Position numbers and translations under genes: made by a program. This document shows, in pieces, positions 1-64,000 of a DNA stretch of 64,000 bases. Source of the stretch: Escherichia phage vB_EcoM_SYGD1. The notes under the pieces were generated by a model. The model was given only the letters and a program-made list of their open reading frames with translations. It was not told the origin of the DNA and made no database searches. Location: the sequence record MW883059; one strand, written 5' to 3'. Within the stretch, counting starts at the first letter, position 1, and the number at the start of each line of letters is the position of its first letter.

Positions 1-312
1 TAACTTAGAAAGCCATTCATCAAAATCTTTTCTTGATAATTCTTCTTTTTCGTTAATTTGTGGGTCAATCCAGGCTTTATAGCCAAAGTTATCACAGAAC
101 TTTTTAATTTGCCCGACTAAGCCGAACGGAAGAAGGCGATTATAATCTAAAAGACGGATTCGTCCATCCCAGTGACCATATTTGTATTTCGGATTAAAAC
201 GATACCCATCAGCTTCAAAGCTAAAGAAATCACGGAGTTCATGAAATGTACTTTCTTCACAATCAATTCTCACGTGACTAAAATCATAAAAATGTACTTT
301 AATGTCAGTCAT
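1..312 (-). CDS. uvsW: UvsW helicase, N-terminal 104 codons only (gene runs off the left edge)
   Basis: Minus-strand ATG at 312..310; translation MTDIKVHFYDFSHVRIDCEESTFHELRDFFSFEADGYRFNP... matches the T4 UvsW N-terminus as I recall it; not in ORF track because no stop lies inside the window. Confidence 0.7.
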   Translation of the reverse strand, partial: MTDIKVHFYDFSHVRIDCEESTFHELRDFFSFEADGYRFNPKYKYGHWDGRIRLLDYNRLLPFGLVGQIKKFCDNFGYKAWIDPQINEKEELSRKDFDEWLSKL

Positions 313-341
313 GTCTAAATACCATGTAATAAATATATCTA

Positions 342-349
342 TATTTATA
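342..349 (-). promoter_or_regulatory. T4-type late promoter TATAAATA upstream of uvsW
   Basis: plus-strand tatttata = minus-strand TATAAATA about 30 bp upstream of the uvsW ATG. Confidence 0.5.
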
Positions 350-362
350 CTGAGGAAATATT

Positions 363-1043
363 ATGATAGATAAAGATTATATTGCAGAGCTGAAGGCTCT
401 TGATGATAATAAAGAAGCTAAAGCTAAATTAGCTGAATACGCTGAACAGTTTGGTATAAAGGTCAAAAAGAATAAATCTTTTGATAATATCGTTGCTGAT
501 ATTGAAGAAGCCCTCCAGAAGCTCGCTAGTGAACCTATGCCAGAGACTGATGGGTTATCTATTAAAGACTTAATTGATGCTGCTGATGCCGCAGAGGGAT
601 TAAAATATGACGATGAAGAAGTCAATCCAGAGGCAGCACTTCTGATTGATTCTCCGGTTAAATCTGACATTAAAATTGAAGTAGTAGAAAAGGATAAAAT
701 TCCTGAAAATACCGATGTTTTGATTGAAGATACTCCTTTTGTTGAAGAAAAATTCGAACAAGCTGTAGCTGAGATTATTGAATCTGAAAAGCCGTCTGTA
801 TTTACTCTTCCGGAAAACTTTAGTCCGAATCTTCAGCTGATTGGAAAAAATCCAGGATTCTGTACTGTTCCTTGGTGGATTTATCAATGGATTGCTGAAA
901 CTCCGGATTGGAAATCTCACCCAACTAGTTTTGAACACGCGTCGGCACACCAAACTTTATTTAGCTTAATTTACTACATTAACCGTGACGGATCAGTTCT
1001 AATTCGTGAAACACGTAATTCTTCTTTCGTAACATTAAAATAA
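363..1043 (+). CDS. inh: Inh, inhibitor of prohead protease gp21
   Basis: ORF track 226 aa; position after hoc and length as in T4; RBS gagg upstream. Confidence 0.8.
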   Translation: MIDKDYIAELKALDDNKEAKAKLAEYAEQFGIKVKKNKSFDNIVADIEEALQKLASEPMPETDGLSIKDLIDAADAAEGLKYDDEEVNPEAALLIDSPVKSDIKIEVVEKDKIPENTDVLIEDTPFVEEKFEQAVAEIIESEKPSVFTLPENFSPNLQLIGKNPGFCTVPWWIYQWIAETPDWKSHPTSFEHASAHQTLFSLIYYINRDGSVLIRETRNSSFVTLK

Positions 1044-1052
1044 GGATAACTT

Positions 1053-2183
1053 ATGGCTTTTACAGTTGATATAACTCCTAAAACACCTACTGGAGTTATC
1101 GATCAGACTCAGCAGTTTACTGCTACACCCAGTGGTCAAACTGGAGGTGGAACTATTACCTATGCTTGGACTGTAGACGATGTTCCACAAGATGGAACTG
1201 AAGCAACTTTTAGTTATGTACTAAAAGGACCTGCCGGTCAAAAGACTATTAAAGTAGTTGCAACAAACACAGTTCCAGAAGCTGAGGCTGAAACAGCAGA
1301 AGCTTCTACAACTATCACAGTTCAAAATAAGACACAGATAACTACCTTGGCAGTAACTCCCGATAGTCCTTCAGCTGGAGTAATTGGAACCCCAGTTCAA
1401 TTTACTGCCGCCTTAGCTTCTCAACCACCAGGCGCATCTGCTACGTATCAGTGGCATGTAAATGGTTCTCCTGTGAGCGAAGCAACTAGCGCTACATTCA
1501 ATTACACTCCTACTACAAGCGGAGTTAAAAAAATTAAATGTGTAGCTCAAGTAACCGCGACAGATTATGATGCAAAGGAAGTTACTTCTAATGAAGTATC
1601 ATTGACGGTTAATAAGAAGACAATGAATCCACAGATTGCATTGACTCCTCCTTCTATTAACGTTCAGCAAGATGCTTCGGCTACATTTACTGCTAATGTT
1701 ACTGGCGCACCTGACGCAGCACAAATTACTTACTCGTGGAAGAAAGATTCTTCTCCTGTAGAAGGGTCAACTAACGTATATACTGTCGATACCTCATCTG
1801 TTGGAAGTCAAACTATTGAAGTTACTGCTGTCGTTACTGCAACTGATTACGATAGCAAAACTATTACAGCAGAAGGTCAAGTTCAGGTAACTGATAAAGT
1901 TGCTCCAGAACCAGAAGGTGAACTACCTTATGTTCATCCTCTTCCACATCGTACTTCAGCTTATATCTGGTGCGGTTGGTGGGTTATGGATGAAATCCAA
2001 AAAATGACCGAAGAAGGTAAAGATTGGAAAACTGAAGATCCAGACAGTAAATACTACCTGCATCGTTACACTCTTCAGAAGATGATGAAAGACTATCCAG
2101 AAGTTGATGTTCAAGAATCACGCAATGGATACATCATTCATAAAACTGCTTTAGAAACTGGTATCATCTATACCTATCCATAA
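1053..2183 (+). CDS. hoc: Hoc, highly immunogenic outer capsid protein (Ig-like repeats)
   Basis: ORF track 376 aa; repeated Ig-like modules (TYxW...ATF.Y motifs) and C-terminal capsid-binding region recognisable as T4 Hoc. Confidence 0.9.
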   Translation: MAFTVDITPKTPTGVIDQTQQFTATPSGQTGGGTITYAWTVDDVPQDGTEATFSYVLKGPAGQKTIKVVATNTVPEAEAETAEASTTITVQNKTQITTLAVTPDSPSAGVIGTPVQFTAALASQPPGASATYQWHVNGSPVSEATSATFNYTPTTSGVKKIKCVAQVTATDYDAKEVTSNEVSLTVNKKTMNPQIALTPPSINVQQDASATFTANVTGAPDAAQITYSWKKDSSPVEGSTNVYTVDTSSVGSQTIEVTAVVTATDYDSKTITAEGQVQVTDKVAPEPEGELPYVHPLPHRTSAYIWCGWWVMDEIQKMTEEGKDWKTEDPDSKYYLHRYTLQKMMKDYPEVDVQESRNGYIIHKTALETGIIYTYP

Positions 2184-2187
2184 TCAT

Positions 2188-2215
2188 AAGGGGCTTCGGC
2201 CCCTTTCTTCATTTT
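2188..2215 (+). terminator. Intrinsic terminator after hoc
   Basis: hairpin GGGGC-TTCG-GCCCC followed by tttcttcatttt. Confidence 0.6.
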
Positions 2216-2272
2216 GAAAGCACACAAAACACAATCAGAAAATGATGTATATAATGGCACCAACTCGATAAC

Positions 2273-2488
2273 ATGAGATTGATTATGAGAACTGAGGTTG
2301 TGGTGTTTACTCTTCATGAGTCTGGAAAGTCATTCATTGAAATTGCTCGTGAATTAAACTTACAGGCAAAAGAAGTGGCTGTACTATGGGCTCGAGCTAT
2401 GACTGCTAAAAATAAATTTGAAACTCGAGAAAAAGTCGTCTATAGAAAAAGACATATCAATAAAAAGGTGAAAAATGGAACAGTATGA
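2273..2488 (+). CDS. small hypothetical protein (T4 24.3 position)
   Basis: ORF track 71 aa; synteny between hoc and rnlB. Confidence 0.45.
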   Translation: MRLIMRTEVVVFTLHESGKSFIEIARELNLQAKEVAVLWARAMTAKNKFETREKVVYRKRHINKKVKNGTV

Positions 2489-2753
2489 TCTTTATGAAAA
2501 TGAATCTTTTGCTAATCAATTGCGCGAAAAAGCACTTAAAAGTAAACAGTTTAAGCTAGAGTGTTTTATTAAAGATTTTTCGGAACTTGCTAATAAAGCA
2601 GCTGAACAAGGTAAAACACATTTTAGTTATTATTGTATTGCTCGTGATAAATTGATTACTGAAGAAATTGGTGATTGGCTGAGAAAAGAAGGATTCAGCT
2701 TTAAAGTCAATAGTGATCAGCGTGATGGTGATTGGTTAGAAATTACATTTTGA
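2475..2753 (+). CDS. small hypothetical protein (T4 24.2 position)
   Basis: ORF track 92 aa; synteny. Confidence 0.5.
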   Translation: MEQYDLYENESFANQLREKALKSKQFKLECFIKDFSELANKAAEQGKTHFSYYCIARDKLITEEIGDWLRKEGFSFKVNSDQRDGDWLEITF

Positions 2754-2762
2754 GGATTAATT

Positions 2763-3767
2763 ATGTTTAAAAAGTATAGCAGTCTTGAAAATCATTACAA
2801 CTCTAAATTTATTGAAAAACTTTATAGCTTGGGATTGACTGGTGGGGAGTGGGTAGCTCGTGAAAAGATTCACGGCACAAATTTCTCATTGATTATTGAG
2901 CGTGATAAAGTAACTTGCGCTAAACGTACTGGACCGATTCTTCCTGCTGAAGATTTCTTTGGGTATGAAATTATTCTAAAGAATTACGAAGATTCTATTA
3001 AAGCAGTACAAGATATTATGGAAACCTCAGCGGTTGTATCTTATCAAGTCTTTGGCGAATTCGCTGGACCTGGCATTCAGAAGAATGTCGATTATGGCGA
3101 TAAAGATTTTTATGTATTTGACATTATTGTTACTACAGAAAGTGGTGATGTGACTTATGTCGATGATTATATGATGGAATCATTTTGTAATACATTTAAA
3201 TTTAAAATGGCTCCACTTTTAGGTCGCGGTAAATTTGAAGAGCTTATTAAATTGCCAAATGATTTAGATTCTGTCGTCCAAGATTATAATTTTACAGTAG
3301 ACCATGCTGGATTAGTTGACGCTAACAAATGTGTTTGGAAAGCTGAAGCCAAAGGCGAAGTATTTACCGCTGAAGGATATGTATTGAAACCTTGTTATCC
3401 TTCTTGGCTTCATAATGGAAATCGTGTAGCCATCAAATGCAAGAATTCCAAATTTAGTGAAAAGAAAAAGTCTGATAAGCCTATTAAAGCTAAAGTTGAA
3501 CTATCAGAAGCTGATAACAAATTGGTGGGAATTTTAGCTTGCTATGTTACACTGAACCGAGTAAATAACGTTATTTCTAAAATTGGTGAAATTGGTCCGA
3601 AGGATTTTGGAAAGGTGATGGGACTAACTGTTCAAGATATTTTGGAAGAAACTTCTCGTGAAGGTATTACTCTAACTCAAGCAGATAATCCTTCTTTGGT
3701 TAAAAAGGAATTAGTTAAAATGGTACAAGATGTACTTCGTCCGGCTTGGAATGAATTGGTAAGTTAA
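2763..3767 (+). CDS. rnlB: RNA ligase 2
   Basis: ORF track 334 aa; lysine nucleotidyltransferase motif I in EKIHGTNFS; same length and position as T4 Rnl2 (gp24.1). Confidence 0.85.
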
Positions 3768-3769
3768 AT

Positions 3770-3800
3770 AAAAAGGGACCGAAAGGTCCCTTTGTTTTAT
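3770..3800. terminator. Bidirectional intrinsic terminator between convergent rnlB and gene 24
   Basis: hairpin AAAGGGACC-GAAA-GGTCCCTTT flanked by A-run on one side and T-run on the other. Confidence 0.65.
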
Positions 3801-5080
3801 TCATCAACGATAATTTTTGGTAGCTTAACACCTAATAAAACAGACAAATCTGAACGACCCGCCATTTTATCCATGTCTCCACCATCAATTATTCTTGCTT
3901 CTTTTTCATCTTTTGCTACAGTGTAAGGATTTGCTGATAAAGCATATCTAACTAATAAACCGATAGATGGCTGCAAACTTTCTGGGTCAACTACAACTTT
4001 AAATGCACCTACATGTTCAGGGTCATCTAAGTCAAGACCTTCTGTATACGGAGCATAGAAAATTGATCCAACAATTTCTTTTTCACCGATATTTTCTACT
4101 ACACCAACGATTACATAATCTAATGGGCTGTTAGTATCGCAATAAAGCGGTAAACCATTAGCTAAGAACCCATAGGCATTTTGTGAAAGATATTTATCAT
4201 CTTCTGGTTTATGTTTTAACCAACCTGATGCAGCAAGAATCGCAGCAGCACGAGCTGAAGCAACACAGAACGTTGCTGTATAAGTTGATTCTTTTTGGAT
4301 ATGCGAAACCATTTCACATACCATTCGGTATAATGAACGACCAGCTTCAGGTGCAGATGCATAACTCAAATCAATGAATCCGGTATCAGTAATTCCTGTA
4401 ACTTTATAGCGTTTTGATACTGTAATCAAAGATTGCAGAATATCTTTATTGATTTCATCTGCCATTTCAGTTGCAAGCAAATCTTCCAAGAAATTAGGAG
4501 CATCGAATCCATTTGCTTCTAAATCTTGTGCTAATTCAACTGTGATACCAGTTTTAAGTTTACGAGATTTAACTGCGGTTTGCCATTTATTAATCTGGAA
4601 TCTAGCATCAGCAATTTCGCTATCAGAGCTTTCAAATTTGCTTGTTGATGCTGCATCAGAAAATAGACGAACCTTTAAAAGAACAATTGCAATCTGAAGA
4701 GCTAATTCTAAATCGCTTTCTTCAATGGTAGCAAATGGTGTATCTTCTAATACTTTATAAACGATATTATTATATTTGAATAAATCGCCTTTATTGAGAG
4801 TTAATTTAGACTCTTCTGTTAATTCAGTGATTTGTTCTCGGTCTACATATCCAGCTTCACCAGCGTAAGTAGCACCAGTTTTAAATGTAAATTCGTTATC
4901 TGGATTAAGGTATTTGATACCATAAAAAGCAGCAACAGGTTGATTAGTTCTTTGCGTTGCTACAATGTCAGAATATATTAATTTAGTGGTAGCGCGAGTC
5001 AAAGCAACGAGATTTGGGCGACCGATTGAGTTGCTATTCGTTGTGGTTGATTCGCGCAGAAGTTCGTTGATTTTAGCCAT
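3797..5080 (-). CDS. 24: gp24 head vertex protein
   Basis: ORF track 427 aa; N-terminus MAKINELLRESTTTNSN and length as T4 gp24; gp23 paralog. Confidence 0.9.
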   Translation of the reverse strand: MAKINELLRESTTTNSNSIGRPNLVALTRATTKLIYSDIVATQRTNQPVAAFYGIKYLNPDNEFTFKTGATYAGEAGYVDREQITELTEESKLTLNKGDLFKYNNIVYKVLEDTPFATIEESDLELALQIAIVLLKVRLFSDAASTSKFESSDSEIADARFQINKWQTAVKSRKLKTGITVELAQDLEANGFDAPNFLEDLLATEMADEINKDILQSLITVSKRYKVTGITDTGFIDLSYASAPEAGRSLYRMVCEMVSHIQKESTYTATFCVASARAAAILAASGWLKHKPEDDKYLSQNAYGFLANGLPLYCDTNSPLDYVIVGVVENIGEKEIVGSIFYAPYTEGLDLDDPEHVGAFKVVVDPESLQPSIGLLVRYALSANPYTVAKDEKEARIIDGGDMDKMAGRSDLSVLLGVKLPKIIVDE

Positions 5081-5107
5081 TGCGCTTTCCTTTTGGTTTA
5101 TATGATT

Positions 5108-5115
5108 TATTTATA
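5108..5115 (-). promoter_or_regulatory. Late promoter TATAAATA for gene 24
   Basis: plus-strand tatttata 28 bp upstream of gene 24 ATG. Confidence 0.55.
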
Positions 5116-5120
5116 CCATA

Positions 5121-5149
5121 AAAACAACTAAAGGGACCCGAAGGTCCCT
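5121..5149 (-). terminator. Intrinsic terminator after gene 23
   Basis: hairpin AGGGACC-TTCG-GGTCCCT followed on the minus strand by ttagttgtttt. Confidence 0.6.
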
Positions 5150-5163
5150 TAAATCGTCAAAGA

Positions 5164-6729
5164 TTAGATACCTTTAACATATACACGGCGGAAGTAAGCG
5201 TTTTTACCAAGGCTATTCAGAATAGAAGGCATACCGCTTTGAATGCGAGAAGCCGGAGCCTGAGCAGCGGATTCTGCAAATGGGTTGATACCGATACCGT
5301 AACGAGTTTTGAATCCCATTACTGGTTGGAAGTTCTTCGGATCGGAACCACGCAGCGGAGTCAGAGCTACATATGGAGCATAGTAAATACCAGCATCCAT
5401 TTCGTTCGGACCTTTATAACCTACGGTGAAATAATCCTGTTTAGCATACTGGTCGATATATACACGGTATTTACCACCCAGAACACCAGCAAATACTGAC
5501 TTGGTAGTATCAGTGTTAAAGCCAGTAGCCAGACCTTGTGCAGCATAAGAAATGCCGGTATCAACTGAAGCCAGAACGTTAACTACGTTACGGGAAGCGA
5601 TAATGAAGTTACCTTCACCACGACCGGTCTGACGAGCAATTTCAACTGCTTCTTTGTCAATCTGGAACAACAGAGCTTTAAAGGATTCACCTGCCCAGCG
5701 AGCACCACGAATATCGATTGGGTCCTGGAAGTCAAATACACCAGCTTTAGAACCCGGAGTCAGGGTCATACCAGATTTACCAACCTGAGCGGAGTAGTTA
5801 ATCCAATCAACAACTTCGCGGTTGATTTCCAGCATAATTTCGGTAGCCAGAATACCAGACAGTTCAGCATCAGCATCCATACCGTGAACAGCGCGAAGGT
5901 CTTGTGCTAATTCAATAGAGTAAGCAGCTTTCAGCTGACGAGATTTAGCTTCGATAACTTGCTTATCGATACGGAAGCCCATTTCATTCCATGGGTTATC
6001 GGTAGAACCGTTAAAACCTTCCTGAAGTTCAGCGATAGAAGTAGCCATACCTTCAGCGATTTCTACCAATACGCCAGCTTCCATTTGTTTCTTAATTTCA
6101 GCATCTAATTTAGCTGCGTCAGATGCGCCTGAATCAATTTGTTTAACTTCTGTAGCTTGCAGATATACTGTACCAGTTTCCTGGAAGAAGTGAGTGTAAA
6201 TAGTTCCGACTTCAAGAGTATCACTTGCTTTCAAAGCAGCGAATTTCTTAGCAGCACCCTGACCAGAGAACATTGCATCTGGACCATACATTGGGTGGAA
6301 TGCTTCTTTAGCACCGGCAGCGATTGGGTCTTTACCATATACTGCGCGCAGTGCGAATACCTGGCCAGTCGGGCTGTTCATTGGCTGAACACCACAAATA
6401 TCGAAAGCAATCAGGTTAGGAATAGCACGACGTACCATACCCATAACAGCTGGGCCAATCTGAGTTACTGCTCCAGAAGTCTGACCTGCAGCGATGTTGG
6501 TAGCATTGTAACCGTGGTCACCACCGATTTCAGCTTCTGTTAAGAAAGAACCGAATGCCTGAGCAATTTTTTCGTCTTTATATTCCGGAGCTGTCTGGAA
6601 ATCTTTTTCCTGGTTTTCAAAGATTTTAGCGATAATCGCTTGTTTGCTATTAGCAATTTCCGGTAAACCTTCACCTTCCAGTAATGGCTTCCATTTGTTC
6701 AAAAGTTCAGCTTTAGTTTTGATAGTCAT
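5164..6729 (-). CDS. 23: gp23 major capsid protein
   Basis: ORF track 521 aa; N-terminus MTIKTKAELLNKWKPLLEGEG and length as T4 gp23. Confidence 0.95.
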   Translation of the reverse strand: MTIKTKAELLNKWKPLLEGEGLPEIANSKQAIIAKIFENQEKDFQTAPEYKDEKIAQAFGSFLTEAEIGGDHGYNATNIAAGQTSGAVTQIGPAVMGMVRRAIPNLIAFDICGVQPMNSPTGQVFALRAVYGKDPIAAGAKEAFHPMYGPDAMFSGQGAAKKFAALKASDTLEVGTIYTHFFQETGTVYLQATEVKQIDSGASDAAKLDAEIKKQMEAGVLVEIAEGMATSIAELQEGFNGSTDNPWNEMGFRIDKQVIEAKSRQLKAAYSIELAQDLRAVHGMDADAELSGILATEIMLEINREVVDWINYSAQVGKSGMTLTPGSKAGVFDFQDPIDIRGARWAGESFKALLFQIDKEAVEIARQTGRGEGNFIIASRNVVNVLASVDTGISYAAQGLATGFNTDTTKSVFAGVLGGKYRVYIDQYAKQDYFTVGYKGPNEMDAGIYYAPYVALTPLRGSDPKNFQPVMGFKTRYGIGINPFAESAAQAPASRIQSGMPSILNSLGKNAYFRRVYVKGI

Positions 6730-6747
6730 TTGTGTTAACCTTTAAAA

Positions 6748-7557
6748 TTAGAAACGAGATGCGACTTTCGCATATACACTTACAATATCTTCTGCACCTT
6801 GTGCAGATTTATCTTCTACAGCTTCAGTGACGAAATTCAGTCCGGCTGCTTCAGTATCAGGAGTATTTATACTCTCAGTAATAGTGCTTTCATCTTTATT
6901 AGATTTCTTCACCATTTCTACGATTGCACTCAATTTACTTGAGAATGCATCTGAATAATCCATACCTTCGACCAGAGCAGAGACTTTTTCTTTTTGAGAC
7001 TCAGTCAGATCTTTAGTACTTTCGCTCAATGCCACTTCACGCTGCACATAATTGATATATGCGTCACGCTTATTGAGTTCTTCGAACAGACGAGCTGATT
7101 CTTCTTTATGTTCTTGCAGTTCTTCTTCCATTTCAGCTACAACATCAACTGATTCTTCTGGAACAACAACGTTGTGTTCAACGAAGAGCTCTTTCAATCC
7201 ACCAAGCATGGATTCAAACAATTCGGCTTTGATACCTTTATCTACTGCTAATTTATTTTCAGCGAGCCATTCTTTCGCAAGATGGTCGATGAATTTAGAA
7301 GCTTGCTCAGCGATTTTCTTCTCAGCTTTTTCTTCGGCTTCTTCTTTATTTTTTTCTACTTCTTCTTCTGCTTTTTCAGCAATTTTAGCGATATGAGATT
7401 CAGCTAATTTAACGGCGTGCTGCTTGACGGTAGCTTCGAATACAGTGCCGAAAGTTTCTTTTGCTTCCGGAGAAATATTAACTGATTCGAAAATACTATC
7501 AAGAGCAACGGAAGCATCAATTTTTTGCGCTTCAGCAATCAGTTGTTCTTTAAGCAT
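6748..7557 (-). CDS. 22: gp22 prohead core scaffold protein
   Basis: ORF track 269 aa; acidic coiled-coil scaffold, synteny. Confidence 0.85.
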   Translation of the reverse strand: MLKEQLIAEAQKIDASVALDSIFESVNISPEAKETFGTVFEATVKQHAVKLAESHIAKIAEKAEEEVEKNKEEAEEKAEKKIAEQASKFIDHLAKEWLAENKLAVDKGIKAELFESMLGGLKELFVEHNVVVPEESVDVVAEMEEELQEHKEESARLFEELNKRDAYINYVQREVALSESTKDLTESQKEKVSALVEGMDYSDAFSSKLSAIVEMVKKSNKDESTITESINTPDTEAAGLNFVTEAVEDKSAQGAEDIVSVYAKVASRF

Positions 7558-7585
7558 TTTGTAGTCCTGTTGTTTAGATAATAAT

Positions 7586-7593
7586 ATTTATAA
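7586..7593 (-). promoter_or_regulatory. Late promoter TATAAATA for gene 22
   Basis: plus-strand tatttata 29 bp upstream of gene 22 ATG, overlapping the 3' end of gene 21. Confidence 0.55.
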
Positions 7594-8226
7594 CGCTTTT
7601 TTCATGGCCTCTGCGAGAGCCATATAGGCGTCATCGGCACTTGTATCGGCTTCCGCCGTCTGTGATTCGGTAATTTCCTTAGGAGTTACCCATGCATCTG
7701 GAGCACTTGGACCCCATACTGCATCAACACCTACAGTTAATTTGAATCCTTCGTTTACGATACGATAACCTTTATTTGTGTCAGTCAATGAACCTAATCC
7801 ACGAGAAGAAACTCCTGGAATCCATCCGGCACGAATATTAGCTGCTAATTTATCTCCAGGACCGTGGTCACCTTCAATAACACGAGCTCGTCCGTATACG
7901 TCATTTCCTTTCCACCACATATCTTCTATAATGATAGCGGCTTGCATCGGGTCAACATTAGCGCGTGGAGGATGATTTAATTCTCCGAGAGCTTGTTTAG
8001 TTAAAACTTGCTCATTAATATAGTCTTTTACCGCTTTTTCTAATATGCGTTTTGGATAAAGACGTTTATTTCTATTGACGACTTCTGCTTGCATGAATAT
8101 TCCTTCGATGTATAAACCAGGTTTTAAACCTAAGTCTTTTCCATCGTGGGATTCGAGCATTGGCACACCATCAATAATTTCGCCAGGTTGACCCCAAGTT
8201 TCAATTAGTAATTGGGGTTCATTCAT
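7588..8226 (-). CDS. 21: gp21 prohead protease
   Basis: ORF track 212 aa; synteny and length as T4 gp21. Confidence 0.85.
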   Translation of the reverse strand: MNEPQLLIETWGQPGEIIDGVPMLESHDGKDLGLKPGLYIEGIFMQAEVVNRNKRLYPKRILEKAVKDYINEQVLTKQALGELNHPPRANVDPMQAAIIIEDMWWKGNDVYGRARVIEGDHGPGDKLAANIRAGWIPGVSSRGLGSLTDTNKGYRIVNEGFKLTVGVDAVWGPSAPDAWVTPKEITESQTAEADTSADDAYMALAEAMKKAL

Positions 8227-8651
8227 TAGCTTAATCCTAATGCTTTACGGCGTTTAAGAGCTTTTTTACGCTTACGCTGAGCACGAGATTGACCTGCTGG
8301 ATTGGCAATCTTCGTTTTGGTAGCTTTGCGAGCAATTTGTCTACGTTTTGCTTTAGACAGCCCAGTGGTTTGAAATGCATTACGTTCGCGTGTTTTGCGA
8401 TCTTTAGTACGTGTAATTTCACCACGAGCTGAAACGTGCTTAACAATGAATTCATTTAACGGCATGTTTTCATTAATAGAAGCTAATGCAACTGCTAAAT
8501 CAGTTTCATCATCAAGCATATTCTCGACAATTGTATTTATATCGTCTTTATTTAAAGCAGAAGACAATTCGTCAAAGCGACCCTGTGCTTCAGGAATAAG
8601 TGCTTCGACATTCTCGAGAACTAATTCATGAGTTTCAGGGATCAGAAGCAT
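8226..8651 (-). CDS. 68: gp68 prohead core protein
   Basis: ORF track 141 aa; basic C-terminus; synteny. Confidence 0.75.
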
Positions 8652-8892
8652 TATTCATCATCCTCGTCTTCGTCATCTTCGTCAGAGTCTTTGTCTTTTT
8701 TGTCGTCTTTATCATCACCGTCTTCGTCATCATCCTCGTCTTTAGGTTCTTCACCTTCGATTAAGAAATTACGAGCGATAGCGATTTTTTCTTCTTTAAT
8801 TAAATCAATCGTTCTTGCAGCCATGGCTTCAGCAAATAATTTACGAGCGGCTACGAGGTCGTTTGATTTAATAGCTTCAATTAAACCTTCCA

Positions 8893-8893
<1 letters not shown>
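8651..8893 (-). CDS. 67: gp67 prohead core protein
   Basis: ORF track 80 aa; poly-acidic C-terminal tail; synteny. Confidence 0.75.
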
Positions 8894-10518
<1,625 letters not shown>

Positions 10519-10550
10519 TTAAGCAGGATGGGGATTTCTCCCCATTCATT

Positions 10551-11042
10551 TTATTCCCAATAATCGAGAGCGAGAGTTACTTCAAATGTTTGGATTTCAT
10601 TGTTTGAATCCCAATCTAACTGAAGTTCACCCACGTTAGTAGGCCACAGGCCTTTAATTTCGACTTCTTTTGTTACAGTTTTAGCGTCACGAGCATATTG
10701 GCGTACAATAGCGCTCTTTTTATACTCTGCTGGTTTTCCACCAGTAATTTCGTTTCCTTGCCCAGCAGCAATGCTTTGCCAGTCAACAAACTTCTGGCGT
10801 GCATCATGCGCCTCATCATTCATTACTGTAATAGTCCAGTCATCGAATGTACGATCGCCTGCTACGTTAATTTTACGGTTCATAAATCCGACTGGAATTT
10901 TTTCTACAATACCAGCTGGTAAAGCAGTGGCTTTACATTGAAACGTAAAATTTTGTCCAAGATAAGAAATTTCTACTTGGAATAAGTTAGGTCGAGCAAA
11001 ATCACCAGATTCAAACGCTCGTGTTACATCATCTACAAACAT
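10551..11042 (-). CDS. 19: gp19 tail tube protein
   Basis: ORF track 163 aa; synteny and length as T4 gp19. Confidence 0.9.
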   Translation of the reverse strand: MFVDDVTRAFESGDFARPNLFQVEISYLGQNFTFQCKATALPAGIVEKIPVGFMNRKINVAGDRTFDDWTITVMNDEAHDARQKFVDWQSIAAGQGNEITGGKPAEYKKSAIVRQYARDAKTVTKEVEIKGLWPTNVGELQLDWDSNNEIQTFEVTLALDYWE

Positions 11043-11056
11043 ATTAGCCTCTGTAG

Positions 11057-11064
11057 TATTTATA
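11057..11064 (-). promoter_or_regulatory. Late promoter TATAAATA for gene 19
   Basis: plus-strand tatttata 15 bp upstream of gene 19 ATG; GAGG SD between. Confidence 0.5.
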
Positions 11065-11115
11065 TCCCTATGTTTAACCTAGGGCATATAGAATTAAAGA
11101 ATTAAGGATATAGTG

Positions 11116-11123
11116 TATTTATA
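11116..11123 (-). promoter_or_regulatory. Second late promoter-like TATAAATA between the HNH gene and gene 19
   Basis: plus-strand tatttata immediately after hairpin GGCCTG-CCGAAA-CAGGCC. Confidence 0.4.
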
Positions 11124-11149
11124 TGGCCTGCCGAAACAGGCCTTTAGAA

Positions 11150-11707
11150 TCATTCTAGTAAATCCCAAAGATCTACGCTATTTCTTTTTGACTTTTCTCG
11201 GTTAGATTCCCAAGTGATTATTTCTAAATTTTTTACGCTTGCTATAATTTCCGGCGGAATTAAATTATCAAATCCATATTTGATAGATACTTTATGATCG
11301 AGTTGGTAAGCACCTTCTACACCGCACACTCCTATTTTATCAGCATTCGGCCATTTTGACCAAATTTTTCTTATTTTAGCTGACTTAGTTATAGAATGAA
11401 CTCTACTAGCATATAATGCAAACTCTTTTCTTTTACCAGTCCATCGAGGATGTTTATCGCCTCTTTGCCATGGTCTGCTTATTCCGGATTGAACTTCCGA
11501 ATTTTTAATAGCAACTTGTTTAATGCTGCATTTTCTACACGCATGTGTGGGTGTTCTATTTAAAAGCTGAATGCTTCTACTAAATTTAATACCGCACAAA
11601 TCACATTTAGCGTCAACTATTTTATTACTATTCTTTGGCATTAATTCTATTGGAACAGATACTGTATCATGATATGATACTTCATATCCTAGAATTGCCG
11701 ACCACAT
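11150..11707 (-). CDS. HNH-family homing endonuclease (free-standing, inserted between genes 18 and 19)
   Basis: ORF track 11150..11794 begins with TTG and reads through a hairpin; first ATG is at 11707. Cys pairs (CDLCG, CRKCS) then HNH-like DHKVS...N...NLEIITWESNREK. Confidence 0.55.
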   Translation of the reverse strand: MWSAILGYEVSYHDTVSVPIELMPKNSNKIVDAKCDLCGIKFSRSIQLLNRTPTHACRKCSIKQVAIKNSEVQSGISRPWQRGDKHPRWTGKRKEFALYASRVHSITKSAKIRKIWSKWPNADKIGVCGVEGAYQLDHKVSIKYGFDNLIPPEIIASVKNLEIITWESNREKSKRNSVDLWDLLE

Positions 11708-11770
11708 TTTTGAATGATTTCTTGGTTTTATTGTAACAAACTTAGAAATAATCACTTGTTTCCTCGAGAA

Positions 11771-11788
11771 TAGGGGCCGAAGCCCCAC
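11771..11788 (-). terminator. Hairpin (terminator-like) directly after gene 18
   Basis: GGGGC-CGAA-GCCCC; minus-strand downstream tract tattctc is only weakly U-rich. Confidence 0.4.
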
Positions 11789-11794
11789 AATCAA

Positions 11795-13774
11795 TTAACC
11801 TGCAAGACCAGTTAACTCATCGAAATCTGCACCAGTAGCAGTTGCGACGAAATTAAGTTGGATATAATTTATACTACGAGCCGGTTGGATGTAGAATGTT
11901 GCAACAAACTCATTTCTATCAATTACTGACGGAGTGTTATTTGTTGTATCGCAAACTACACGATATTCATAAATTCCACCGAGAGCTTTAATTCCCTGTA
12001 AGTATTGGGCAGTTTCTGTGCGGAATGATGAACGAGTAAACGCGTTGTTTAATTCGAACAAACGATATTTTGAACTACGTCCGATATTCGTTTTCAACAT
12101 ATTAAACAGACGACGAACGTTAATACGATCAAATGGAGAAGGAACAGAAGTAGCTGTTTTATCACCATACAATACGTAACCATCACCACCTGTACCAGTT
12201 ACTGGGTTGATAGCTTCTTGATATAAACGGTCGCGCTGAGCTTGGCGAGTTTCAATAGCAAGTTTAATAACGTTAAGAATCTGGCCGCGATTATAACCAG
12301 CTGGAGACATCCAAGTCTGAGAAACGTTATCGGTTCTTGCACATAAACCGGCAATATCAGCTGCTAATGGAACCCAGCGATTGACATCATTATATTTGTC
12401 ATACTGATATTTGTAGTTACCATCAATTGCTGCGTAGGTTGAACTGATATTAAAGTTATTATCAGTGTATGAACCTGTTGCGGTTCTCCAATTGACTAAG
12501 TTATCAACAGCGCGAGTTACAGGAATTCCAACTACAGTTTCGCGCGGTGGTGAGCACAATACTAAGCAATCCTGGCGAGCATCCCCAATTGAAACGACGT
12601 GTTTTTGGACAGTAGATGCTGTTTCTAAAGATTCGCCGGCACAAGAACCCGCAATAAACAACTGAACGTCAACAGATTCGCGGTCAGCAAAGAAGTCCCA
12701 AGCTTCCATCAAATCTCCTGCTGTTACTTCAGCATTTGATGATAATCCACCAGACAGAGTTAAAATTCCAGAGAATCCTTCTGGCCAATTTTGTGCAGTT
12801 GCAAAAATATATTCTGAACCGCCTTTTGCGAAAAAGTCATCAATATAGATGTTACTGTCATAAATGTCTTTTTCACCATGCTTTGTTGAAAGAACAATAC
12901 TTTGAACAATAGCATCATTACGGCGAACTATAATAGCGTATTGTGAATCAGTTTGTGGTCCATATCCAAACACTGCCTTAGCAGTAGATGCGCGTGTTCC
13001 GCCACCTGGATAAATTGGGAGTAATGCAGAAGCACCTTTTGCGTAGTCAGCTTTAGATACGATTTCAATTTCGATTTTATCGCCCAACTCGCCTGGATAA
13101 AGAGCTACTACTCCTGGAATTCCATATTTTTCGAGATTTGCTTGAAATTCAACCGCTGTCATAGCAGCTTCGGCATTTTCAATCTCAGCTAATAAAATAC
13201 CGGAATCAGTAATGATTTTTCCAAGAGTTATTACTGCAGCTAAACCAGATGAAGACGAAGAAATTTCCGCGGTCCAATTAGAACCTAACGCTGGATACTC
13301 ACCGACTTCTTTCGCTTTAGCGATAATTTTTGCAGTAGGAATATTAATTTTCTTAATTTTTCCATCAGCATCTACTTCGGTAATTTTACCTTCCGTTTCA
13401 ATGTCTTCTGAAACATACTTAACTGTGATTTTATCTCCAACCGCGTAGTTACTACCTGGGGTAGAAATAGTGTATTCAATATTACCAGCAATCGGAGATG
13501 AGTTTTTAGCGGTATCTCTATCGACAGCACGCACAACTCGCAAATCATTTCCGTATTGTAAGAAATTCATTGCAGACATAAAATAGTCAGCAGTTTCAGC
13601 TGTAGGTTGACCAAAAGTATTAACTAAATCTACTTCATTTGTAACCTGTTTGATCTGAAAAGCAGGACCCCACTGGAATTTACCGGCCAAAGCTGCTGTA
13701 CCAGTAGAGTTATTAACCACGGTGCTTTGAACCGTAGTTTCTTTGAGCTCAATGCCCGGAGATAATAAAGTCAT
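11795..13774 (-). CDS. 18: gp18 contractile tail sheath protein
   Basis: ORF track 659 aa; length and N-terminus MTLLSPGIELKETT as T4 gp18. Confidence 0.9.
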   Translation of the reverse strand: MTLLSPGIELKETTVQSTVVNNSTGTAALAGKFQWGPAFQIKQVTNEVDLVNTFGQPTAETADYFMSAMNFLQYGNDLRVVRAVDRDTAKNSSPIAGNIEYTISTPGSNYAVGDKITVKYVSEDIETEGKITEVDADGKIKKINIPTAKIIAKAKEVGEYPALGSNWTAEISSSSSGLAAVITLGKIITDSGILLAEIENAEAAMTAVEFQANLEKYGIPGVVALYPGELGDKIEIEIVSKADYAKGASALLPIYPGGGTRASTAKAVFGYGPQTDSQYAIIVRRNDAIVQSIVLSTKHGEKDIYDSNIYIDDFFAKGGSEYIFATAQNWPEGFSGILTLSGGLSSNAEVTAGDLMEAWDFFADRESVDVQLFIAGSCAGESLETASTVQKHVVSIGDARQDCLVLCSPPRETVVGIPVTRAVDNLVNWRTATGSYTDNNFNISSTYAAIDGNYKYQYDKYNDVNRWVPLAADIAGLCARTDNVSQTWMSPAGYNRGQILNVIKLAIETRQAQRDRLYQEAINPVTGTGGDGYVLYGDKTATSVPSPFDRINVRRLFNMLKTNIGRSSKYRLFELNNAFTRSSFRTETAQYLQGIKALGGIYEYRVVCDTTNNTPSVIDRNEFVATFYIQPARSINYIQLNFVATATGADFDELTGLAG

Positions 13775-13802
13775 TTTTAATCCTCTTTAATATGCTTTAA
13801 TA

Positions 13803-16943
<3,141 letters not shown>

Positions 16944-16984
16944 GATTTCTCCTAATCTGGGCTTTAATTAGTTTATAATATTTA

Positions 16985-18686
<1,702 letters not shown>

Positions 18687-18698
18687 TTAAAATCCTTT

Positions 18699-18714
18699 GG
18701 GGCCTTGCGGCCCC
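18699..18714 (-). other. GC hairpin between fibritin and gene 13
   Basis: GGGGCC-TTGC-GGCCCC; not followed by a clear U-tract, so terminator function is uncertain. Confidence 0.35.
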
Positions 18715-18717
18715 ATG

Positions 18718-20175
18718 TTATGCTGGTGATAAAAAGGTAGAAAGTAGTACCCATTCGCCGTCTTTACGAACGTAAGCTTGGCCATCTTTTGGAGCTTCAG
18801 GGATATAACCTGCTTCTTGTAGAGCTTGAACATCCCCCTGTAATGAAGATACATTACTTTTAATACTACGCATTTCTTGATTAATAGAAGAAATGTTAGT
18901 TTCATTAGCTTTTATTGAATTAGTTAATCCGCGCTCTTCTACTGTTGAACCATTTGGATTTGTGCCGCTTACTAGTTTATTTAGTGCAACAACTTGGCCT
19001 TTAATTCCAGTAGTGTTATTACCAATTTCAACTTGTAAGTTTTGAACATCATTGTTCAGTCTATTAACTGAAGTTTCAACAGTTGAAACCCTATTTAAAA
19101 GAGACCCAGGAGGAGAAGGCTGACCTCCACTAGAATCAGTTCCAACGATTTGGTTTAGCCATGAAACGTTTGCTCGTAGTCCAGATGAAGTGTTTTCACC
19201 AACAATTCCATTTAAAAACTCAATTGATGTGGTATTATCTTTAATTTGACCTTTAATACTAGAAGGAATATCATCTGAGCCAATTGACGTTTCAATGACA
19301 GTCAATCGTTGTTTAATACCTCCGCTTTTATTTAGTTCATCATTTAAAGCTGAAATTTCTTGTGTATTAGTGTTAACATCTGTGATTATTGAAGTATTTC
19401 CTGGATATCCAATAGAAGTTTTGATAGATTTAATTTCGGAACTAAGATTAATCTGCGATTGATCTAAATTATGAACACGTGAATATATGCTTTCACTGAA
19501 TGAAGATGGTCTTTGTCCAAGTTCTTGTCTAAGATTTCCGACTTCAATTGTCAGTGAACCTACATCAGATTCAATAAATTTTTCTTCCAAATCACTTAGA
19601 CGTATTCCTTGGGAAGTTATAGCATCTGTATTATTAATGATGCGGTGCTTCATACCCGTGCTGCTATTTCCTACAACAGGAAGACCATTAATGTCTTGCC
19701 CAGCATATTGTCCTAATTCCCTTTTAATCCATAACAAATCATTTCTAATCGTTCTATAAACTGAATTTGCTTGCGAATTAAATGGACCAATATCAGAAAG
19801 AATATTATCAACCGTAGTATTTGTACCATTTAATATATCAGTATGTTCATTCGTGAGTGTCTTTAAATTTGATATATCATTTTTATTAACACTGATCTGT
19901 GATAGCGCTTCTATATCTCCTGATACATCTAAAATGCCTTGAATGGTTTTAATATCTTCCTGAGATGTTTCAATGGCAGTTTTAAGAATTCCTACATTTT
20001 CGTCGAGAACCTCGACATTTTTAAACACAGAAACAGTTGGTCTATTCATTGACCCATCGTTTCCATACTTAGTACTAGCTCCTAATATTTCTTCACCATT
20101 TTTAATCCATGAAATACGTTCCTGACCTTCGCCAGGAACGCTATCAACAAAAGGTAACTCTTTTAATTCAATCAT
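18718..20175 (-). CDS. wac: fibritin (whisker antigen control) with C-terminal foldon
   Basis: ORF track 485 aa; C-terminal [27 protein letters not shown] is the fibritin foldon. Confidence 0.9.
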
Positions 20176-20184
20176 TTGTAATCC

Positions 20185-21741
20185 TTAGTAATGAATTTTA
20201 ATAATATAGTTTAATGATATATTCCATGGTCTAGTTTCATATCCGATAAGTCCTTCACGGTTTAACGTGCCAAACGAGTCACGAGCACCACCCATTTCAA
20301 ATCCGTCGTTAGTAAAGAACAAATGGTTGTCCCAGTCGGCGCTTTTACCATTGCCTAAATATCCATTGCCATTAGATGCGCCAAACGGTGCATAACCTCT
20401 GTTATTTCCATTTTCCCCCCAGGCACCAGCATGTTTATGGTATGACATTTGTTGTGCCTGAACACCGCCAACATGCATTCCGTCACATCCTACACCAAGT
20501 CTATCCTTCCCGTAGCCATCTTGTCCTCGTTGATTTAAAATATGACTGCCGGTACCAGCTCCTCTAACAAAAAGACCTCGCATATCAGGAATACCAGGAT
20601 TATTCCAATCACCGCCAAATCTTGTTCCAACCACATTTCGATAGTCCGGAAATTGGTCTCCAGAAATGGTCCCACCATGACATAAAACCCAACCTGGAGG
20701 AGCGCTATCACCTGCGAACATTTGAATTGTTCCAACAGGAACACGTTCAGATGCATATCTCTCTGTTGCAACTGGCTGGTCACCGTTTTTCCACATTCCG
20801 CCGCGCGACCAAATTCCGTTTGCTGTAAGATGGTCTAAATTTAAAGAACCATTAATAGTTTGTCCACCACGAGTATTAATTACATCTGCGTTCCATGCTA
20901 ATGCACCAGAGCTATCACCTTCAGGGGCAATACCGGCTTGCGTCGTTAATTTTACCACCCCACGCATAGAACCAGTAGCTCCTCGACCATTTAGTGTTTC
21001 ACCTGTTACTGCAACATCTCCTAAATTACTGTTAATTTCCGATTGTGTCCCTAAACGTATAACACCCTTATATTCTTGTGTTGCAACAGAATTCATAAAG
21101 GTATACGGAGAAATTGCATATCCTTCGCGGAGAGTTCCTTGACGAATTTGTGCAACAGTAGATAATTGAACTACTCCTCTCACCGATTCTGTTGCAGTGT
21201 CTTCTGAAGGAGCTATTTGCGAAATTAATTTTATTGCAAGTTTTTGGGTTTTTAGCGGAGTCATCGCAGTAGTATCATCAACTCCAGCCAAAGCTGCAGG
21301 TGTAGATGATATTTTAATAACCCCGTTTGATGACTCAGACGAATATCTATTTTTGAACACATCGTCAGTGTGGTATTTCAGTTTTTGTGGTGTTATTGAT
21401 GAATTATTATCTGAGCCTTTTAATGTTTCTTCATTTGTTGAATAACGCGTTAAACCATATTTAGTTTCAGTAGCATTTGGATACAATAATCTTGTTGCTA
21501 ATGTAGCTGGTGTAACGATTTTAGAATTATTAGTTCCATCTAAAACCTCTTGCTCTGACGCAATCATTGCTATTCCTTTAACTTCCATAGTTGCGTCAGG
21601 AATACCATTTACGCCGATATTACTTATTTTTGATAATGCAGACTGTACTGTCGTAACAGTGCCAGGAAAATTCGATCCAGTAGGATCGAATTTAACATAT
21701 TTTGATTCATTTGATACGTGCTGATATGTATTGTTACTCAT
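20185..21741 (-). CDS. 12: gp12 short tail fibre
   Basis: ORF track 518 aa; synteny; T4 gp12-like repeats. Confidence 0.85.
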
Positions 21742-22397
21742 GCTACTCTCTCAAAATAATAAAATACTGTAGGTTGTGTGTGACTATCTAGCGTAACAGT
21801 TTGCGCACCTAATAATTGCCAAGTTCCATACCCAGGTTTAGAAGGAGAAATTATTTCCTGTTTGAAAGTAATTCCTTTATCAGAGTATTGTTCTAAGATA
21901 TGTTCTTGGTTATCTAAATACTTAACTTGTATTTTATTTCCTATGGTAGGATGGTCTTCAAATGAATCAATTGCAATAAATTTTACAACCATTTCCTGTA
22001 GAGCTATTCTAACGGCACTAGTAAATTCAATTGAAGTCATTCCATTAGTAGCTTTAACTGGAATGCCAAACATGTTAACAATAACTGGGTCACCCGGTTT
22101 AGCTGAAGTATCAGTAACAGTTCCGTCAAATGACCAATAGTCTGTTTGCTGCACGCCAGTAGGAGATACGCCGCTTATATTAACTAATACAGCTCCAACT
22201 TGTTGCTCTGCCATATTTCTAACATCATTGATAGCAGATTCTACATTTGGGTCATAAAAACCTTTTGCTATTTGTGAAATTGTTACAGCGCCTACTGGCT
22301 GATTATTCATAACCGAAATATCATTTTTCTTAGTTCTAAAACCAAGAAAATCTGCTAAGCGGGAAATAACTCCCGCTTTATTATTAAGTAAACTCAT
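21738..22397 (-). CDS. 11: gp11 baseplate wedge / short tail fibre connector
   Basis: ORF track starts with TTG at 22415; trimmed to the ATG giving [10 protein letters not shown] (219 aa as T4 gp11); TAATG overlap with gene 10 stop. Confidence 0.85.
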
Positions 22398-24202
22398 TAT
22401 GCAATCCTTATCCAACGGTATACAGTAATAGACGGTTGAATATTACTAATATTAGCAGGAGGAGTATGTGAAGAGTTTGTTGTTGCGTAATCTTCACGAT
22501 ATTTTGTATATATAGGACCAGTTTCATCTGGGTCATATTGGCAACCTCCAATAATAACCGATCCATTTTCGTCTTCAATTAAAACTCTTTCGTCGGTTTT
22601 AGTTGCAGGAAGATTTGCGTTTTCAAGCGTTACTGATGTTGTTCCAACTGTTCCACCGGCAGTATGTGAAGGATTTCCGCTAGAATCTAAATCATTGTTG
22701 TTTAAAGCAAAGTTTGGATCTGTAACATCATCATTCCATCCTACTAAAACTTGTCCTTTACCAAATAATTTCCACGAACCAAACCCCATATAAGTCACCG
22801 GATTATTTGGGTTTATAGCATTTTCATAAATTGAACCTACGGGATAAATGCTATCGAAAATAGATGATATTGAATTATACGTTCTAGTATAAGAATCAAC
22901 TTTTTCAACATTTGGCCAACCGATTTTATCAAAATCTGTTAAGGCTACATCCCCAGTAACTTCAGTAGATGATCCTTTACTAACATAACGGTCATCAGTT
23001 AATTCAATAATGTCATCTTTTTCTAAAAGAGTTCCTAAATCATTATTAAACCATGTTATAACGATTATATCACCTGATTCAAATTTTCTATCAAATAAAA
23101 GACTGACAGGTTTTCCATCTTCATATTCTATAGAATAATCTGTGTTAGATTCTTTCCATTCACCACCAAGAGATATACATCCTGCTTGCGTATCTGAGTT
23201 AGCACCTTCACACAAAAACAGAGGATATCCTGCTGTTCCAGCCTGTTGTTGTAAAATTCCATTAAAACGAACTTCAAGAGAATTAGGATTAATAGGTTCT
23301 CCAGGAATTAATCCAAATGCAGAGAATGGAATTGATTTCATTGTTGATAAATCAGTAACGTAAATACTTCCTTCTAAAGAAGTTTTTGACGTTAATTTTG
23401 AATCTAATACTTTTATTTGGCGTCTTGTATATGAACTTCTCCATTGTGATATACCATCCATAAATGTTTCAATTTGAACAGTGTCACCAATATTACAAGG
23501 CTGTCTTAACCTAATATTAAATCCATCAAGAGGAATCAATTCTCCTTCATTTTCCCCAGGAGAGCCAAAGTCACTGTTTTCACTAAATACATCGCCGTAA
23601 TATAATTCATTACCACGGTGTTTTACTCGGATGTTATTAACATTATAGCTAGTTCCGCGGAAAACATCTAAAAAGTCTGTTTGTCCTTGAACTTCGACTA
23701 AAAATTCTTTACGTGCTACATTACTAATATCTGAACTAATAATTTTGTCAATTTGTTTGTTTTTGACATATTCCCAACGTCCTGGAGCACAATAAACGAG
23801 CTCTAAATCACTAAATTGAATATTAATTTCAACTGACGATGACGACCCTTTAATTGTATCCCCAGAAGCAGCTACTAAAGTAACTGGATTAATGTTCCAT
23901 GTTGCAAATACATCCCTAGCTCTAATTACTTTATTATAATCATTAACAGTTCCTTTAGGAAGTTGTAAAGTTACTCTTCCAGAAGAGGTATTAATAGCGT
24001 ATGATTTTCCCCACTTAGCTTTTAATGTTTGACCGGATGAAGCATTATAAGTTTTCCAGGCACCGGCTGAATATGGAACATCTCCATCGCCAAGTTCATA
24101 ATAAAGTTCATCAAAGTTTTCATTTATTTTTATACCACCTTTACGCAGGTAGTCACCGGTACCATCATCAACAACATTACCGATATTAATATTTTGTTTC
24201 AT
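22397..24202 (-). CDS. 10: gp10 baseplate wedge protein
   Basis: ORF track 601 aa; synteny. Confidence 0.85.
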
Positions 24203-25068
24203 TATTGAGCCACCCCGATTTTCTGCGTAGCGATAACTTTAACTGCTGCTCTCATACCGACAGTTGAAGAACTTATAGTCGCCGTTACATAATTTTCTTT
24301 AATACTAAATGCAATATTAGCGATTTCGTCTTCTTCGGTTTCATTCCCAACCCGCATGACAGCATATTCAGAAGAAATGACCGTTGAATTAACAGTATCT
24401 ACAAGAATATTTATTTCTGCCGTTTTAATTTTTCTTCCATCTACCGATTGACACGTAACTAGTAATTTAGCCATATTGTATTCAGTACGATGAAATAATG
24501 GAATGTCAACTGATCCGGATGTAGAAATATTCCATGTACCTTCAGCCGGTGATTCCTTTTGGCCAAACATACTTTCAATAGAATAATTCCAAACTGACGT
24601 AGAATTATCAGATGAAATACAACGTAAAGTAACTTTACTATATGGGCTAGTTACTACCAAATTACCTGAAACACCTTTAATTGAATCAATCGCTTGAATC
24701 GTTAAAGGATTGGTAACTGATATAGATCCATTTGAGTTAATAAATTCAACGCAATCACCAAGTTCGCCTCTTTCAATGATAACTTTAACACCTACAGCAG
24801 AGGTATCAATATCGTGTCTAGTACCAACTTTCACCGGAGTTGCGTACTCTGTGATAGAATGCTTTTGATAATATCCAGTAGCATGGATAATTTGGCCGTC
24901 AGCACCAGTACCATTTGCTACTGCCATTTTACGCTGATCGCCAAACGCGTTATAAATTGCATTAAAATCACTATTAATTTTATTACCACCGTCGAATAAG
25001 ATATCACCAGTAGAAGCGTTACCAATTTCGCCGGTATCAATCAATTTCTTTGGTTCTTGAATGAACAT
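24202..25068 (-). CDS. 9: gp9 baseplate wedge, long tail fibre socket
   Basis: ORF track 288 aa; synteny. Confidence 0.85.
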   Translation of the reverse strand: MFIQEPKKLIDTGEIGNASTGDILFDGGNKINSDFNAIYNAFGDQRKMAVANGTGADGQIIHATGYYQKHSITEYATPVKVGTRHDIDTSAVGVKVIIERGELGDCVEFINSNGSISVTNPLTIQAIDSIKGVSGNLVVTSPYSKVTLRCISSDNSTSVWNYSIESMFGQKESPAEGTWNISTSGSVDIPLFHRTEYNMAKLLVTCQSVDGRKIKTAEINILVDTVNSTVISSEYAVMRVGNETEEDEIANIAFSIKENYVTATISSSTVGMRAAVKVIATQKIGVAQ

Positions 25069-25092
25069 AGCGGTTTCCTTATGAGTTTATAG

Positions 25093-25100
25093 TATTTATA
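25093..25100 (-). promoter_or_regulatory. Late promoter TATAAATA for gene 9
   Basis: plus-strand tatttata 25 bp upstream of gene 9 ATG. Confidence 0.55.
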
Positions 25101-25128
25101 AAGAAAAAGGGAGCCCATGGGCTCCCTT
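25101..25128 (-). terminator. Intrinsic terminator after gene 8
   Basis: hairpin AGGGAGCCC-ATG-GGGCTCCCT followed on the minus strand by ttttcttt. Confidence 0.6.
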
Positions 25129-25131
25129 AAT

Positions 25132-26136
25132 TTAAAATGTAAACAGAATATTGATTTCTTCTGTCTGATCCATTGCCATGATAATAGGTGGCCTATTTTC
25201 CATATAAATCATTTCGCCCGAATGCCTCATTAAATCTTCTGGATCATAATAATCCTTTTCAGCTTTAACATTTGGGTCATTTGGATGAGCTTTAGCTTCA
25301 AGAGGATTTGTGATTATTGATATTTGTCTAAATCCTTTATTTCCTGGCAATGCAGCATCAGGAAAGTAAACTGAATCTAAATATGCTTTAAAACGGATAG
25401 TATTTGCCTTAACCCGGTAAATTAATCCAAAATCATCTTGTTGCCAAGTGAGATTATCTTCATACCCCCATCTAGTTGGATCTTCTTTTAATTCCTCAGG
25501 CCAAGGAACTACGATATATTCATTTGTGCATCTATTTATAGATACATCGGGCGGAATCTCAAAAAGATATTCCCAAACATATCCGTCTCCAGGTTCGATT
25601 GTTCCTTCCACATCTCCTCGACCTTCAGGAGGAGTCATTGACCTAACAGAAGGAGTCCATTTTCCGCCTAATTTGAGGCATTCATCCTTATTAGTTAAAG
25701 ATGCTATTGAACACATTCCGGTATCAGGAACATCTAAACAACGATATACTAACCAGCCTGCGCCTGATTCAGTAGCGTTGTAAGGAGCTGAGTTACACAC
25801 TACAATATCGTTAATTCTAAATGTGTATGGATCCGGATATCTAGTATCTCCCCAATCTCTGCGAGGAATAACAGCGTCAAGCATTGATGGAAGAACTTTT
25901 ACTGTTCCCATCATATGCGTCCACATGTCAGTTACGCCTAATACAGAATCGGTTGGATAAGGTGGGGCAAAGCCCACCTCATTTTCATTTGATGACCACG
26001 GTTCTGATCTTCCAAATGTGATAAAGATAGTGTTTTTATCCGGACCACTCCCAATTGAATTATAAAAATTCAACATTTTTTCTGTTCTAAATTTTGAAGT
26101 AACTATCGCACGATAGATAACACTTGAATCATTCAT
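25132..26136 (-). CDS. 8: gp8 baseplate wedge protein
   Basis: ORF track 334 aa; synteny. Confidence 0.85.
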   Translation of the reverse strand: MNDSSVIYRAIVTSKFRTEKMLNFYNSIGSGPDKNTIFITFGRSEPWSSNENEVGFAPPYPTDSVLGVTDMWTHMMGTVKVLPSMLDAVIPRRDWGDTRYPDPYTFRINDIVVCNSAPYNATESGAGWLVYRCLDVPDTGMCSIASLTNKDECLKLGGKWTPSVRSMTPPEGRGDVEGTIEPGDGYVWEYLFEIPPDVSINRCTNEYIVVPWPEELKEDPTRWGYEDNLTWQQDDFGLIYRVKANTIRFKAYLDSVYFPDAALPGNKGFRQISIITNPLEAKAHPNDPNVKAEKDYYDPEDLMRHSGEMIYMENRPPIIMAMDQTEEINILFTF

Positions 26137-29100
26137 CTATTTTAACCTGTGTTGGATTTTCAGGGTCTCTTGGATTTCCTATATTATCTTTTAGACGTTT
26201 ATTAACTAAATCCCTAAACTGTGCAAATGTTGTTCCAGATGCGTCAAATAGAGGACTCATTAACTTGCGTCGTTCAGAAGGCAATTGACCTTGAAATATT
26301 GAATTATTATTTTCAGCATTATAGTCATCAGGAAGAGGATATTCTACACCAGCCATTGGGCCAGGTTCATAAATTGCTTCGCCTGTTACTGAGTCATGCT
26401 CAATTTCACCGGTTGGAGTTAATTTAGCTACTCTATCAGCATATTCAGTAGGCAATCCAGAATCCCATTTATAGTTTTTGTATTTATTAATTATAGTCTC
26501 TGTATGTTTAAGAGTTAAACCAACATTAATAAACATTGTTAAAAGGGTAATTGCTATAAATCCAAATCCTACTGGATGAACAAAACGAATAACGTCAGAT
26601 TTCCAGCGGGAAGAAGGTAAATTGGATTTAATTTTCATTACATAATATGATCTACTTCTATTAATATAGTCTATATTATTTTGAAGCAAATCCTTTCCTT
26701 TAACCCCGCGAATAATTTCGCCTTCGAAACTAGGGAGTCTTTCTGCTTTAACTTCTTGACCGGCAATTAATCTTCCCAAAAGATTATGAATAGTTACGGT
26801 CCATTGCAATTTGCCATTGGAATAGCTTCTTTCTATATAAGTAACATTACATCTTCCTGTAGCAGTATAAATCGTTTGTCCTACTAAATCTTCAGTCAAA
26901 GAATCAGATTGAACGATTATATCATATTCAGTACCAGCCCCAGATTCAATTTCAATTTCAACTTCTTCATTATAAAGAACTTTAAAAAGAAATTTGTATG
27001 ATGCTTCAATTCCTTTAGTAGAATAAAAATCATAGCTACGTGATTCAAAAAATCTTGCAACAGCATCACGTTTGTCAGCATTTAAATAAATGTTTCTTTT
27101 ATATATCTCTGACCACAAATATTCCCACGCATGCTCTTCTCGCGGATATTGGTTACGAATTAAATTTCGTAAATTATTATACTGAGTTCCATATCCATCA
27201 GAAAGATACTGAATATATGCTTCGCAGAATGCCTCAAAATTAGAATCCTGTAGCAAATAAGAATCAGGCATCATTGTGCCAATCAATGGTCTTAAATCAG
27301 GATCAGCTAATCCATGCTCTTCTTCCGGGGACCAAGGAGTTTCACGCTCTTGGTTTTGTAAAAATGCTTTTAAAAATATTCCAGTTGGCTTCCAAATTAT
27401 TTCAACCGTGTCTCTCACTCGATAGTTAAAATCATAGTAAGAAATTATTTCACCAGAAGATTTATAAAAAAGCATCCCAGACGCGTATTTTTTAAATCCC
27501 GTGAATTTAACATTTGGCATTACTATCGTACAATCACCATCATCCCAATATTCATGAACTAATCTATCTGGCGATGTTTCCGGAATATTTTCTATAACTT
27601 TAGTGTATTTTAAATCAGCATAAACTACTACAGCTCTATCAGAGTTGTTTATCCAACAGCGTGTGTTAGATTTTTTAGACCAGTTAAAGAATGGTTCTGC
27701 ATAGTATTTCATCGGCTGAGGTGTAAAAGTTTCCCAATCAGATTTTTCATCTGCTATAAATGCCATCATATGATAATGCTTATCAGCTAGCCATTCACGA
27801 GGAAATTCATATTTAACAGCACCGATTAACTGATATTTCGCTGCAGTTTCAGGGTCATTAACAATGTTATCACTTAAAAATTTAAAATTACTCGAAGACA
27901 GAGAAACTAATTTACCATCAGTTGACATATTCGCATATCCAGGTTGAATACGTCTTCTTTCTTCTTCAGTGTTGCCAAAAACTCTTTTCCATGTTTTTTC
28001 GTCATGATTTAAAACATATATTCCTTTATCGGCAGAATCAATTATTTTTGATGTTCTAGGATTAGCATTTAATGTTTCAACTTCACCAATAATAAGAGCA
28101 AAAACTTTATCACCGACAGAATCCATTTTATAGCATACTGCTTTAGGATTTCCAGTTATAGTCATCGTATCAGGTTCAAATAGCCTTTCCGAATATGTTG
28201 GAGATAATGGGTCAGAATCTATAGGTGCATTACTCGTTTTTATGTATCTAACTTTGTCTCTGGCGACAACGTAAATGTAATCATCGGTGCAAGTAATAGC
28301 TTCTGCAATGCGGTATACATTAGCTGGCAAAGTCGCGTAAGTGGCAAAAATTTCTACATCAAATCCTAGATGTAATTGGTCGCCAAGTTTAGCAAATGTT
28401 ATATCCTGCGAACTAAATCTGACATCATCAGCTGACCATCTAACATCAGTAGATTTGCGGCCATAGAAAATCTTGTCGTATCCTAGAACGTATGTTGTGT
28501 TTGCAGATTGGTAATATACTGTCTTAGATAAAGGATATCCTACGCGGTCATTGAAGAGTTTTACAGCTTTCCAAGTTTGTCCTTTATCATTAGATACTTT
28601 AACTACAGGTTGATAACGCTCAAAAAGATATAGAATCCCTTCTGATTCCATCAAATAAACTCGGTTAATATCCTTACATACTTGCTGAATAGAACCTTGT
28701 ATTTCATGATACTCATTTTCACCAATAATAAAATTACTTATTGATGAAACATCAACATATGATGGGCTGAATTGAAACGATTCGTTCATCAATGCAGCCA
28801 TTATAGTGTCATTGTTAAAATTGACATAGTCAGAATTATTAAGAGTAAATTTTTCCTGAATGAATTTATTAGCTAATTGCATTTCAATCATGTTTTGAAA
28901 TATATAAGCGTTTGTAGCAAAAGTTTCAAACTCTTCAGTATAAATCCAATCAGACTGCTCAAAATCCTGCGCAGCTGTAGCTACTCTAATAATGTACGAT
29001 GTCAATGGATTAGCGTTATCAAAAAAGAAGCTGTTATTTGCAGTATATCCTAAGTTAATCCATCTGTATTGATTACTCGGGAGATTTTCCCCCGAGTTTG

Positions 29101-29227
29101 TTTTTGTCTCAGCGATTTCTACAAAATAGTAGAAATTAGCACCAACGTCATCCCAGCGTACTTGCACCTGATTTGCGGATAACTTGGAAATTCTGAGACT
29201 AGTGACTGAAGGTGCTTTTACTGTCAT
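26129..29227 (-). CDS. 7: gp7 baseplate wedge protein
   Basis: ORF track 1032 aa, identical length to T4 gp7. Confidence 0.85.
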   Translation of the reverse strand: MTVKAPSVTSLRISKLSANQVQVRWDDVGANFYYFVEIAETKTNSGENLPSNQYRWINLGYTANNSFFFDNANPLTSYIIRVATAAQDFEQSDWIYTEEFETFATNAYIFQNMIEMQLANKFIQEKFTLNNSDYVNFNNDTIMAALMNESFQFSPSYVDVSSISNFIIGENEYHEIQGSIQQVCKDINRVYLMESEGILYLFERYQPVVKVSNDKGQTWKAVKLFNDRVGYPLSKTVYYQSANTTYVLGYDKIFYGRKSTDVRWSADDVRFSSQDITFAKLGDQLHLGFDVEIFATYATLPANVYRIAEAITCTDDYIYVVARDKVRYIKTSNAPIDSDPLSPTYSERLFEPDTMTITGNPKAVCYKMDSVGDKVFALIIGEVETLNANPRTSKIIDSADKGIYVLNHDEKTWKRVFGNTEEERRRIQPGYANMSTDGKLVSLSSSNFKFLSDNIVNDPETAAKYQLIGAVKYEFPREWLADKHYHMMAFIADEKSDWETFTPQPMKYYAEPFFNWSKKSNTRCWINNSDRAVVVYADLKYTKVIENIPETSPDRLVHEYWDDGDCTIVMPNVKFTGFKKYASGMLFYKSSGEIISYYDFNYRVRDTVEIIWKPTGIFLKAFLQNQERETPWSPEEEHGLADPDLRPLIGTMMPDSYLLQDSNFEAFCEAYIQYLSDGYGTQYNNLRNLIRNQYPREEHAWEYLWSEIYKRNIYLNADKRDAVARFFESRSYDFYSTKGIEASYKFLFKVLYNEEVEIEIESGAGTEYDIIVQSDSLTEDLVGQTIYTATGRCNVTYIERSYSNGKLQWTVTIHNLLGRLIAGQEVKAERLPSFEGEIIRGVKGKDLLQNNIDYINRSRSYYVMKIKSNLPSSRWKSDVIRFVHPVGFGFIAITLLTMFINVGLTLKHTETIINKYKNYKWDSGLPTEYADRVAKLTPTGEIEHDSVTGEAIYEPGPMAGVEYPLPDDYNAENNNSIFQGQLPSERRKLMSPLFDASGTTFAQFRDLVNKRLKDNIGNPRDPENPTQVKIDE

Positions 29228-31206
29228 TGTGATATAGGCTCCAAATCGATAGTTAAGTATTGTGGACGTAAATCATTTTCAAATACAATCAGTGAACCAT
29301 CGCGTGTGAAAATAACATCGTCTATTGGATCAGAATATAGCTCAATAGTCTGAACCTCAAATTTATCGGATGTTAAATTAATTTTAGCGATATTCCAATA
29401 AATCACATCAGCTGGATAATTTATTTCACCGATAACATAGTATTTGTCGCGTCCATCAGAATTTGCTAATTTGTTAAAATCGTTGCCTGTATATGGCTGA
29501 ATGTTTTCATTTTCTGTAACATCGCCAGAAGCAAATGGACCAATAATAACTTTACCAATTCCTTTAGAATCTCGGTCTGTTGATACTATGCGAACGTCAT
29601 ATAATACATCTTCTTCTAAACCAGTATCAGGATTTACAACCTTTCGTCCAGAATTAAATGAAAACGTATTAGATTCCATAGAACGATCTTTTATTTGATT
29701 ATTGTATTTAATACCTGCTTCAGGCGTTTTATAGAAGTTTTGTACTTCACGAACAATTTGAATTGTCGCTGATGAGCCAATGATAGAATGATCTGCATCA
29801 TCTACATATGTCAACATCTTAGATTTAGCGAAAGATGAATTAAAAATTTCTACATCTTCGGTATAATAACGATCAATTTTATCAATTATTTGACCTTCAA
29901 GCCACTGTTCGGATTCTTGCAGCTTATTTAAAGCATATGTGACTTTTAAATTAGTCTTAATAAAAAGATAATTAGGAGAAATAATTGATGGCGTAATAGG
30001 AGCTAAATTATAGTCTTTGAGATAATTTTTAATATCTTCACGCTGTACAGTAGTTAAATACAGACCTGATTTAGGTTTAGCAGCAATAAATGCATAACCA
30101 GGTTTAGTAGAATCAGTGAAAGTCTGAACTGCTTGAATAATAGAACCAAATCTCTCTGAAACGAATGTATCATAGTCAGTCGCAGTTACGCAGCGTTGCT
30201 GGGTTTCGCGTTTAATAGTACCCAATTCGCGGATACGCTCAATATCTTCTGGATCACCGCCGCCATCTGCCCCAACAAAATCTGGGTCATCGTTTGGATT
30301 TTCATTAATATTGATGACAGTTATATTTGTTAATGTATCTGCGTATGAAAATCCGACTGCTCCGTTCGCGTCAGCACCATTAGTACTGATGTACTCAATA
30401 ACAATCGTAGAGTTCTGAGTAGGTTTAAGACCTCCGATATAATTAGCGGTCAAAGCTCCTTCAGAAGCATTAACAGAAATTTCACCTTCACCAAAATAGA
30501 ATTCAGTATTTCCATCAATAGTTTCACGCATGTAGTAAATTGTCGATGTAGAACCAGCATGAACCATTGACTTTCTTGTCCAGTTAATCCATTCTGCTCC
30601 ATCAACGTATAATTTAACCTGGTTTCTATCAATATTTTTATCATAAATGATAATAGGTGTTAATTTATCATAAATGATTTCAGTTCTTACTATACGTCCC
30701 TGGGCCAATTTTAAACGCGGAAAATATTGGTTATTTTTATCACGAATAGCAATAACGTCTTCGGTAGAAACGAAGTTATATGGATTAACAGAAGTATCTT
30801 TTGCATATGCTAAAAAGCGAGTTCCGCGAGGAATAGTAATGTAATTCCTATTCAATGCGTCGGTGCATGTTAACATAATTTCGGTCTGCGCAGCGGATTT
30901 TGAAGTAGGTAAATATCCGTTATCTTGTGCAGCTTGAACAACTGAACTTCGTAAGTTAGCAGTACGCATAAAGCTTTCATACACAGCAGCATTACCAAAC
31001 TGTTGAATGTACAATGTATTATAAGCTAAAAGGTCACACAGAACGTTTAATCTTGAGCCTTCAAAATCATAATCCAAAAATTCATTTTGGCCATTAAGCC
31101 GTTCAATGAGGTTTTGTTTTATTTCAGCAAACGTACCCCCGACGAATATCTCGGGAATAGCATTTGCTGTTCTTGTTAATTGATAATTTACAGGGGTATT
31201 TGCCAT
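29224..31206 (-). CDS. 6: gp6 baseplate wedge protein
   Basis: ORF track 660 aa, identical length to T4 gp6. Confidence 0.85.
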   Translation of the reverse strand: MANTPVNYQLTRTANAIPEIFVGGTFAEIKQNLIERLNGQNEFLDYDFEGSRLNVLCDLLAYNTLYIQQFGNAAVYESFMRTANLRSSVVQAAQDNGYLPTSKSAAQTEIMLTCTDALNRNYITIPRGTRFLAYAKDTSVNPYNFVSTEDVIAIRDKNNQYFPRLKLAQGRIVRTEIIYDKLTPIIIYDKNIDRNQVKLYVDGAEWINWTRKSMVHAGSTSTIYYMRETIDGNTEFYFGEGEISVNASEGALTANYIGGLKPTQNSTIVIEYISTNGADANGAVGFSYADTLTNITVININENPNDDPDFVGADGGGDPEDIERIRELGTIKRETQQRCVTATDYDTFVSERFGSIIQAVQTFTDSTKPGYAFIAAKPKSGLYLTTVQREDIKNYLKDYNLAPITPSIISPNYLFIKTNLKVTYALNKLQESEQWLEGQIIDKIDRYYTEDVEIFNSSFAKSKMLTYVDDADHSIIGSSATIQIVREVQNFYKTPEAGIKYNNQIKDRSMESNTFSFNSGRKVVNPDTGLEEDVLYDVRIVSTDRDSKGIGKVIIGPFASGDVTENENIQPYTGNDFNKLANSDGRDKYYVIGEINYPADVIYWNIAKINLTSDKFEVQTIELYSDPIDDVIFTRDGSLIVFENDLRPQYLTIDLEPISQ

Positions 31207-31214
31207 TTTAAATC

Positions 31215-31508
31215 CTATTTAATGAATACTTTAGATGATGCCTGAGCCACAGTATCACCGCATGATATTGGATCAGCCATTTGAACAGCTTTCTTTCCAG
31301 TGACATATACCTTAGAAGTTCTGGGTTGTGTCACTCCGCCATGTGTTTCATATGGCTTTTTAATTTCTGTATGTTCTGTAATTGGATCACCTGCTACGAG
31401 AACAGCAATTCCTCCAGTGAATACTTTACTTTGTGTAGCATTCACAACTGTTGGAGGCCATGCTTCATGACCAGCAGTAACACATTTATCATAACTTAAT
31501 CCTGACAT
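31215..31508 (-). CDS. 5.4: gp5.4 PAAR-repeat spike tip protein
   Basis: ORF track 97 aa; position immediately upstream of gene 6, length as T4 gp5.4. Confidence 0.75.
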
Positions 31509-32045
31509 CTATGACCTCTCATACACATAGCTTCTTAATTTATTAGCCCAACGACTCCAATTTCCAACTATAGTTTTAGTATAATTTTTAACGAGAGTTT
31601 TTCTTACTGGAGCAGGAGGATCTGTCGGTTCAGTAGTATCAGAAGATGACCTAGAATTACTGCCAGAACCTCCAGATTCACTTTGTTCTTGGTAGTCATA
31701 TATTAATGTTACTTCGTAAGTGAATGTCTTCTGGAGGTTTTGAGGAGCTTTCCATAAATACAACTGAGTATCAGAATCAGTAGGAAGTTCTTCCCATGAA
31801 GCAGCAGTTTTAAATTCATCGCCTAAACGATATTTCAACGCGTCATTTCCAAATCCAAACACAGATTCATATGTTCCGTATAAGCGATTTTCTTCTACTA
31901 AAACCCCAGGAGTTTCTTCGTAACTAGTTATATTTATAGATACTAACGTTTCACCTGTTTCTAATTGAGCGGTAAAGGTGACGTCGATAGAAGAACCTTC
32001 CATGGATTCTCCTAAATCAGCGCTCATTGGAAGTATATTAGCCAA
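31509..32045 (-). CDS. hypothetical protein between gene 5 and 5.4
   Basis: ORF track 178 aa; Ser/Thr/Pro-rich C-terminal region. Confidence 0.5.
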
Positions 32046-32904
32046 TTGTTGAATTCTCTAATGATGTAAATTTATAATCACATTTTTTCAAAGCTTTTAA
32101 AATTGCGTTATAACTTACATCCGGAAGGTCATGTTCAATTGCTTTTTCTCTAAACCATTTGTATTTCTGCGGATGCGGTTTTCCCAAATCCTCCCAAAGT
32201 TTTTTGACTTTTTCTATACTAATCCAAGGTTCAACTGATCTTAGTTTTTTATTTCTAGCATCTAATCTCGATTTTCTTATCAAAGGATCATTCCATGATT
32301 GTTTCGTTCCTTCTATTTTTCCTGGATGATTGATTAATTTATTTCTGTATTCATCGGATTTCCATAAAGATTTAACAGTATTAGAAATACGAATTTTTAA
32401 TGTTGGGTCATTTTCAAAAGCAGTTTTCATCGCATTACTCATTTTCTTTCGATATTCTGGTGATGCGCATCTTTCTTTGTTTATTTTAGATATTTTCTCT
32501 GAAAATTCTTTAGTTGACGTTGATTTAGCTAATGCCTTCAATTGAGCTTTCCTATATTCAGGATTAGACCACATTCTCTTCAAATCTTCGGATGAAAAAC
32601 CATCACCGCCGGATTTTATATTGGTACATAGAATGTCAGATGATTTATATTTCGAAATCCAATACCTTTCTCTTAAATTAAGAATTTCATAAGTAGAAAC
32701 AAATTCAATTATTTCAAAATCTATTTTATAACCAGGTTTATTGCGTATCTTTTTAATATAATCACCGGAACCTATATACTTGTCATTTTCTAAATCAAAA
32801 TATCTAGATTCATGTTTACCAATATAAACACGTACTAATCCTTTCGGATTAGTAACGGTTGTTTTATATATGTATCTAAATTGAACAGTGTTAGATTTTT
32901 TCAT
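32038..32904 (-). CDS. GIY-YIG homing endonuclease (Seg-like)
   Basis: ORF track 288 aa; N-terminal YIYKTT ... VRVYIGKH GIY-YIG motifs; repeated WSNPEYRK / ASPEYRK / KSDEYRN modules typical of Seg/I-TevI DNA-binding regions. Confidence 0.7.
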   Translation of the reverse strand: MKKSNTVQFRYIYKTTVTNPKGLVRVYIGKHESRYFDLENDKYIGSGDYIKKIRNKPGYKIDFEIIEFVSTYEILNLRERYWISKYKSSDILCTNIKSGGDGFSSEDLKRMWSNPEYRKAQLKALAKSTSTKEFSEKISKINKERCASPEYRKKMSNAMKTAFENDPTLKIRISNTVKSLWKSDEYRNKLINHPGKIEGTKQSWNDPLIRKSRLDARNKKLRSVEPWISIEKVKKLWEDLGKPHPQKYKWFREKAIEHDLPDVSYNAILKALKKCDYKFTSLENSTIG

Positions 32905-32922
32905 AATTCACCTCTGAATTAT

Positions 32923-34653
32923 TTATAAACCTACGTCTATACGGCTACCATCAATTGTGTATTGACCAGATGAAATAGAACTCATAGATGCCATTTTTTC
33001 TGTCCAATCACCACCAACGTCCCAATCAACTGTCCCAGCAACTTTCCAAGAAAGATTTCCATTTACTGTATTAGTTTGATTTCCTTCAACTAAAGTAGTA
33101 GCATCCCCTTTAACTGTAATGTCAGCATTACCTTCAACTACAATAGTAACATTACCTTTGACTAGGATAGTTCCATTACCTTCAACCGTCTTAGTTTCAT
33201 CGCCACGCACAAATATCGTATTGCTTCCATCTATTTGGTGAAGACGATTATCCATGTTGTAATAAATTTCTGATCCACCGACGTTAGTCTTTTTATCACC
33301 GGCTACCAAAAAATTACCGTCAGCATTTGTTATATCATACAAATTATCAACAGTTTTTCTTGTTCTTCTTCCTGACGGTGATACTTCCTCATACGTTCCA
33401 GTCGGATGAACTAATCTGTATCGTTCTTGCCCAGGGGTATCATCAAATTCCTGAATATGACCGCTTTCAGTTTCCATTGTGTGAACATACGGATATTCAC
33501 CTTTATATGAAGAAACAGGTTCTTTGAATAAAATTCTCGAATCATTCGGAATAGGAGGGTCAGCCGGGTCAGAAGACTTTGCTACAGTAGCAGCCATTGC
33601 AGACAAAGACCTAGCTGGCGTTTTCACTTCAATACCGTATGATTCCAAATTGCCTGTAAGAATAATCATGGTAACACGGGATGCACGGCCTTTTGTTTGT
33701 TGATACCACAATGAATCACGACCGGCTTTATATGCTTTTTCCCAATCTCCGGCTAACATAGCAGTTAACATTGTGTTAAATTTAGCTACACCGCCAACAC
33801 CCATCTGAAATGCCATATTTTCTAATGCCATTTGACGAGAACGATTAACTGCTTTCCAAACTGGGCCAACTTTAGAATGTGATTTAATGTCACGTTGCAT
33901 ATCAGCTAAATCACGTTCAAATAAAGTTACCGCTTCTTCCATTGTAATAGAACCTGGATTTCCGGTAATTTCACGACCAACTTGTTTTGATAAAACTTTA
34001 TTAATTTGGGCCATATCACGAACTGGCTGCTTCATGATAAGATGACCAATACCAATTGTCGGATATCCTTCTGTATCCCAATAAACTTTTAGTCTTAATC
34101 CTTCATCACGGCGAAGCATTTCAGCCATTGACATATTTGGATTATCATCAGTTGGAATTTCTGATAATGGTCTATCATCAGGATTTATCGCAGTGTCTAG
34201 ATTGCTATCTTGGATAATATTAGAAGACGAATCATATCCTACTTCTCCGCCTTGGTTTAATACGTTAGTATCATTTCCTAGACGTCTAGGATACTGCCCA
34301 GTTGGGTCAGAAAATCCTTCAAGTCTATTAGGTTTTTCGCGAACTATCCCACCATACGTGCCAAGGACAATTCCGTTAGTTTTCCATTTGTCTAAAAAAT
34401 GACCATAAACTCTAGTTCCTTCTACTGGTCCTGTAACAGAACCTCCAATTCCAGACATTGCTGCAGAAGTTATAGGTTGAATAACTGACATCCATGGCAA
34501 TTTATCGGTTGGAATACCCATTACATCGCCTTGCGCTCTTTGGGGCGGATGCAGACCAACCACACGAACACGAACGCGACCTAATTTTAATGGGTCCATT
34601 CTATCTTCAACAACACCAACAAACCAGTTGAGGTTATTACTTATCATTTCCAT
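32923..34653 (-). CDS. 5: gp5 baseplate hub with tail lysozyme domain
   Basis: ORF track 576 aa; lysozyme motif DEGLRLKVYWDTEGYPTIGIGHL shared with gene e; C-terminal VxGxxx beta-helix repeats. Confidence 0.9.
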   Translation of the reverse strand: MEMISNNLNWFVGVVEDRMDPLKLGRVRVRVVGLHPPQRAQGDVMGIPTDKLPWMSVIQPITSAAMSGIGGSVTGPVEGTRVYGHFLDKWKTNGIVLGTYGGIVREKPNRLEGFSDPTGQYPRRLGNDTNVLNQGGEVGYDSSSNIIQDSNLDTAINPDDRPLSEIPTDDNPNMSMAEMLRRDEGLRLKVYWDTEGYPTIGIGHLIMKQPVRDMAQINKVLSKQVGREITGNPGSITMEEAVTLFERDLADMQRDIKSHSKVGPVWKAVNRSRQMALENMAFQMGVGGVAKFNTMLTAMLAGDWEKAYKAGRDSLWYQQTKGRASRVTMIILTGNLESYGIEVKTPARSLSAMAATVAKSSDPADPPIPNDSRILFKEPVSSYKGEYPYVHTMETESGHIQEFDDTPGQERYRLVHPTGTYEEVSPSGRRTRKTVDNLYDITNADGNFLVAGDKKTNVGGSEIYYNMDNRLHQIDGSNTIFVRGDETKTVEGNGTILVKGNVTIVVEGNADITVKGDATTLVEGNQTNTVNGNLSWKVAGTVDWDVGGDWTEKMASMSSISSGQYTIDGSRIDVGL

Positions 34654-35227
34654 AAGATTTCTCCATTATACGTATAAGGTCGTTCATAAATGAATTGATG
34701 TCTGATTTTGCTATTATTTTTATTTGACGAAGTTTTTCATTTTCAAGAACAGCAGCTTCATACGTATCAACAGCAGCAAGTGCTCCTTCATATTGAGGAT
34801 ATTTTCTAGCTTTATCGCCTTTGTCATACCAAACATATGGATTATCATCGTATGATATTAAATTATAAAATTTTTCACCATTCTCATTCACATGATATAC
34901 TATTTGATCTCCACCTACGTTTTTGTATTTTTGTATAGATGCTTGATAAGCAGCTTCTTGCGAAGTAATCCATCCATAATACGGATCATAATTATCATTA
35001 CACATCAATAAAACCCAATACAACTGCGGATTTCCATATATAGCATTTGCTAACTCTTCTGGACGTGGTGAACCTTTAATATAATAAGTACGTAAGCGGT
35101 ATCCCGCAAGAGCGCGTTTAAAATAGTCTTTATAGTTTCTAAAAATATCTGTCATAGGAATAGTCGGCGCGTTTTTATTCACCGTTTTGGCCGCATATTC
35201 AATCGGATCAAAAAATGTAAAGAGCAT
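34637..35227 (-). CDS. 53: gp53 baseplate wedge protein
   Basis: ORF track 196 aa, length and position as T4 gp53. Confidence 0.8.
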   Translation of the reverse strand: MLFTFFDPIEYAAKTVNKNAPTIPMTDIFRNYKDYFKRALAGYRLRTYYIKGSPRPEELANAIYGNPQLYWVLLMCNDNYDPYYGWITSQEAAYQASIQKYKNVGGDQIVYHVNENGEKFYNLISYDDNPYVWYDKGDKARKYPQYEGALAAVDTYEAAVLENEKLRQIKIIAKSDINSFMNDLIRIMEKSYGNDK

Positions 35228-35240
35228 GGGCCCTCCTGTT

Positions 35241-35248
35241 TATAAATA
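35241..35248 (+). promoter_or_regulatory. Late promoter TATAAATA for gene 4
   Basis: tataaata 27 bp upstream of gene 4 ATG. Confidence 0.55.
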
Positions 35249-35255
35249 TATTATC

Positions 35256-35263
35256 TATTTATA
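35256..35263 (-). promoter_or_regulatory. Late promoter TATAAATA for gene 53 (divergent)
   Basis: plus-strand tatttata 29 bp upstream of gene 53 ATG. Confidence 0.55.
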
Positions 35264-35274
35264 AGGAGAATCCA

Positions 35275-35727
35275 ATGTCATATTCTGGAAAATGGGTTCC
35301 TAAAAATATATCAAAGTATAGAGGTGACCCTAAAAAAATTACGTATAGATCAAATTGGGAAAAATTCTTTTTTGAATGGTTAGATAAAAATCCAGAAATT
35401 ATTGCATGGGGTAGTGAAACAGCAGTAATTCCTTATTTTTGTAATGCAGAAGGGAAAAAACGTAGATACTTCATGGATATTTGGATGAAAGATTCTTCTG
35501 GACAAGAATTTTTTATTGAAATAAAGCCTAAAAAAGAAACACAACCACCAGTTAAACCAGCACATCTAACAACTGCAGCGAAGAAAAGATTTATGAATGA
35601 AATTTATACATATTCCGTTAATACTGATAAATGGAAAGCAGCTCAAGCTTTAGCTGAAAAGCGCGGAATAAAATTTAGAATTTTAACAGAAGATGGATTA
35701 CGAGCTCTTGGCTTTAAGGGGGCATAA
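35275..35727 (+). CDS. 4: gp4 head completion protein
   Basis: ORF track 150 aa; N-terminus [21 protein letters not shown] and length as T4 gp4. Confidence 0.85.
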
Positions 35728-36551
35728 TGGCTATTTTTCAAATAATTAATGAAAGCACTCCCCAAGTTCCAAAGGTTAAGCAATCATTAAACGAAAAGAA
35801 ATGGATTCAGATAGGTCTTGAATACAAAAAGGCCAAAGCAAAAGGAATGACAGGAAAGCAATTTGCTGAAGAAAGAGGAATCAAATACTCTACGTTTACT
35901 TCGGCAATGTCAAAATATGCTTCAGGAATTAAAACAGCCGAAAAGATTCAAAAGCTTGAATCAAAACCAATGAATAAACTCAATAAGCAAGAAAGACAAC
36001 TGCTTATGATAAATTCATTCAGGCAAACATTACGTGATAAAATTCGTAATGAAGGTGCAGCAATTAATAATAAAACCAGAAAGTGGTTTGCTGAAACTAT
36101 TAAGCAAGTAAAAGGACATAAAGTTGTTCGCCCGCAGCCGGGACGAATATATGCTTTTGCTTATGATGCTAAACACAAGGAAACTCTTCCTTATTGGGAT
36201 AAATTTCCTTTGATAATTTATCTTGGTTTAGGTAAACACAATTTAATGTACGGATTGAACTTGCACTATATTCCACCTAAAGCTCGTCAACAGTTTCTAG
36301 AAGAGCTTTTAAAGCAATATTCAAATACACCTACTATTACTAGTAAAACGAAATTAAAAATTGATTGGAGTCAAGTGAAAGGATTTAGGGGTGCAGACCA
36401 AATGATTAAGGCATATATACCTGGTAATATTATGGGTAGCCTAGTTGAAATCGCCCCGAAAGACTGGGCGAACGTTGTGTTAATGCCACTTCAGCAGTTC
36501 GTTTCAAAAGGAAAACGTTTCTCTGCAAACAAAGTCTGGTCAAATATCTAA
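35727..36551 (+). CDS. 2: gp2 DNA end protector protein
   Basis: ORF track 274 aa, same length as T4 gp2; synteny. Confidence 0.8.
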
Positions 36552-36657
36552 TTCTATTATCTTCCATTCTTTTCTATTGTTTGTTCTAATTGGAATTGAA
36601 TGGAAGGGACTTAGACCCATTATACCACCAACATTTATAAAGCATTATGAGGAATAT

Positions 36658-37188
36658 ATGTCACAAGCTCTGCAACAAATTTTTAACCAAGCAAATACAA
36701 CTAACTTTGTAGTATCAATACCGCATAGTAATACTACATCTGCTTTTACTTTAAATGCTCAGTCAGTTCCTATTCCAGGAATTAGAATACCTGTTACTGA
36801 TACCGTGACTGGGCCGTTTGGACTAGGCCGAGCACAGCGTCCAGGAGTTACATTTGAGTACGATCCACTCATCGTGAGATTTATAGTTGATGAAGAGCTT
36901 AAGTCGTGGATAGGAATGTATGAATGGATGCTAGGAACTAGTAACTATCTTACAGGCGAAAATACTGCCCAAAAAACAGGTCCTGAATACATTACGCTTT
37001 ACATTTTAGATAATAGTAAAACTGAAATCGTGATGTCAATAAATTTTTATAAGCCTTGGGTTTCTGACCTATCTGAAGTAGAATTTAGCTACACTGAAGA
37101 TTCAGACCCAGCTTTAGTATGTACAGCAACGATTCCTTATACGTATTTTCAAGTAGAAAAAGATGGCAAAATTATAGCAGAAGTTTAA
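36658..37188 (+). CDS. 3: gp3 tail completion / sheath stabiliser
   Basis: ORF track 36577..37188; trimmed to ATG at 36658 (MSQALQQIFNQ, 176 aa as T4 gp3) with RBS gaggaa. Confidence 0.8.
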   Translation: MSQALQQIFNQANTTNFVVSIPHSNTTSAFTLNAQSVPIPGIRIPVTDTVTGPFGLGRAQRPGVTFEYDPLIVRFIVDEELKSWIGMYEWMLGTSNYLTGENTAQKTGPEYITLYILDNSKTEIVMSINFYKPWVSDLSEVEFSYTEDSDPALVCTATIPYTYFQVEKDGKIIAEV

Positions 37189-37212
37189 TGCTTCAGTTTC
37201 ATGTGTTATAAT
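37186..37212 (+). promoter_or_regulatory. MotA-dependent middle promoter for gene 1
   Basis: MotA box taaTGCTTcA at 37186..37195, 11 bp spacer, then TATAAT at 37207..37212. Confidence 0.5.
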
Positions 37213-37237
37213 CTTAACTAAATTTGAGGAGAAACAT

Positions 37238-37962
37238 ATGAAACTAATCTTTTTAAGTGGTGTAAAGCGCAGTGGAAAAGATACTACTGCGGATTTTATC
37301 ATGAATAATTATTCTGCAGTTAAATATCAACTTGCTGGTCCTATTAAAGATGCATTAGCTTATGCGTGGGGCGTGTTTGCTGCAAACACTGACTATCCTT
37401 GCTTAACTCGCAAAGAGTTTGAAGGAATTGACTATGATCGTGAGACTAATTTAAATCTGACTAAATCAGAAGTAATCACGATTATGGAACAAGCATTTTG
37501 TTATCTTAACGGTAAAAGCCCAATTAGGGGTGTGTGTGTTTTTGAGGACGAAGGACAAGAATCAGTTGATTCCGTAGCATGTAACAAGATTATTGACGTT
37601 ATAAATAATATTGAAGATCAATGGTCAGTCCGTCGTCTGATGCAAGCCCTAGGTACGGATTTGATTGTTAATAACTTCGACCGCATGTATTGGGTAAAAT
37701 TATTTGCTTTAGATTATCTTGATAAATTTAACTCAGGTTATGATTATTATATCGTTCCTGATACTCGTCAAGATCATGAAATGGATGCGGCTAGGGCGAT
37801 GGGTGCTACAGTAATTTATGTAGTTCGTCCTGGTCAAAAATCCAATGATACTCATATTACAGAAGCTGGATTGCCAATTCGTGATGGCGATTTAGTAATT
37901 ACAAACGATGGTTCTCTTGAAGAACTTTTTTCTAAAATTAAAAATACACTAAAGGTACTATA

Positions 37963-37963
<1 letters not shown>
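37238..37963 (+). CDS. 1: gp1 deoxynucleoside monophosphate kinase
   Basis: ORF track 241 aa; P-loop GVKRSGKDT; length as T4 gp1. Confidence 0.85.
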
Positions 37964-38648
<685 letters not shown>

Positions 38649-38660
38649 TTTCACAAAGTT

Positions 38661-38690
38661 GTTTACACGGGGTTTTAGTTGTGATACTAT
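38661..38690 (+). promoter_or_regulatory. T4-type early promoter cassette
   Basis: GTTTAC at 38661, extended -10 tgtgatactat; preceded by AT-rich UP-like tcacaaagtt. Confidence 0.6.
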
Positions 38691-38726
38691 TACCCTATCA
38701 AAACAAATGAGTGATTGGAGAATAAA

Positions 38727-38999
38727 ATGAAAACATTTAAAGAATTTATCAATGAAGCTACTTTTAACGAAAAAGTAAAAATTAGCAAAGCTGTCAAGAC
38801 TTTGATTGCTGACATCAATTACCTATATGATATTGATTTAACTGACTATGTAACAGTTGGTAACAAACGTAACTATTTCGTGTTTGACATCTCTGAACTT
38901 GACCAGAATCAAATTAACAACATTGAGCGTTTTGCTAATGATAGGGGTCTTCGACACGAGCCTGGTGGCTATAAAAAATACGCAATTTATTTAAAATGA
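38727..38999 (+). CDS. internal-protein-like protein with capsid-targeting-like N-terminus
   Basis: ORF track 38715 (TTG); ATG at 38727 after SD ggag; N-terminus MKTFKEFINEA fits the internal-protein targeting peptide consensus. Confidence 0.55.
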   Translation: MKTFKEFINEATFNEKVKISKAVKTLIADINYLYDIDLTDYVTVGNKRNYFVFDISELDQNQINNIERFANDRGLRHEPGGYKKYAIYLK

Positions 39000-39029
39000 G
39001 TTTACTTTTAGATAGGGTAGTGATACTAT
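39000..39029 (+). promoter_or_regulatory. T4-type early promoter cassette
   Basis: GTTTAC at 39000, -10 region tgatactat inside stem AGATA...TATCT. Confidence 0.6.
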
Positions 39030-39059
39030 TATCTCATCAAAATTAATTAGGAAAATAAA

Positions 39060-39371
39060 ATGAAAACATTTAAAGAATTTATCAATGAAGCGGCTGCTGC
39101 ACCAAAGACATTCGTTATTAATACTCAAGCGAGTCTTGATGATGAGTACGCGGAGGCAATTCTGAAGTCACTTGCTAAGAACGGCGTTGAAGTAATTGCT
39201 TCGGACTTTAAGAAAGGGGCTTCCGAGATGTTTATTTCTATAACTAAAGGATCTAAAGCTAAGATTAAATCATCATTCGGAGTTGCTCGTACCGATCAAA
39301 TCGACAATCATGACTTTAAACAAACTGGTGCTAAACGGCAGAATACGATTGCATCACGCGGAATAAAATAG
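39060..39371 (+). CDS. internal-protein-like protein with capsid-targeting-like N-terminus
   Basis: ORF track 103 aa; N-terminus MKTFKEFINEA identical at nucleotide level to the preceding gene for 33 nt. Confidence 0.55.
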   Translation: MKTFKEFINEAAAAPKTFVINTQASLDDEYAEAILKSLAKNGVEVIASDFKKGASEMFISITKGSKAKIKSSFGVARTDQIDNHDFKQTGAKRQNTIASRGIK

Positions 39372-39382
39372 TTTATAAAACC

Positions 39383-39412
39383 GTTTACTTTTAGATGGGG
39401 TAGTGATACTAT
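39383..39412 (+). promoter_or_regulatory. T4-type early promoter cassette
   Basis: GTTTAC at 39383, -10 gtgatactat inside stem GGGTA...TACCC. Confidence 0.6.
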
Positions 39413-39440
39413 TACCCTATCAACTACTGAGGAGAATAAA

Positions 39441-39626
39441 ATGAAACGTTGTGAATTAATTCGAAATGTTGCTATTGCAATTTCTGCTTCCGCTTTTAGT
39501 TTTTCAATGTTTGTTGGATTTATATGCGGATTATTAACTACAGCAGAAAATGTGTTTTCACTTGTAGTAGCATTTTTAATTGGTTTAATCGCTATCGTTA
39601 TGGATAAAATTTCTAAAGGTGAATAG
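39441..39626 (+). CDS. small two-helix membrane protein
   Basis: ORF track 61 aa; two hydrophobic segments; SD gaggag. Confidence 0.5.
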   Translation: MKRCELIRNVAIAISASAFSFSMFVGFICGLLTTAENVFSLVVAFLIGLIAIVMDKISKGE

Positions 39627-39627
39627 A

Positions 39628-40008
39628 ATGTACAAAGTGTATGCGGATTATCAGGCTAATCCATCTGAAAAGCCAGGTTGTCAAATTGGATGGGCTCATG
39701 ATACTTTGCTTGAAGCAGTAGATGCTGCTCAAAAATTGGGGTATAAATATGTAGAGATTGTTCAACCGTCAGGAAAAGTTATTACTCTTGAAGAGTTCAA
39801 TAACATTAAACCAAACTTTTTACTTTTTGCAGGTGATAATTATTATCCTCGTGGTGGATATGCTGATTTAATCGCGAAAGCCGCTACTGAAGATGAACTT
39901 CGTGACATTATCAAAGAAAATGAAAACAAACCAGATTATGGTTCTAATCGCTTTGATTGGTGGCAAATCGTAAATGCCAATACGCATACTATTGTTGATG
40001 AAGGCTGA
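39628..40008 (+). CDS. hypothetical protein
   Basis: ORF track 39619 (GTG); ATG at 39628 after SD aaaggtga. Confidence 0.5.
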   Translation: MYKVYADYQANPSEKPGCQIGWAHDTLLEAVDAAQKLGYKYVEIVQPSGKVITLEEFNNIKPNFLLFAGDNYYPRGGYADLIAKAATEDELRDIIKENENKPDYGSNRFDWWQIVNANTHTIVDEG

Positions 40009-40010
40009 TA

Positions 40011-40301
40011 ATGATTCTTTATGCGAAAGTATCATCCATTGAAAATGGATATAAATATGATCAAGACGCGGCTAAAGCCTTGATTGACGATTATGGCATT
40101 TTAACATGTTTTGAAGTTGAAAAGGTTTACATTGACCGTTCATCTTCTCAAGTTAAATTAGTGAAGGAAGACCGTAAATTTAATACAGTAAATTTTGATT
40201 TCTTTATTGAAACAGAAAAAGGTCCTCTTGAATATGATATTTTCAAGAATCCTTTGGGTCTTGAATGTATTAAATATACTTACATTAATGCAGCGTGGTG
40301 A
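40011..40301 (+). CDS. hypothetical protein
   Basis: ORF track 96 aa; ATG start. Confidence 0.5.
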   Translation: MILYAKVSSIENGYKYDQDAAKALIDDYGILTCFEVEKVYIDRSSSQVKLVKEDRKFNTVNFDFFIETEKGPLEYDIFKNPLGLECIKYTYINAAW

Positions 40302-40303
40302 AA

Positions 40304-40819
40304 ATGAATATTTGTTTAGGTACTACAATTCCGCAGGGCTACGTAATTGATGTCACTACCTGGGAAAATGATGGTGACAACTATAAAACCAAAACATTGT
40401 TTGGCGTAGAAGAGCATGAAATCTTACAATTCCAATATCTTTTAAAGAAGTTTAAAAGCAGACATTCTAGTACTAAAGCTGAACGTTATTGTGGTAATGG
40501 CTTGTTCAGCGAGCAATCGCTTTTTATTTATGAATACTTGGTTGAAGGACTGTTCTCAGAACAACTTTATCCAGAATTCATTAAAAAGGTCTTTGACATA
40601 GAAATTGACCTTGGTAATAAATCTGAAGAAGATGAAGAACGTGTATTTGACTTATTCTTTGTGAATGGTAATAAAGTGCTTGAAGGACTTATTAATATTT
40701 TAGGTAATGCTTCTGAGTATTATGATTATGATTTTTTGCGTGTAGTTGAGAGTGTTAAATACTCTTATATAGAAGAAGAAATTGTTTTGCCGACCGTTAA
40801 AATGTTTAATTTGCTTTAA
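40304..40819 (+). CDS. hypothetical protein
   Basis: ORF track 40295 (GTG); ATG at 40304. Confidence 0.5.
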   Translation: MNICLGTTIPQGYVIDVTTWENDGDNYKTKTLFGVEEHEILQFQYLLKKFKSRHSSTKAERYCGNGLFSEQSLFIYEYLVEGLFSEQLYPEFIKKVFDIEIDLGNKSEEDEERVFDLFFVNGNKVLEGLINILGNASEYYDYDFLRVVESVKYSYIEEEIVLPTVKMFNLL

Positions 40820-40905
40820 GAATTATTTGTTATTATTAACTCATATCGCACTGATTAATACCCTCTATCATCAAGGGTTCTTGTTTGAGAGCCTTTGTTA
40901 ATAAT

Positions 40906-40978
40906 TGGGAATTAGCCAAGTTGGTAAGGCATAGCACTTTGACTGCTAGATGCAAAGGTTCGAGTCCTTTATTCCCAG
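40906..40978 (+). tRNA. tRNA-Gln (anticodon UUG)
   Basis: hand-folded cloverleaf: acceptor tgggaat/attccca, anticodon loop ctTTGac, T-arm aaagg-ttcgagt-ccttt; no encoded CCA. Confidence 0.8.
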
Positions 40979-40979
40979 C

Positions 40980-41066
40980 GCGAGAATGGTCAAATTGGTA
41001 AAGGCACAGCACTTAAAATGCTGCGGAATGATTTCCTTGTGGGTTCGAGTCCCACTTCTCGTACCA
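40980..41066 (+). tRNA. tRNA-Leu (anticodon UAA), long variable arm, CCA encoded
   Basis: acceptor gcgagaa/ttctcgt, anticodon loop ctTAAaa, T-arm gtggg-ttcgagt-cccac, 3' acca. Confidence 0.8.
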
Positions 41067-41072
41067 AAGTTT

Positions 41073-41144
<72 letters not shown>

Positions 41145-41156
41145 AAATTTAATTTA

Positions 41157-41230
41157 CTCCGTGTAGCTCAGTTTGGTAGAGCGTCTGCTTTGGGAGCAGA
41201 ATGTCACAGGTTCAAATCCTGCCGCGGAGA
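41157..41230 (+). tRNA. tRNA-Pro (anticodon UGG)
   Basis: acceptor ctccgtg/cgcggag, anticodon loop ttTGGga. Confidence 0.75.
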
Positions 41231-41232
41231 CT

Positions 41233-41319
41233 GGAGGCGTGGCAGAGTGGTTTAATGCACCGGTCTTGAAAACCGGCAGTCGCTCCGGTGACTCATAGGT
41301 TCAAATCCTATCGCCTCCG
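41233..41319 (+). tRNA. tRNA-Ser (anticodon UGA), long variable arm
   Basis: acceptor ggaggcg/cgcctcc, anticodon loop ctTGAaa, T-arm atagg-ttcaaat-cctat. Confidence 0.8.
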
Positions 41320-41326
41320 TAATTTC

Positions 41327-41399
41327 GCTGATTTAGCTCAGTAGGTAGAGCACCTCACTTGTAATGAGGATGTCGGCGGTTCGATTCCGTCAATCAGCA
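41327..41399 (+). tRNA. tRNA-Thr (anticodon UGU)
   Basis: acceptor gctgatt/aatcagc, anticodon loop ctTGTaa. Confidence 0.8.
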
Positions 41400-41405
41400 T
41401 ATCAA

Positions 41406-41477
41406 GGCCCTGTAGCTGGAAGGTTCAAGCAAGCGACTCATAATCGCCAGATGGTGGTTCAATTCCACCCAGGGCCA
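41406..41477 (+). tRNA. tRNA with CAU anticodon (T4 tRNA-Ile homolog; Met by anticodon alone)
   Basis: acceptor ggccctg/cagggcc, anticodon loop ctCATaa, T-arm ggtgg-ttcaatt-ccacc. Confidence 0.7.
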
Positions 41478-41518
41478 TATTTTGGGAACATAAATACTCT
41501 TAGAAATAGGAGATATTT

Positions 41519-42184
41519 ATGTTCCATTACACTTATAAAATAACAAATAAAATTAATAATAAAATCTATATAGGCGCTCATTCTACCGAAAATTTAGATG
41601 ATGGATATATGGGTTCTGGTAAATTATTAAAAAGAGCCCAAGACAAGTATGGTATAGAAAATTTCTCTAAAGAAATATTAGAGTTCTTTGACGATAAAAC
41701 CTCTATGTTTGAGTCAGAAAAGAATATTGTGACTGAAGAGTTTTTAAAGCGCCCTGATGTTTATAATTTGAAATTAGGTGGTGAAGGTGGTTGGGACCAT
41801 TTAAACACTAAAGAATATTTGGATAAAAAGAAAGAAGCTTCCTTAAAAGGGGCTGCTGCTTTTAAAACCAGATTTGAGAACGACCCAGACCTTAAAGAAA
41901 AATATCGTAAAATGGGTTCAGAAAGGTTTAAACAGCTTTGGGATAATCCTAAGTATAGAGAGAAATTTTTAAATATTAAATCTTTATTGGGTAAGACCCA
42001 TACTCCTGAAACTATTAATAAAATGAAAGAATCTCACGCCAGAAATAAACACCAACAGGGCGAAAAGAATTCCCAATTTGGTATGATGTGGATTCATTCA
42101 TTAGATGAAAAAGTTTCTAAACGTATTAAGAAAACTGACCCAATTCCAGAAGGATGGTTTAAAGGTCGAAAAATGAAATTTTAA
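41519..42184 (+). CDS. segB: GIY-YIG homing endonuclease embedded in the tRNA cluster (SegB-like)
   Basis: ORF track 221 aa; TYKITN ... KIYIGAH GIY-YIG motifs; position between tRNA subclusters as T4 segB. Confidence 0.75.
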   Translation: MFHYTYKITNKINNKIYIGAHSTENLDDGYMGSGKLLKRAQDKYGIENFSKEILEFFDDKTSMFESEKNIVTEEFLKRPDVYNLKLGGEGGWDHLNTKEYLDKKKEASLKGAAAFKTRFENDPDLKEKYRKMGSERFKQLWDNPKYREKFLNIKSLLGKTHTPETINKMKESHARNKHQQGEKNSQFGMMWIHSLDEKVSKRIKKTDPIPEGWFKGRKMKF

Positions 42185-42187
42185 TTA

Positions 42188-42264
<77 letters not shown>

Positions 42265-42582
42265 GACAAGAAACCGGGTCGCTACCGGTAAGTCGTCGGA
42301 CTGATGTTCCCTGGGTAAGGAATTGCGTTAATAAATCTTTATGATTTGTTGATGCCCTCTTACACCACAGCAGAAACGGCGCACCGAATTATCGATTCGA
42401 GGAAATATCTTTGCCGTAAGCCGAGTAGCGTTTTTGACGGAACGTTCGGATATGGTCGAGATATGGCCTTTTAAAAATATTAAGTAGCGTCAACTGCTTA
42501 ATAACCGGGTTCGAATCCCGGCGTTTCGTACAAACACTTGCCTTAGCAGGTGGAACCCCGACAAGGTTGCCGCAAGGCTTTA
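42265..42582 (+). ncRNA. structured non-coding region, probable small stable RNAs (T4 species 1/2 analog)
   Basis: no ORF; GC-richer than surroundings; hairpins (accgg-gtcgct-accggt) and a tRNA-like T-arm ccggg-ttcgaat-cccgg; same position as T4 rnaC/rnaD. Confidence 0.35.
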
Positions 42583-42610
42583 GCCCCGACCGAAAGGTTG
42601 GGGCTTTTTG
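42583..42610 (+). terminator. Intrinsic terminator
   Basis: GCCCCGACC-GAAA-GGTTGGGGC followed by ttttt. Confidence 0.7.
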
Positions 42611-42611
42611 G

Positions 42612-42619
42612 TATAAATA
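42612..42619 (+). promoter_or_regulatory. Late promoter TATAAATA
   Basis: tataaata directly after the terminator, 40 bp upstream of the 42659 ATG. Confidence 0.5.
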
Positions 42620-42658
42620 TAGTAGTATATTAAATCACGAATTAAAACAGGAAATAAG

Positions 42659-43117
42659 ATGAAATCATATGCTCAATTTTTAAATGAAGCATCCGCTTCA
42701 GATGTTCGCGCTGTAGCAACTGCTGCTATTAAAGCTGGTAAATATTCTTATAAAGATGCTTCTGACGAATCTCGGTACAAGTTCTACGACGATATGAGAG
42801 CTGAAGGCTTTGTGGGTAACTATGTTACCACCGCCTGGAAAAGCCTGGTTGCTACTGGTGCGGCTTTCGAAAAACCTTCTGGTAAACCTGCTCCTAAGGC
42901 TGACCCTAAAGCAGCACAAGAAAAAAATATTGCTAAAGGAATTATTTCTAGGTATGAAGCAATTCTTAAAGAACTTTTGGTAATTAAGACCGAAGGCCAG
43001 AAACTTGCGCGAGCTCATAGTTTCAAAGATAACCCACATGCTCATGACCTAGAGTATGTTGAAGATCTCCAAAAAATCATCAAAGACCGCATTTGGTCTG
43101 CTAAACAAATTAAATAA
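42659..43117 (+). CDS. internal-protein-like protein with capsid-targeting-like N-terminus
   Basis: ORF track 152 aa; N-terminus MKSYAQFLNEA; SD aggaaataag. Confidence 0.5.
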   Translation: MKSYAQFLNEASASDVRAVATAAIKAGKYSYKDASDESRYKFYDDMRAEGFVGNYVTTAWKSLVATGAAFEKPSGKPAPKADPKAAQEKNIAKGIISRYEAILKELLVIKTEGQKLARAHSFKDNPHAHDLEYVEDLQKIIKDRIWSAKQIK

Positions 43118-43125
43118 CATTCTTA

Positions 43126-43152
43126 GCCCCAGCCGAAAGGTTGGGGCTTTTG
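43126..43152 (+). terminator. Intrinsic terminator (near-copy of the one at 42583)
   Basis: GCCCCAGCC-GAAA-GGTTGGGGC followed by tttt. Confidence 0.7.
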
Positions 43153-43285
43153 GTATCTAGGCCTTTCTGGACCTCTCTAGGCATCATTTAGTTTATACCC
43201 TTTATAATATATTATCCTATCCTTTAATTGCCCATCCCTGCCCTAGAATTCCCTAAAACTTTTTAAAAATTTTTTTCACAAAACG

Positions 43286-43315
43286 GTTTACATCCCCGTT
43301 CTTCCATGGTACTAT
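43286..43315 (+). promoter_or_regulatory. T4-type early promoter cassette
   Basis: UP-like tttttcacaaaac, GTTTAC at 43286, -10 tggtactatac. Confidence 0.6.
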
Positions 43316-43359
43316 ACAACTATCAACTACTGATACAGAAAAACAACTTGGAGAATGAA

Positions 43360-43623
43360 ATGGATAATTACGGCGAACTGTTCAACTTCTTTATGAAATG
43401 CGTTTCAGAAGATTTCGGTCGTACAGTGAATGATATTAAAGTTATCGGTCCTGATCATCCGATGTTTGAAACTTACGCAGTAATGGGTAATGAAGATGGT
43501 CAGTGGTATACTGTAAAGGTTGTGATTAACATGTTCACTGCTGAAGGTTATGTTAAACTGTCTTCTAAAGTTTACCATGATAATGATGAAATTGCAGAAG
43601 AATATTTCAATAATATGAAATAA
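43360..43623 (+). CDS. hypothetical protein
   Basis: ORF track 43306 would begin upstream of the promoter -10; ATG at 43360 follows SD ggag. Confidence 0.45.
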   Translation: MDNYGELFNFFMKCVSEDFGRTVNDIKVIGPDHPMFETYAVMGNEDGQWYTVKVVINMFTAEGYVKLSSKVYHDNDEIAEEYFNNMK

Positions 43624-43691
43624 ATGTGTACAAACGCCAAGGACGGTGTTATTATAGATTTATCAAAACAATCACAGAAGCGGAGAAATAA

Positions 43692-43868
43692 ATGACTACT
43701 TTAACTATTTGGTTTGACGAAAATGAAGAAACATACTGTGTGAACATTGATGAAAGTCCAATGCCTGACTTTGAATCTTCAGATAAGAAGTCGGTTATAT
43801 CTTGGGCTGAAGGTTATAAAGCAGCAAAAGGCGACGTTAAAATAGTTTATAAACTCTTTGGAGTATAA
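43692..43868 (+). CDS. small hypothetical protein (58 aa)
   Basis: not in ORF track (below 60 aa); ATG with SD cggag 7 nt upstream; hand translation MTTLTIWFDENEETYCVNIDESPMPDF... Confidence 0.35.
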   Translation: MTTLTIWFDENEETYCVNIDESPMPDFESSDKKSVISWAEGYKAAKGDVKIVYKLFGV

Positions 43869-43911
43869 TACTCCCACGGATTTTAAATCTTAATCAACCT
43901 AAGGAAATACT

Positions 43912-44505
43912 ATGAACACACTGAAGAAAATTGTTGAGTTTATTCGCACTAAACTTGGTTCTGCTATGGCTAAAAATCTATCTGTTGAAGAACAGTATAC
44001 TGCTGCAGCAGCAAAACTACTTGATAAAATTAAAGATCTAAAAACTGCTTCTGTTAAATCTATTAATGAAGAAAAACGTATTCGTGAACTTATTGTCGAA
44101 AAGAATCGACAAGCTGAATCAAAAGAGCGTGAAATTCGCAAACTTCTTTCCGAAGGTCAAGATGTAACAATGCACGCTAAACTCGGTTTGCTATATCGTC
44201 GAACAGCTGAGCAGTTGACTACTAAAGCTGATGGTTATGCTGAAATGCGAATTGAAATCGCCAAGAAAGTAGTTGAGTTAGATGATGCTCGCCAAGAACT
44301 TGCAGTTAAATTGGAATATATCCGTGAAACTCGTGCGGCAAATGCCCTTGGAATTAGTACTGCCGATGATGTAGTTGAAATTGCAGCACTGACTAAGGTT
44401 GATATTGAAGATACCCTTGCTCGAGTTGAAACTTTTAACGGCAATATTTCTGGGGTTGAAACTACCTCTGCCGATGTCCAGGAATATATTAATTCTCTGA
44501 AATAA
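43912..44505 (+). CDS. coiled-coil protein
   Basis: ORF track 197 aa; long heptad-like helical stretches. Confidence 0.5.
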
Positions 44506-44508
44506 TGA

Positions 44509-44533
44509 TAAGGGGCTTCGGCCCCTATTACTT
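44509..44533 (+). terminator. Hairpin, weak terminator
   Basis: AGGGGC-TTCG-GCCCCT followed by attactt. Confidence 0.4.
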
Positions 44534-44546
44534 GGAGTAAATAGGA

Positions 44547-45155
44547 ATGAAAATGCAAAGTGATTTCAATTCAATGTTTGAAGAGTTCCAAAGACAGGTT
44601 GATGTTCCAGACCAATTACTAAATGCTCTTAAACGTATGGCAGAAGGACGTAATTACTATTGGGGGTCTTCATATGAAACTGATGAAAGTCTTTCTGGAA
44701 GATTTTCTAGAGGTAAAAAGTCTTTAATACGTCCTGGAATACTCATTAAAAGTATTGAATCAATTCATTCATTGACGTGTGATTTTGATGTTGAATTTAC
44801 TGATTTCATTTCTCCTGAATGGACGGTTTGTTATTTAAATGACGATTATGATTATCTTGGCGTTTATAGTTTAAGTGACGCATGGTTTAAACGTAATTTA
44901 CAAAAGTCAAATTTGTTCTATATTGATACTACGGTAAAATTTCAGGGAAAGAAATATTTCTTTACTCTTATAGTTGATTCTGAAACAAAGCATGAAAATA
45001 AACGTATTCTTAGTAAAAAGAATATCTTAACTATTGTTGATGATCTTTTTGATAAATTCGTGGAAAATCCTAATTTTGAAAGCGATTTATTATTAGAAAA
45101 ATTTGTTAAGGAATGTAGAGAATATGTCAAAGCCATCACTATACCTTCCAAGTAA
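44547..45155 (+). CDS. hypothetical protein
   Basis: ORF track 202 aa. Confidence 0.5.
   Translation: MKMQSDFNSMFEEFQRQVDVPDQLLNALKRMAEGRNYYWGSSYETDESLSGRFSRGKKSLIRPGILIKSIESIHSLTCDFDVEFTDFISPEWTVCYLNDDYDYLGVYSLSDAWFKRNLQKSNLFYIDTTVKFQGKKYFFTLIVDSETKHENKRILSKKNILTIVDDLFDKFVENPNFESDLLLEKFVKECREYVKAITIPSK
45099..45114 (+). repeat. 16-bp direct repeat aaatttgttaaggaat, copy 1
   Basis: exact copy also at 45478..45493. Confidence 0.6.
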
Positions 45156-45519
45156 ACCTGTGAAGTATGAACCAAAGCGTCAGCTAATTTCTACTGATGT
45201 ATTAATAGGTCCTGTTATACTCATATCATTTGTAATTCTATTGATTATTGGAGGTGTTTTAGATGTTATGACTGATATTGATTCTGGCGAAATACTTGTG
45301 TTAATGCTAATTCTTCCATTAATAGTTCCACTTTTATTAGTACCTGTAAATTGGGTAGGATACTGGTATCAAGGAAGACATTATCGTAAACGCGTACGCG
45401 AATGGAAAGCTCAGTGTAAAAAGATTAAAAAGGAACACCAGCTTAAACTTGATATGCATGAATTTGACGAAATTATGAAATTTGTTAAGGAATCACGATG
45501 CAAAAGCCAAACTAAATAA
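45124..45519 (+). CDS. two-helix membrane protein
   Basis: ORF track 45103 (TTG inside the repeat); first ATG at 45124; two hydrophobic helices. Confidence 0.45.
   Translation: MSKPSLYLPSKPVKYEPKRQLISTDVLIGPVILISFVILLIIGGVLDVMTDIDSGEILVLMLILPLIVPLLLVPVNWVGYWYQGRHYRKRVREWKAQCKKIKKEHQLKLDMHEFDEIMKFVKESRCKSQTK
45478..45493 (+). repeat. 16-bp direct repeat aaatttgttaaggaat, copy 2
   Basis: exact copy of 45099..45114. Confidence 0.6.
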
Positions 45520-45859
45520 AGTCAAATATTCGCTTCCTGAGTCATTTTTAATTTTTGCTGTGGCGTTGGCTGCAGCTCTTGCGGGTAGTCTTTTTGGATT
45601 GTTAATTGACTGTCTTATTTTAAACATCGACGGCACAGTAAATATAATAGAAGTTTGGAGTGAACTTCGCTATACTAAAATTATTTCATTATTTTCATTC
45701 TTTTGTATCATTCTATATTTTCATTATGATAATTTTAAAATAAATTGGCAAAGAAAAAAGGATTACAAAATACAATTAAAAGAATATAATAGCTACATGT
45801 CTTATATTGAAAATGAATCAATGAAAGAGTTTGTGATTGATTGCAGGAAATTAAAATGA
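45482..45859 (+). CDS. two-helix membrane protein, no ATG start available
   Basis: ORF track 125 aa beginning with TTG inside the repeat; no in-frame ATG until the C-terminus; hydrophobic helices present. Confidence 0.35.
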   Translation: MLRNHDAKAKLNKVKYSLPESFLIFAVALAAALAGSLFGLLIDCLILNIDGTVNIIEVWSELRYTKIISLFSFFCIILYFHYDNFKINWQRKKDYKIQLKEYNSYMSYIENESMKEFVIDCRKLK

Positions 45860-46296
45860 AAACATTATCAGCTGGTATTATCTTTATGACAGAAGATAAA
45901 GATTTATTTATGGGACGAGTTACTGGTTCTCGTAAGCCTGGAATGATGGCACATCGCTGGGATATTCCAAAGGGGCGTGTAGAAAATTCTGATTTAAGCG
46001 CATTAGATGCAGCACGAAGAGAATGCTTAGAAGAGACCGGTTTTAGCAATTATAATCCAGACCTTCTAGAAGACCTAGGTGTATTTAAATATTCTAGTAA
46101 TAAAGACTTACAGTTATTTTATTATACGATTCCAGTAGAGCATGAGATGTTTAGAAATTGCCACTGCGAGTCTTATTTTGAAAATAAAGATGGCGTTATG
46201 ATTCCAGAGATGGATGCTTTTGCTCTTATTCCTCGTACTCAGTGGCAATATGTGATGGGTCCTTCACTTTACCGAATAATGAACAGCCTCTTTTAA
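45841..46296 (+). CDS. nudE: Nudix hydrolase
   Basis: ORF track 151 aa; Nudix box GRVENSDLSALDAARRECLEETGF; position upstream of e as T4 nudE. Confidence 0.8.
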   Translation: MQEIKMKTLSAGIIFMTEDKDLFMGRVTGSRKPGMMAHRWDIPKGRVENSDLSALDAARRECLEETGFSNYNPDLLEDLGVFKYSSNKDLQLFYYTIPVEHEMFRNCHCESYFENKDGVMIPEMDAFALIPRTQWQYVMGPSLYRIMNSLF

Positions 46297-46827
<531 letters not shown>

Positions 46828-46831
46828 AGTT

Positions 46832-46862
46832 GTTTACTTTCTCCAAGTAACTGTGATAGTAT
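46832..46862 (+). promoter_or_regulatory. T4-type early promoter cassette
   Basis: GTTTAC at 46832, -10 tgtgatagtat. Confidence 0.55.
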
Positions 46863-46887
46863 ATTCACAGTTACTTGGAGGGATAAA

Positions 46888-47304
46888 ATGACTCGTATTA
46901 ATTTGACTTTAGTATCTGAACTTGCTGATCAACATTTAATCGCAGAATACCGTGAACTGCCGCGTGTTTTTGGTATAGTTCGTAAACATGTTGCAAATGG
47001 TAAGCGGGTTAAAGATTTTAAAATATCTTCCGAGTTTATTTTAGGTTCTGGTCATGTCACGTTCTTTTACGATAAGTTAGAATTTTTGCGAAAGCGTCAA
47101 TCAGACATTATAACGGAATGCTTAAAACGCGGATTCAGTATAAAAGATACTGAAGTTCCTGACATCAGTGATATTCCAGTAGAATGGAAAAATGATTATA
47201 ATCCATGCAAATCAGCTATTAGGTTGAGTCAACAACGACTCGATGAAAAAATTTTAATGAAGCCACACTGGTACAAGTATTACGGCAAAAATATTTACAT
47301 TTAA
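46888..47304 (+). CDS. denV: endonuclease V, pyrimidine dimer DNA glycosylase
   Basis: ORF track 138 aa; [17 protein letters not shown]...WYKYYGK recognisable as T4 DenV. Confidence 0.9.
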
Positions 47305-47401
47305 ATAACATGGGAATAACCTGGACCTCATGATTCTATGAGGGATTCCCGCCAACCTGTAATAAGGTCGAGCCCAAGTGCGGTAATGGGTAAATACAGA
47401 A

Positions 47402-47989
47402 ATGGACAATTCATGCGCCACGGAATGGCCCAAATTTAGAGATAACAAAATGAGAACATTTTTAACTGGTCCTTATCTATCCCTGATGAATGCTTTTACA
47501 CACCATTCTGATGCTAGAGTAGAAGAAATTTGTAAAAACGAATATATCCTGCCATTTGAAGACTTACTTAAGCAGTATTGCACACTTCGACTAGATGGTG
47601 GACGTCAATCCGGTAAATCAATTGCAGTAACTAATTTTGCCGCTAATTGGTTGTATGACGGTGGAACAGTTATTGTTCTTTCTAATACTTCAGCTTATGC
47701 TAAAATTTCTGCAGATAACATCAAAAAGGAATTTTCGCGTTATTCTAATGATGATATACGTTTTCGTTTATTTACTGATTCTGTGCGTAGTTTTATTGGT
47801 AATAAAGGAAGCAAGTTCAGAGGTTTATCTCTTTCGCGAATTTTATATATAATTGATGAGCCTGTCAAATCTCCTGATATGGATAAGATTTATGATGCTC
47901 ATATTGACACTGTACAGTACTGCTGCAATAGTAAATGTTGCATTGGTGGTATTACTCGTCCTCAATTTTTTGTGATTGGAATGCAATGA
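47402..47989 (+). CDS. small P-loop NTPase-like protein
   Basis: ORF track 195 aa; Walker A-like GGRQSGKS and Walker B-like ILYIIDE. Confidence 0.5.
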   Translation: MDNSCATEWPKFRDNKMRTFLTGPYLSLMNAFTHHSDARVEEICKNEYILPFEDLLKQYCTLRLDGGRQSGKSIAVTNFAANWLYDGGTVIVLSNTSAYAKISADNIKKEFSRYSNDDIRFRLFTDSVRSFIGNKGSKFRGLSLSRILYIIDEPVKSPDMDKIYDAHIDTVQYCCNSKCCIGGITRPQFFVIGMQ

Positions 47990-48315
47990 TGACAGACACG
48001 CAACTTTTCGAATATCTTTATTTTTCGCCAAAAACTATTAAAAATAAATTGGTGAATCATTTTGAAATTTTGGCAAATAACAACGTCTTGAGCGAATTTT
48101 ATCCTAAGCAATACAAATTACAAAAAGGCGTATTCAAAGGATGCAGAGTTTTGTGCACTGCTCCTAATGCAAGATTAATGAATAAAATTCCATATTTTAC
48201 CATGGAATTTATTGATGGGCCTTTTAAAGGACTAATTACCCAAAGTTTAATGGCATATGATTCTGAGCCATTTTTAATTAAAGAGCAATCTTGGATAAAT
48301 TTATTTTCTAATTGA
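47986..48315 (+). CDS. hypothetical protein
   Basis: ORF track 47935; ATG at 47986 overlapping the preceding stop (ATGATGA). Confidence 0.45.
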
Positions 48316-48323
48316 GAGGTTAT

Positions 48324-48686
48324 ATGAAAGCATATCAAATTCTTGAAGGCACGCATAAAGGTACTATTTATTTTGAAGACGGTATTCAAGCACGAATTAT
48401 TGTCTCTAAAACCTTTAAAGAGGACTCTTTTGTAGACCCAGAAATTTTCTATGGTTTGCATGCCCGTGAAATTGAAATTGAAACACAACCTACAGTTAAA
48501 ATTGAAGGTGGTCAACACCTGAACGTTAACGTTCTGCGTCGTGAAACTCTGGAAGATGCAGTTAAGCATCCGGAAAAATATCCGCAGCTGACCATCCGTG
48601 TATCCGGTTATGCAGTTCGCTTTAACTCTCTGACTCCGGAACAGCAGCGCGACGTTATCGCTCGTACCTTTACCGAGAGTCTGTAA
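48324..48686 (+). CDS. autonomous glycyl radical cofactor GrcA/YfiD-like protein
   Basis: ORF track 48312; ATG at 48324 after SD gagagg; C-terminal glycyl-radical signature [25 protein letters not shown]. Confidence 0.75.
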
Positions 48687-48907
48687 TGGCAAAGATAATT
48701 ATTGAAGGTTCTAAAGATGTGCTAAATGCTTTCGCCGAGTGGTTTAGTAATTCAGGCGAACAGCAATTTAATGAAGCGTGGAACATGGGTGATATTAGTG
48801 GAATTTATCCTACGACAGAAATTTCTGTTCAGGGATATGGCATTCATGAACCTATTCGTTTAGTTGAATATGATTTATGTACTGGTGAGGAAGTAGAATA
48901 TGATTGA
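48686..48907 (+). CDS. hypothetical protein
   Basis: ORF track 73 aa; TAATG coupling. Confidence 0.45.
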   Translation: MAKIIIEGSKDVLNAFAEWFSNSGEQQFNEAWNMGDISGIYPTTEISVQGYGIHEPIRLVEYDLCTGEEVEYD

Positions 48908-49166
48908 AGATATTAAGGGTTATAAGCCGCACACTGAAGAGAAAATCGGTAAAGTGAATGCTATCAAAGACGCTGAAGTTCGTTTAGGACTTATCTTTGA
49001 TGCTTTATATGATGAATTCTGGGAAGCACTAGATAATTGTGAAGATTGTGAATTCGCGAAGAATTATGCCGAAAGCCTCGATCAGTTAACTATTGCTAAA
49101 ACGAAACTCAAAGAAGCCAGTATGTGGGCTTGTCGTGCAGTGTTCCAACCAGAGGAAAAATACTAA
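48900..49166 (+). CDS. hypothetical protein (T4 vs.4 position; candidate Acb2)
   Basis: ORF track 88 aa; fourth gene upstream of regB counting as in T4. Confidence 0.45.
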
Positions 49167-49444
49167 TGGCTCAATTAAGCGCAGGGTTTGGTTATGAGTA
49201 TTATACTGCCCCTCGTCGTGTATCTGTTGCTCCTAAGAAAATTCAAAGTCTTGATGACTTCCAGGAAGTAGTCCGTAACGCTTTCCAGGATTATGCACGT
49301 TATCTTAAAGAAGATTCGCAGGACTGTCTCGAAGAAGATGAAATTGCTTACTATACGCAGCGTCTTGAACAGCTCAAAAATCTACATGAGGTTCGTGCAG
49401 AAGTTTCAAAGTCTATGAATAAATTGATTAGATTTAAAGAATAA
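49166..49444 (+). CDS. hypothetical protein (T4 vs.3 position)
   Basis: ORF track 49124; ATG at 49166 overlapping previous stop. Confidence 0.45.
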
Positions 49445-49446
49445 CT

Positions 49447-49476
49447 GTTTACTTTTCCTCTTGACTGTGGTATAAT
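49447..49476 (+). promoter_or_regulatory. T4-type early promoter for regB
   Basis: GTTTAC at 49447, 18 bp spacer, TGgTATAAT at 49468..49476. Confidence 0.65.
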
Positions 49477-49503
49477 TTTTCTATCAGTTAAGAGGAGAAC
49501 AAC

Positions 49504-49965
49504 ATGACTATCAATACAGAAGTTTTTATCCGTCGAAATAAGCTTCGTCGTCACTTTGAGTCAGAGTTTCGTCAAATTAACAATGAGATTCGTGAGGCAT
49601 CAAAAGCAGCAGGGGTCTCATCGTTTCATCTAAAATATTCTCAGCATCTCCTTGATCGTGCAATTCAACGGGAGATTGATGAGACATATGTTTTTGAATT
49701 ATTCCACAAAATAAAAGACCATGTTTTAGAAGTTAATGAATTCCTGAGTATGCCTCCGCGTCCTGACATTGACGAGGATTTTATTGATGGGGTTGAATAC
49801 CGTCCTGGACGTTTAGAAATCACAGATGGAAATCTTTGGCTTGGATTTACAGTTTGTAAACCTAATGAGAAGTTCAAAGACCCGTCACTTCAATGTAGGA
49901 TGGCAATTATTAACAGTCGTCGTTTACCAGGAAAGGCTTCTAAAGCAGTAATTAAAACTCAATGA
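49504..49965 (+). CDS. regB: RegB endoribonuclease
   Basis: ORF track 153 aa, same length as T4 RegB; position between denV and tk. Confidence 0.75.
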   Translation: MTINTEVFIRRNKLRRHFESEFRQINNEIREASKAAGVSSFHLKYSQHLLDRAIQREIDETYVFELFHKIKDHVLEVNEFLSMPPRPDIDEDFIDGVEYRPGRLEITDGNLWLGFTVCKPNEKFKDPSLQCRMAIINSRRLPGKASKAVIKTQ

Positions 49966-49972
49966 GGTAAGC

Positions 49973-50518
49973 ATGAGAAAAGCACTACTCGCTGGTCTAT
50001 TGGCCATTTCAATGATGGCACATAGCTCCGAGCATACTTTCAGTAATGTCCAACTCGATAACATGCGTTACGCGTATCAATTCGGGGAACAATTTTCTAA
50101 GGATGGAAAATATAAAACACACAAAAATATCCATAAGAGCGGATTAGGTCATATAATGGCTGCTATTTTATGGCAAGAAAGCTCTGCCGGAGTTAATTTA
50201 AAATCTAAACCAAAGCATCATGCCTACGGAATGTTCCAAAACTATTTGCCAACTATGCGAGCAAGAGTTAAGGAACTTGGTTATAATATGACTGATGCTG
50301 AAATAAAAAGAATGTTGAATAAACGGTCCAATTCAGCTTCCTGGGCGTACATTGAACTTTCTTATTGGTTAAATATACATAAGGGCGATATAAGAAAGGC
50401 GATATCCTCTTATAATTCGGGATGGAATGTTAAAGCAGGTTCTAAATATGCTTCTGAAGTCCTAGAAAAGGCTAACTACCTTAAAAATAATAAACTTTTG
50501 GAAATAGTAAATGACTAA
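49973..50518 (+). CDS. secreted lytic transglycosylase-like protein (T4 vs.1 position)
   Basis: ORF track 181 aa; signal peptide MRKALLAGLLAISMMAHS; SLT motifs AAILWQESS and YGMFQ. Confidence 0.65.
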   Translation: MRKALLAGLLAISMMAHSSEHTFSNVQLDNMRYAYQFGEQFSKDGKYKTHKNIHKSGLGHIMAAILWQESSAGVNLKSKPKHHAYGMFQNYLPTMRARVKELGYNMTDAEIKRMLNKRSNSASWAYIELSYWLNIHKGDIRKAISSYNSGWNVKAGSKYASEVLEKANYLKNNKLLEIVND

Positions 50519-50852
50519 AATTTTGGTTTTATGTATAGGATTAATTTCATTTTCTGCGTTAGCAAATACATCATATACTGAAATTAGAGAGTATGTAAAC
50601 CGTACTGCCGCGGATTATTGCGGGAAAAATAAAGCATGCCAAGCTGAATTTGCGCAGAAATTAATATATGCATATAAAGACGGAGAAAGAGATAAATCAA
50701 GCAGATACAAGAACGATACTTTATTAAAACGATATGCTAAAAAGTGGAATACCTTAGAATGTTCAGTTGCGGAGGAGAAAGATAAAGCCGCTTGTCATTC
50801 AATGGTTGACCGTTTAGTAGATTCTTATAATCGAGGATTGAGTACTAAATGA
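50511..50852 (+). CDS. secreted Cys-containing hypothetical protein
   Basis: ORF track 113 aa; signal peptide MTKILVLCIGLISFSALA; four Cys. Confidence 0.45.
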   Translation: MTKILVLCIGLISFSALANTSYTEIREYVNRTAADYCGKNKACQAEFAQKLIYAYKDGERDKSSRYKNDTLLKRYAKKWNTLECSVAEEKDKAACHSMVDRLVDSYNRGLSTK

Positions 50853-51316
50853 TTGTAAAATATATCAAGGGCGATATTGTCGCCCTTTTCACTGAAGGTA
50901 AAAATATTGCGCATGGATGCAATTGTTTTCATACGATGAAAGCTGGAGTCGCAGGTCAATTAACCAAAGCTTTCCCTAAAATTTTGGAAGCTGATAAATT
51001 ACAGACTGAATGGGGTGATGTAACTAAACTCGGTTCTTACTCAGTCTATGAAAAATACTTTAGGACTCATAAAGCGTATTGCTTCAACCTTTATACTCAA
51101 TTTCAACCAGGGCCAAATTTTGAATATTCCGCTTTAATGAATTGTATGTTAGAATTAAATGAGTTTGGTGAAAATAAACTGATTAAACCTACAATCTATA
51201 TGCCTAGGATTGGTGCAGGCATAGGTAAAGGGAACTGGGATATTATTGAGGGGATTTTAGATACATATTCCTCTAAATTAGAAATTGTGATTGTTGATTG
51301 GGAACCATTATTATGA
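50849..51316 (+). CDS. macro-like domain protein (possible ADP-ribose binding/processing)
   Basis: ORF track 155 aa; GDI...AHGCNCFHTMKAGVAGQL and PRIGAGIGKGNW resemble the two macrodomain glycine-rich motifs. Confidence 0.5.
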   Translation: MIVKYIKGDIVALFTEGKNIAHGCNCFHTMKAGVAGQLTKAFPKILEADKLQTEWGDVTKLGSYSVYEKYFRTHKAYCFNLYTQFQPGPNFEYSALMNCMLELNEFGENKLIKPTIYMPRIGAGIGKGNWDIIEGILDTYSSKLEIVIVDWEPLL

Positions 51317-51525
51317 ATATACATTATCCACATCCATATGACCCAAAGAATAAGGCAGTAATTATTCGTCAATGGGAACGCATTTGCCGTACTAAATGTC
51401 CAATTAATAGTCCACATGATGTAGATAAAGACTACATTGGAACATTCGTTGAATATACCTTTATTGATAAGAAAGGTCGTAAACAGCATGTAGAAGAATA
51501 CTGCTTAAAGGTTACATGGTTATGA
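51313..51525 (+). CDS. small hypothetical protein
   Basis: ORF track 51298 (TTG); ATG at 51313 overlapping previous stop. Confidence 0.4.
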   Translation: MNIHYPHPYDPKNKAVIIRQWERICRTKCPINSPHDVDKDYIGTFVEYTFIDKKGRKQHVEEYCLKVTWL

Positions 51526-51728
51526 GCCAAACTAGTATTCTTAAAAATGCCCATTGTGAAAAGTGTAAATGGCCAGTTGTTTTTGCTTTATGCAACGATG
51601 AAATGGCTTGTGATTTCGATTATTGGTGCTATTGTTCTAATAAAGGATGCATCAATCATAAAGGTGAAGGATTTTATTCGGGATTTTATCCTTATCCAGA
51701 TTTCGTTAAAGAAGGTAAACCGAAATGA
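51516..51728 (+). CDS. small Cys-rich protein (probable zinc-binding)
   Basis: ORF track 70 aa; seven Cys including CEKC and CYC. Confidence 0.4.
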   Translation: MVMSQTSILKNAHCEKCKWPVVFALCNDEMACDFDYWCYCSNKGCINHKGEGFYSGFYPYPDFVKEGKPK

Positions 51729-51898
51729 ATAGTTCTGAGTTACAATATGAAGTGTCACGTGAACTTGATAATTTAATTGAACTCGCTGCTAATAAAGGTT
51801 TTGCCATTGGAATTGGCCAAAAAGATACTGATCATTTAACTATGGAAATATTTAAGCAAAAGCGAATTATTTTAAAACTTCTGGAAATTAATATATGA
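51725..51898 (+). CDS. small hypothetical protein (57 aa)
   Basis: not in ORF track; ATGA overlaps at both ends with neighbouring genes. Confidence 0.3.
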   Translation: MNSSELQYEVSRELDNLIELAANKGFAIGIGQKDTDHLTMEIFKQKRIILKLLEINI

Positions 51899-52080
51899 GC
51901 CTAAGCAAAGAACAAAAAGACAGACTCTTTTCTCTTATCCACGAAGTTATGGATAAAAATAGTGAATTGGAAAAAGTTTGTAATGAATGCGGTCCTTTTA
52001 GCGCAAACGAGTACGAAGAACTTTCTAAAGAATTCGATAATAAAGAACAAGAACTCATTGATTATATAAATTCCTTATGA
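51895..52080 (+). CDS. small helical protein, paralog family member
   Basis: ORF track 61 aa; N-terminal MSLSKEQKDRLFSLI, C-terminal LIDYINSL. Confidence 0.45.
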   Translation: MSLSKEQKDRLFSLIHEVMDKNSELEKVCNECGPFSANEYEELSKEFDNKEQELIDYINSL

Positions 52081-52265
52081 TTACTCGCGAACAAAAGAAC
52101 GAAATATTATTTTTAGTTGGTGAAATTATTAGTTTAGAAAAGGATTTGTCTTTTGAAATATCTTCTGAATATGGAGATGCCGAAACATATTACGAATTAG
52201 TAAAATCTATCGATAAAGCTGAAAATGATTTAAAAACATATTTAGAAAATTTAACTAAGGATTAA
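52077..52265 (+). CDS. small helical protein, paralog family member
   Basis: ORF track 62 aa; MITREQKNEILFLV ... LKTYLENL. Confidence 0.45.
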   Translation: MITREQKNEILFLVGEIISLEKDLSFEISSEYGDAETYYELVKSIDKAENDLKTYLENLTKD

Positions 52266-52266
52266 A

Positions 52267-52848
52267 ATGGCGAGTTTAATTTTTACTTATGCAGCAATGA
52301 ATGCTGGAAAATCTGCTTCTCTTTTGACTGCTGCACATAATTATAAAGAACGTGGAATGAGTGTATTAGTTCTTAAGCCTGCTATTGATACTCGCGATTC
52401 TGTCTGCGAAGTCGTTTCTCGCATTGGAATTAAGCAGGAAGCAAATATTATTACAGATGATATGGATATTTTCGAGTTCTATAAATGGGCTGAAGCACAA
52501 AAAGATATTCATTGCGTATTTGTAGATGAAGCCCAGTTTTTAAAAACTGAACAGGTGCATCAATTGAGCCGAATTGTTGATACATATAATGTTCCTGTTA
52601 TGGCTTATGGATTAAGGACTGATTTCGCTGGAAAATTGTTTGAAGGTTCTAAAGAACTTTTGGCGATTGCAGATAAACTTATTGAACTAAAGGCAGTTTG
52701 TCATTGTAGTAAAAAAGCTATTATGACAGCTCGATTAATGGAAGATGGAACACCCGTTAAAGAAGGTAATCAAATCTGTATTGGTGATGAAATTTATGTT
52801 TCTTTGTGTAGAAAACATTGGAATGAATTAACTAAAAAGCTTGGTTAG
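52267..52848 (+). CDS. tk: thymidine kinase
   Basis: ORF track 193 aa; P-loop AAMNAGKS, Walker B FVDEAQF, C-terminal Cys zinc ribbon. Confidence 0.9.
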   Translation: MASLIFTYAAMNAGKSASLLTAAHNYKERGMSVLVLKPAIDTRDSVCEVVSRIGIKQEANIITDDMDIFEFYKWAEAQKDIHCVFVDEAQFLKTEQVHQLSRIVDTYNVPVMAYGLRTDFAGKLFEGSKELLAIADKLIELKAVCHCSKKAIMTARLMEDGTPVKEGNQICIGDEIYVSLCRKHWNELTKKLG

Positions 52849-52890
52849 TGCAAAAGTTATAAATAGGTTTATCTAACTAAAGGGGTATAT

Positions 52891-53103
52891 ATGCTACAAT
52901 TAACTGAAAAGCAACTTCGCAATCTTACCGTTCTTCAATTAGATGAAATTCGTAGGGAAGTTGGAAATATCATTTCAGCTTTGCGTCGAGAAGTATCACT
53001 CAACCAATCTCCGGCAGACTATACTAGATTGCGAAATTTTGAAAAATACCTTGATAAAGTTAAGGCCGTGCATCGGCATAAAGTAAATACAGGGCAAAAA
53101 TGA
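52891..53103 (+). CDS. small hypothetical protein (T4 rI.1 position)
   Basis: ORF track 70 aa; SD aagggg. Confidence 0.45.
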
Positions 53104-53115
53104 TAGGAGGCCTTT

Positions 53116-53409
53116 ATGGCCTTAAAAGCAACGGCACTATTTGCCATGCTAGGATTGTCATTTGTTTTATCTCCATCGATTGAAGCGAATGTCGATCCTC
53201 ATTTTGATAAATTTATGGAATCTGGTATTAGGCACGTTTATATGCTTTTTGAAAATAAAAGCGTAGAATCGTCTGAACAATTCTATAGTTTTATGAGAAC
53301 GACCTATAAAAATGACCCGTGCTCTTCTGATTTTGAATGTATAGAACGAGGCGCGGAGATGGCACAATCATACGCTAGAATTATGAACATTAAATTGGAG
53401 ACTGAATGA
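53116..53409 (+). CDS. rI: lysis inhibition regulator rI (membrane-anchored)
   Basis: ORF track 97 aa, same length as T4 RI; N-terminal signal-anchor; position next to tk. Confidence 0.7.
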   Translation: MALKATALFAMLGLSFVLSPSIEANVDPHFDKFMESGIRHVYMLFENKSVESSEQFYSFMRTTYKNDPCSSDFECIERGAEMAQSYARIMNIKLETE

Positions 53410-53792
53410 AATTCAGCGACTTTTCACAAAGTGGAAAACCTTCAAAGGCAGATGAATACTTAGGTTTATTAATGGCTGCACAAGCTTATTTTCATTCTGC
53501 ACATTTTGAAACTAAAAGTTATGCTAGACACAAAGCATACGATTTTATTTTCTCCGAGTTGCCAGATTTGATTGATAAATTTGGTGAGCAATATTTGGGG
53601 TATTCTGGTAGAAAATACACACCTTCAATTCCAGATGCTAGTAAACTTCCTACCGACACAATTAAAATGATTGATCGCATACTAGACCAATCTAACAGCA
53701 TTTATAAAGAAATGCCTCCAGCCATTCAAAGCACGATAGATGATATTACTGGGATGTTTTACCAGAGTAAATATCTTCTTTCCCTCGAATAA
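53406..53792 (+). CDS. hypothetical protein (T4 rI.-1 position)
   Basis: ORF track 128 aa. Confidence 0.5.
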
Positions 53793-53796
53793 CATT

Positions 53797-53820
53797 AGTC
53801 TCCTTCGGGAGACTTTTTTC
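53797..53820 (+). terminator. Intrinsic terminator
   Basis: AGTCTCC-TTCG-GGAGACT followed by tttttt. Confidence 0.7.
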
Positions 53821-53829
53821 ATTTTACTG

Positions 53830-53859
53830 GTTTACTTTCCATTTGAGCTGTGATACTAT
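53830..53859 (+). promoter_or_regulatory. T4-type early promoter cassette
   Basis: GTTTAC at 53830, -10 tgtgatactat. Confidence 0.6.
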
Positions 53860-53887
53860 ACAACCATCGGATAAAGAGGAGAACATC

Positions 53888-54064
53888 ATGAAAATTGAAG
53901 CACTTAATCGATATGTCATCATTAATGGTGATTTTTTCGTCGACATGGATGAAGTCACTAGTGAAGAACTTGTAGAACTTCTTAAGGAACATTATGATAT
54001 GTGTGATGAAGTTGCAACTCACATGGCGTGTGCAATATTCTCTCTTTCATATGTGGTGGAATAA
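53888..54064 (+). CDS. small hypothetical protein (58 aa)
   Basis: ORF track 53843 would start inside the promoter; ATG at 53888 follows SD gaggag. Confidence 0.4.
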
Positions 54065-54267
54065 TGATTAGTATCGAACAAGCGGATAAAATTAAGGAAT
54101 TAGTAGCTTTAATTCGTAAAGCAGACGAGGAACTTAGTGACTTTGCTTGGTTTTCGTCAGGCATTGCAAATAAAGGTATTGAAGAATTTGAAGCTAAAGT
54201 TGATAATGCTGTAGAAGCTTTAGATATGTTTCTTGATGAAATTATCGATCATAATACGAGAGTTTAA
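54064..54267 (+). CDS. small helical protein, paralog family member
   Basis: ORF track 54028; ATG at 54064; [14 protein letters not shown] ... LDMFLDEII. Confidence 0.45.
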   Translation: MISIEQADKIKELVALIRKADEELSDFAWFSSGIANKGIEEFEAKVDNAVEALDMFLDEIIDHNTRV

Positions 54268-54269
54268 GT

Positions 54270-54464
54270 ATGCTGACACACGAACAGTTTGAAAAAATCA
54301 TTAAATTAGTACGTGATGTTGAAATAGATTCATATCAATTAGCAGTTGAGCATTGTGAAGGATATTCATACGACGGTATAGAAGCAGCTAAAAGAGATTT
54401 GGATAAATCCAAAGCTAAGTTAGTTCAATATCTTGAAATGATTAGGTGGAATAATGAAAACTGA
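54270..54464 (+). CDS. small helical protein, paralog family member
   Basis: ORF track 64 aa; MLTHEQFEKIIKLV ... LVQYLEMI. Confidence 0.45.
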   Translation: MLTHEQFEKIIKLVRDVEIDSYQLAVEHCEGYSYDGIEAAKRDLDKSKAKLVQYLEMIRWNNEN

Positions 54465-54627
54465 AAAGCAGATGTTTTTAATGAAGCTAATTGAAGAATA
54501 CGCTAATGCAGTTTCTGACTATGAGTATTCTTCTCGTGAAAGAGGTACAGCTTTCGCAAAGGAAGAAATGAAAATTATGGTTGATGCTCACACAAAGCTT
54601 CAGAATTTTATTGAAAACGTCATTTAA
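54454..54627 (+). CDS. small helical protein, paralog family member (57 aa)
   Basis: not in ORF track; ATG after SD ggtgga; MKTEKQMFLMKLIEEY ... LQNFIENVI. Confidence 0.35.
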   Translation: MKTEKQMFLMKLIEEYANAVSDYEYSSRERGTAFAKEEMKIMVDAHTKLQNFIENVI

Positions 54628-54629
54628 CA

Positions 54630-54659
54630 GTTTACAAGTTGGCAAGGTTATGGTATAGT
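54630..54659 (+). promoter_or_regulatory. T4-type early promoter cassette
   Basis: GTTTAC at 54630, -10 tggtatagt. Confidence 0.55.
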
Positions 54660-54687
54660 AATCTTGTCAACTGTCAAGGAGAAGAGA

Positions 54688-54792
54688 ATGAAAATTTTGT
54701 TTGTTGTGTATGTGATGATTCAATATAATTACCCAATGTTTACTTATAATCTGGTGAACAACATTATTGATATTATTCAAAGGAGCATGTAA
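54688..54792 (+). CDS. 34-codon hydrophobic small ORF
   Basis: not in ORF track; strong SD aaggag 7 nt upstream; stop overlaps next start (TAATG); MKILFVVYVMIQYNYPMFTYNLVNNIIDIIQRSM. Confidence 0.25.
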   Translation: MKILFVVYVMIQYNYPMFTYNLVNNIIDIIQRSM

Positions 54793-54977
54793 TGACAAGT
54801 GAGCAGGCTTTTAAATTAAGAGAATTAATTGAGATGTATAGTAAAGCTGTTCATACATCAACAGTTATTGATGAATCAGCTTTCTCCGGATATGCTAACA
54901 AGATTAAATACAAAACTCTTATGGAAGAAGCTAAAGTAAATCTTGATTCTTATATTGAAACTTTAATTGGTGAATAA
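54792..54977 (+). CDS. small helical protein, paralog family member
   Basis: ORF track 61 aa; MTSEQAFKLRELIEMY ... LDSYIETLI. Confidence 0.45.
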   Translation: MTSEQAFKLRELIEMYSKAVHTSTVIDESAFSGYANKIKYKTLMEEAKVNLDSYIETLIGE

Positions 54978-54978
54978 C

Positions 54979-55245
54979 ATGGGCTTTCCTAAATTAGAAG
55001 TAGGCGATTTAGTCTTAACAAAATTGTGGAATGATGCTCAATCAGTAGAAATCTGTCAATATCGTGGAGCAACAGGTAATTTGATGTACACGATTTATAA
55101 CCCAGAAATTTTGTTAGAGTGTCATTTGGAACGCTTTATAAAAGACACTGATAGTATGCCTTATAGTGTATCGATTGTGCGTAAATCTGACACAAAGGAA
55201 TACTCTAAAATTTTAGAAAAAATTCATGCCAATAAAAAGGATTAA
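54979..55245 (+). CDS. small hypothetical protein
   Basis: ORF track 54967 (TTG); ATG at 54979. Confidence 0.4.
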   Translation: MGFPKLEVGDLVLTKLWNDAQSVEICQYRGATGNLMYTIYNPEILLECHLERFIKDTDSMPYSVSIVRKSDTKEYSKILEKIHANKKD

Positions 55246-55246
55246 T

Positions 55247-55777
55247 ATGAAACGATTAGTATTAGAAGTTAGTTCACTTTTTGGTGAATTGGCTATAGAA
55301 AAAGTAAATAATATGTATCGTTTGACGCAAGAAGACGATATGCTATATTTTACGCCTAGCGAAATTATTCATTTAACCCAAATTGAAAAACCTTACACTG
55401 ATAAAATTGTAAGCATTAATGATGAGCATAAAATTCATTTTTATTCTTTATGCCCAGGATTTAATATTGAAAGCGAGTCAATATGCTTATCAATTAATAA
55501 TTGGGATAATTTTATAACTAAAATTAAATATTTTTATTATTCTAACGAAAGAAAACATGGTTTAAAATGGTTTAAAAATTGCAATGCTATTATTACTAAC
55601 GCTTGTAATCAAAATTATGAAACTGTTTTAAATGTATCAAAGTGTTACGAAGAAGGAGATGTCTTAACTATTCGTCAATCGGTAAATGATGTTAATGTTG
55701 TTGTATTAAACAAAGAAGAAGCTGTTTTATTAAAGACTTATCTTGATTCTGTCATTCCAACTATGATTTCAAAGTGA
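55247..55777 (+). CDS. hypothetical protein, tandem paralog A
   Basis: ORF track 55226; ATG at 55247 after SD aaagga; shares GFNIE and C-terminal YL..V.P.M with the next ORF. Confidence 0.45.
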   Translation: MKRLVLEVSSLFGELAIEKVNNMYRLTQEDDMLYFTPSEIIHLTQIEKPYTDKIVSINDEHKIHFYSLCPGFNIESESICLSINNWDNFITKIKYFYYSNERKHGLKWFKNCNAIITNACNQNYETVLNVSKCYEEGDVLTIRQSVNDVNVVVLNKEEAVLLKTYLDSVIPTMISK

Positions 55778-55783
55778 GGAAAT

Positions 55784-56305
55784 ATGTTTATTTCGAGTGA
55801 AAGTGGTTTAATTCGTGTTGAATTTAAAAATGACATCTTCCTTATTCAAGGAGATGATATTATTAAAATGAGTTATGACGAAATCAAGAAAATTTGCCAT
55901 GCTCTTGAAAGTCATGGAAAAGTGAACGCTGTTATTGATATTGGCGATTTATGGGTGACACTTTATGAAGTATCCGAAGGATTTAACATTGAAGATGAAA
56001 ATAACATCTTAGCTATTGATAAAAGAAGTGATTTGTTTGATGTATTAAAAGTTTATGAACATTCAAACGGTGGAAGAAAAGCTGTATTGATTTATCAAAA
56101 ACCGCATTCATGCGGAACTGCTTCAATCATTTCAAATATTGAAGATGAAACTGATACTTATATGTGTGTTTTAAAAGCTGGTGGTGACCGTCATCCGGAT
56201 TTTATTTCTATTCGTCAAAACAATGGAGAAATTTCATTATCAAAATCAGAAGCTGAAGCTATGATTAAGTATTTAACAACTGTTACACCTTCAATGAAAG
56301 GATAA
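55784..56305 (+). CDS. hypothetical protein, tandem paralog B
   Basis: ORF track 173 aa; SD gagga. Confidence 0.5.
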   Translation: MFISSESGLIRVEFKNDIFLIQGDDIIKMSYDEIKKICHALESHGKVNAVIDIGDLWVTLYEVSEGFNIEDENNILAIDKRSDLFDVLKVYEHSNGGRKAVLIYQKPHSCGTASIISNIEDETDTYMCVLKAGGDRHPDFISIRQNNGEISLSKSEAEAMIKYLTTVTPSMKG

Positions 56306-56307
56306 TT

Positions 56308-56769
56308 ATGATTATTAATGAAAGCTCTTGGCACTATAAATTATTCAAAATGTTTAATGATGAATGGAAACGACCTAAGACACTGTGCGCGTATTTTTGG
56401 TCTATTGTTATTCCTACATTTTTCGTTTCTTTTTTCGGATGTACTATACTCGCAGGTCTAACTATCATCTGCGCAGAAATCATGCAGAAATGGCTTATTT
56501 TTGGTAGTTTATGGACTCTTATTCCATCAGCATTTATACTTGCCATTTTGCTTGTTTTACTTATTATTGGTTCATTTGTTATTCCTGCACAACTGCATGA
56601 AAAATATAAAGATTATAAATGGAAAAAGGATTATACTTTACATGTAGAAAATATTGATAGGGCGTATAAAGGTTTACCTCCTATTAAACCCAAGAAATCT
56701 ATTATCGTCGAATTTTTAAAAGCTCGTAAAGCTAAAGTATGTCCTGTTATTGAATATAAGGCTGAATGA
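56308..56769 (+). CDS. integral membrane protein (3-4 predicted helices)
   Basis: ORF track 153 aa; long hydrophobic stretches. Confidence 0.5.
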   Translation: MIINESSWHYKLFKMFNDEWKRPKTLCAYFWSIVIPTFFVSFFGCTILAGLTIICAEIMQKWLIFGSLWTLIPSAFILAILLVLLIIGSFVIPAQLHEKYKDYKWKKDYTLHVENIDRAYKGLPPIKPKKSIIVEFLKARKAKVCPVIEYKAE

Positions 56770-57779
56770 TGAAAACAGTAATGAAAAGCTATTTTGGTAG
56801 TCATCTTTATGGAACTTCTACCCCAGAATCTGATGTAGATTTTAAAGAAATTTTTGTTCCTCCTGCTCGTGATATTCTTATCGGAAACGTCAAAGAGCAC
56901 ATGAGTAAAAACACCAACAACACATCATCTAAAAACACTAAAGATGATATTGACCACGAATTGTATAGTCTTAAGTATTTCTTTAAATTAGCAGCAGATG
57001 GTGAAACCGTAGCATTGGATATGCTTCACACTCCACCTGAACTAGTGGTTAAATCTGATTTGCCTGATGTGTGGAAGTTTATTCAAGACAACCGTTCTCG
57101 TTTTTATACGACTAACATGAAATCCTATTTAGGATATGTCCGTAAGCAAGCTTCTAAATACGGTGTCAAGGGTTCTCGTTTGGCTGCATTACGTGATGTA
57201 TTGAAAGTAGTTAATCAAATCCCTGAGCAATGGGTTGATTACCAAGAAGACGGTTCCATTAAGCAGCGTCGTACTAAAGTTGAAGATATTAAGCATCGTC
57301 TTCCAAAAAACGAATTCTGTGAATGGGTGTTCCATGATCATGAGAAAACAGGCCCACAAACGTTCTATACTGTATTGGGTCGTAAATATCAGACAACGCT
57401 TTCTCTTATTGAGCTTAAGCAGTCACTGAACAAATTAAATGCTGAATATGGTGAACGCGCTCGTAAGGCCGAAGCCAATGAAGGCATCGACTGGAAAGCT
57501 CTGAGCCATGCTTGTCGTGGTGGACTTCAACTATTGGAAATTTACAAAACTGGTGACTTGGTTTATCCACTTCAAGACGCTCCATTTATTCTCGACGTGA
57601 AGTTGGGTAAACATCCATTTAAAACAGTTCAAGAGTTTTTGGAAGATGTGGTCGATCAAGTAGAAGCAGCATCTACTGAAGCTTCTAAGAACGGTATGCA
57701 GCAAAAAGTAGACATGAGTTTCTGGGATGACTTCCTTGAGAAGGTGTATCTCGAAAACCATCGAAGTTATTATAAATGA
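56766..57779 (+). CDS. protein with N-terminal Pol-beta-type nucleotidyltransferase motif
   Basis: ORF track 337 aa; FGSHLYGTSTPESDVDF fits the minimal NTase signature G[SG]x9-13 DxD close to the N-terminus; large helical C-terminal region. Confidence 0.55.
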   Translation: MMKTVMKSYFGSHLYGTSTPESDVDFKEIFVPPARDILIGNVKEHMSKNTNNTSSKNTKDDIDHELYSLKYFFKLAADGETVALDMLHTPPELVVKSDLPDVWKFIQDNRSRFYTTNMKSYLGYVRKQASKYGVKGSRLAALRDVLKVVNQIPEQWVDYQEDGSIKQRRTKVEDIKHRLPKNEFCEWVFHDHEKTGPQTFYTVLGRKYQTTLSLIELKQSLNKLNAEYGERARKAEANEGIDWKALSHACRGGLQLLEIYKTGDLVYPLQDAPFILDVKLGKHPFKTVQEFLEDVVDQVEAASTEASKNGMQQKVDMSFWDDFLEKVYLENHRSYYK

Positions 57780-57780
57780 T

Positions 57781-57808
57781 AGGGAGCCTTCGGGCTCCTT
57801 TTTTTTAT
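57781..57808 (+). terminator. Intrinsic terminator
   Basis: AGGGAGCC-TTCG-GGCTCCT followed by ttttttttattt. Confidence 0.7.
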
Positions 57809-57830
57809 TTCAAAAATTTTTCACAAAGTT

Positions 57831-57860
57831 GTTTACTTCTATCATAAAGCATATTATAAT
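57831..57860 (+). promoter_or_regulatory. T4-type early promoter cassette
   Basis: UP-like caaaaatttttcacaaagtt, GTTTAC at 57831, 18 bp spacer, TATAAT at 57855. Confidence 0.65.
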
Positions 57861-57892
57861 ATATTTGTAGTTAATTAATCGTTCTTTAAAAA

Positions 57893-58393
57893 ATGAAGAG
57901 AAACACAATGCATATTTTAATGAAATGCCTTGGCAACAAAATTAATGATTTTAATCATAAGCGTGTTAATGATTACATTAAAGACACACTTGAGATTAAA
58001 GACGTACTTTTTAGAGGACTTACAATAGAGGAAGTACTATCTCATAAGTTTGAAGTTAATAGGAGAATCAAATTTAAAAGAATAACTTCCTTTAGTAGTG
58101 AATCTCATATAGCTGAAACATTTGCAGCAGAACGCTATATGACTAATGTTTTAATAGTGTTAAAAAATGCAAACGTTTTTGACTATTCAACTGCTATGAT
58201 TGAAATTTTAGAAAATTTAATCGCAATTGAAGAATCTGGCCAGATTGATGATGATAAGCTTAATAAGCTTTATGATAATCTTTCTATGGTGGATTATGAA
58301 AGAGAGTTTTTATTGCCAATTAATTCGGAGTTAACAGTTAAAAACATATATTTTGATAGCAAAAAGAGCATGCATATAATAGAAATGGAATAA
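57893..58393 (+). CDS. hypothetical protein
   Basis: ORF track 166 aa; bracketed by promoter and terminator copies. Confidence 0.5.
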   Translation: MKRNTMHILMKCLGNKINDFNHKRVNDYIKDTLEIKDVLFRGLTIEEVLSHKFEVNRRIKFKRITSFSSESHIAETFAAERYMTNVLIVLKNANVFDYSTAMIEILENLIAIEESGQIDDDKLNKLYDNLSMVDYEREFLLPINSELTVKNIYFDSKKSMHIIEME

Positions 58394-58401
58394 AAGCATA
58401 A

Positions 58402-58428
58402 AGGGGCCCTAGAGGTCCCCTTTTTTAT
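58402..58428 (+). terminator. Intrinsic terminator
   Basis: GGGGCCC-TAGA-GGTCCCC (one mismatch) followed by ttttttattt. Confidence 0.65.
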
Positions 58429-58450
58429 TTCAAAAATTTTTCACAAAGTG

Positions 58451-58480
58451 GTTTACAAGCATAAAGCTTTATGGTACTAT
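58451..58480 (+). promoter_or_regulatory. T4-type early promoter cassette
   Basis: UP-like caaaaatttttcacaaagtg, GTTTAC at 58451, -10 tggtactat. Confidence 0.6.
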
Positions 58481-58516
58481 ACAACTATCAAAACAAACAC
58501 TTAAACGGAAAACAAA

Positions 58517-58666
58517 ATGAAAATTACACCAATTGAAGTAAAAAAGTTGATTGATACAGAAGAAATTTCAGAGTGTTTTGAAAGTTTCTTAGAAGACGCA
58601 ACTGAAGATAACGCGGTTTATCTCGCCCAGAAAATTATCGAAACTTATTTGGAGAAGAATCAATGA
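58517..58666 (+). CDS. small helical protein (49 aa), possible paralog family member
   Basis: not in ORF track; weak SD; ends ...IIETYLEKNQ; ATGA overlap with next gene. Confidence 0.3.
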   Translation: MKITPIEVKKLIDTEEISECFESFLEDATEDNAVYLAQKIIETYLEKNQ

Positions 58667-58926
58667 CAGTTTACGTAGATGTTTTAATGAATCATGGATG
58701 GAAACTTCGCGGTCATCCAACTAAAAATTGTCATATGTTCACTGATGGAGATATTGAAGAGCTTCATAAAATGGCAGAAGCAATAGGAATGAAACGTTCT
58801 TGGTTTCAAGATAAACGCATTAAACATTATGACTTACACGCGCGCCGCCGCCAAAAAGCTGTAGAACTTGGAGCTGTAGAAGTATCTCGTCGCGAAGCAG
58901 TAAAAATTTGGCAAACATTAAAATAA
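58663..58926 (+). CDS. small conserved protein, DUF4031-like
   Basis: ORF track 87 aa; pattern MTVYVD...RG....CHMF.D...ELH..A..IG..R.WFQ....HYDL resembles the DUF4031 family as I recall it. Confidence 0.45.
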   Translation: MTVYVDVLMNHGWKLRGHPTKNCHMFTDGDIEELHKMAEAIGMKRSWFQDKRIKHYDLHARRRQKAVELGAVEVSRREAVKIWQTLK

Positions 58927-58929
58927 ATT

Positions 58930-58959
58930 GTTTACAGTAGGGTAGTAGTGTGATACTAT
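58930..58959 (+). promoter_or_regulatory. T4-type early promoter cassette
   Basis: GTTTAC at 58930, -10 tgtgatactat inside stem GGGTA...TACCC; same cassette as at the internal-protein-like locus. Confidence 0.6.
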
Positions 58960-58995
58960 TACCCTATCAAAACAAATGTGAAATTGGAGAATAAA

Positions 58996-59964
58996 ATGAA
59001 AACTGTAACTATCAATAAGGGTATCTACTTCGGTAAAGAAATCTCTGGAACTTTTGAGCTCTTAGGCGAATGGTTCCCAGATAATGCTCCGGTAGATGCA
59101 CAAGGAGATGGTAAAGTTTTTGTTGAAATTGACGGTAAGCGTCGCGGTGTTTGGGTTTACAAATCAGACATTTCATATGATGGTGTAAAAGTTGAAGAAG
59201 TTAAAGAATCGTATGAAGATATGAAAACCCGCATTAATAAAAGATTTAATGTTATGGGAATGATGACGAATGGTATTATTAACGGAAATATTCGTTCATT
59301 GATTATCTCTGGCGCAGCAGGTATTGGTAAAACGTATTCTTTAGATAAAGCTTTAAATAAAGCAAATGATATTGGATACATTGAATATAAAAGCATTAAT
59401 GGTAAAATCTCTGGTATTGGTCTTTATGAACAGCTTTGGAATAATCGTGAAGAGAATTCTGTCCTTTTGATTGATGATGTGGATGTTTTCTCTGATATGG
59501 ACATTCTTAATCTTCTAAAAGCCGCTCTGGACACCGGAGAGACCCGTAAAGTCTGCTGGAGCACTGCATCTTCTTACTTAGAAGAAAAAGGCATTGAGCG
59601 TGAGTTTGAATTTAAAGGAACGATTGTTTTTATCACAAACGTTGACATTGACCGCGAATTAGACCGTGGTACTAAACTTGCTCCACATTTACAAGCATTA
59701 GTGTCCCGCTCAGTTTATTTGGATTTGGGTGTTCACACTAATGAAGAAATTATGGTCAGGGTTGAAGATGTTATTCTTTCAACCGACATGATGCAAAAGC
59801 GCGGTCTTTCTGATGAAGAAACTTATAAAGCATTATCATGGATGAAAGTCAATGTTAATCGTTTACGCAATGTTTCACTGCGTACTGCACTTTATCTTGC
59901 TGACTTTATTATGACCGACAAAAATCATTGGGAAGAAATTGCTGAAACGGTATTATTAAAATGA
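58996..59964 (+). CDS. P-loop ATPase (AAA-like)
   Basis: ORF track 58978; ATG at 58996 after SD ggag; Walker A GAAGIGKT, Walker B VLLIDDVD. Confidence 0.6.
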   Translation: MKTVTINKGIYFGKEISGTFELLGEWFPDNAPVDAQGDGKVFVEIDGKRRGVWVYKSDISYDGVKVEEVKESYEDMKTRINKRFNVMGMMTNGIINGNIRSLIISGAAGIGKTYSLDKALNKANDIGYIEYKSINGKISGIGLYEQLWNNREENSVLLIDDVDVFSDMDILNLLKAALDTGETRKVCWSTASSYLEEKGIEREFEFKGTIVFITNVDIDRELDRGTKLAPHLQALVSRSVYLDLGVHTNEEIMVRVEDVILSTDMMQKRGLSDEETYKALSWMKVNVNRLRNVSLRTALYLADFIMTDKNHWEEIAETVLLK

Positions 59965-60680
59965 AAAAATATTTTACTATCTATAAAACTGAAATATTAA
60001 ATTTAAAGACAGGTATTAAGAAATACTATTATGGTCGACATATAACTAATAACATCAATGATTCGTATGTTGGTAGTGGAAATTATATAGAACGTGTAAA
60101 AGTGTCAAATGACCACATATTATCAAAAACGGTTTTAGAAGTTTTTGATAATTATGATAAAATGGTACAAGCTGAAATATTATATATCATGGCAGGTAAA
60201 TTGAAATATGGAAAAAACTGTGTTAACCTGTCATACGGGGGTGAAGGAGGAAAGGTTGCAGATGAAACTAGGATAAAATGCAAAAAGCATTCTATAAATT
60301 TATGGAAAAATCCTAATCATATACAGCATATGAAGAAAAAGATGAAAGAGGTTACATCCACGCCGGAAGCTAAATTAAACACTTCAATAAAAACTTCGCA
60401 ACGATATAAGGACCCAGTTTTTGTTAGAAAAGTTAGTAATATTATTAAAAAGAAACTAAGCAATCCTGTAGTAAAAGAAAAGCATATTAATGGAATTAAA
60501 GCTGCAAAGCGTTCTCATTTAACTATATGGCAGTATGAAGATGAATTATTCGAGCTTTGGAAAGAAACTAAATATGGATGGAGAAAATTTACAAAGGAAG
60601 CTATAAAACACGGATATCCAAATGAACCGTATCGTAGTATGGTATCAACTTTTCAGAAAAGACATTTAGAAGAATCCTAA
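59961..60680 (+). CDS. GIY-YIG homing endonuclease (Seg-like)
   Basis: ORF track 239 aa; FTIYKTE ... KKYYYGRH GIY-YIG motifs; C-terminal repeated basic modules. Confidence 0.7.
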   Translation: MKKYFTIYKTEILNLKTGIKKYYYGRHITNNINDSYVGSGNYIERVKVSNDHILSKTVLEVFDNYDKMVQAEILYIMAGKLKYGKNCVNLSYGGEGGKVADETRIKCKKHSINLWKNPNHIQHMKKKMKEVTSTPEAKLNTSIKTSQRYKDPVFVRKVSNIIKKKLSNPVVKEKHINGIKAAKRSHLTIWQYEDELFELWKETKYGWRKFTKEAIKHGYPNEPYRSMVSTFQKRHLEES

Positions 60681-60763
60681 GACAAAAAAGGCAGTTCAGA
60701 AATAGATTATATGGACTGCCATTAAAAAGATGACTAGAATTAAACTTGTAAATGGAGGTAATG

Positions 60764-61066
60764 ATGTTATACTCAAAGGCTCGTGAAATTTACGAAACTA
60801 AAATTAAAGAAGCAGTACTTCAATTCGCAACAACGATGCGATGGACAAATGATTGGGAGTATTCAAAAAATCATAAGAAGCCCCTGGTGACAAGAAAGGC
60901 TCATATGTTAGTGTTAATAGACCGTGAGCAGATTAAAGCCCGAGAAGCCCTCCAGAATCATAAAAAGGCTGCCTTTGAATGGTTTATGGATAACACTGCT
61001 CCTGAGACTAAGAAAGCAGTGAGCGCTTGGTTCAGTGGAAAAAATTGTGAAAGAAGTTTCTTTTAG
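60764..61066 (+). CDS. hypothetical protein
   Basis: ORF track 60752; ATG at 60764 best placed relative to SD ggagg. Confidence 0.4.
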   Translation: MLYSKAREIYETKIKEAVLQFATTMRWTNDWEYSKNHKKPLVTRKAHMLVLIDREQIKAREALQNHKKAAFEWFMDNTAPETKKAVSAWFSGKNCERSFF

Positions 61067-61068
61067 TG

Positions 61069-61098
61069 GTTTACAAGACTGTTCCTCTGTGGTACTAT
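61069..61098 (+). promoter_or_regulatory. T4-type early promoter cassette
   Basis: GTTTAC at 61069, -10 tggtactatac. Confidence 0.6.
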
Positions 61099-61126
61099 AC
61101 AACTATCAACTACGGAGGAACAGAAA

Positions 61127-61654
61127 ATGAACGCTAAAGATATTTTCAACCTGGTAAATTACAATGATGGTAAATTTAAATCTGAAGCACAAAGCAAGTT
61201 CTTTAATGACATCTCAATCGGAGGTGAAATCACTGTTGATGGAGGACAAATTTACAAATCGCGTTGGAATTGGATCGTTATTATTGATGAGATCGGTATT
61301 GTAGAAATTTACAAGAATACGAATAAAAATCGTACATTACATTGGTCTCGTGATACTAACGAACAGTACAAAAAGGATAAAGCATCTAAATTATCTCGTG
61401 TAACTCAAGAAGATATTGAGTTCATCAAGAAAGATATTTTAATGTATGATAACTTAATTGCTGAAGAGCAAGCTGTTATTGATAAATTTGACGAGATTAA
61501 AGCTTCTCGTGAAATTCCTGATTTTATGAAAGAATCAGTAAATGAACGATACACTCTCATTTCAGAGCGTATTGAAACTTACAAAAAGCAAAGAGCTGAA
61601 CGCCAAAATACTCTTCGGAAGTTTGAAGAACGGTTAAAGACGGTACTCGCATAA
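61127..61654 (+). CDS. hypothetical protein
   Basis: ORF track 175 aa; SD ggagg. Confidence 0.5.
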   Translation: MNAKDIFNLVNYNDGKFKSEAQSKFFNDISIGGEITVDGGQIYKSRWNWIVIIDEIGIVEIYKNTNKNRTLHWSRDTNEQYKKDKASKLSRVTQEDIEFIKKDILMYDNLIAEEQAVIDKFDEIKASREIPDFMKESVNERYTLISERIETYKKQRAERQNTLRKFEERLKTVLA

Positions 61655-61709
61655 CTGCTTTATACCAAGGATGGTATAATGGTTCTAAGCCCTTTTAATT
61701 GAGATTATT

Positions 61710-62117
61710 ATGAAACAGTTGATAATTAAAAGATTGAATTTATTGATATGTTGTTTATGTATAGTAATTGCATATGGTTATTATGCTATTAATGATTATA
61801 TGCATTATAAAGATTATGATGTTACTGTAGTTAATACCCTTACAGGAACTCAAGGAAAGGGGTCTAGTTTATCGTTTATTGCTGTATATGAACTAAATGA
61901 CGGTTATAGATTTAGTGAATATATTTCCCCGGAGATGTATTCTTCAATAGAAAAAGGTGATAATATTACTGTAAGTTTACGTCCTTTCGACGTAAAACAG
62001 ACACTGTTTGATAATATTGTTTGGTTCTTTGGAATGGTATTAGTTCAATCTGTGTGTGGTGCTTATATAGTCTGTTCCATCTTATTCTGTATATTTAGTA
62101 AAATTGAAATTGAGTGA
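61710..62117 (+). CDS. membrane protein with N- and C-terminal hydrophobic helices
   Basis: ORF track 135 aa. Confidence 0.5.
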   Translation: MKQLIIKRLNLLICCLCIVIAYGYYAINDYMHYKDYDVTVVNTLTGTQGKGSSLSFIAVYELNDGYRFSEYISPEMYSSIEKGDNITVSLRPFDVKQTLFDNIVWFFGMVLVQSVCGAYIVCSILFCIFSKIEIE

Positions 62118-62124
62118 GGAAAAT

Positions 62125-63015
62125 ATGTCAGTAGTAATTAATAATGTCAATGCAGTAATTAAATCTTTAGTTAATAAAAAAATGATGAATGAATGGACTG
62201 TATTTCGTCGTGGAGAGCCAGATAAATTTTTTCATAGATTTAACCCAACTTTGGATTTGAATGTTATCGACAGAGATGTTCATGCTGAAATTTTAGATAA
62301 GTTTAAAGTTGATATTGGATTTGGATTAGAAAAACATTTGCAGCGAACAACCGGGTCTGGAATGAGTTTATCTAATCGCATTATGAAAGCCCTTAATAAA
62401 ATTGGAGCGTTGTCTCGTATTAATGCAAGTGAAATTCTTCGTAATTACAATAAAGGATATGACCTTTATGGTCGACTGATGCCAAAATTATCATTCGATC
62501 AAATGATTGCGGATTTGTGGGAAAATCAACGCCGATTATTAGCATTGGGCGCTCGATTAGCTAAAGGTCTAGATAAACAAATGATTTTTAAGACCAATAA
62601 TACAGAAGACCTTAAATGCTTTAAATTTAGTATTCGTGGAGATGATTATTACATCAGAGCTCACTCTACAGATTATGTTAATATGGGGCATCATCTCTGT
62701 TTAGCTTTTGAAGTTTTAAAAGAAGCTGGAACATTAGAATATACGTCTGGTGCTAAATGCCCGATTGGTTCAAATTGCATTTTGATTTATCGCCCGAATG
62801 AATCCAGTTCAACTACATTGCCTACAAAACCTGTACCAGTTCGTAGTAACGAAAAACATTCTGAACAAATTGATTATTTTAATAAGCAGATTGAAGAGCT
62901 GAATATTTCTATTCAACAGTATGATGATGAAATTTTCAGACTATCTGGATTGAGTAGTAAAGCTAAATCTGAGCGTGAAAAGTTAATTAAAATCGTTGAT
63001 TTACTTAAATCTTAA
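62125..63015 (+). CDS. hypothetical protein with C-terminal coiled coil
   Basis: ORF track 62104 (TTG); ATG at 62125 after SD gagg. Confidence 0.5.
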   Translation: MSVVINNVNAVIKSLVNKKMMNEWTVFRRGEPDKFFHRFNPTLDLNVIDRDVHAEILDKFKVDIGFGLEKHLQRTTGSGMSLSNRIMKALNKIGALSRINASEILRNYNKGYDLYGRLMPKLSFDQMIADLWENQRRLLALGARLAKGLDKQMIFKTNNTEDLKCFKFSIRGDDYYIRAHSTDYVNMGHHLCLAFEVLKEAGTLEYTSGAKCPIGSNCILIYRPNESSSTTLPTKPVPVRSNEKHSEQIDYFNKQIEELNISIQQYDDEIFRLSGLSSKAKSEREKLIKIVDLLKS

Positions 63016-63023
63016 GGAATACC

Positions 63024-63953
63024 ATGAAAACTCGTAAACAATATATTGATTATTTTGACAGTCTTATTACTAAACACCGTAATTATCAAATCGGGCACAG
63101 AGCAGTAATCAATAATATTCTTCGTGATTTCCTTCAATATGTTGGCCAGGAAAATCATATCTGTAAAGATACACAGAACGCTTATTCTCATTCGTTAGGC
63201 AATTTGCTTCAATGGTTTAAACGTTCTCGTCTGTTATCTTCTACTGTAGCTAGTGATAACATTAAAAACTTTATGAAGCCGAGCTTCATTAAATCTGCGA
63301 CATCTATAACCGATTTGGTTGAATTTACTATTGTTAACGATGTTAAAAAGACCCATTTGGCTGATTGGTTATCTACCATTCCTGAAACTAAATTTGCTGA
63401 TAAATTTGCTTATCAATTCAATGACCAAGTGAATATGCTTTTTAAGCATGCTCGTAAACTATTTACCGCGGGCGATGACCGTACAAATACAGTTCATGTT
63501 AAGGATTGGGTTATTGCTGATGAAGTAACACACAAGCCGGGTGGTTCATCAGTATTAATTAATATCCAGGTTCCTTATTACTACTCACGTAATCTCGGCA
63601 CCATGACAGCTAGAGAAATTAATAAGCATAACAAAACTATTCGTTCGTTGTCTTATAAACTCTGCACGATGGTGGAGATGATGGACGTAGTGGAAATGTA
63701 TGATGAAACCGAAGATAATAGTTCAATGTTATACAGTTCACGTATTCTAATTAAACTGAAGAACCCTAATACATATAAGCCAGCTGTAAAAGAACCTAAA
63801 GCAGAAAAGGTTGATAACCTGAACGAAGAACGTGAATATCTCAATGCTCGTTTGATTGAAGTTGAAGCCCAGATTGCCGAACACACCAAATTGTTAAAAG
63901 CTCTTAATGCAAAAGCAAATGGTTTACGTAATGCTATTGAGGTATTGAAATGA
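63024..63953 (+). CDS. hypothetical protein with C-terminal coiled coil
   Basis: ORF track 309 aa; SD aagga. Confidence 0.5.
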   Translation: MKTRKQYIDYFDSLITKHRNYQIGHRAVINNILRDFLQYVGQENHICKDTQNAYSHSLGNLLQWFKRSRLLSSTVASDNIKNFMKPSFIKSATSITDLVEFTIVNDVKKTHLADWLSTIPETKFADKFAYQFNDQVNMLFKHARKLFTAGDDRTNTVHVKDWVIADEVTHKPGGSSVLINIQVPYYYSRNLGTMTAREINKHNKTIRSLSYKLCTMVEMMDVVEMYDETEDNSSMLYSSRILIKLKNPNTYKPAVKEPKAEKVDNLNEEREYLNARLIEVEAQIAEHTKLLKALNAKANGLRNAIEVLK

Positions 63954-64000
63954 AAAAGCGTCTATTAGAAGATATTGCAGCTTCAAGTAATTCCAGTCTA
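63951..64000 (+). CDS. start of a further gene, truncated by the window edge
   Basis: ATG at 63951 overlapping previous stop (ATGA); reads MKKRLLEDIAASSNSSL to the edge. Confidence 0.3.

Follow-up and report, generated by a model that had tools for sequence, protein, structure and literature searches.

Genes matching T4 acb2 (vs.4) and tadIV-1 (vs.3) lie side by side between denV and regB in a T4-like Escherichia phage

The window analysed here is a stretch of 64,000 nucleotides from Escherichia phage vB_EcoM_SYGD1 (record MW883059). It belongs to a T4-like phage (Tequatrovirus) distinct from T4: phage LH2 is the best match over 4.3 kb (97.8%), and over 25 kb the closest matches are Tequatroviruses with about 95% identity. 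Between denV and regB we found six tightly packed plus-strand genes, in the order vs.8, vs.7, vs.6, vs.5, vs.4 and vs.3. The annotated T4 record (NC_000866) contains the identical six genes in the identical order, in agreement with the initial annotation, in which six genes had been counted in this interval as in T4. The identities proposed there for denV, regB and a GrcA-like gene were also recovered by Pfam (Pyr_excise, REGB_T4 and Gly_radical, respectively). The features of the region are listed below.

46333..46827, plus strand: lysozyme gene e
46888..47304, plus strand: denV (Pfam Pyr_excise, E=2e-13)
47450..47989, plus strand: vs.8, 179 amino acids from MRTFLTG (PHROG 1488, E=2.7e-79); 47450 is the more likely start, and the mechanical ORF start is 47402
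47986..48315, plus strand: vs.7, 109 amino acids (PHROG 2049, E=2.8e-54)
48324..48686, plus strand: vs.6, GrcA-like glycyl-radical cofactor protein, 120 amino acids (Pfam Gly_radical, E=2.2e-18)
48686..48907, plus strand: vs.5, 73 amino acids (PHROG 1986, E=1e-42)
48887..48891, plus strand: Shine-Dalgarno GAGGA of acb2, located within the 3' end of vs.5 (by direct reading of the sequence)
48900..49166, plus strand: acb2 (vs.4), 88 amino acids (PDB 7UQ2, NP_049728, PF24729, PHROG 717)
49166..49444, plus strand: tadIV-1 (vs.3), 92 amino acids (T4 Vs.3, PDB 9WIW, PHROG 2037)
49448..49476, plus strand: promoter-like site of the sigma-70 type in the vs.3-regB gap (consensus match only)
49504..49965, plus strand: regB (Pfam REGB_T4, E=8e-69)
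49973..50518, plus strand: vs.1

Identity to the corresponding T4 proteins is 100% for regB, 98% for vs.6 and 78% for denV, the last of which is 100% identical to its counterpart in phage LH2. In T4, ipII and ipIII lie between e and denV; both are absent from the window at 46827..46888. The missing ipII/ipIII and the divergent denV together indicate that a mosaic exchange may have taken place beside the highly conserved vs block. A minus-strand ORF of 197 amino acids (48099..48692) runs antisense to vs.7 and vs.6, and we interpret this ORF as a shadow cast by the coding strand. The remaining ORFs listed between denV and regB are unsupported alternative-frame overlaps or antisense shadows.

Comparison of the product of ORF 48900..49166 with the crystallised T4 protein (PDB 7UQ2, 'Vs.4') revealed identity at 88/88 residues (E=1.9e-57), and all 88 residues are likewise identical to those of T4 NP_049728. 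This ORF had previously been assigned to the vs.4 slot, and hence to Acb2, simply by counting from the GrcA-like gene in the vs.6 slot. Both placements proved correct: the GrcA-like product agrees with T4 Vs.6 at 119 of 120 residues, and the alignment with T4 Vs.4/Acb2 gave 100% identity rather than an absence of similarity. The Pfam profile PF24729 (Acb2_Tad1_hairpin) was matched over its positions 1-58 of 58 (E=7.1e-20; 71.4 bits, gathering score 27). A match was also obtained to PHROG 717 (E=2.3e-32), which is the set of Vs.4 homologues named by Jenson et al. (PMC10097602). At the nucleotide level, 9 of 267 positions differ between acb2 and T4 vs.4, all of them third-position and synonymous, which indicates that the translated frame has probably been under purifying selection. 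Homologues of acb2 were detected in 1235 phage records, including 121 at 99% identity or above. We found no sequence evidence against the assignment, and ORF 48900..49166 is almost certainly the acb2 (vs.4) gene of a T4-like phage, with a product identical to the T4 protein.

T4 Vs.4 binds 3',3'-cGAMP with a Kd of about 30 nM and is a hexamer in the crystal as well as in solution (sedimentation), with three cGAMP bound in pockets that are each built from two protomers (PMC10097602). It blocks the activation of the phospholipase CapV by cGAMP, an effect that is abolished by mutations in the pocket or at the hexamer interface (PMC10097602). The six chains of 7UQ2 have the same sequence as the window protein. 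All of the cGAMP-contact residues (Y8, H11, K23, R79 and F82) and hexamer-interface residues (L29, F33, A66, A73 and A77) are kept in the window Acb2, and so are T12, L60 and S74, positions that were reported in a screen to be important in T4 Vs.4.

Because the two proteins show zero amino-acid differences, the mechanism of T4 Acb2 can probably be carried over to the window protein, whose hexamer formation, ligand binding and expression we infer from this identity. As shown for the T4 protein, six helical-hairpin monomers of 10 kDa would form an interlocked hexamer with three pockets, each made from the N-terminal parts of two protomers and each accommodating one cyclic dinucleotide (CDN). The bases of the ligand would be stacked on Y8 and F82, and hydrogen bonds and salt bridges would be provided by H11, K23 and R79. 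Since the ligand would be held by Acb2 without cleavage, CBASS effectors such as CapV should remain under their activation threshold and the phage cycle could be completed. T4 Acb2 also sequesters 2',3'-c-di-AMP, the decoy of Panoptes, and it is both necessary and sufficient for Panoptes triggering; acb2 was mutated in 14 of 15 T4 escapers, and each of the substitutions Y8A and F82C abolishes the effect (PMC12657218). The Panoptes (OptSE) defence would thus be triggered by the window protein as well, because Acb2 is expected to soak up the decoy.

Members of the Acb2 family vary in ligand spectrum (PMC10312549; PMC12393519), which leaves room for the idea that the window protein has a ligand range broader than that of T4, including, for example, cyclic trinucleotides as in PaMx33 Acb2. 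PaMx33 Acb2 (p26; PDB 8H2J/8IXZ) is a member of the same family and is likewise a hexameric CDN sponge with a hairpin domain. It could be aligned with the window Acb2 over the full length (identity about 24%, E about 0.03 by phmmer), and its Y11 and K26, which are essential for cGAMP binding (PMC10312549), correspond to Y8 and K23. A second pocket of PaMx33 Acb2 (R67/T74) binds cyclic trinucleotides, whereas T4-Acb2, which has D61, takes a range of cyclic dinucleotides but binds neither cA3 nor cAAG (PMC10312549). In the window protein, D61 occupies the position of R67, and T68 is present at that of T74; the Arg plus Thr pair of the PaMx33-type cyclic-trinucleotide pocket is lacking. Because D61 stands at the Arg position and cA3 is bound neither by T4-Acb2 nor by its D61R mutant, in which cA3 binding was not restored (PMC10312549), the window Acb2 is predicted to be of the T4 type, specific for CDNs. 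Given that the window and T4 proteins are the same residue for residue, D61 and T68 included, we consider a broader ligand range very improbable.

ORF 49166..49444 adjoins the vs.4 slot and encodes a product of similar size (92 versus 88 amino acids), and it had been offered in the initial annotation as the neighbouring alternative for Acb2. The coordinates and lengths given there are correct for both ORFs; for vs.3 we used the T4-equivalent ATG at 49166, the mechanical ORF beginning at GTG 49124. BLASTP yielded no alignment between the two products at E<=100, and searches with the PF24729 and PHROG 717 profiles gave no match for the product of 49166..49444. This product is instead identical to T4 Vs.3 (92/92 residues), and it matches PHROG 2037 (E=1.5e-40) as well as PDB 9WIW, a TadIV-1 homologue of 109 amino acids from phage UPEC07 (E=2.6e-37). 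As the ORF identical to 7UQ2 is 48900..49166, there is hardly any chance that the Acb2 orthologue is 49166..49444 and that 48900..49166 is something else. In this window, counting by gene order in the Tequatrovirus vs region picked the correct ORF.

T4 Vs.3 has been described as TadIV-1, a homodimeric sponge for N7-cADPR (Kd about 216 nM) that prevents activation of the Caspase-like effector of type IV Thoeris, and deletion of vs.3 renders T4 sensitive to this system (Chen et al., Nat Commun 2026, PMC13243611). Active homologues were found only among long forms (about 90 amino acids, with an N-terminal loop), and R17, R18 and K24 are important for ligand binding (PMC13243611). The window Vs.3 is such a long form (92 amino acids) with the N-terminal loop, and all three residues are kept. 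By this identity, ORF 49166..49444 is TadIV-1 (Vs.3), predicted to act as an N7-cADPR sponge against type IV Thoeris, and a dimer of it would trap N7-cADPR by its flexible N-terminal loop, by which the defence would be blocked.

TadIV-1 and Acb2 are unrelated: the former is a dimer rather than a hexamer, has a flexible-loop pocket and takes N7-cADPR, not CBASS signals. The span 48900..49444 is two unrelated sponge genes, acb2 and tadIV-1, and the functions of both are already known and published. The window vs.3 differs from that of T4 at 2/279 nucleotides without any amino-acid change. This, together with the synonymous 9/267 differences in acb2, argues that both are genuine genes rather than fortuitous ORFs.

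The two genes are closely linked to each other and to vs.5. The end of vs.5 and the beginning of acb2 have 8 nt in common (ATGATTGA), and the TAA stop of acb2 and the ATG of vs.3 share one base (TAATG). The GAGGA sequence, 8 nt before the acb2 ATG, is conserved in T4 and LH2; acb2 would be translated from this ribosome-binding site of its own. The TAATG junction is shared with T4, as are the flanking genes vs.5 and vs.3. In T4, however, a deletion in vs.5 leaves an annotated gap of 36 nt before vs.4, whereas in the window vs.5 is intact and overlaps the acb2 start.

Scanning of 46800..50600 for promoters and terminators yielded as many sites as expected from shuffled sequences, and the sole convincing site precedes regB. 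Within the 59-nt gap between vs.3 and regB, this site reads TTTACT, 17 nt, TG-n-TATAAT (10/12 consensus matches with an extended -10; a consensus match only), and it putatively marks the downstream boundary of a unit extending from vs.8 to vs.3. In the consensus scan, there was no strong promoter upstream of vs.8 and none convincing directly upstream of acb2. In the work of Chen et al., 'the promoter of vs.8' was used to express Vs.3 to Vs.8 (PMC13243611), and this cloning strategy suggests that transcription may be driven from upstream of vs.8. Based on the use of this promoter and on the scan result for acb2, we infer that vs.8-vs.7-vs.6-vs.5-acb2-vs.3 form a single transcription unit, with translation likely coupled at the ATGATTGA and TAATG junctions.

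The lack of a dedicated promoter just upstream of acb2 in the scan could also be read as a sign that the gene is a silent or decaying remnant, unexpressed in this phage; with an intact frame, GAGGA 8 nt upstream, overlaps with both neighbours, nine exclusively synonymous substitutions that point to purifying selection, and the same arrangement functional in T4 (PMC12657218; PMC10097602), this reading has next to no probability.

In the window, vs.5 is an intact ORF of 73 amino acids, and the same is true of phage LH2, whose homologue is 94.5% identical. The T4 reference vs.5 (2841..3058 of the fetched T4 locus) has a deletion of one nucleotide (TTTCG-CGAG versus TTTCGCCGAG). As a result, the annotated T4 product has 58 amino acids and an unrelated C-terminus, and the other frame continues at 90% identity. 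It may be that laboratory T4 carries a vs.5 frameshift or that the difference is a sequencing error. Given the frameshift in the T4 laboratory reference, native Vs.5 may perhaps never have been studied.

The vs.7 product is identical to that of T4 at 108/109 residues, and the vs.8 product shows a weak P-loop/terminase-like signal (weak matches to AAA_14 and to the terminase large subunit). A PDB search with Vs.5, Vs.7 and Vs.8 detected no solved relatives at E<=0.01, and on the functions of Vs.6 and Vs.8 the literature yielded only comparative genomics.

About 100 nt between denV and vs.8 (47311..47410) are nearly identical to T4, and the adjacent denV is about 72% identical (nucleotides). T4 annotates the equivalent of this segment as the N-terminus of a Vs.8 protein of 219 amino acids. 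In the window, the T4-type long vs.8 frame stops at TAG 47437..47439, and it ends likewise in LH2, whose annotation places the vs.8 start at the equivalent of 47450. Because the T4 frame ends at this TAG, 47311..47410 probably does not code for protein but serves as a leader or promoter region. The segment contains a hairpin, GGGAAT..CCTCATGATTCTATGAGG..ATTCCC. The window has a single copy of this motif, and of the fetched loci T4 and LH2 alone share it. The fold energy of the segment is no better than that of shuffled sequences (z=0.21). An Rfam search of the window at the gathering threshold reported eight tRNAs only and no RNA element at 47311..47410.

Because the two sponge genes share a compact unit with the uncharacterised vs.8, vs.7, vs.6 and vs.5, the denV-regB interval might be an anti-defence islet with at least one further gene that counters a bacterial immune system; we regard this as a speculative and rather unlikely extension. 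The TadIV-1 study assayed Vs.3 to Vs.8 against type IV Thoeris only (PMC13243611). Vs.5 may be the most attractive candidate for such a further counter-defence gene.

Among the loci compared from other genera, Acb2 is more widespread than Vs.3/TadIV-1. The Gaprivervirus locus has the order vs.8-vs.7-vs.5-vs.4-vs.3-regB without vs.6, and the Jiaodavirus and Slopekvirus loci contain GrcA-acb2 without vs.3. In Phapecoctaviruses, which are outside Straboviridae, acb2 (64-78% identity) sits in an unrelated gene context. The distribution of vs.3 in the compared loci fits the published finding that TadIV-1 is confined to Straboviridae of Enterobacteriaceae (PMC13243611). In two Phapecoctavirus loci (Stephanstirmvirinae; 3001..3267 and 3001..3261), acb2 is 78% identical to T4 Acb2 in one and 64% in the other, and the two phages are otherwise collinear. 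Such divergence of the Phapecoctavirus acb2 suggests that this gene may have been repeatedly replaced by horizontal transfer.

A third gene of this kind was found elsewhere in the window.

38193..38648, plus strand: acb1 (gene 57B), cyclic-oligonucleotide phosphodiesterase (PDB 7T26 'Acb1', E=4.1e-62)

Its product contains two H-x-T/S motifs (HST and HIT). The gene is directly downstream of ORF 37963..38193, which we take to be 57A according to the T4 map. T4 Acb1 (57B; 7T26) also targets CBASS; in contrast to Acb2, it is a cleaving enzyme of unrelated fold rather than a sponge, and its gene belongs to another transcription unit, at a distance of about 10 kb. The phage thus encodes both known T4 anti-CBASS proteins, Acb1 and Acb2. 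It possesses three signal-neutralising genes, two of them anti-CBASS (acb1 and acb2) and one anti-Thoeris (tadIV-1).

The result is mainly a correct annotation of the full T4 signal-neutralising set, Acb1, Acb2 and TadIV-1, and the annotation of acb2 and tadIV-1 advances no open question. It does allow predictions: the phage should resist weak or Cap2-less CBASS of the cGAMP type as well as type IV Thoeris, and it should be sensitive to Panoptes, for which Acb2 would be the trigger. Predictions of this sort help to choose or engineer phages for hosts of known defence repertoire.

The window also contains a T4-type tRNA cluster with eight tRNAs (Gln, Leu, Gly, Pro, Ser, Thr, Met and Arg) at 40906..41477 and 42188..42264. 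An ORF of 221 amino acids (41519..42184) lies between tRNA-Met and tRNA-Arg, and its N-terminus presumably resembles that of a GIY-YIG homing endonuclease such as SegB. Phage RB33 annotates a segB homing endonuclease inside the matching 25-kb region.

Finally, the molecule name of PDB 9WIW, 'Endoribonuclease', conflicts with the sponge function reported for TadIV-1 (PMC13243611), and this naming is a possible source of misannotation. In some phage records, up to three genes of this region are labelled 'endoribonuclease', and these labels may be the source of the 9WIW name.

What the first reader, a model, noticed from the sequence alone, without database searches (positions are those of the whole stretch)
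51895..58666. Family of six to seven small paralogous helical proteins, partly in tandem
ORFs 51895, 52077, 54064, 54270, 54454, 54792 and probably 58517 (49 to 67 aa) share an N-terminal pattern M-x-[ST]-x-EQ-x2-K-[IL]-x2-L-[IV], a central acidic/aromatic patch and a C-terminal L-x2-[YF]-[LI]-E-x-[LI]. Most are translationally coupled to their neighbours. Keeping so many diverged copies of a roughly 60-aa protein suggests a diversifying binder family, for example one targeting variable host proteins.
Basis: seen in the sequence. Interest (0 to 1): 0.5.

Follow-up and report, generated by a model that had tools for sequence, protein, structure and literature searches.

The report
Small helical-hairpin gene family in T4-like phage
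Six of the seven flagged small genes are a real, already catalogued family (Pfam DUF7438) of acidic two-helix proteins that T4-like phages make early in infection; they can be lost without harm in the laboratory and their function is still unknown.

Summary
The window is a Tequatrovirus (T4-like) genome segment. Six ORFs (51895, 52077, 54064, 54270, 54454, 54792) are true paralogues. All match Pfam DUF7438 (E 1e-14 to 1e-18), and each is recovered by a leave-one-out HMM ahead of every unrelated window ORF and 1000 shuffles. They are orthologues of T4 Tk.2, Tk.1, MobD.4, MobD.3 and MobD.2a, plus a sixth type that T4 lacks. The seventh ORF (58517) is unrelated.

AlphaFold2 models MobD.3 as an antiparallel two-helix hairpin (pLDDT 93). 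The conserved columns are the heptad core and a helix cap; the surface and loop differ between paralogues. All members are acidic.

The duplications are old: paralogues are 20-33% identical and share no DNA repeats, and five types have closer counterparts (42-62% identical) outside Tequatrovirus. Orthologues are mostly under purifying selection, so this is not a fast-diversifying family. It does show gain and loss: Tk.1 and the sixth type each occur in about a third of Tequatroviruses, and there are allele dimorphism, loop indels and chimeras.

In T4 the orthologues are early-expressed, four are seen as protein, and all are non-essential. Neighbouring genes are anti-defence factors.

My best inference, untested, is that these are stoichiometric binders of host or defence proteins. 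The family is already known and of modest interest.

The parts
51895..52080 (+). DUF7438 paralogue 1 (61 aa). Orthologue of T4 Tk.2, T4-type allele. Its start overlaps the stop of ORF 51725 (ATGA).
   Evidence: Pfam PF24219 E 1.4e-18. PHROG 653. 98% score ratio to T4 Tk.2. The T4-type allele is in 168 phage records and a roughly 54%-identical allele is in most others.
52077..52265 (+). DUF7438 paralogue 2 (62 aa). Orthologue of T4 Tk.1. ATGA overlap with paralogue 1. Its stop lies 1 nt before the tk start (52267).
   Evidence: Pfam E 7.1e-15. 99% score ratio to T4 Tk.1. Found at 80% identity or more in 168 phage records, the same number as the T4-type Tk.2 allele. Absent from ACG-C40, G28, ESh28 and G9062.
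54064..54267 (+). DUF7438 paralogue 3 (67 aa). Orthologue of T4 MobD.4, long-loop allele. TAATG overlap with MobD.5.
   Evidence: Pfam E 2e-16. T4, G28 and ESh28 carry a 60-aa allele with a shorter loop. 504 phage records.
54270..54464 (+). DUF7438 paralogue 4 (64 aa). Orthologue of T4 MobD.3.
   Evidence: Pfam E 2.8e-17. AlphaFold2 hairpin with helices 4-29 and 34-63, pLDDT 93. 13 of 13 Tequatrovirus loci, pN/pS 0.14. 585 phage records.
54454..54627 (+). DUF7438 paralogue 5 (57 aa). Full-length orthologue of T4 MobD.2a. 11-nt overlap with paralogue 4.
   Evidence: Pfam E 2.4e-16. PHROG 2758. Split by a frameshift in the T4 reference record but annotated as 174 nt in another T4 stock. 491 phage records.
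54792..54977 (+). DUF7438 paralogue 6 (61 aa). No counterpart in T4. TAATG overlap with the MobD.2 homologue (54688-54792).
   Evidence: Pfam E 1.5e-14. PHROG 4859, labelled 'helicase loader' without support. 7 of 13 Tequatrovirus loci. 192 phage records.
53830..53859 (+). T4-type early promoter (GTTTAC, 17-nt spacer, TGaTACTAT) ahead of the unit MobD.5, MobD.4, MobD.3, MobD.2a.
   Evidence: Read directly from the sequence. A mobD.5 promoter transcript, not sensitive to RegB, is reported for T4 in PMC1702504.
53797..53814 (+). Intrinsic-terminator-like hairpin after rI.-1. It marks the start of the MobD transcription unit.
   Evidence: Terminator scan. Annotated as a terminator at the same place in G28 and G9062.
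54631..54659 (+). Second early-promoter-like site (TTTACA, 17-nt spacer, TG-TATAGT) ahead of MobD.2 and paralogue 6.
   Evidence: Promoter scan, 10 of 12 matches with an extended -10 TG. Sequence.

Best explanation
The six ORFs are the local complement of one old gene family, Pfam DUF7438. They correspond to T4 Tk.2, Tk.1, MobD.4, MobD.3 and MobD.2a, plus a sixth type that T4 lacks.

Each encodes a 57-67 aa acidic protein that folds as an antiparallel two-helix hairpin. Small alanines sit at core positions, giving ROP-like or 'Alacoil'-like packing.

The genes lie in two clusters in the accessory early region between vs/tk.4 and nrdC.11. They are transcribed from T4-type early promoters as polycistronic units. 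Their overlapping starts and stops suggest translational coupling.

Shown here or in published T4 data:
- family membership;
- the predicted fold;
- early RNA for the T4 orthologues, and detected protein for four of them;
- individual dispensability in the laboratory;
- ancient duplication with purifying selection on most copies;
- gain-and-loss turnover.

Inferred, not shown: the proteins act stoichiometrically as small binders or inhibitors of host proteins, plausibly host-defence proteins, early in infection. On this reading the conserved core only builds the hairpin. The paralogue-specific surface and loop would set the target. The hairpins probably pair into four-helix bundles, as homo- or hetero-dimers.
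For: Family and fold:
- All six match PF24219 above threshold.
- Leave-one-out HMM and shuffle controls support each member.
- AlphaFold2 gives a hairpin at pLDDT 93 and pTM 0.77.
- The best Foldseek neighbours are hairpins that assemble into helical bundles (FrmR/CsoR, SSV1 D-63, designed hairpin homo-oligomers), though none reaches E <= 0.001.
- Conserved columns are the a/d/e heptad positions, Ala at columns 21 and 52, and the N-cap T-x-E-Q. The other columns carry about 3 bits of entropy.
- Net charge is -2 to -9 here, with a family median of -8.

Expression and dispensability in T4:
- MobD.3 and MobD.4 are early RNA and early protein. Tk.1 and Tk.2 are early RNA and middle protein (PMC9697503 supplement).
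- A mobD.5 promoter transcript is reported (PMC1702504).
- All five T4 orthologues tolerate transposon insertions (bioRxiv 10.1101/2025.11.20.689424 supplement).
- Knock-down of each gives no fitness effect (PMC11879866 supplement).
- nrdC.11 to mobD.3 is deletable (PMC9825161).

Evolution:
- Paralogues are 20-33% identical to each other. Five types have counterparts 42-62% identical in other phages; those located are Mosigvirus and Gaprivervirus.
- pN/pS is 0.08-0.28 for four copies.
- The paralogues share no DNA repeats.

Context:
- tk.4, directly upstream, is the anti-DarTG2 macrodomain AdfM. nrdC.1 is an anti-Septu factor.
- The vs.4 homologue in the related metagenomic locus L023 carries the Acb2/Tad1 hairpin domain.
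Against: - No partner, phenotype or toxicity is known for any member.
- The HIDEN-SEQ main text names none of them as a hit under the defence systems and hosts it tested. The one comparison I saw in its supplement gave q = 1 for all five.
- Structure and sequence searches give no functional analogue.
- Oligomerisation is untested. The natural two-domain fusion P0125 gave only a low-confidence model, pLDDT 69.
- A conserved core with a free surface is also what any small, weakly constrained helical protein would show.
- Conserved synteny next to tk could instead point to a role inside the phage's own machinery.
Confidence: 0.45

Rival explanations
1. One reading: a family under ongoing diversifying (arms-race) selection, with copies kept because they track variable host proteins.
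For: - Tk.2 exists as two alleles about 52-54% identical within one genus.
- MobD.4 has loop-length alleles.
- Tk.1 and the sixth type are each present in only about a third of Tequatrovirus records (against 501 tk records at 95% identity or more).
- The sixth type has pN/pS of about 1.
- The loop and surface are the variable parts.
Against: - Within each orthologous group the sequences are 92-100% identical.
- pN/pS is 0.08-0.28 for Tk.1, MobD.2a, MobD.3 and MobD.4.
- The pN/pS near 1 for the sixth type rests on pair-summed counts of about 13 synonymous and 51 non-synonymous differences from 7 near-identical sequences.
- The alternative Tk.2 allele resembles the Gaprivervirus and Mosigvirus copy, which points to exchange of old alleles rather than rapid in-place change.
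Confidence: 0.15
2. The proteins serve the phage's own machinery, for example as small adaptor or regulatory subunits for thymidine kinase, the dNTP-synthesis complex or another early phage enzyme, rather than targeting the host.
For: - One to three copies sit immediately upstream of tk, after the tk.4 macrodomain gene, in Tequatrovirus, Mosigvirus, Gaprivervirus, Jiaodavirus and an unclassified T4-like contig.
- Tk.1 ends 1 nt before the tk start.
- Tk.1, Tk.2 and Tk share the same expression class in T4.
Against: - Four of the six copies lie in the separate MobD cluster, next to no enzyme gene.
- Karamvirus, Winklervirus, Krischvirus and Slopekvirus keep tk but have no detectable copy within 6 kb of it.
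- A distant member sits in an unrelated 45-kb phage contig; no tk gene is called in the 12 kb around it that I fetched.
- tk itself is non-essential.
Confidence: 0.15
3. They are ROP-like four-helix-bundle proteins that bind RNA or DNA and tune gene expression or replication.
For: - Same size and predicted hairpin as ColE1 Rop, which is 63 aa (my own knowledge).
- Alanine at core positions.
- The y05I/MobD.1-like genes just downstream are named 'putative transcription factor' domains by Pfam.
Against: - All members are acidic, with net charge -1 to -11, and no conserved basic patch is evident in the column profile. That makes direct nucleic-acid binding unlikely.
- No sequence or fold match to Rop or to any nucleic-acid-binding protein reached significance.
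Confidence: 0.07
4. The similarity is chance among AT-rich short ORFs, or the ORFs are not genes.
For: The ORFs are short, the region is AT-rich (31-34% GC), and pairwise identity is only 20-33%.
Against: - Pfam E-values of 1e-14 to 1e-18.
- The leave-one-out HMM beats 1000 shuffles and every other window ORF.
- Purifying selection on most copies.
- Protein detected by mass spectrometry for four T4 orthologues.
- Hundreds of conserved orthologues in phage records.
Confidence: 0.01

Closest known systems
Pfam DUF7438 (PF24219), PHROG 653/2758/4859: T4 Tk.1, Tk.2, MobD.2a, MobD.3 and MobD.4
   Same: Direct membership. Five window ORFs are 73-99% orthologues (score ratio) of the named T4 ORFs. 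The sixth matches the same Pfam model.
   Different: The window carries the maximum complement seen, six copies. It includes a type absent from T4 and a full-length MobD.2a, which is split by a frameshift in the T4 reference record. No function is attached to the family.
ColE1 Rop/Rom and other helical-hairpin proteins that dimerise into four-helix bundles (SSV1 D-63, CsoR/FrmR, designed hairpin oligomers)
   Same: About 60 residues, a predicted antiparallel two-helix hairpin, small residues in the core, and a wide hydrophobic stripe.
   Different: There is no significant sequence or Foldseek match; the best E is 0.47. These proteins are acidic, whereas Rop binds RNA. The oligomeric state is unknown here.
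Small early T4 proteins that inhibit host proteins (Dmd, Arn, AsiA, Stp) and anti-defence factors encoded nearby (Tk.4/AdfM, Vs.4/Acb2, NrdC.1)
   Same: Early expression, small size, dispensable in the laboratory, and encoded in the same accessory region. The list Dmd, Arn, AsiA and Stp comes from my own knowledge.
   Different: There is no homology to any of them, and no target or phenotype is known. Unlike those single-copy genes, this family has four to six paralogues per genome.

Membership tests
Pfam DUF7438 (PF24219) | Full-length match to the family HMM above the gathering score of 25 bits | tested here: met
   Six ORFs score 54.5-67.4 bits and cover profile positions 1 to 56/57. ORF 58517 has no hit.
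Pfam DUF7438 (PF24219) | Single-domain protein of about 55-70 aa made of two helices | tested here: met
   Lengths are 57-67 aa. The AlphaFold2 model of the 54270 product has helices 4-29 and 34-63 at pLDDT 93. BFVD neighbours are family members in other T4-like phages with TM 0.86-0.88. Only one paralogue was modelled.
Pfam DUF7438 (PF24219) | Seventh candidate (58517-58666) belongs to the family | tested here: not met
   No Pfam hit. HMM score 1.4 bits, with 206 of 500 shuffles at least as good. hhalign probability 1.8%. Assigned to PHROG 6888.
Rop-like four-helix-bundle dimers | Homodimer of two hairpins forming a four-helix bundle | not testable with these tools
   Only single-chain prediction was available. 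The natural two-domain fusion P0125 gave a model too poor to judge, pLDDT 69 and pTM 0.44.
Rop-like four-helix-bundle dimers | Sequence or fold homology to Rop, and a surface suited to binding RNA | tested here: not met
   No PDB sequence hit below E 0.3. No Foldseek hit at E <= 0.001. Net charge is -2 to -9.
'Helicase loader' (label of PHROG 4859, copied into RefSeq for the 54792 orthologue) | Homology to a known helicase-loading protein such as T4 gp59 or DnaC-type loaders | tested here: not met
   At E <= 1, Pfam returns DUF7438 (E 1.5e-14) plus one sub-threshold chance hit (PF22744, E 0.11) for this ORF, and no helicase-loader family. NCBIfam gives nothing relevant. The ORF is 61 aa. The label looks like annotation carry-over.
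'Molybdopterin-guanine dinucleotide biosynthesis protein MobD' (RefSeq label on MobD.4 and MobD.3 orthologues) | Homology to bacterial Mob proteins | tested here: not met
   No Pfam or NCBIfam match of that kind. The T4 gene name mobD refers to a homing endonuclease, so the label appears to be a name collision.
Phage anti-defence proteins | Loss of the gene sensitises the phage to a defined defence system | not testable with these tools
   Published T4 transposon screens name tk.4, nrdC.1 and others as hits, but none of tk.1, tk.2 or mobD.2a-4. Redundancy among paralogues was not addressed in those screens.

The most novel reading that the evidence does not exclude
The DUF7438 hairpins could be a modular family of inhibitors of host immunity or host takeover. 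On this reading each paralogue, or each homo- or hetero-dimeric four-helix bundle formed by neighbouring, co-translated paralogues, neutralises a different host protein. Single-gene screens would miss them because the copies back each other up or because the relevant hosts were not tested.
Probability: 0.15. Interest if true: 0.7.

Novelty: already known. Interest (0 to 1): 0.3.

Why it matters
The family is small: 33 clusters at E <= 0.001 among 1.84 billion representative proteins. Even so, it is one of the more expanded families of small proteins of unknown function in the best-studied phage genus. Members are made early, four are detected as protein, and they sit among genes recently shown to be anti-defence factors. 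A combined deletion of all copies, or a partner screen, could cheaply give a function to five long-standing T4 ORFs. As it stands, the finding mainly re-identifies a catalogued domain of unknown function.

Tried and rejected
- ORF 58517 as a seventh member: rejected.
- rI.1 (52891), ORF 51725, MobD.5, MobD.2, ORF 51516 and Tk.3 as hidden members: none scored above shuffles. hhalign gave rI.1 a probability of 1.2%.
- The weak recurring hit at ORF 39372-39623: rejected, with hhalign probability 0.5% and a different PHROG.
- Functional analogy by structure: Foldseek against PDB gave no hit at E <= 0.001. BFVD returned only uncharacterised phage proteins.
- Functional analogy by sequence: the profile search against PDB sequences gave nothing below E 0.3, and NCBIfam gave nothing relevant.
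- The search for related loci with the broad alignment failed because no stretch was conserved enough. With MobD.3 alone it returned only 5 loci.
- tblastn with the distant members P0131 and P0125 found one weak hit and no hit, respectively, in annotated phages.
- Modelling the natural two-domain protein P0125 as a proxy for dimerisation gave a low-confidence model.
- Literature searches for DUF7438, mobD.2a/.3/.4 and tk.2 found no functional study. The Miller 2003 T4 genome review was not held.
- DNA repeats between paralogues, which would indicate recent duplication or gene conversion: none found.
Full report
**What the window is.** A megablast of 51500-59000 matches 704 phage records. Nearly all are Tequatrovirus (T4-like), and the best is Escherichia phage ACG-C40 at 96.5% identity. 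The window's + strand corresponds to the T4 minus strand. The local gene order is vs, tk.4, tk.3..., tk, rI.1, rI, rI.-1, mobD.5..., mobD.1, nrdC.11, nrdC.10.

**Checking the observation.**
- The seven ORFs exist at the stated coordinates.
- Six of them (51895, 52077, 54064, 54270, 54454, 54792) match Pfam PF24219 (DUF7438) end to end, with E 1.4e-18 to 1.5e-14 and 54-67 bits against a cut-off of 25.
- In PHROGs they fall into 653, 2758 and 4859, which cross-hit one another.
- As a test independent of curated models, I built HMMs from five members and searched for the sixth. The omitted member was always the top non-training hit among 1179 stop-to-stop ORFs of the window (E 8e-9 to 2e-3). It also beat all 1000 shuffles of itself.
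- The seventh ORF, 58517-58666, fails every test. It has no Pfam hit. Its HMM score is no better than 206 of 500 shuffles. hhalign probability is 1.8%. It belongs to a different PHROG.
- No other member is detectable in the 64-kb window. rI.1, ORF 51725 and ORF 39441 were checked and rejected.

**Identity of the six.** By best match they are orthologues of the following T4 genes.

| Window ORF | T4 orthologue |
|---|---|
| 51895 | Tk.2 |
| 52077 | Tk.1 |
| 54064 | MobD.4 |
| 54270 | MobD.3 |
| 54454 | MobD.2a |
| 54792 | none in T4 |

- In the T4 reference record, mobD.2a is split by a frameshift into two pieces. Another T4 stock is annotated with a 174-nt gene.
- RefSeq labels such as 'molybdopterin-guanine dinucleotide biosynthesis protein MobD' and 'helicase loader' on these orthologues have no support in Pfam or NCBIfam.

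**Structure and sequence properties.**
- AlphaFold2 with a 19-sequence alignment models the 54270 product as two antiparallel helices, 4-29 and 34-63, at pLDDT 93 and pTM 0.77.
- Foldseek against PDB gives no hit at E <= 0.001. The nearest shapes are hairpins that build helical bundles: FrmR/CsoR, SSV1 D-63 and designed hairpin homo-oligomers.
- BFVD returns family members from other T4-like phages, plus other uncharacterised phage hairpins.
- In a 26-sequence family alignment, the conserved columns are the heptad hydrophobic positions, alanines at two core positions, and the N-terminal T-x-E-Q, which looks like a helix cap. The remaining columns have about 3 bits of entropy.
- Every member is acidic. 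Net charge is -2 to -9 in the window, with a family median of -8.
- The second codon of five of the six genes begins with A. This fits the overlapping ATGA and TAATG junctions, so part of the N-terminal 'motif' may be a constraint at the DNA level.

**Evolution.**
- The six are 20-33% identical to each other and share no DNA repeats.
- An exhaustive profile search of 1.84 billion representative proteins finds only 33 clusters at E <= 0.001.
- Five of the six types have counterparts elsewhere that are 42-62% identical, against at most 34% to any other paralogue. The sixth type's best match of this kind is 44%. The duplications therefore probably predate the split of Tequatrovirus from Mosigvirus and Gaprivervirus, where such copies were located.
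- Within 6 kb of tk, copy numbers are as follows.

| Phage (genus) | Copies |
|---|---|
| This window (Tequatrovirus) | 6 |
| ACG-C40 (Tequatrovirus) | 5 |
| T4 reference | 4 intact plus the split mobD.2a |
| Mosigvirus | 3 |
| Gaprivervirus | 2 |
| Jiaodavirus | 1 |
| Karamvirus, Winklervirus, Krischvirus, Slopekvirus | 0 |

- A metagenomic T4-like contig has three tandem copies between tk.4 and tk.
- One distant member sits in an unrelated 45-kb phage contig, next to replication and nin-type genes.
- Record counts in the phage collection are below. About 501 records carry a tk at 95% identity or more, which I use as a rough count of Tequatroviruses.

| Paralogue | Records |
|---|---|
| Tk.2, T4-type allele (80% identity or more) | 168 |
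| Tk.2, under 60% identity (the alternative allele about 54% identical, plus copies in other genera) | 573 |
| Tk.1 (80% identity or more) | 168 |
| MobD.4 | 504 |
| MobD.3 | 585 |
| MobD.2a | 491 |
| Sixth type | 192 |

- A Tequatrovirus therefore has four near-universal copies and two optional ones. This window has both optional ones.
- Tk.2/Tk.1 chimeric ORFs in other phages (P0004, P0085) show unequal crossing-over between the tandem copies.
- Across 13 Tequatrovirus loci the orthologues are mostly 92-100% identical.
- Summed pairwise pN/pS values are below.

| Gene | pN/pS |
|---|---|
| MobD.2a | 0.08 |
| Tk.1 | 0.12 |
| MobD.3 | 0.14 |
| MobD.4 | 0.28 |
| Tk.2 (between two saturated alleles) | 0.45 |
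| Sixth type (very few substitutions) | 0.97 |
| tk (comparison) | 0.04 |
| rI (comparison) | 0.11 |

- This is gain-and-loss evolution of old, constrained genes. It is not ongoing rapid diversification.

**Expression and dispensability, from the T4 orthologues.**
- A terminator-like hairpin at 53797-53814 is followed by GTTTAC-N17-TGaTACTAT at 53830-53859. A second such site lies at 54631-54659. From my own knowledge, this resembles the T4 early-promoter consensus.
- A mobD.5 promoter transcript, insensitive to RegB, is reported for T4 (PMC1702504).
- In the time-resolved T4 omics data set, MobD.3 and MobD.4 are early RNA and early protein. Tk.1 and Tk.2 are early RNA and middle protein. MobD.2a has no protein record (PMC9697503 supplement).
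- All five T4 orthologues tolerate transposon insertions (10.1101/2025.11.20.689424 supplement).
- Knock-down of each gives no fitness effect (PMC11879866 supplement).
- nrdC.11 to mobD.3 can be deleted (PMC9825161).
- I found no paper that assigns a function.

**Context.** The surrounding early region holds known counter-defence genes.
- tk.4, whose orthologue here is the macrodomain ORF 50849-51316, is the anti-DarTG2 factor AdfM.
- nrdC.1 is an anti-Septu factor.
- The vs.4 homologue in the related locus L023 carries the Acb2/Tad1 hairpin domain.

**Interpretation.** The family, the predicted fold, early expression, dispensability and evolutionary pattern are shown. That these proteins work as stoichiometric binders of host or defence proteins is an inference, and so is the idea that they act as four-helix-bundle dimers. 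The inference rests on size, acidity, scaffold-versus-surface conservation, timing and neighbourhood. I give it about 0.45.

Rival readings are a role in the phage's own machinery linked to tk (0.15), an actively diversifying arms-race family (0.15), Rop-like nucleic-acid binding (0.07) and chance similarity (0.01).

**Verdict.** The finding is real for six ORFs, wrong for the seventh, and corresponds to an already catalogued family of unknown function. Interest is modest.

Noticed in passing
window 55226-55777 and 55784-56305 (+): Two adjacent paralogous genes (183 and 173 aa) both carry the Pfam T4_y05I_N and T4_y05I_C domains, described as MobD.1-like 'putative transcription factor' domains. 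T4 has a single mobD.1 at this place, so this is a second tandem paralogue pair in the same region.
   Followed up: partly
window 58517-58666 (+): The rejected seventh ORF is a conserved 49-aa gene of its own family (PHROG 6888). It lies between a 166-aa ORF annotated in ACG-C40 as a ModB-like ADP-ribosylase (57893-58393, no Pfam hit here) and a DUF4031 gene (58663-58926). The T4 record lists none of these three between nrdC.11 and nrdC.10.
   Followed up: partly
window 51516-51728 and 51725-51898 (+): Two small genes, a 'Phage_zn_bind' protein and a 57-aa ORF, lie between the tk.3 and tk.2 homologues. T4 lacks both, but ACG-C40, T6, G28, ESh28, JK23 and G9062 have them.
   Followed up: partly
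L002 (T4 NC_000866) locus 8997-9178, minus strand: In the T4 reference record, mobD.2a is split by a frameshift into two reading frames that together match the full 57-aa protein. A different T4 stock is annotated with a 174-nt gene, so this is either stock variation or a sequencing error.
   Followed up: partly
P0004 (Escherichia phage UFV-AREG1) and P0085: Some phages carry a single ORF whose N-terminal helix is Tk.2 and whose C-terminal half is Tk.1. This is the expected product of unequal crossing-over between the tandem paralogues.
   Followed up: partly
RefSeq annotations of L001, L002, L010 and L014: There are systematic mislabels on these small ORFs and their neighbours: 'molybdopterin-guanine dinucleotide biosynthesis protein MobD', 'helicase loader', 'kilA', 'starvation-inducible transcriptional regulator' (rI.-1) and 'thioredoxin' (nrdC.x). 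They appear to come from gene-name collisions or annotation carry-over.
   Followed up: partly
window 50849-51316 (+): This is the orthologue of the T4 tk.4 macrodomain gene. A 2025 preprint reports tk.4 as the anti-DarTG2 factor AdfM. It lies about 580 nt upstream of the first DUF7438 gene, separated from it by three small ORFs.
   Followed up: partly
window 58452-58480 and 58931-58959 (+); 57781-57800 and 58403-58419 (+): Two further T4-type early-promoter matches (TTTACA, 17-nt spacer, TG-TACTAT) and two strong terminator-like hairpins subdivide the nrdC.11 to nrdC.10 interval into short transcription units.
   Followed up: no
L021 6001-6180 (45-kb metagenomic contig): A single DUF7438 gene occurs outside T4-like phages. 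It lies downstream of an AAA_25 primase/helicase-type gene and among nin-like small ORFs, in a contig with Sf6/P22-type terminase genes.
   Followed up: no

Follow-up and report, generated by a model that had tools for sequence, protein, structure and literature searches.

Introduction

The first RNA repair system to be described was the Pnk and Rnl1 pathway of bacteriophage T4, in which repair of tRNA counters the anticodon nuclease PrrC. Some anticodon nucleases excise a nucleotide and thereby defeat simple resealing. In the T4 genome, pseT and rnlA carry an annotation for tRNA repair.

A family of nucleotidyltransferases, RlaP (PF10127), has been brought into connection with such damage, as its distribution in jumbo phages mirrors that of RNA ligases and it was predicted to restore the nucleotides removed by RloC (PMC7824862). 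In a preprint of December 2025 the Pseudomonas enzymes PfRlaP and PaRlaP were found to add one or two NMPs to the 3'-OH of RNA, with a preference for Mn2+ and with neither DNA nor protein serving as substrate, and RlaP improved the aminoacylation of repaired tRNA that was short of one nucleotide; the in vivo role of RlaP was left open by its authors, who named T4 NrdC.11 as an RlaP in cluster 5 of PF10127 (PMC12776372). Here we analyse the counterpart of that gene in the window, a stretch of 64 000 nucleotides from Escherichia phage vB_EcoM_SYGD1 (MW883059).

Identity and genomic position of the gene

The window is that of a T2/T4-like Tequatrovirus, and the gene under study is as follows.

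56766..57779, + strand: nrdC.11 ortholog, putative long-form RlaP-family nucleotidyltransferase (from the ORF list; 337 aa from the first ATG)

The predicted protein is 97.6% identical to T4 NrdC.11 over its full length, 99% identical to that of T2 and 98.5% to that of ACG-C40, and the gene is placed between mobD.1 and nrdC.10, the order MobD.1 ... NrdC.11 ... NrdC.10 being common to T4 and the window phage. ORF 56766..57779 is the ortholog of the T-even phage gene nrdC.11; it matched phrog_388 'nucleotidyltransferase' (E 1.4e-136), and a nucleotidyltransferase (NTase) of this type is present in 1517 phage records. Between nrdC.11 and nrdC.10 the window phage differs from T4 in carrying three additional genes (a ModB-like ART, a 49-aa ORF and DUF4031). 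The T4 counterpart (AAD42629, 38.9 kDa) is listed as a 'conserved hypothetical protein'. The preliminary description of this DNA would have been refuted by assignment to an already characterised T4 product, which applies in part: the gene encodes a named T4 product from a described family, though not an experimentally characterised one. The label 'thioredoxin', which NrdC.11 bears in many GenBank records, was rejected as an artefact of the gene name.

Catalytic core and protein architecture

The following elements were located within the coding sequence.

56766..57155, + strand: N-terminal NTase domain, aa 1 to ~130 (Pfam aa 7-135, hhalign aa 3-130)
56796..56840, + strand: catalytic motif G11-S12 ... 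D23-x-D25 (GSHLYGTSTPESDVD), invariant in 52 homologs
56952..56954, + strand: D63, predicted third catalytic carboxylate, invariant and at the start of strand 62-68 in the model
57162..57485, + strand: clade-specific middle segment, aa 133-240, comprising two long helices with a beta-rich subdomain (155-209) between them
57495..57518, + strand: K244-x3-H248-x2-R251 in DWKALSHACR, invariant columns in the C-terminal helical domain, a candidate motif for NTP/RNA binding

An alignment of 52 diverse homologs (33-55% identity) showed G11, S12, D23, D25 and D63 to be invariant. The spacing G11-S12-x10-D23-V-D25 fits the pattern hG[GS]-x9-13-Dh[DE]h with a third carboxylate on a neighbouring strand, and the minimal alpha/beta fold of the Pol-beta-like superfamily is present. 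The ORF is a Pol-beta-fold nucleotidyltransferase with its catalytic residues intact; the signature earlier noticed near its N-terminus was borne out, and none of the three aspartates was lost on closer alignment. An AF2 model of NrdC.11 (pLDDT 94.1) consists of an NTase domain and a helical domain, and the closest solved folds are all NTases, namely HalB, 3c18 and KNTase. KNTase/ANT(4') and 3c18-type NTases resemble NrdC.11 in joining an NTase core to a C-terminal helical domain. The remainder of the protein, previously put down as about 300 residues of helical sequence, is interrupted by the beta-rich subdomain at residues 155-209, a segment with no solved structural relative. Searches of PDB sequences with the protein, the clade profile and a short-RlaP profile matched no NTase or RlaP, and an NCBIfam search with NrdC.11 gave no matches.

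The fold itself is shared by enzymes of quite different function. The preliminary description had considered a signalling enzyme beside one of RNA repair, and NrdC.11 could be envisaged as a signalling or anti-signalling NTase that makes free oligo- or cyclic nucleotides in the manner of cGAS/CD-NTases, OAS or the Hailong protein HalB. This we regard as barely credible, as the likeness to HalB is confined to the common NTase core, no SMODS, OAS1_C or Mab-21 match was found by Pfam and none of any kind by PADLOC, cGAS/CD-NTase structures were absent from the fold matches, and the genes that accompany its relatives are those of RNA repair, not of effectors or sensors. A cGAS/DncV-like CD-NTase or OAS was accordingly rejected, neither the domains nor the bilobal fold having been found in the Pfam, PADLOC and fold matches.

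It is likewise very improbable that NrdC.11 modifies small molecules or proteins, as do ANT(4')/KNTase, LinB, the MNT antitoxins and the DrrA/GlnE AMPylators. The scores obtained indicate similarity at the level of the superfamily only, E. coli proteins were not labelled by PfRlaP (PMC12776372), and the gene associations in genomes suggest action on RNA ends. Neither a HEPN partner nor the Rx4-6H motif was found, and the suggestion that the C-terminal part might be HEPN-like (MNT-HEPN or KNTase_C-like), with a four-helix bundle bearing Rx4-6H, was rejected.

Relation to canonical RlaP

The NrdC.11 ortholog matched PF10127 with 44.7 bits (E 1.8e-11), the gathering cut-off being 23 bits, in an alignment that spans aa 7-135 and positions 23-142 of the 249 in the profile. 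When a profile of the NrdC.11 clade was compared with one of short RlaP by hhalign, a probability of ~95% was obtained for aa 3-130 only; with relaxed settings hhalign still left the C-terminal half of long RlaP unaligned with that of short RlaP, and a secondary C-terminal alignment had a probability of 0.2%, so that homology to RlaP was not found to extend along the full protein and into its C-terminal helical domain. Within the aligned region the G-S/D-x-D motif of NrdC.11 falls upon SGS...SDYD of short RlaP, and D63 upon its invariant D73. Further along, comparison by eye, unsupported by hhalign, suggests that K-x3-H-x2-R of NrdC.11 is equivalent to K-x3-Y-x2-R of short RlaP. NrdC.11 belongs to a long-form subclade of RlaP. 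As only the N-terminal ~130 residues align, the substrate and product of NrdC.11 could differ from those of the characterised RlaPs.

Gene neighbourhoods of relatives

Using the motif of the DWKALSHACR region (K244-x3-H248-x2-R251) as a scan pattern, 156 genomic relatives were recovered, and neighbourhoods were analysed for 80 bacterial and archaeal loci with full-length relatives of 33-53% identity to NrdC.11. RNA-repair genes (short RlaP, Pnkp, Hen1, RtcB, Ro60 or Pnk with Rnl1) lay within 6 kb at about 34 of the 80 loci, and no such neighbour was found at 46. The most frequent was canonical short RlaP (23 loci, in 21 of them directly downstream on the same strand), followed by RtcB (9), Pnkp (8), Hen1 (7) and Ro60 (4). 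One contig of 4 kb, assigned by binning to an archaeal MAG (locus L011), has the order NTase, T4-type Pnk, Rnl1-type ligase, and at another locus (L051) a PNKP phosphatase precedes the NTase, with RtcB further downstream. A Pfam census of 150 neighbours from 48 cellular loci in which a first pass had revealed no RNA-repair gene disclosed no recurrent family.

Because both forms occur at 23 of the 80 cellular loci and are adjacent in 21, long and short RlaP are distinct paralogs, and the presence of the long form beside short RlaP in bacteria suggests that the two are not redundant. The window phage carries the long form only.

Association with RNA ligase or end-healing genes is thus a property of cellular relatives of the same clade and not of the phage gene. 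No RNA-repair genes stand beside the NTase gene in JD18, PhaR5, XZ1, KPN8 or Vibrio 1.081.O, except that the last has a distant Rnl2 homolog ~9 kb upstream, and pnk or rnl genes were not adjacent to the NTase gene in the phage genomes examined.

These neighbourhoods also bear on whether NrdC.11 might serve in general tailing of RNA 3' ends or in the upkeep of tRNA 3' ends, restoring CCA on phage or host tRNAs or adding tags for decay or protection. Such a role would fit the labelling by PfRlaP of full-length tRNA and of rRNA-sized species with little NTP specificity (PMC12776372), as well as the eight tRNA genes that the phage carries within the window, and the clade-specific C-terminal half could confer another RNA specificity. 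It is nevertheless rather unlikely, since PfRlaP favours the broken anticodon-loop end over the acceptor end (PMC12776372), the cellular relatives accompany Pnkp, Pnk, RtcB and Rnl1 and not genes of tRNA maturation, and Pfam and fold searches revealed no likeness to class I or class II CCA-adding enzymes. A CCA-adding enzyme or poly(A) polymerase proper was rejected, as the head, neck and body domains of PolyA_pol / tRNA_NucTransf were not found, and the CCA-type body once thought conceivable for the C-terminal part was not seen by Pfam or in the fold searches.

Proposed role in RNA 3'-end repair

The reading that we favour, at a probability of roughly 0.6, is that NrdC.11 is an enzyme of the RlaP branch which restores nucleotides to cut RNA 3' ends before these are resealed by the phage. 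Between the two roles first proposed, RNA repair is thus preferred over signalling, on the strength of RlaP membership and of the operons of relatives with Pnkp/Hen1, RtcB, Ro60 and Pnk with Rnl1. Against it stand the alignment of no more than the N-terminal ~130 residues with the characterised RlaPs, the pairing of long with short RlaP in bacteria where the phage has just the long form, the position of the phage gene away from pnk and rnl genes, and the 46 of 80 cellular loci at which no repair neighbour was found. Orthology to T4 NrdC.11, the fold, the conserved catalytic residues and the repair neighbourhoods of cellular relatives are shown by the present analysis, whereas for the phage enzyme we infer the activity, substrate and partners as follows. 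D23, D25 and D63 would hold two metal ions, and one or a few NMPs would be moved from NTPs onto a broken RNA that ends in 3'-OH. This RNA is probably the 5' half of a tRNA in which a RloC-type anticodon nuclease of the host has cleaved the anticodon loop and afterwards trimmed it. The product would retain a 3'-OH and so be suited to the phage 3'-OH/5'-P ligases Rnl1 and Rnl2 once Pnk has healed the ends. One such ligase is encoded in the window.

2763..3767, + strand: rnlB (RNA ligase 2), a 3'-OH/5'-P RNA ligase (PF09414, E 3.8e-23; PF18043, E 8.6e-24)

It lies 53 kb from nrdC.11, without physical linkage, and we infer only that it is a possible downstream partner. The gene nrdC.11 would be an accessory counter-defence gene that is dispensable in the laboratory; in T4 the nrdC.11-mobD.3 block can be deleted (PMC9825161).

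A more elaborate version of this proposal is put forward tentatively, and we would not expect all of it to hold. The NrdC.11 clade may be a functionally distinct long-form RlaP whose C-terminal module, beta-rich subdomain included, reads a particular broken RNA and which forms an obligate pair with short RlaP in bacteria. T-even phages would have retained the long form alone, and it would join their tRNA repair as a third member, rebuilding the anticodon-loop nucleotides removed by 'smart' nucleases of the RloC type before sealing by Rnl1 or Rnl2.

Junction with the upstream membrane gene

The gene is preceded and followed by the features below.

56308..56769, + strand: 153-aa membrane ORF, its stop overlapping the nrdC.11 start (from the ORF list; phrog_944 'membrane protein', E 2.6e-49)
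56758..56761, + strand: AAGG Shine-Dalgarno-like element, within the 3' end of the membrane ORF (read from the sequence)
57781..57810, + strand: intrinsic terminator GGGAGCC-TTCG-GGCTCC with a T-run, ending the transcription unit (from the sequence)

The junction of ORF 56308..56769 and ORF 56766..57779 reads ...GCTGAATGATGAAA, and the TGA stop of the former (56767-56769) lies over the first ATG of the latter (56766) in the 4-nt ATGA overlap that the preliminary description had pointed out. The start of nrdC.11 annotated in databases is the second ATG at 56769, which gives a protein of 336 aa and a 1-nt TGATG overlap, and the spacing of AAGG is better for this start (7 nt) than for the first ATG (4 nt); translational coupling is compatible with both. 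The strong terminator reported behind the gene was also confirmed, at 57781-57800, as a hairpin with an 8-bp stem (five GC pairs) and a TTCG loop followed by the T-run. Rfam gave no matches over 54000-60500.

The upstream protein had been called multi-helix; it is a 153-aa membrane protein as described, with the correction that its long hydrophobic stretches number two (~aa 27-58 and 63-95), and it ends in a basic C-terminal tail with 15 K/R against 8 D/E. The membrane protein and NrdC.11 might form a functional module, in which coupling would set the stoichiometry and the NTase would act at the inner membrane or be regulated by the membrane protein. Consistent with this, the 4-nt overlap is kept in Tequatrovirus, Mosigvirus RB69 and Dhakavirus VR5 though the membrane proteins are just 30-48% identical, and a homolog of the membrane ORF lies one to three genes upstream of the NTase in Gelderlandvirus, Jiaodavirus and an Acinetobacter phage. 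We nevertheless consider it improbable. The membrane ORF is not found in T4, where the HNH homing endonuclease gene mobD is directly upstream of nrdC.11, and yet T4 keeps nrdC.11 at 97.6% identity; the window phage has at this place the membrane gene together with a further MobD.1 paralog. As mobD occupies that position in T4, the two genes are not an obligate module. Record counts differ as well (850 phage records with the membrane ORF as against 1517 with the NTase), no recurrent membrane partner was seen beside the cellular relatives, and the proposed functional unit finds no support in other genera, where one to three genes intervene. Conserved gene order is broad and overlaps are frequent in this phage family. 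As overlapping starts are common in the region, with 6 of ~25 junctions in the ACG-C40 annotation and further instances in the window at 58663 and 59961, the overlap at nrdC.11 is not distinctive. It is best read as compact packing of early genes together with conserved synteny, not as the mark of a two-protein machine.

Comparison with known systems

Both the membership of NrdC.11 in RlaP and the idea that this family repairs RloC damage are already known, and since the repair idea has been published with T4 NrdC.11 named as a member, our finding is a rediscovery. What is added here is the long-form subclade, the RNA-repair neighbourhoods at ~34/80 loci and the reading of the membrane-gene junction as synteny conserved in some genera. 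NrdC.11 thereby becomes a sharper target, with a distinct long-form subclade, defined catalytic residues for mutagenesis, strong neighbourhood evidence and a genetically tractable phage. A third enzyme that restores nucleotides would explain how T-even phages might answer nucleotide-excising anticodon nucleases.

With canonical RlaP, as represented by PfRlaP and PaRlaP of Pseudomonas, NrdC.11 shares a homologous NTase domain, in which GS, DxD and the third Asp occupy equivalent positions and an acidic residue (D85/E95) is conserved, an overall plan of NTase domain followed by helical domain and, through its relatives, the same sort of RNA-repair neighbourhoods. It differs in being ~70-80 residues longer, in possessing the beta-rich subdomain of aa 155-209, and in its C-terminal ~200 residues, which gave no profile-level alignment with canonical RlaP. 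The T4 Pnk/Rnl1 healing-and-sealing pathway belongs to the same phage lineage; in T-even genomes nrdC.11 lies tens of kilobases from pseT, rnlA and rnlB. The ligases require a 3'-OH, the end that an RlaP product carries, and the archaeal-binned locus L011 contains, directly linked, the genes of an NrdC.11-like protein, a T4-type Pnk and an Rnl1-type ligase.

Identity and gene layout

The window belongs to a T-even phage, and the 4.8-kb stretch around nrdC.11, with 96.6% identity to Escherichia phage ACG-C40, matched 723 phage records. The nucleotidyltransferase (NTase) ORF is the orthologue of T4 NrdC.11 (AF158101; 97.6% identity), with 99% identity to the T2 protein, and the ACG-C40 orthologue is labelled 'nucleotidyltransferase, similar to T4 NrdC.11' in RefSeq. 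It scored 44.7 bits with Pfam PF10127 (RlaP, 'RNA repair pathway DNA polymerase beta family'), for which the cut-off is 23 bits, and matched phrog_388 ('nucleotidyltransferase') with an E-value of 1.4e-136. Homologues were found in 1517 phage records, including Escherichia, Klebsiella, Aeromonas, Acinetobacter and Vibrio phages, and, in a library of 1.84 billion proteins, as 3451 cluster representatives that are almost without exception full length (300-350 aa). Both the gene, T4 nrdC.11, and its membership of the RlaP family are already known, and novelty is therefore low. Public labels vary: 'thioredoxin', found on this NTase in many GenBank/UniRef entries, is a carry-over from the gene name nrdC.11, and one entry names the orthologue 'HNH homing endonuclease'. 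In OM386655 the membrane ORF is called 'polynucleotide kinase', and other product names there also mismatch the orthologous genes.

ORFs (from the ORF list) and adjoining signals
56308..56769, +, membrane ORF, 153 aa
56766..57779, +, NTase ORF (nrdC.11 orthologue), 337 aa
57781-57800, after the NTase stop codon, strong intrinsic terminator (8-bp stem with 5 GC pairs, TTCG loop, T-run)
57832-57860, ahead of the next gene, T4-early-type promoter-like site

The preliminary description had two ORFs sharing a stop/start overlap, followed by a strong terminator, and both points were borne out. The junction reads GCTGAATGATGAAA, in which the first NTase ATG (56766) is overlapped by the TGA stop of the membrane ORF (56767-56769). 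A second in-frame ATG at 56769 (336 aa) is the start used in public annotations of NrdC.11 orthologues, and the spacing of AAGG at 56758-56761 favours it over the first. Both starts are compatible with translational coupling.

Catalytic core and fold

Among 52 homologues of 33-55% identity, G11, S12, G16, S22, D23, D25, N57, D63, Y132, R231, K244, H248, R251, P268 and K279 (numbered from the first ATG) were invariant, and D61 and D85 nearly so; the two-metal NTase site is intact. Profile-profile alignment of the NrdC.11 clade (long form) with canonical short RlaPs, at a probability of 94.5-95.2%, placed the GS of NrdC.11 on the SGS of the short form, D23/D25 on SDYD, D63 on the invariant D73 and D85 on the invariant E95, establishing the RlaP-type homology of the N-terminal domain.

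This homology covers part of the protein. The PF10127 match was confined to profile positions 23-142 of 249, and hhalign between the clade and short RlaPs covered residues 3-130 only, relaxed settings included. Short RlaPs carry an invariant K-x3-Y-x2-R, and NrdC.11 has an invariant K244-x3-H248-x2-R251 of equal spacing. If these motifs are equivalent, which no alignment tool confirmed, the NrdC.11 clade would have an insertion of ~90 residues between the 'GY..Q..KY' helix and K-x3-H-x2-R.

In a confident AlphaFold model (pLDDT 94.1, pTM 0.82) the protein runs from an N-terminal NTase domain through helices 119-151 and a beta-rich subdomain (155-209) to a helical C-terminal part (214-336). Thus the 300 residues of helix proposed earlier hold for the two helical parts but not for the beta-rich subdomain. 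No solved structure is close: PDB sequence searches gave no match, and the best Foldseek hits (E 3e-3 at best, TM <=0.33) were to 3c18, KNTase/ANT(4') and HalB. When the middle segment was modelled by itself (pLDDT 95), helical hairpins were its sole structural relatives. It had been asked whether the C-terminal part was HEPN-like, CCA-body-like or CD-NTase-like. It resembles neither a CCA body nor CD-NTase/OAS, and it is no HEPN domain bearing an Rx4-6H motif. The layout is KNTase-like, an NTase domain followed by a helical one, with a clade-specific addition.

Neighbourhoods of cellular relatives

Scanning 185,579 species genomes for the motif DWKAx[SH]HAxR yielded 156 relatives, and the genes within 6 kb were examined for the best 80 (33-53% identity, full length), many of them on megabase-sized chromosomal contigs. 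About 34 of these 80 loci had RNA-repair neighbours, each gene counted occurring at no more than about one copy per genome. A canonical short RlaP (255-275 aa; PF10127 full length, E 1e-51 to 1e-62) was present at 23 loci, directly downstream on the same strand at 21 and on the opposite strand, 3.5-4.4 kb off, at two; the 23 include L010, L021, L036, L042, L058, L060, L061, L065, L072 and L077. Stop and start often overlapped in adjacent pairs. The frequency of such pairs argues that the two RlaP forms are not interchangeable, and the pairing suggests that Pnkp/Hen1 and RtcB operons contain a module of two NTases. RtcB was found at 9/80 loci, Hen1 (PF12623) at 7/80 and Ro60/TROVE at 4/80; Pnkp (kinase-phosphatase-ligase, PF16542), at 8/80, often terminated at the start codon of the NTase.

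Two gene orders were especially telling. On a 4-kb contig binned into an archaeal MAG (L011), one strand carries throughout the NrdC.11-like NTase, an NT5C-like ORF, a T4-type Pnk (AAA_33 + HAD_PNKP), one ORF and an Rnl1-type ligase (PF09511); a second locus (L051) has a PNKP-type phosphatase, the NTase, one ORF, an SNF2 helicase and RtcB. Loci without RNA-repair genes showed no recurrent neighbour. Independent support for the view that the NrdC.11 clade acts on RNA ends is strongest from the RNA-repair neighbourhoods. Separately, three loci (L013, L015, L024) share a block 1.6-5 kb downstream of the NTase, comprising a 516-aa UDG-superfamily protein and a ResIII/SNF2 helicase.

The membrane gene and other neighbours

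The membrane ORF (phrog_944; 850 phage records) has two long hydrophobic stretches, at about aa 27-58 and 63-95, and a basic C-terminal tail (15 K/R versus 8 D/E). Its placement relative to the NTase gene is variable.

Placement of the membrane ORF relative to nrdC.11
Most Tequatroviruses: directly upstream, stop/start overlap (1 nt as annotated in ACG-C40)
RB69 (Mosigvirus): directly upstream, 4-nt overlap
VR5 (Dhakavirus): directly upstream, 4-nt overlap
STP4-a (Gelderlandvirus): separated by one gene
JD18 (Jiaodavirus): separated by three genes
Acinetobacter phage PhaR5: separated by one ORF and a terminator
T4: membrane ORF absent, site taken by the mobD homing endonuclease

No membrane partner recurred beside the cellular relatives (80 loci), and start/stop overlaps are frequent in this early region. 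In our reading, therefore, the coupling reflects a compacted genome with conserved synteny, and a true functional pairing with NrdC.11 is unlikely.

Other genes around nrdC.11
55226..55777 and 55784..56305, +, tandem T4 MobD.1 paralogues (y05I-like putative transcription factor, PF24449 + PF24448)
57893..58393, +, ModA/ModB-like ADP-ribosyltransferase paralogue, 166 aa (phrog_832, E 4e-24; no Pfam match)
58517..58666, +, 49-aa ORF (phrog_6888)
58663..58926, +, DUF4031 gene (PF13223, E 1.6e-21)
58978..59964, +, NrdC.10-like P-loop/AAA ATPase (Pfam matches below threshold)

T4 has one MobD.1 copy followed by mobD, whereas the window has two paralogues. The ModA/ModB-like ORF lies between nrdC.11 and nrdC.10, a site where T4 lacks it, and is served by an early-type promoter-like site (57832-57860) and a terminator (58403-58419) of its own. 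Only 158 phage records contain it; its identity is 95.8% to T2 and ~30% to the ModB annotated in other T-evens. The 49-aa ORF and the DUF4031 gene, which overlap by 4 nt, are a further insertion there relative to T4. In T4, RB69, JD18, VR5 and Acinetobacter phage PhaR5 an NrdC.10-like ATPase lies downstream, ~0.1-1.2 kb from nrdC.11; Vibrio phage 1.081.O has an annotated AAA+ ATPase at a similar position. This neighbour did not recur in cellular loci.

Proposed role

Two Pseudomonas RlaPs were characterised in a December 2025 preprint (PMC12776372). These enzymes attach one or two NMPs to an RNA 3'-OH, prefer Mn2+, modify neither DNA nor proteins, favour a tRNA mimic's broken anticodon-loop end, and partly restore aminoacylation of a repaired tRNA lacking one nucleotide. 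In the same work 'T4NrdC.11' is explicitly marked as an RlaP whose function is unknown, and it falls in a separate cluster (5) within the family's similarity network. In jumbo phages, RlaP distribution mirrors that of RNA ligases, and RlaP is predicted to restore, before ligation, nucleotides removed by RloC-like nucleases (Iyer et al. 2021, PMC7824862). The literature searched reported no activity or phenotype for NrdC.11 itself; a viable genome-reduced T4 lost the nrdC.11-mobD.3 block (PMC9825161), and nrdC.11 is thus dispensable in the laboratory.

We propose that NrdC.11 would extend the 3'-OH end of a broken RNA by one or a few nucleotides, rebuilding the part removed by a nucleotide-excising anticodon nuclease and leaving an end compatible with phage 3'-OH/5'-P ligases, a mechanism that we consider probable (roughly 0.6). 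Of the RNA-repair or signalling enzyme suggested initially, RNA repair is retained, given the RlaP family and the cellular neighbourhoods, while fold and domain evidence speaks against signalling, HEPN and CCA functions. Under this proposal the long-form enzyme would serve the phage in counter-defence.

RNA ligase and tRNA genes in the window
2763..3767, +, rnlB (RNA ligase 2; PF09414 + PF18043)
40906..42264, +, cluster of eight tRNA genes (Gln, Leu, Gly, Pro, Ser, Thr, Met, Arg)

The phage does have 3'-OH/5'-P ligases, rnlB among them; in T4, pseT and rnlA are annotated for tRNA repair in prr hosts. RlaP products do not suit RtcB chemistry (PMC12776372), but they do fit that of Rnl1 and Rnl2, and the T-even setting is therefore a cleaner fit than the Pseudomonas one.

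What the first reader, a model, noticed from the sequence alone, without database searches (positions are those of the whole stretch)
57781..58482. A gene bracketed by two copies of a terminator + UP-element + early-promoter module
57781..57862 and 58401..58482 are near-identical over about 60 bp (hairpin, T-run, atttcaaaaatttttcacaaagt[tg]gtttac, then a -10). They flank the single 166-aa ORF 57893..58393. This is a self-contained expression unit that could be gained or lost by recombination between the repeats.
Basis: seen in the sequence. Interest (0 to 1): 0.45.

Follow-up and report, generated by a model that had tools for sequence, protein, structure and literature searches.

The report
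Promoter-terminator repeats bracketing a swappable phage gene
In this T4-like phage, one small enzyme gene sits between two copies of a terminator-plus-promoter module; related phages have gained or lost the gene by recombination inside that module, a mechanism already described in 2010.

Summary
Two direct copies of a hairpin/T-run/UP-like/-35 module lie 620 bp apart: 54 nt at 85% identity, with a 36-nt core matching 35/36. They are far more alike upstream of the -35 than any other pair of the 12 early promoters in the window. Their spacer and -10 regions are unrelated. They bracket one gene, most likely 57908-58393 (161 aa rather than 166).

The window comes from a Tequatrovirus. The site lies between nrdC.11 and nrdC.10. 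T4 and SG1 lack the gene and carry a single chimeric module there: hairpin of copy A, shared core, promoter of copy B. This is the product expected from recombination in the core.

All four combinations of this cassette and the adjacent 49-aa+DUF4031 cassette exist. In Moonvirus and Gelderlandvirus phages the cassette is 94-95% identical while the flanking genes are only 67-75% identical, so it has crossed genera.

The cargo is a compact ModA/ModB-like ADP-ribosyltransferase with an intact R-S-ExE motif.

The architecture and mechanism match the published PeSL (promoter-early stem-loop) cassettes (Arbiol 2010; Comeau 2014).

The parts
56766..57779 (+). nrdC.11 homolog (nucleotidyltransferase), the conserved gene upstream of the cassette.
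   Evidence: ORF list. Pfam RlaP match, E 1.8e-11. Annotated as nrdC.11/nucleotidyltransferase in ACG-C40, T2, SG1 and T4.
57781..57806 (+). Module A terminator: hairpin AGGGAGCC-TTCG-GGCTCCTT overlapping a run of 8 T. It ends the nrdC.11 transcript (inferred).
   Evidence: Terminator scan. Fold -13.5 kcal/mol, z -3.4. The equivalent hairpin is annotated as a putative terminator in the G29 and G2133 records. T4 and SG1, which lack the ORF, keep this hairpin with only the run that follows it differing.
57801..57836 (+). Shared core, copy A: T-run, A5T5/CACAAA UP-like tract and GTTTAC -35. This is the recombination substrate.
   Evidence: 35/36 identical to 58421-58456 and unique to these two sites. 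Rank 1 of 66 promoter pairs.
57832..57860 (+). Promoter A core: -35 TTTACT, 17-nt spacer, -10 TATAAT, no TGn. Predicted start is near 57867. This part travels with the ORF.
   Evidence: Promoter scan, 10/12. Promoter list. From GTTTAC onward it is nearly identical in Moon, KM16 and STML-198, although the sequence upstream of it differs there.
57908..58393 (+). Cargo gene: 161-aa Mod-family ADP-ribosyltransferase-like protein. The longest ORF starts at 57893 (166 aa).
   Evidence: PHROG 832 'RNA polymerase ADP-ribosylase', E 6.4e-24. BLASTP to T4 ModA 28%, E 7e-11, and to ModB 28%, E 4e-14. R36-G37, S61, E131 and E133 are invariant in the alignment with ModA and ModB. Homologs carry precomputed Pfam PF26816 Mod_ADP_RT.
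58400..58426 (+). Module B terminator: hairpin GGGGCC-CTAGA-GGTCCCC plus T6. It ends the cargo transcript (inferred).
   Evidence: Terminator scan. Fold -12.0 kcal/mol, but not distinct from shuffles (z -1.4; 17 of 200 fold as well). Annotated as a putative terminator in G29 and G2133. It travels with the ORF into Moon and KM16.
58421..58456 (+). Shared core, copy B.
58452..58480 (+). Promoter B core: -35 TTTACA, 17-nt spacer, TGG + TACTAT extended -10. It drives the next cassette. This is the promoter found in the single module of T4 and SG1.
   Evidence: Promoter scan. Junction sequences.
58517..58926 (+). Neighbouring second cassette: 49-aa ORF (58517-58666) plus 87-aa DUF4031 protein (58663-58926). 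It is present or absent independently of the first cassette.
   Evidence: Pfam DUF4031, E 1.6e-21. PHROGs 6888 and 4887. Absent in T2 and T4, present in SG1 and ACG-C40.
58930..58959 (+). Promoter C (GTTTACA, 17-nt spacer, TGA + TACTAT) without an upstream hairpin. It drives nrdC.10 (58996-59964).
   Evidence: No stable fold upstream (-2.2 kcal/mol, z +0.3).

Best explanation
This is a PeSL-bracketed gene cassette in a hyperplastic region of a T4-like (Tequatrovirus) genome. PeSL stands for promoter-early stem-loop.

Expression (inferred):
- Each module combines an intrinsic terminator for the upstream transcript with a strong sigma-70 early promoter (UP-like tract, GTTTAC -35, 17 nt, -10) for the next gene.
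- Promoter A therefore transcribes a short monocistronic early mRNA of roughly 560 nt for a 161-aa Mod-like ADP-ribosyltransferase. Terminator B ends it.
- Promoter B restarts transcription for the next cassette.

Gain and loss:
- The two modules share a 36-54 bp direct repeat 620 bp apart.
- Recombination inside that repeat removes the unit and leaves one chimeric module. The reverse reaction inserts the unit at a resident module.

Shown by comparison:
- The empty site carries the predicted chimera.
- This cassette and its neighbour occur in all four combinations.
- Presence or absence does not follow flank similarity.
- The cassette has moved between phage genera.

Inferred, not shown:
- That the terminators and promoters function as such.
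- That the phage's general recombination machinery does the exchange, rather than a site-specific enzyme.
- That a 620-bp circular intermediate exists.
- That the cargo is enzymatically active.
For: 1. The repeat is real and exceeds the promoter consensus.

2. Empty-site chimeras exist. The T4 intergenic module and the SG1 module both consist of hairpin A, the shared core and the spacer/-10 of B.

3. Four states are seen at this site (ART cassette / DUF4031 cassette): T4 -/-, T2 +/-, SG1 -/+, window and ACG-C40 +/+. The cargo is in 43 records, out of the 723 records that matched the 2.5-kb region.

4. Over the last 580 bp of nrdC.11, the nearest relative of T4(-/-) is ACG-C40(+/+), and the nearest relative of SG1(-/+) is Manna(+/-). 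Presence therefore does not track the flanks.

5. In Moon, KM16 (Moonvirus) and STML-198 (Gelderlandvirus), window 57787-58446 aligns at 94-95%, while nrdC.11 is 67% and nrdC.10 73-76% identical. Near-identity starts at the -35 of A and ends in the UP tract of B.

6. The left junction exists in at least three forms: the HY01-type UP allele, the window-type allele and the Moon-type upstream sequence. A-versus-B core identity ranges from 26/38 to 37/38 between genomes. ACG-C40, G29 and AV121 have the last positions before the -35 homogenised between A and B. This indicates variable crossover or conversion end-points, as homologous recombination would give.

7. The architecture and mechanism match published PeSLs, including the consensus TTTACW-N17-TAYWAT with the stem-loop just upstream in the T4/PST group (PMC4122927) and the excision/insertion model with a chimeric PeSL (PMC2839356).

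8. T4 early promoters are described as UP/-35/TGn/-10 promoters (PMC2988021).
Against: - No transcript ends, promoter activity or termination were measured. All of these are inferred from consensus and folding. By folding energy alone, hairpin B is not distinguishable from shuffled sequence.
- Every one of the five loci outside Tequatrovirus that I examined (Moon, STML-198, KM16 in detail) has the cassette at the syntenic nrdC.11-nrdC.10 site. Replacement by double crossover in flanking homology during co-infection explains the data as well as a free circle does.
- The near-identity of A and B is specific to some lineages (26-28/38 in HY01, EP01, G2133, 215Ecol, Moon, KM16). The long repeat seen in this window may be a consequence of exchange, not its original substrate.
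- A repeat of 36-54 bp is short for efficient T4 homologous recombination (my recollection of Singer et al. 1982, not checked here).
- The direction of each event, gain or loss, cannot be read from the sequences.
Confidence: 0.85

Rival explanations
1. The two modules are alike only because both are strong early promoters behind terminators (functional convergence on a consensus). The gene's patchy distribution would then come from unrelated deletions or from replacement of larger blocks, with no role for the repeat.
For: All 12 early promoters in the window share GTTTAC, a 17-nt spacer and a TAnnnT -10, and several share the 'TTTCACAAA' motif. In HY01-type and Moon-type genomes the two modules are only 26-28/38 alike, yet the cassette is there.
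Against: The 35/36 core identity is far above the at most 61% that any other promoter pair reaches in the same segment. Empty sites in T4 and SG1 switch from A-type to B-type sequence inside the shared core. In Moon and KM16 the near-identity also starts and ends inside the modules.
Confidence: 0.07
2. The exchange is site-specific. An unknown phage or host recombinase or nuclease recognises the conserved core (for example ATTTCAAAAATTTTTCACAAAG) and cuts and rejoins at a fixed position, as with an integron attC or a homing site.
For: [quoted passage not shown] The core is unusually conserved for its length. T4-like genomes are rich in homing endonucleases, and one lies about 1.6 kb downstream at 59961-60680.
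Against: The cassette encodes no recombinase or nuclease; its only gene is an ART homolog. The left junction differs between lineages: the switch is in the T-run in HY01-type genomes, in CACAAA in window-type genomes and at GTTTAC in Moon-type genomes. That argues for variable crossover points. No target-site duplication is seen beyond the module itself.
Confidence: 0.06
3. The ORF is not a real gene. On this reading the interval is non-coding spacer left by a tandem duplication of the intergenic module.
For: The local Pfam and NCBIfam scans gave no hit. The single-sequence AlphaFold model was poor, pLDDT 34. The BW-1 copy is frameshifted.
Against: The ORF is intact in 42 of the 43 records at 93-99% DNA identity. 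It also has protein homologs at 61% and 54% identity in other contigs. It matches PHROG 832 and T4 ModA and ModB, with the catalytic R, S and ExE residues invariant. Homologs are assigned to Pfam PF26816 Mod_ADP_RT.
Confidence: 0.02

Closest known systems
PeSL (promoter-early stem-loop) cassettes of T4-type phages (Arbiol et al. 2010, PMC2839356; Comeau et al. 2014, PMC4122927)
   Same: Both are composite modules with an AT-rich tract, a sigma-70-like early promoter and a terminator stem-loop. Both sit between genes in a hyperplastic region, directly upstream of an accessory ORF with its own Shine-Dalgarno sequence. One phage has the ORF flanked by two modules while a relative has a single chimeric module. 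The promoter fits the T4/PST-group consensus TTTACW-N17-TAYWAT, with the stem-loop just upstream of the promoter.
   Different: This site (nrdC.11/nrdC.10) and this cargo are not mentioned in the text of the 2014 paper. Here the cargo has a recognisable function and is not an ORFan. Transfer between genera (Tequatrovirus to or from Moonvirus and Gelderlandvirus) is documented. The mini-circle shown experimentally for RB49 and phi1 has not been shown for this unit.
T4 internal-protein (IP) locus shuffling (Repoila et al. 1994, as cited in PMC4122927)
   Same: Short accessory genes are swapped between T-even phages at conserved promoter/leader and terminator sequences. The window's own IP region (38.6-43.3 kb) has the same kinds of repeats, and promoter C here is 84% identical over 79 nt to an IP-locus promoter.
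   Different: It is a different locus with different cargo. I did not read the 1994 paper.
Integron gene cassettes
   Same: Both are single-gene units that are gained or lost at short conserved sites, possibly through a circular intermediate.
   Different: Integron cassettes usually lack a promoter and rely on a dedicated integrase acting at attC/attI. Here each unit brings its own promoter and terminator, no integrase is present, and junction positions vary. The resemblance is an analogy only.
T4 ModA/ModB ADP-ribosyltransferases (for the cargo)
   Same: 28% identity to each. The R-S-ExE catalytic residues are conserved. Both are expressed early, and homologs carry the same Pfam family (PF26816).
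   Different: The cargo is about 40 residues shorter at the N-terminus (161 aa against 200 and 207). It lies at a different locus and is present in only a small minority of relatives. Its target is unknown.

Membership tests
PeSL (promoter-early stem-loop) regulatory cassette | A sigma-70-type early promoter with -35 and -10 hexamers about 17 nt apart (T4/PST group: TTTACW-N17-TAYWAT). | tested here: met
   A: TTTACT-17-TATAAT. B: TTTACA-17-TACTAT with TGn. Consensus taken from PMC4122927.
PeSL (promoter-early stem-loop) regulatory cassette | An AT-rich tract upstream of the -35. | tested here: met
   ATTTCAAAAATTTTTCACAAAGT lies directly upstream of GTTTAC in both copies.
PeSL (promoter-early stem-loop) regulatory cassette | A stable stem-loop within the module that can act as a terminator or attenuator. 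| tested here: met
   Hairpins fold at -13.5 and -12.0 kcal/mol and are followed by T8 and T6. Only hairpin A differs clearly from shuffled sequence (z -3.4 against -1.4). Termination itself was not measured.
PeSL (promoter-early stem-loop) regulatory cassette | An intergenic position in a variable (hyperplastic) region, immediately upstream of an accessory ORF with a Shine-Dalgarno sequence and start codon. | tested here: met
   The nrdC.11-nrdC.10 interval differs among T4, T2, SG1 and ACG-C40. A Shine-Dalgarno sequence and ATG follow each module.
PeSL (promoter-early stem-loop) regulatory cassette | Association with indels between close relatives: two flanking modules in one phage and a single chimeric module in another. 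| tested here: met
   The single modules of T4 and SG1 consist of hairpin A, the core and promoter B.
PeSL (promoter-early stem-loop) regulatory cassette | Formation of an excised mini-circle carrying the ORF and one chimeric PeSL. | not testable with these tools
   This needs outward-facing PCR or deep sequencing of infected cells or virions, as in PMC2839356.
Mod-type ADP-ribosyltransferase (Pfam PF26816 Mod_ADP_RT; T4 ModA/ModB) | Significant sequence similarity to ModA/ModB or to the family profile. | tested here: met
   BLASTP E 7e-11 (ModA) and 4e-14 (ModB). PHROG 832, E 6.4e-24. PF26816 is precomputed for the 94%, 61% and 54% homologs. The local Pfam copy gave no hit for the window protein, possibly because that model is not in the copy.
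Mod-type ADP-ribosyltransferase (Pfam PF26816 Mod_ADP_RT; T4 ModA/ModB) | The R-S-ExE catalytic motif of arginine-specific ADP-ribosyltransferases. | tested here: met
   R36-G37 (LFRG), S61 (TSFSS) and E131/E133 (EREFLLP) are invariant across the window protein, three homologs, ModA and ModB. The motif definition is from my own knowledge of the family.
Mod-type ADP-ribosyltransferase (Pfam PF26816 Mod_ADP_RT; T4 ModA/ModB) | The ADP-ribosyltransferase fold. | tested here: inconclusive
   The single-sequence AlphaFold2 model had mean pLDDT 34, so no fold search was run. There was no PDB sequence match at E up to 10.
Mod-type ADP-ribosyltransferase (Pfam PF26816 Mod_ADP_RT; T4 ModA/ModB) | NAD-dependent ADP-ribosylation of a host target. 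| not testable with these tools
   This needs biochemistry.

The most novel reading that the evidence does not exclude
The 620-bp unit (core promoter A, ORF, terminator B and the left part of the UP tract) may be a transferable PeSL mini-circle that moved from a Tequatrovirus-like donor into Moonvirus and Gelderlandvirus phages. Its cargo would be a third, N-terminally shortened Mod-family ADP-ribosyltransferase with a target of its own. One possible target is the RNA polymerase alpha C-terminal domain. In that case the enzyme would switch off UP-dependent early promoters, including the one that drives it. Another possibility is a host defence factor.
Probability: 0.25. Interest if true: 0.55.

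Novelty: new member of a known kind. Interest (0 to 1): 0.3.

Why it matters
This is a compact, well-resolved natural example of how T4-like phages shuffle accessory genes. All four allelic states, the chimeric empty-site junction and a cross-genus transfer are visible at one 1.2-kb site. That makes it a convenient locus for measuring PeSL-mediated excision and insertion experimentally, for instance in T2 against T4.

The cargo adds a little. It is an uncharacterised third Mod-like ADP-ribosyltransferase, present in T2 but not T4, which could contribute to differences between these model phages.

It does not change current understanding, because the mechanism was proposed and partly demonstrated in 2010-2014.

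Tried and rejected
- Local Pfam and NCBIfam scans of the cargo gave nothing.
- phmmer against PDB sequences gave nothing at E up to 10.
- Single-sequence AlphaFold2 gave an unusable model (pLDDT 34), so I ran no fold search. I ran no further search on a deeper alignment, because three independent sequence lines already identify the family.
- An exact-pattern scan of IMG/VR for the unique part of promoter A returned only three contigs, whose lengths match the CF1, STML-198 and Moon records already found in GenBank. It added nothing.
- A loose UP/-35 pattern search was no better than chance (9 found against 7.5 expected). I replaced it with an explicit GTTTAC-N17-TAnnnT scan.
- I considered a transposon or homing-endonuclease origin for the cassette and rejected it. 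The unit contains no such gene and there is no target-site duplication other than the module.
- I considered that the indel of the second cassette (49 aa + DUF4031) is a simple crossover between modules B and C. The junctions do not fit this cleanly, because the nrdC.10 leader of T4 and T2 differs from the window's. I left it as promoter/leader-associated but unresolved.
- The source phage could not be identified. The best records are about 95-96% identical over 90-93% of 24 kb.

Full report
**What the window is.** The 2.5 kb around the finding matches 723 phage records, almost all of them Tequatrovirus (T4-like). Identity reaches 97.8% with ACG-C40, on the minus strand of those records. A 24-kb query finds no record better than about 95-96% identity over 90-93% of its length, so the source is a T4-like phage that is not itself in the collection. 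On the + strand the gene order is:
- nrdC.11 homolog, 56766-57779 (nucleotidyltransferase; Pfam RlaP)
- the ORF of the finding
- a 49-aa ORF, 58517-58666
- a DUF4031 protein, 58663-58926
- nrdC.10, 58996-59964

**The observation.** The two copies are real. The repeat finder gives 57783-57836 and 58403-58456 as 54 nt at 85% identity with a spacing of 620 bp. The core TTTTTTATTTCAAAAATTTTTCACAAAGT[T/G]GTTTAC matches 35/36. It is found nowhere else in the window even with 3 mismatches, and in none of 100 shuffles.

I located 12 T4-type early promoters on the + strand (GTTTAC, 17-18 nt, TAnnnT) and compared all 66 pairs.
- Upstream of the -35, the A/B pair is the most similar pair by a wide margin: 75% over -60..-1 against at most 47% for others, and 94% over -31..-1 against at most 61%.
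- Downstream of the -35, A and B are unrelated (38%, rank 48 of 66). B resembles the promoters at 61069 and 43286 instead.

However, the repeat consists of the T-run, the UP-like tract and the -35, plus a structurally analogous hairpin. It is not the whole promoter.

Both hairpins fold stably (-13.5 and -12.0 kcal/mol) and precede T-runs. Only hairpin A is clearly more stable than shuffled sequence (z -3.4, against -1.4 for B). The third promoter, at 58930, has no hairpin upstream.

The gene most likely starts at 57908 (161 aa). The ATG at 57893 is TTG in relatives. The Shine-Dalgarno sequence (GAAGAG here, GGAG in Moon) sits 7 nt before 57908, and all annotated relatives use that start.

**Related genomes at the same site.**
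- T4 has nrdC.11 followed by one 114-bp intergenic module and then nrdC.10.
- SG1 has nrdC.11, one module, and then the 49-aa + DUF4031 pair.
- In both, the single module consists of the hairpin of copy A, the shared core, and the spacer, -10 and start region of copy B. A crossover within the shared core would leave this product.
- T2 has the ORF with both modules but lacks the second cassette.
- ACG-C40, FT, G29 and AV121 have both cassettes, like the window.

All four combinations therefore exist. The cargo is present in 43 records. The 2.5-kb region as a whole matched 723 records. The second cassette is found at 90% identity or better in about 150 records.

Over the last 580 bp of nrdC.11, the closest relative of T4 (-/-) is ACG-C40 (+/+), and the closest relative of SG1 (-/+) is Manna (+/-). 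Presence therefore does not follow the flanks. The sample is small: 15 genomes, of which only two lack the cassette.

**Transfer between genera.** The cargo also occurs in Citrobacter phages Moon and CF1 and Salmonella phage KM16, and in Salmonella phage STML-198. Moon and KM16 are Moonvirus and STML-198 is Gelderlandvirus; I did not retrieve CF1's classification.
- In Moon, KM16 and STML-198, window 57787-58446 aligns at 94-95%. The ORF segment alone (57862-58400) is 97.0-97.6% identical.
- The flanking nrdC.11 and nrdC.10 homologs are only 67% and 73-76% identical.
- Near-identity begins at the GTTTAC of promoter A. The hairpin and UP tract upstream of it are different there.
- In Moon and KM16, near-identity ends inside the UP tract after hairpin B.
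- In STML-198 the B module is truncated and fused to a remnant of the T4-type nrdC.10 leader. This points to a Tequatrovirus-like donor.

The constant unit is thus the core promoter A, the leader, the ORF, terminator B and the start of the next UP tract. That is a circular permutation of one module plus one gene.

**Variation of the repeat itself.** Across 15 genomes that carry the cassette, A-versus-B identity over the core ranges from 26-28/38 (HY01, EP01, G2133, 215Ecol, Moon, KM16) to 33-37/38 (window, ACG-C40, FT, G29, AV121, T2, BW-1, LF73P3, Manna).
- Module A has two UP alleles. One is GTTTAAAATGACGTCACAAAGTT. The other is the B-like ATTTCAAAAATTTTTCACAAAGTT, and it looks like a recombinant of the first allele and the B/T4 type, joined at CACAAA.
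- In ACG-C40, G29 and AV121 the last bases before the -35 are the same in A and B but differ between genomes.

I read this as repeated exchange or conversion between the modules with variable end-points. That favours general homologous recombination over a fixed-site mechanism. It also means the long repeat in this window may be partly a product of such exchange. This reading is inference.

**The cargo.** The 161-aa protein has these matches:
- PHROG 832 'RNA polymerase ADP-ribosylase', E 6.4e-24.
- T4 ModA, 28% identity, E 7e-11, and T4 ModB, 28%, E 4e-14.
- In a six-sequence alignment the catalytic R (LFRG), S (SFS) and ExE (EREFLLP) residues are invariant.
- Its 94%, 61% and 54% homologs carry precomputed Pfam PF26816 Mod_ADP_RT.

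It lacks about 40 N-terminal residues of ModA and ModB. Local Pfam, NCBIfam and PDB sequence searches were negative, and the single-sequence structure model failed. It is therefore very probably a third, compact Mod-family ADP-ribosyltransferase. Its activity and target are unknown.

Published work reports that ModA modifies Arg265 of both RNA polymerase alpha subunits and abolishes UP-element recognition (PMC2988021). Whether this paralog does anything similar is speculation.

**Comparison with what is known.** Arbiol et al. 2010 (PMC2839356) defined PeSLs in RB49 and phi1. They are composite early-promoter/stem-loop modules with an AT-rich tract, concentrated in hyperplastic regions upstream of accessory ORFs. 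The authors:
- detected the mini-circles;
- showed promoter and terminator activity for examples.

Comeau et al. 2014 (PMC4122927) extended this to the T4/PST group, with the consensus TTTACW-N17-TAYWAT and stem-loops just upstream of the promoter. The present structure meets every sequence-level defining feature.

The text of the 2014 paper mentions neither nrdC nor ADP-ribosyltransferases, and I found no paper on this specific site. It is therefore a new, particularly clear member of a known kind.

**Verdict.** The mechanism is known. Interest is modest: useful as a model locus and for the uncharacterised Mod paralog, but not surprising to a T4 specialist.

Noticed in passing
window 42580-43151: A second bracketed cassette. 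Two 93%-identical terminator hairpins (TTAGCCCC..GGTTGGGGCTTTT) lie 543 bp apart, at 42580-42608 and 43123-43151. They flank a 152-aa ORF (42659-43117) whose N-terminus MKSYAQFLNEA resembles the repeated N-termini at 38729 and 39062 (MKTFKEFINEA). From my own knowledge, these look like internal-protein capsid-targeting leaders.
   Followed up: partly
window 58925-59003 and 38656-38734: Promoter C, its leader, the Shine-Dalgarno sequence and the first codons of nrdC.10 are 84% identical over 79 nt to a promoter/leader module about 20 kb away in the putative internal-protein region. Module B is 66% identical to the same module. Promoter/leader modules are thus shared between distant loci.
   Followed up: no
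window 59961-60680: A 239-aa homing-endonuclease-like ORF (PHROG 314, E 1.8e-30) overlaps the end of nrdC.10 by 4 bp and precedes nrdC.9. In T4, T2, ACG-C40 and SG1 the nrdC.10-nrdC.9 gap is only about 100 bp, so this gene is an extra insertion in the window's phage.
   Followed up: partly
window 58487-58995 (second cassette); L002 and L005 junctions: The 49-aa + DUF4031 cassette is absent in T4 and T2. There, promoter B runs straight into a different nrdC.10 leader (ACTGATACGGATTTGGAG, against AAACAAATGTGAAATTGGAG in the window). This indel is therefore bounded by the conserved -10/start region (TACTAT...ATCA) and the Shine-Dalgarno sequence, and is not a clean crossover between modules.
   Followed up: partly
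L020 (Escherichia phage BW-1) 747-1231: The ADP-ribosyltransferase gene is annotated as two overlapping CDS (747-1037 and 1034-1231). It is apparently frameshifted in this phage.
   Followed up: no
L008 (Salmonella phage STML-198) 3040-3100: Module B is degenerate. Half of hairpin B is fused directly to a TACTAT -10 and a T4-type nrdC.10 leader remnant, followed by an unrelated 59-aa ORF and then the phage's own promoter and nrdC.10 homolog. This suggests acquisition from a Tequatrovirus-like donor followed by an internal deletion.
   Followed up: partly
L023 3001-3546 (Logan contig ERR12726568_1671): A 61%-identical homolog of the cargo (181 aa) sits at a different locus in a more distant T4-like contig, between regA and DNA polymerase gene 43. 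It starts 18 bp after the regA stop, with no upstream module. A terminator hairpin and an extended -10 promoter are present only downstream.
   Followed up: partly
window 57843-57852, 58394-58403, 58457-58466: The motif (A)AGCATAAAG recurs in the spacer of promoter A, just after the cargo stop codon before hairpin B, and in the spacer of promoter B. 58383-58403 and 58446-58466 are 81% identical over 21 nt. This may be a scar of an older crossover inside a promoter spacer, or it may be chance.
   Followed up: no
window 55226-56769: Three ORFs of 183, 173 and 153 aa lie upstream of nrdC.11 and are shared with ACG-C40 and SG1. T4 has the mobD homing endonuclease at this position, and T2 has three smaller ORFs. 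This is another variable segment of the same hyperplastic region.
   Followed up: no
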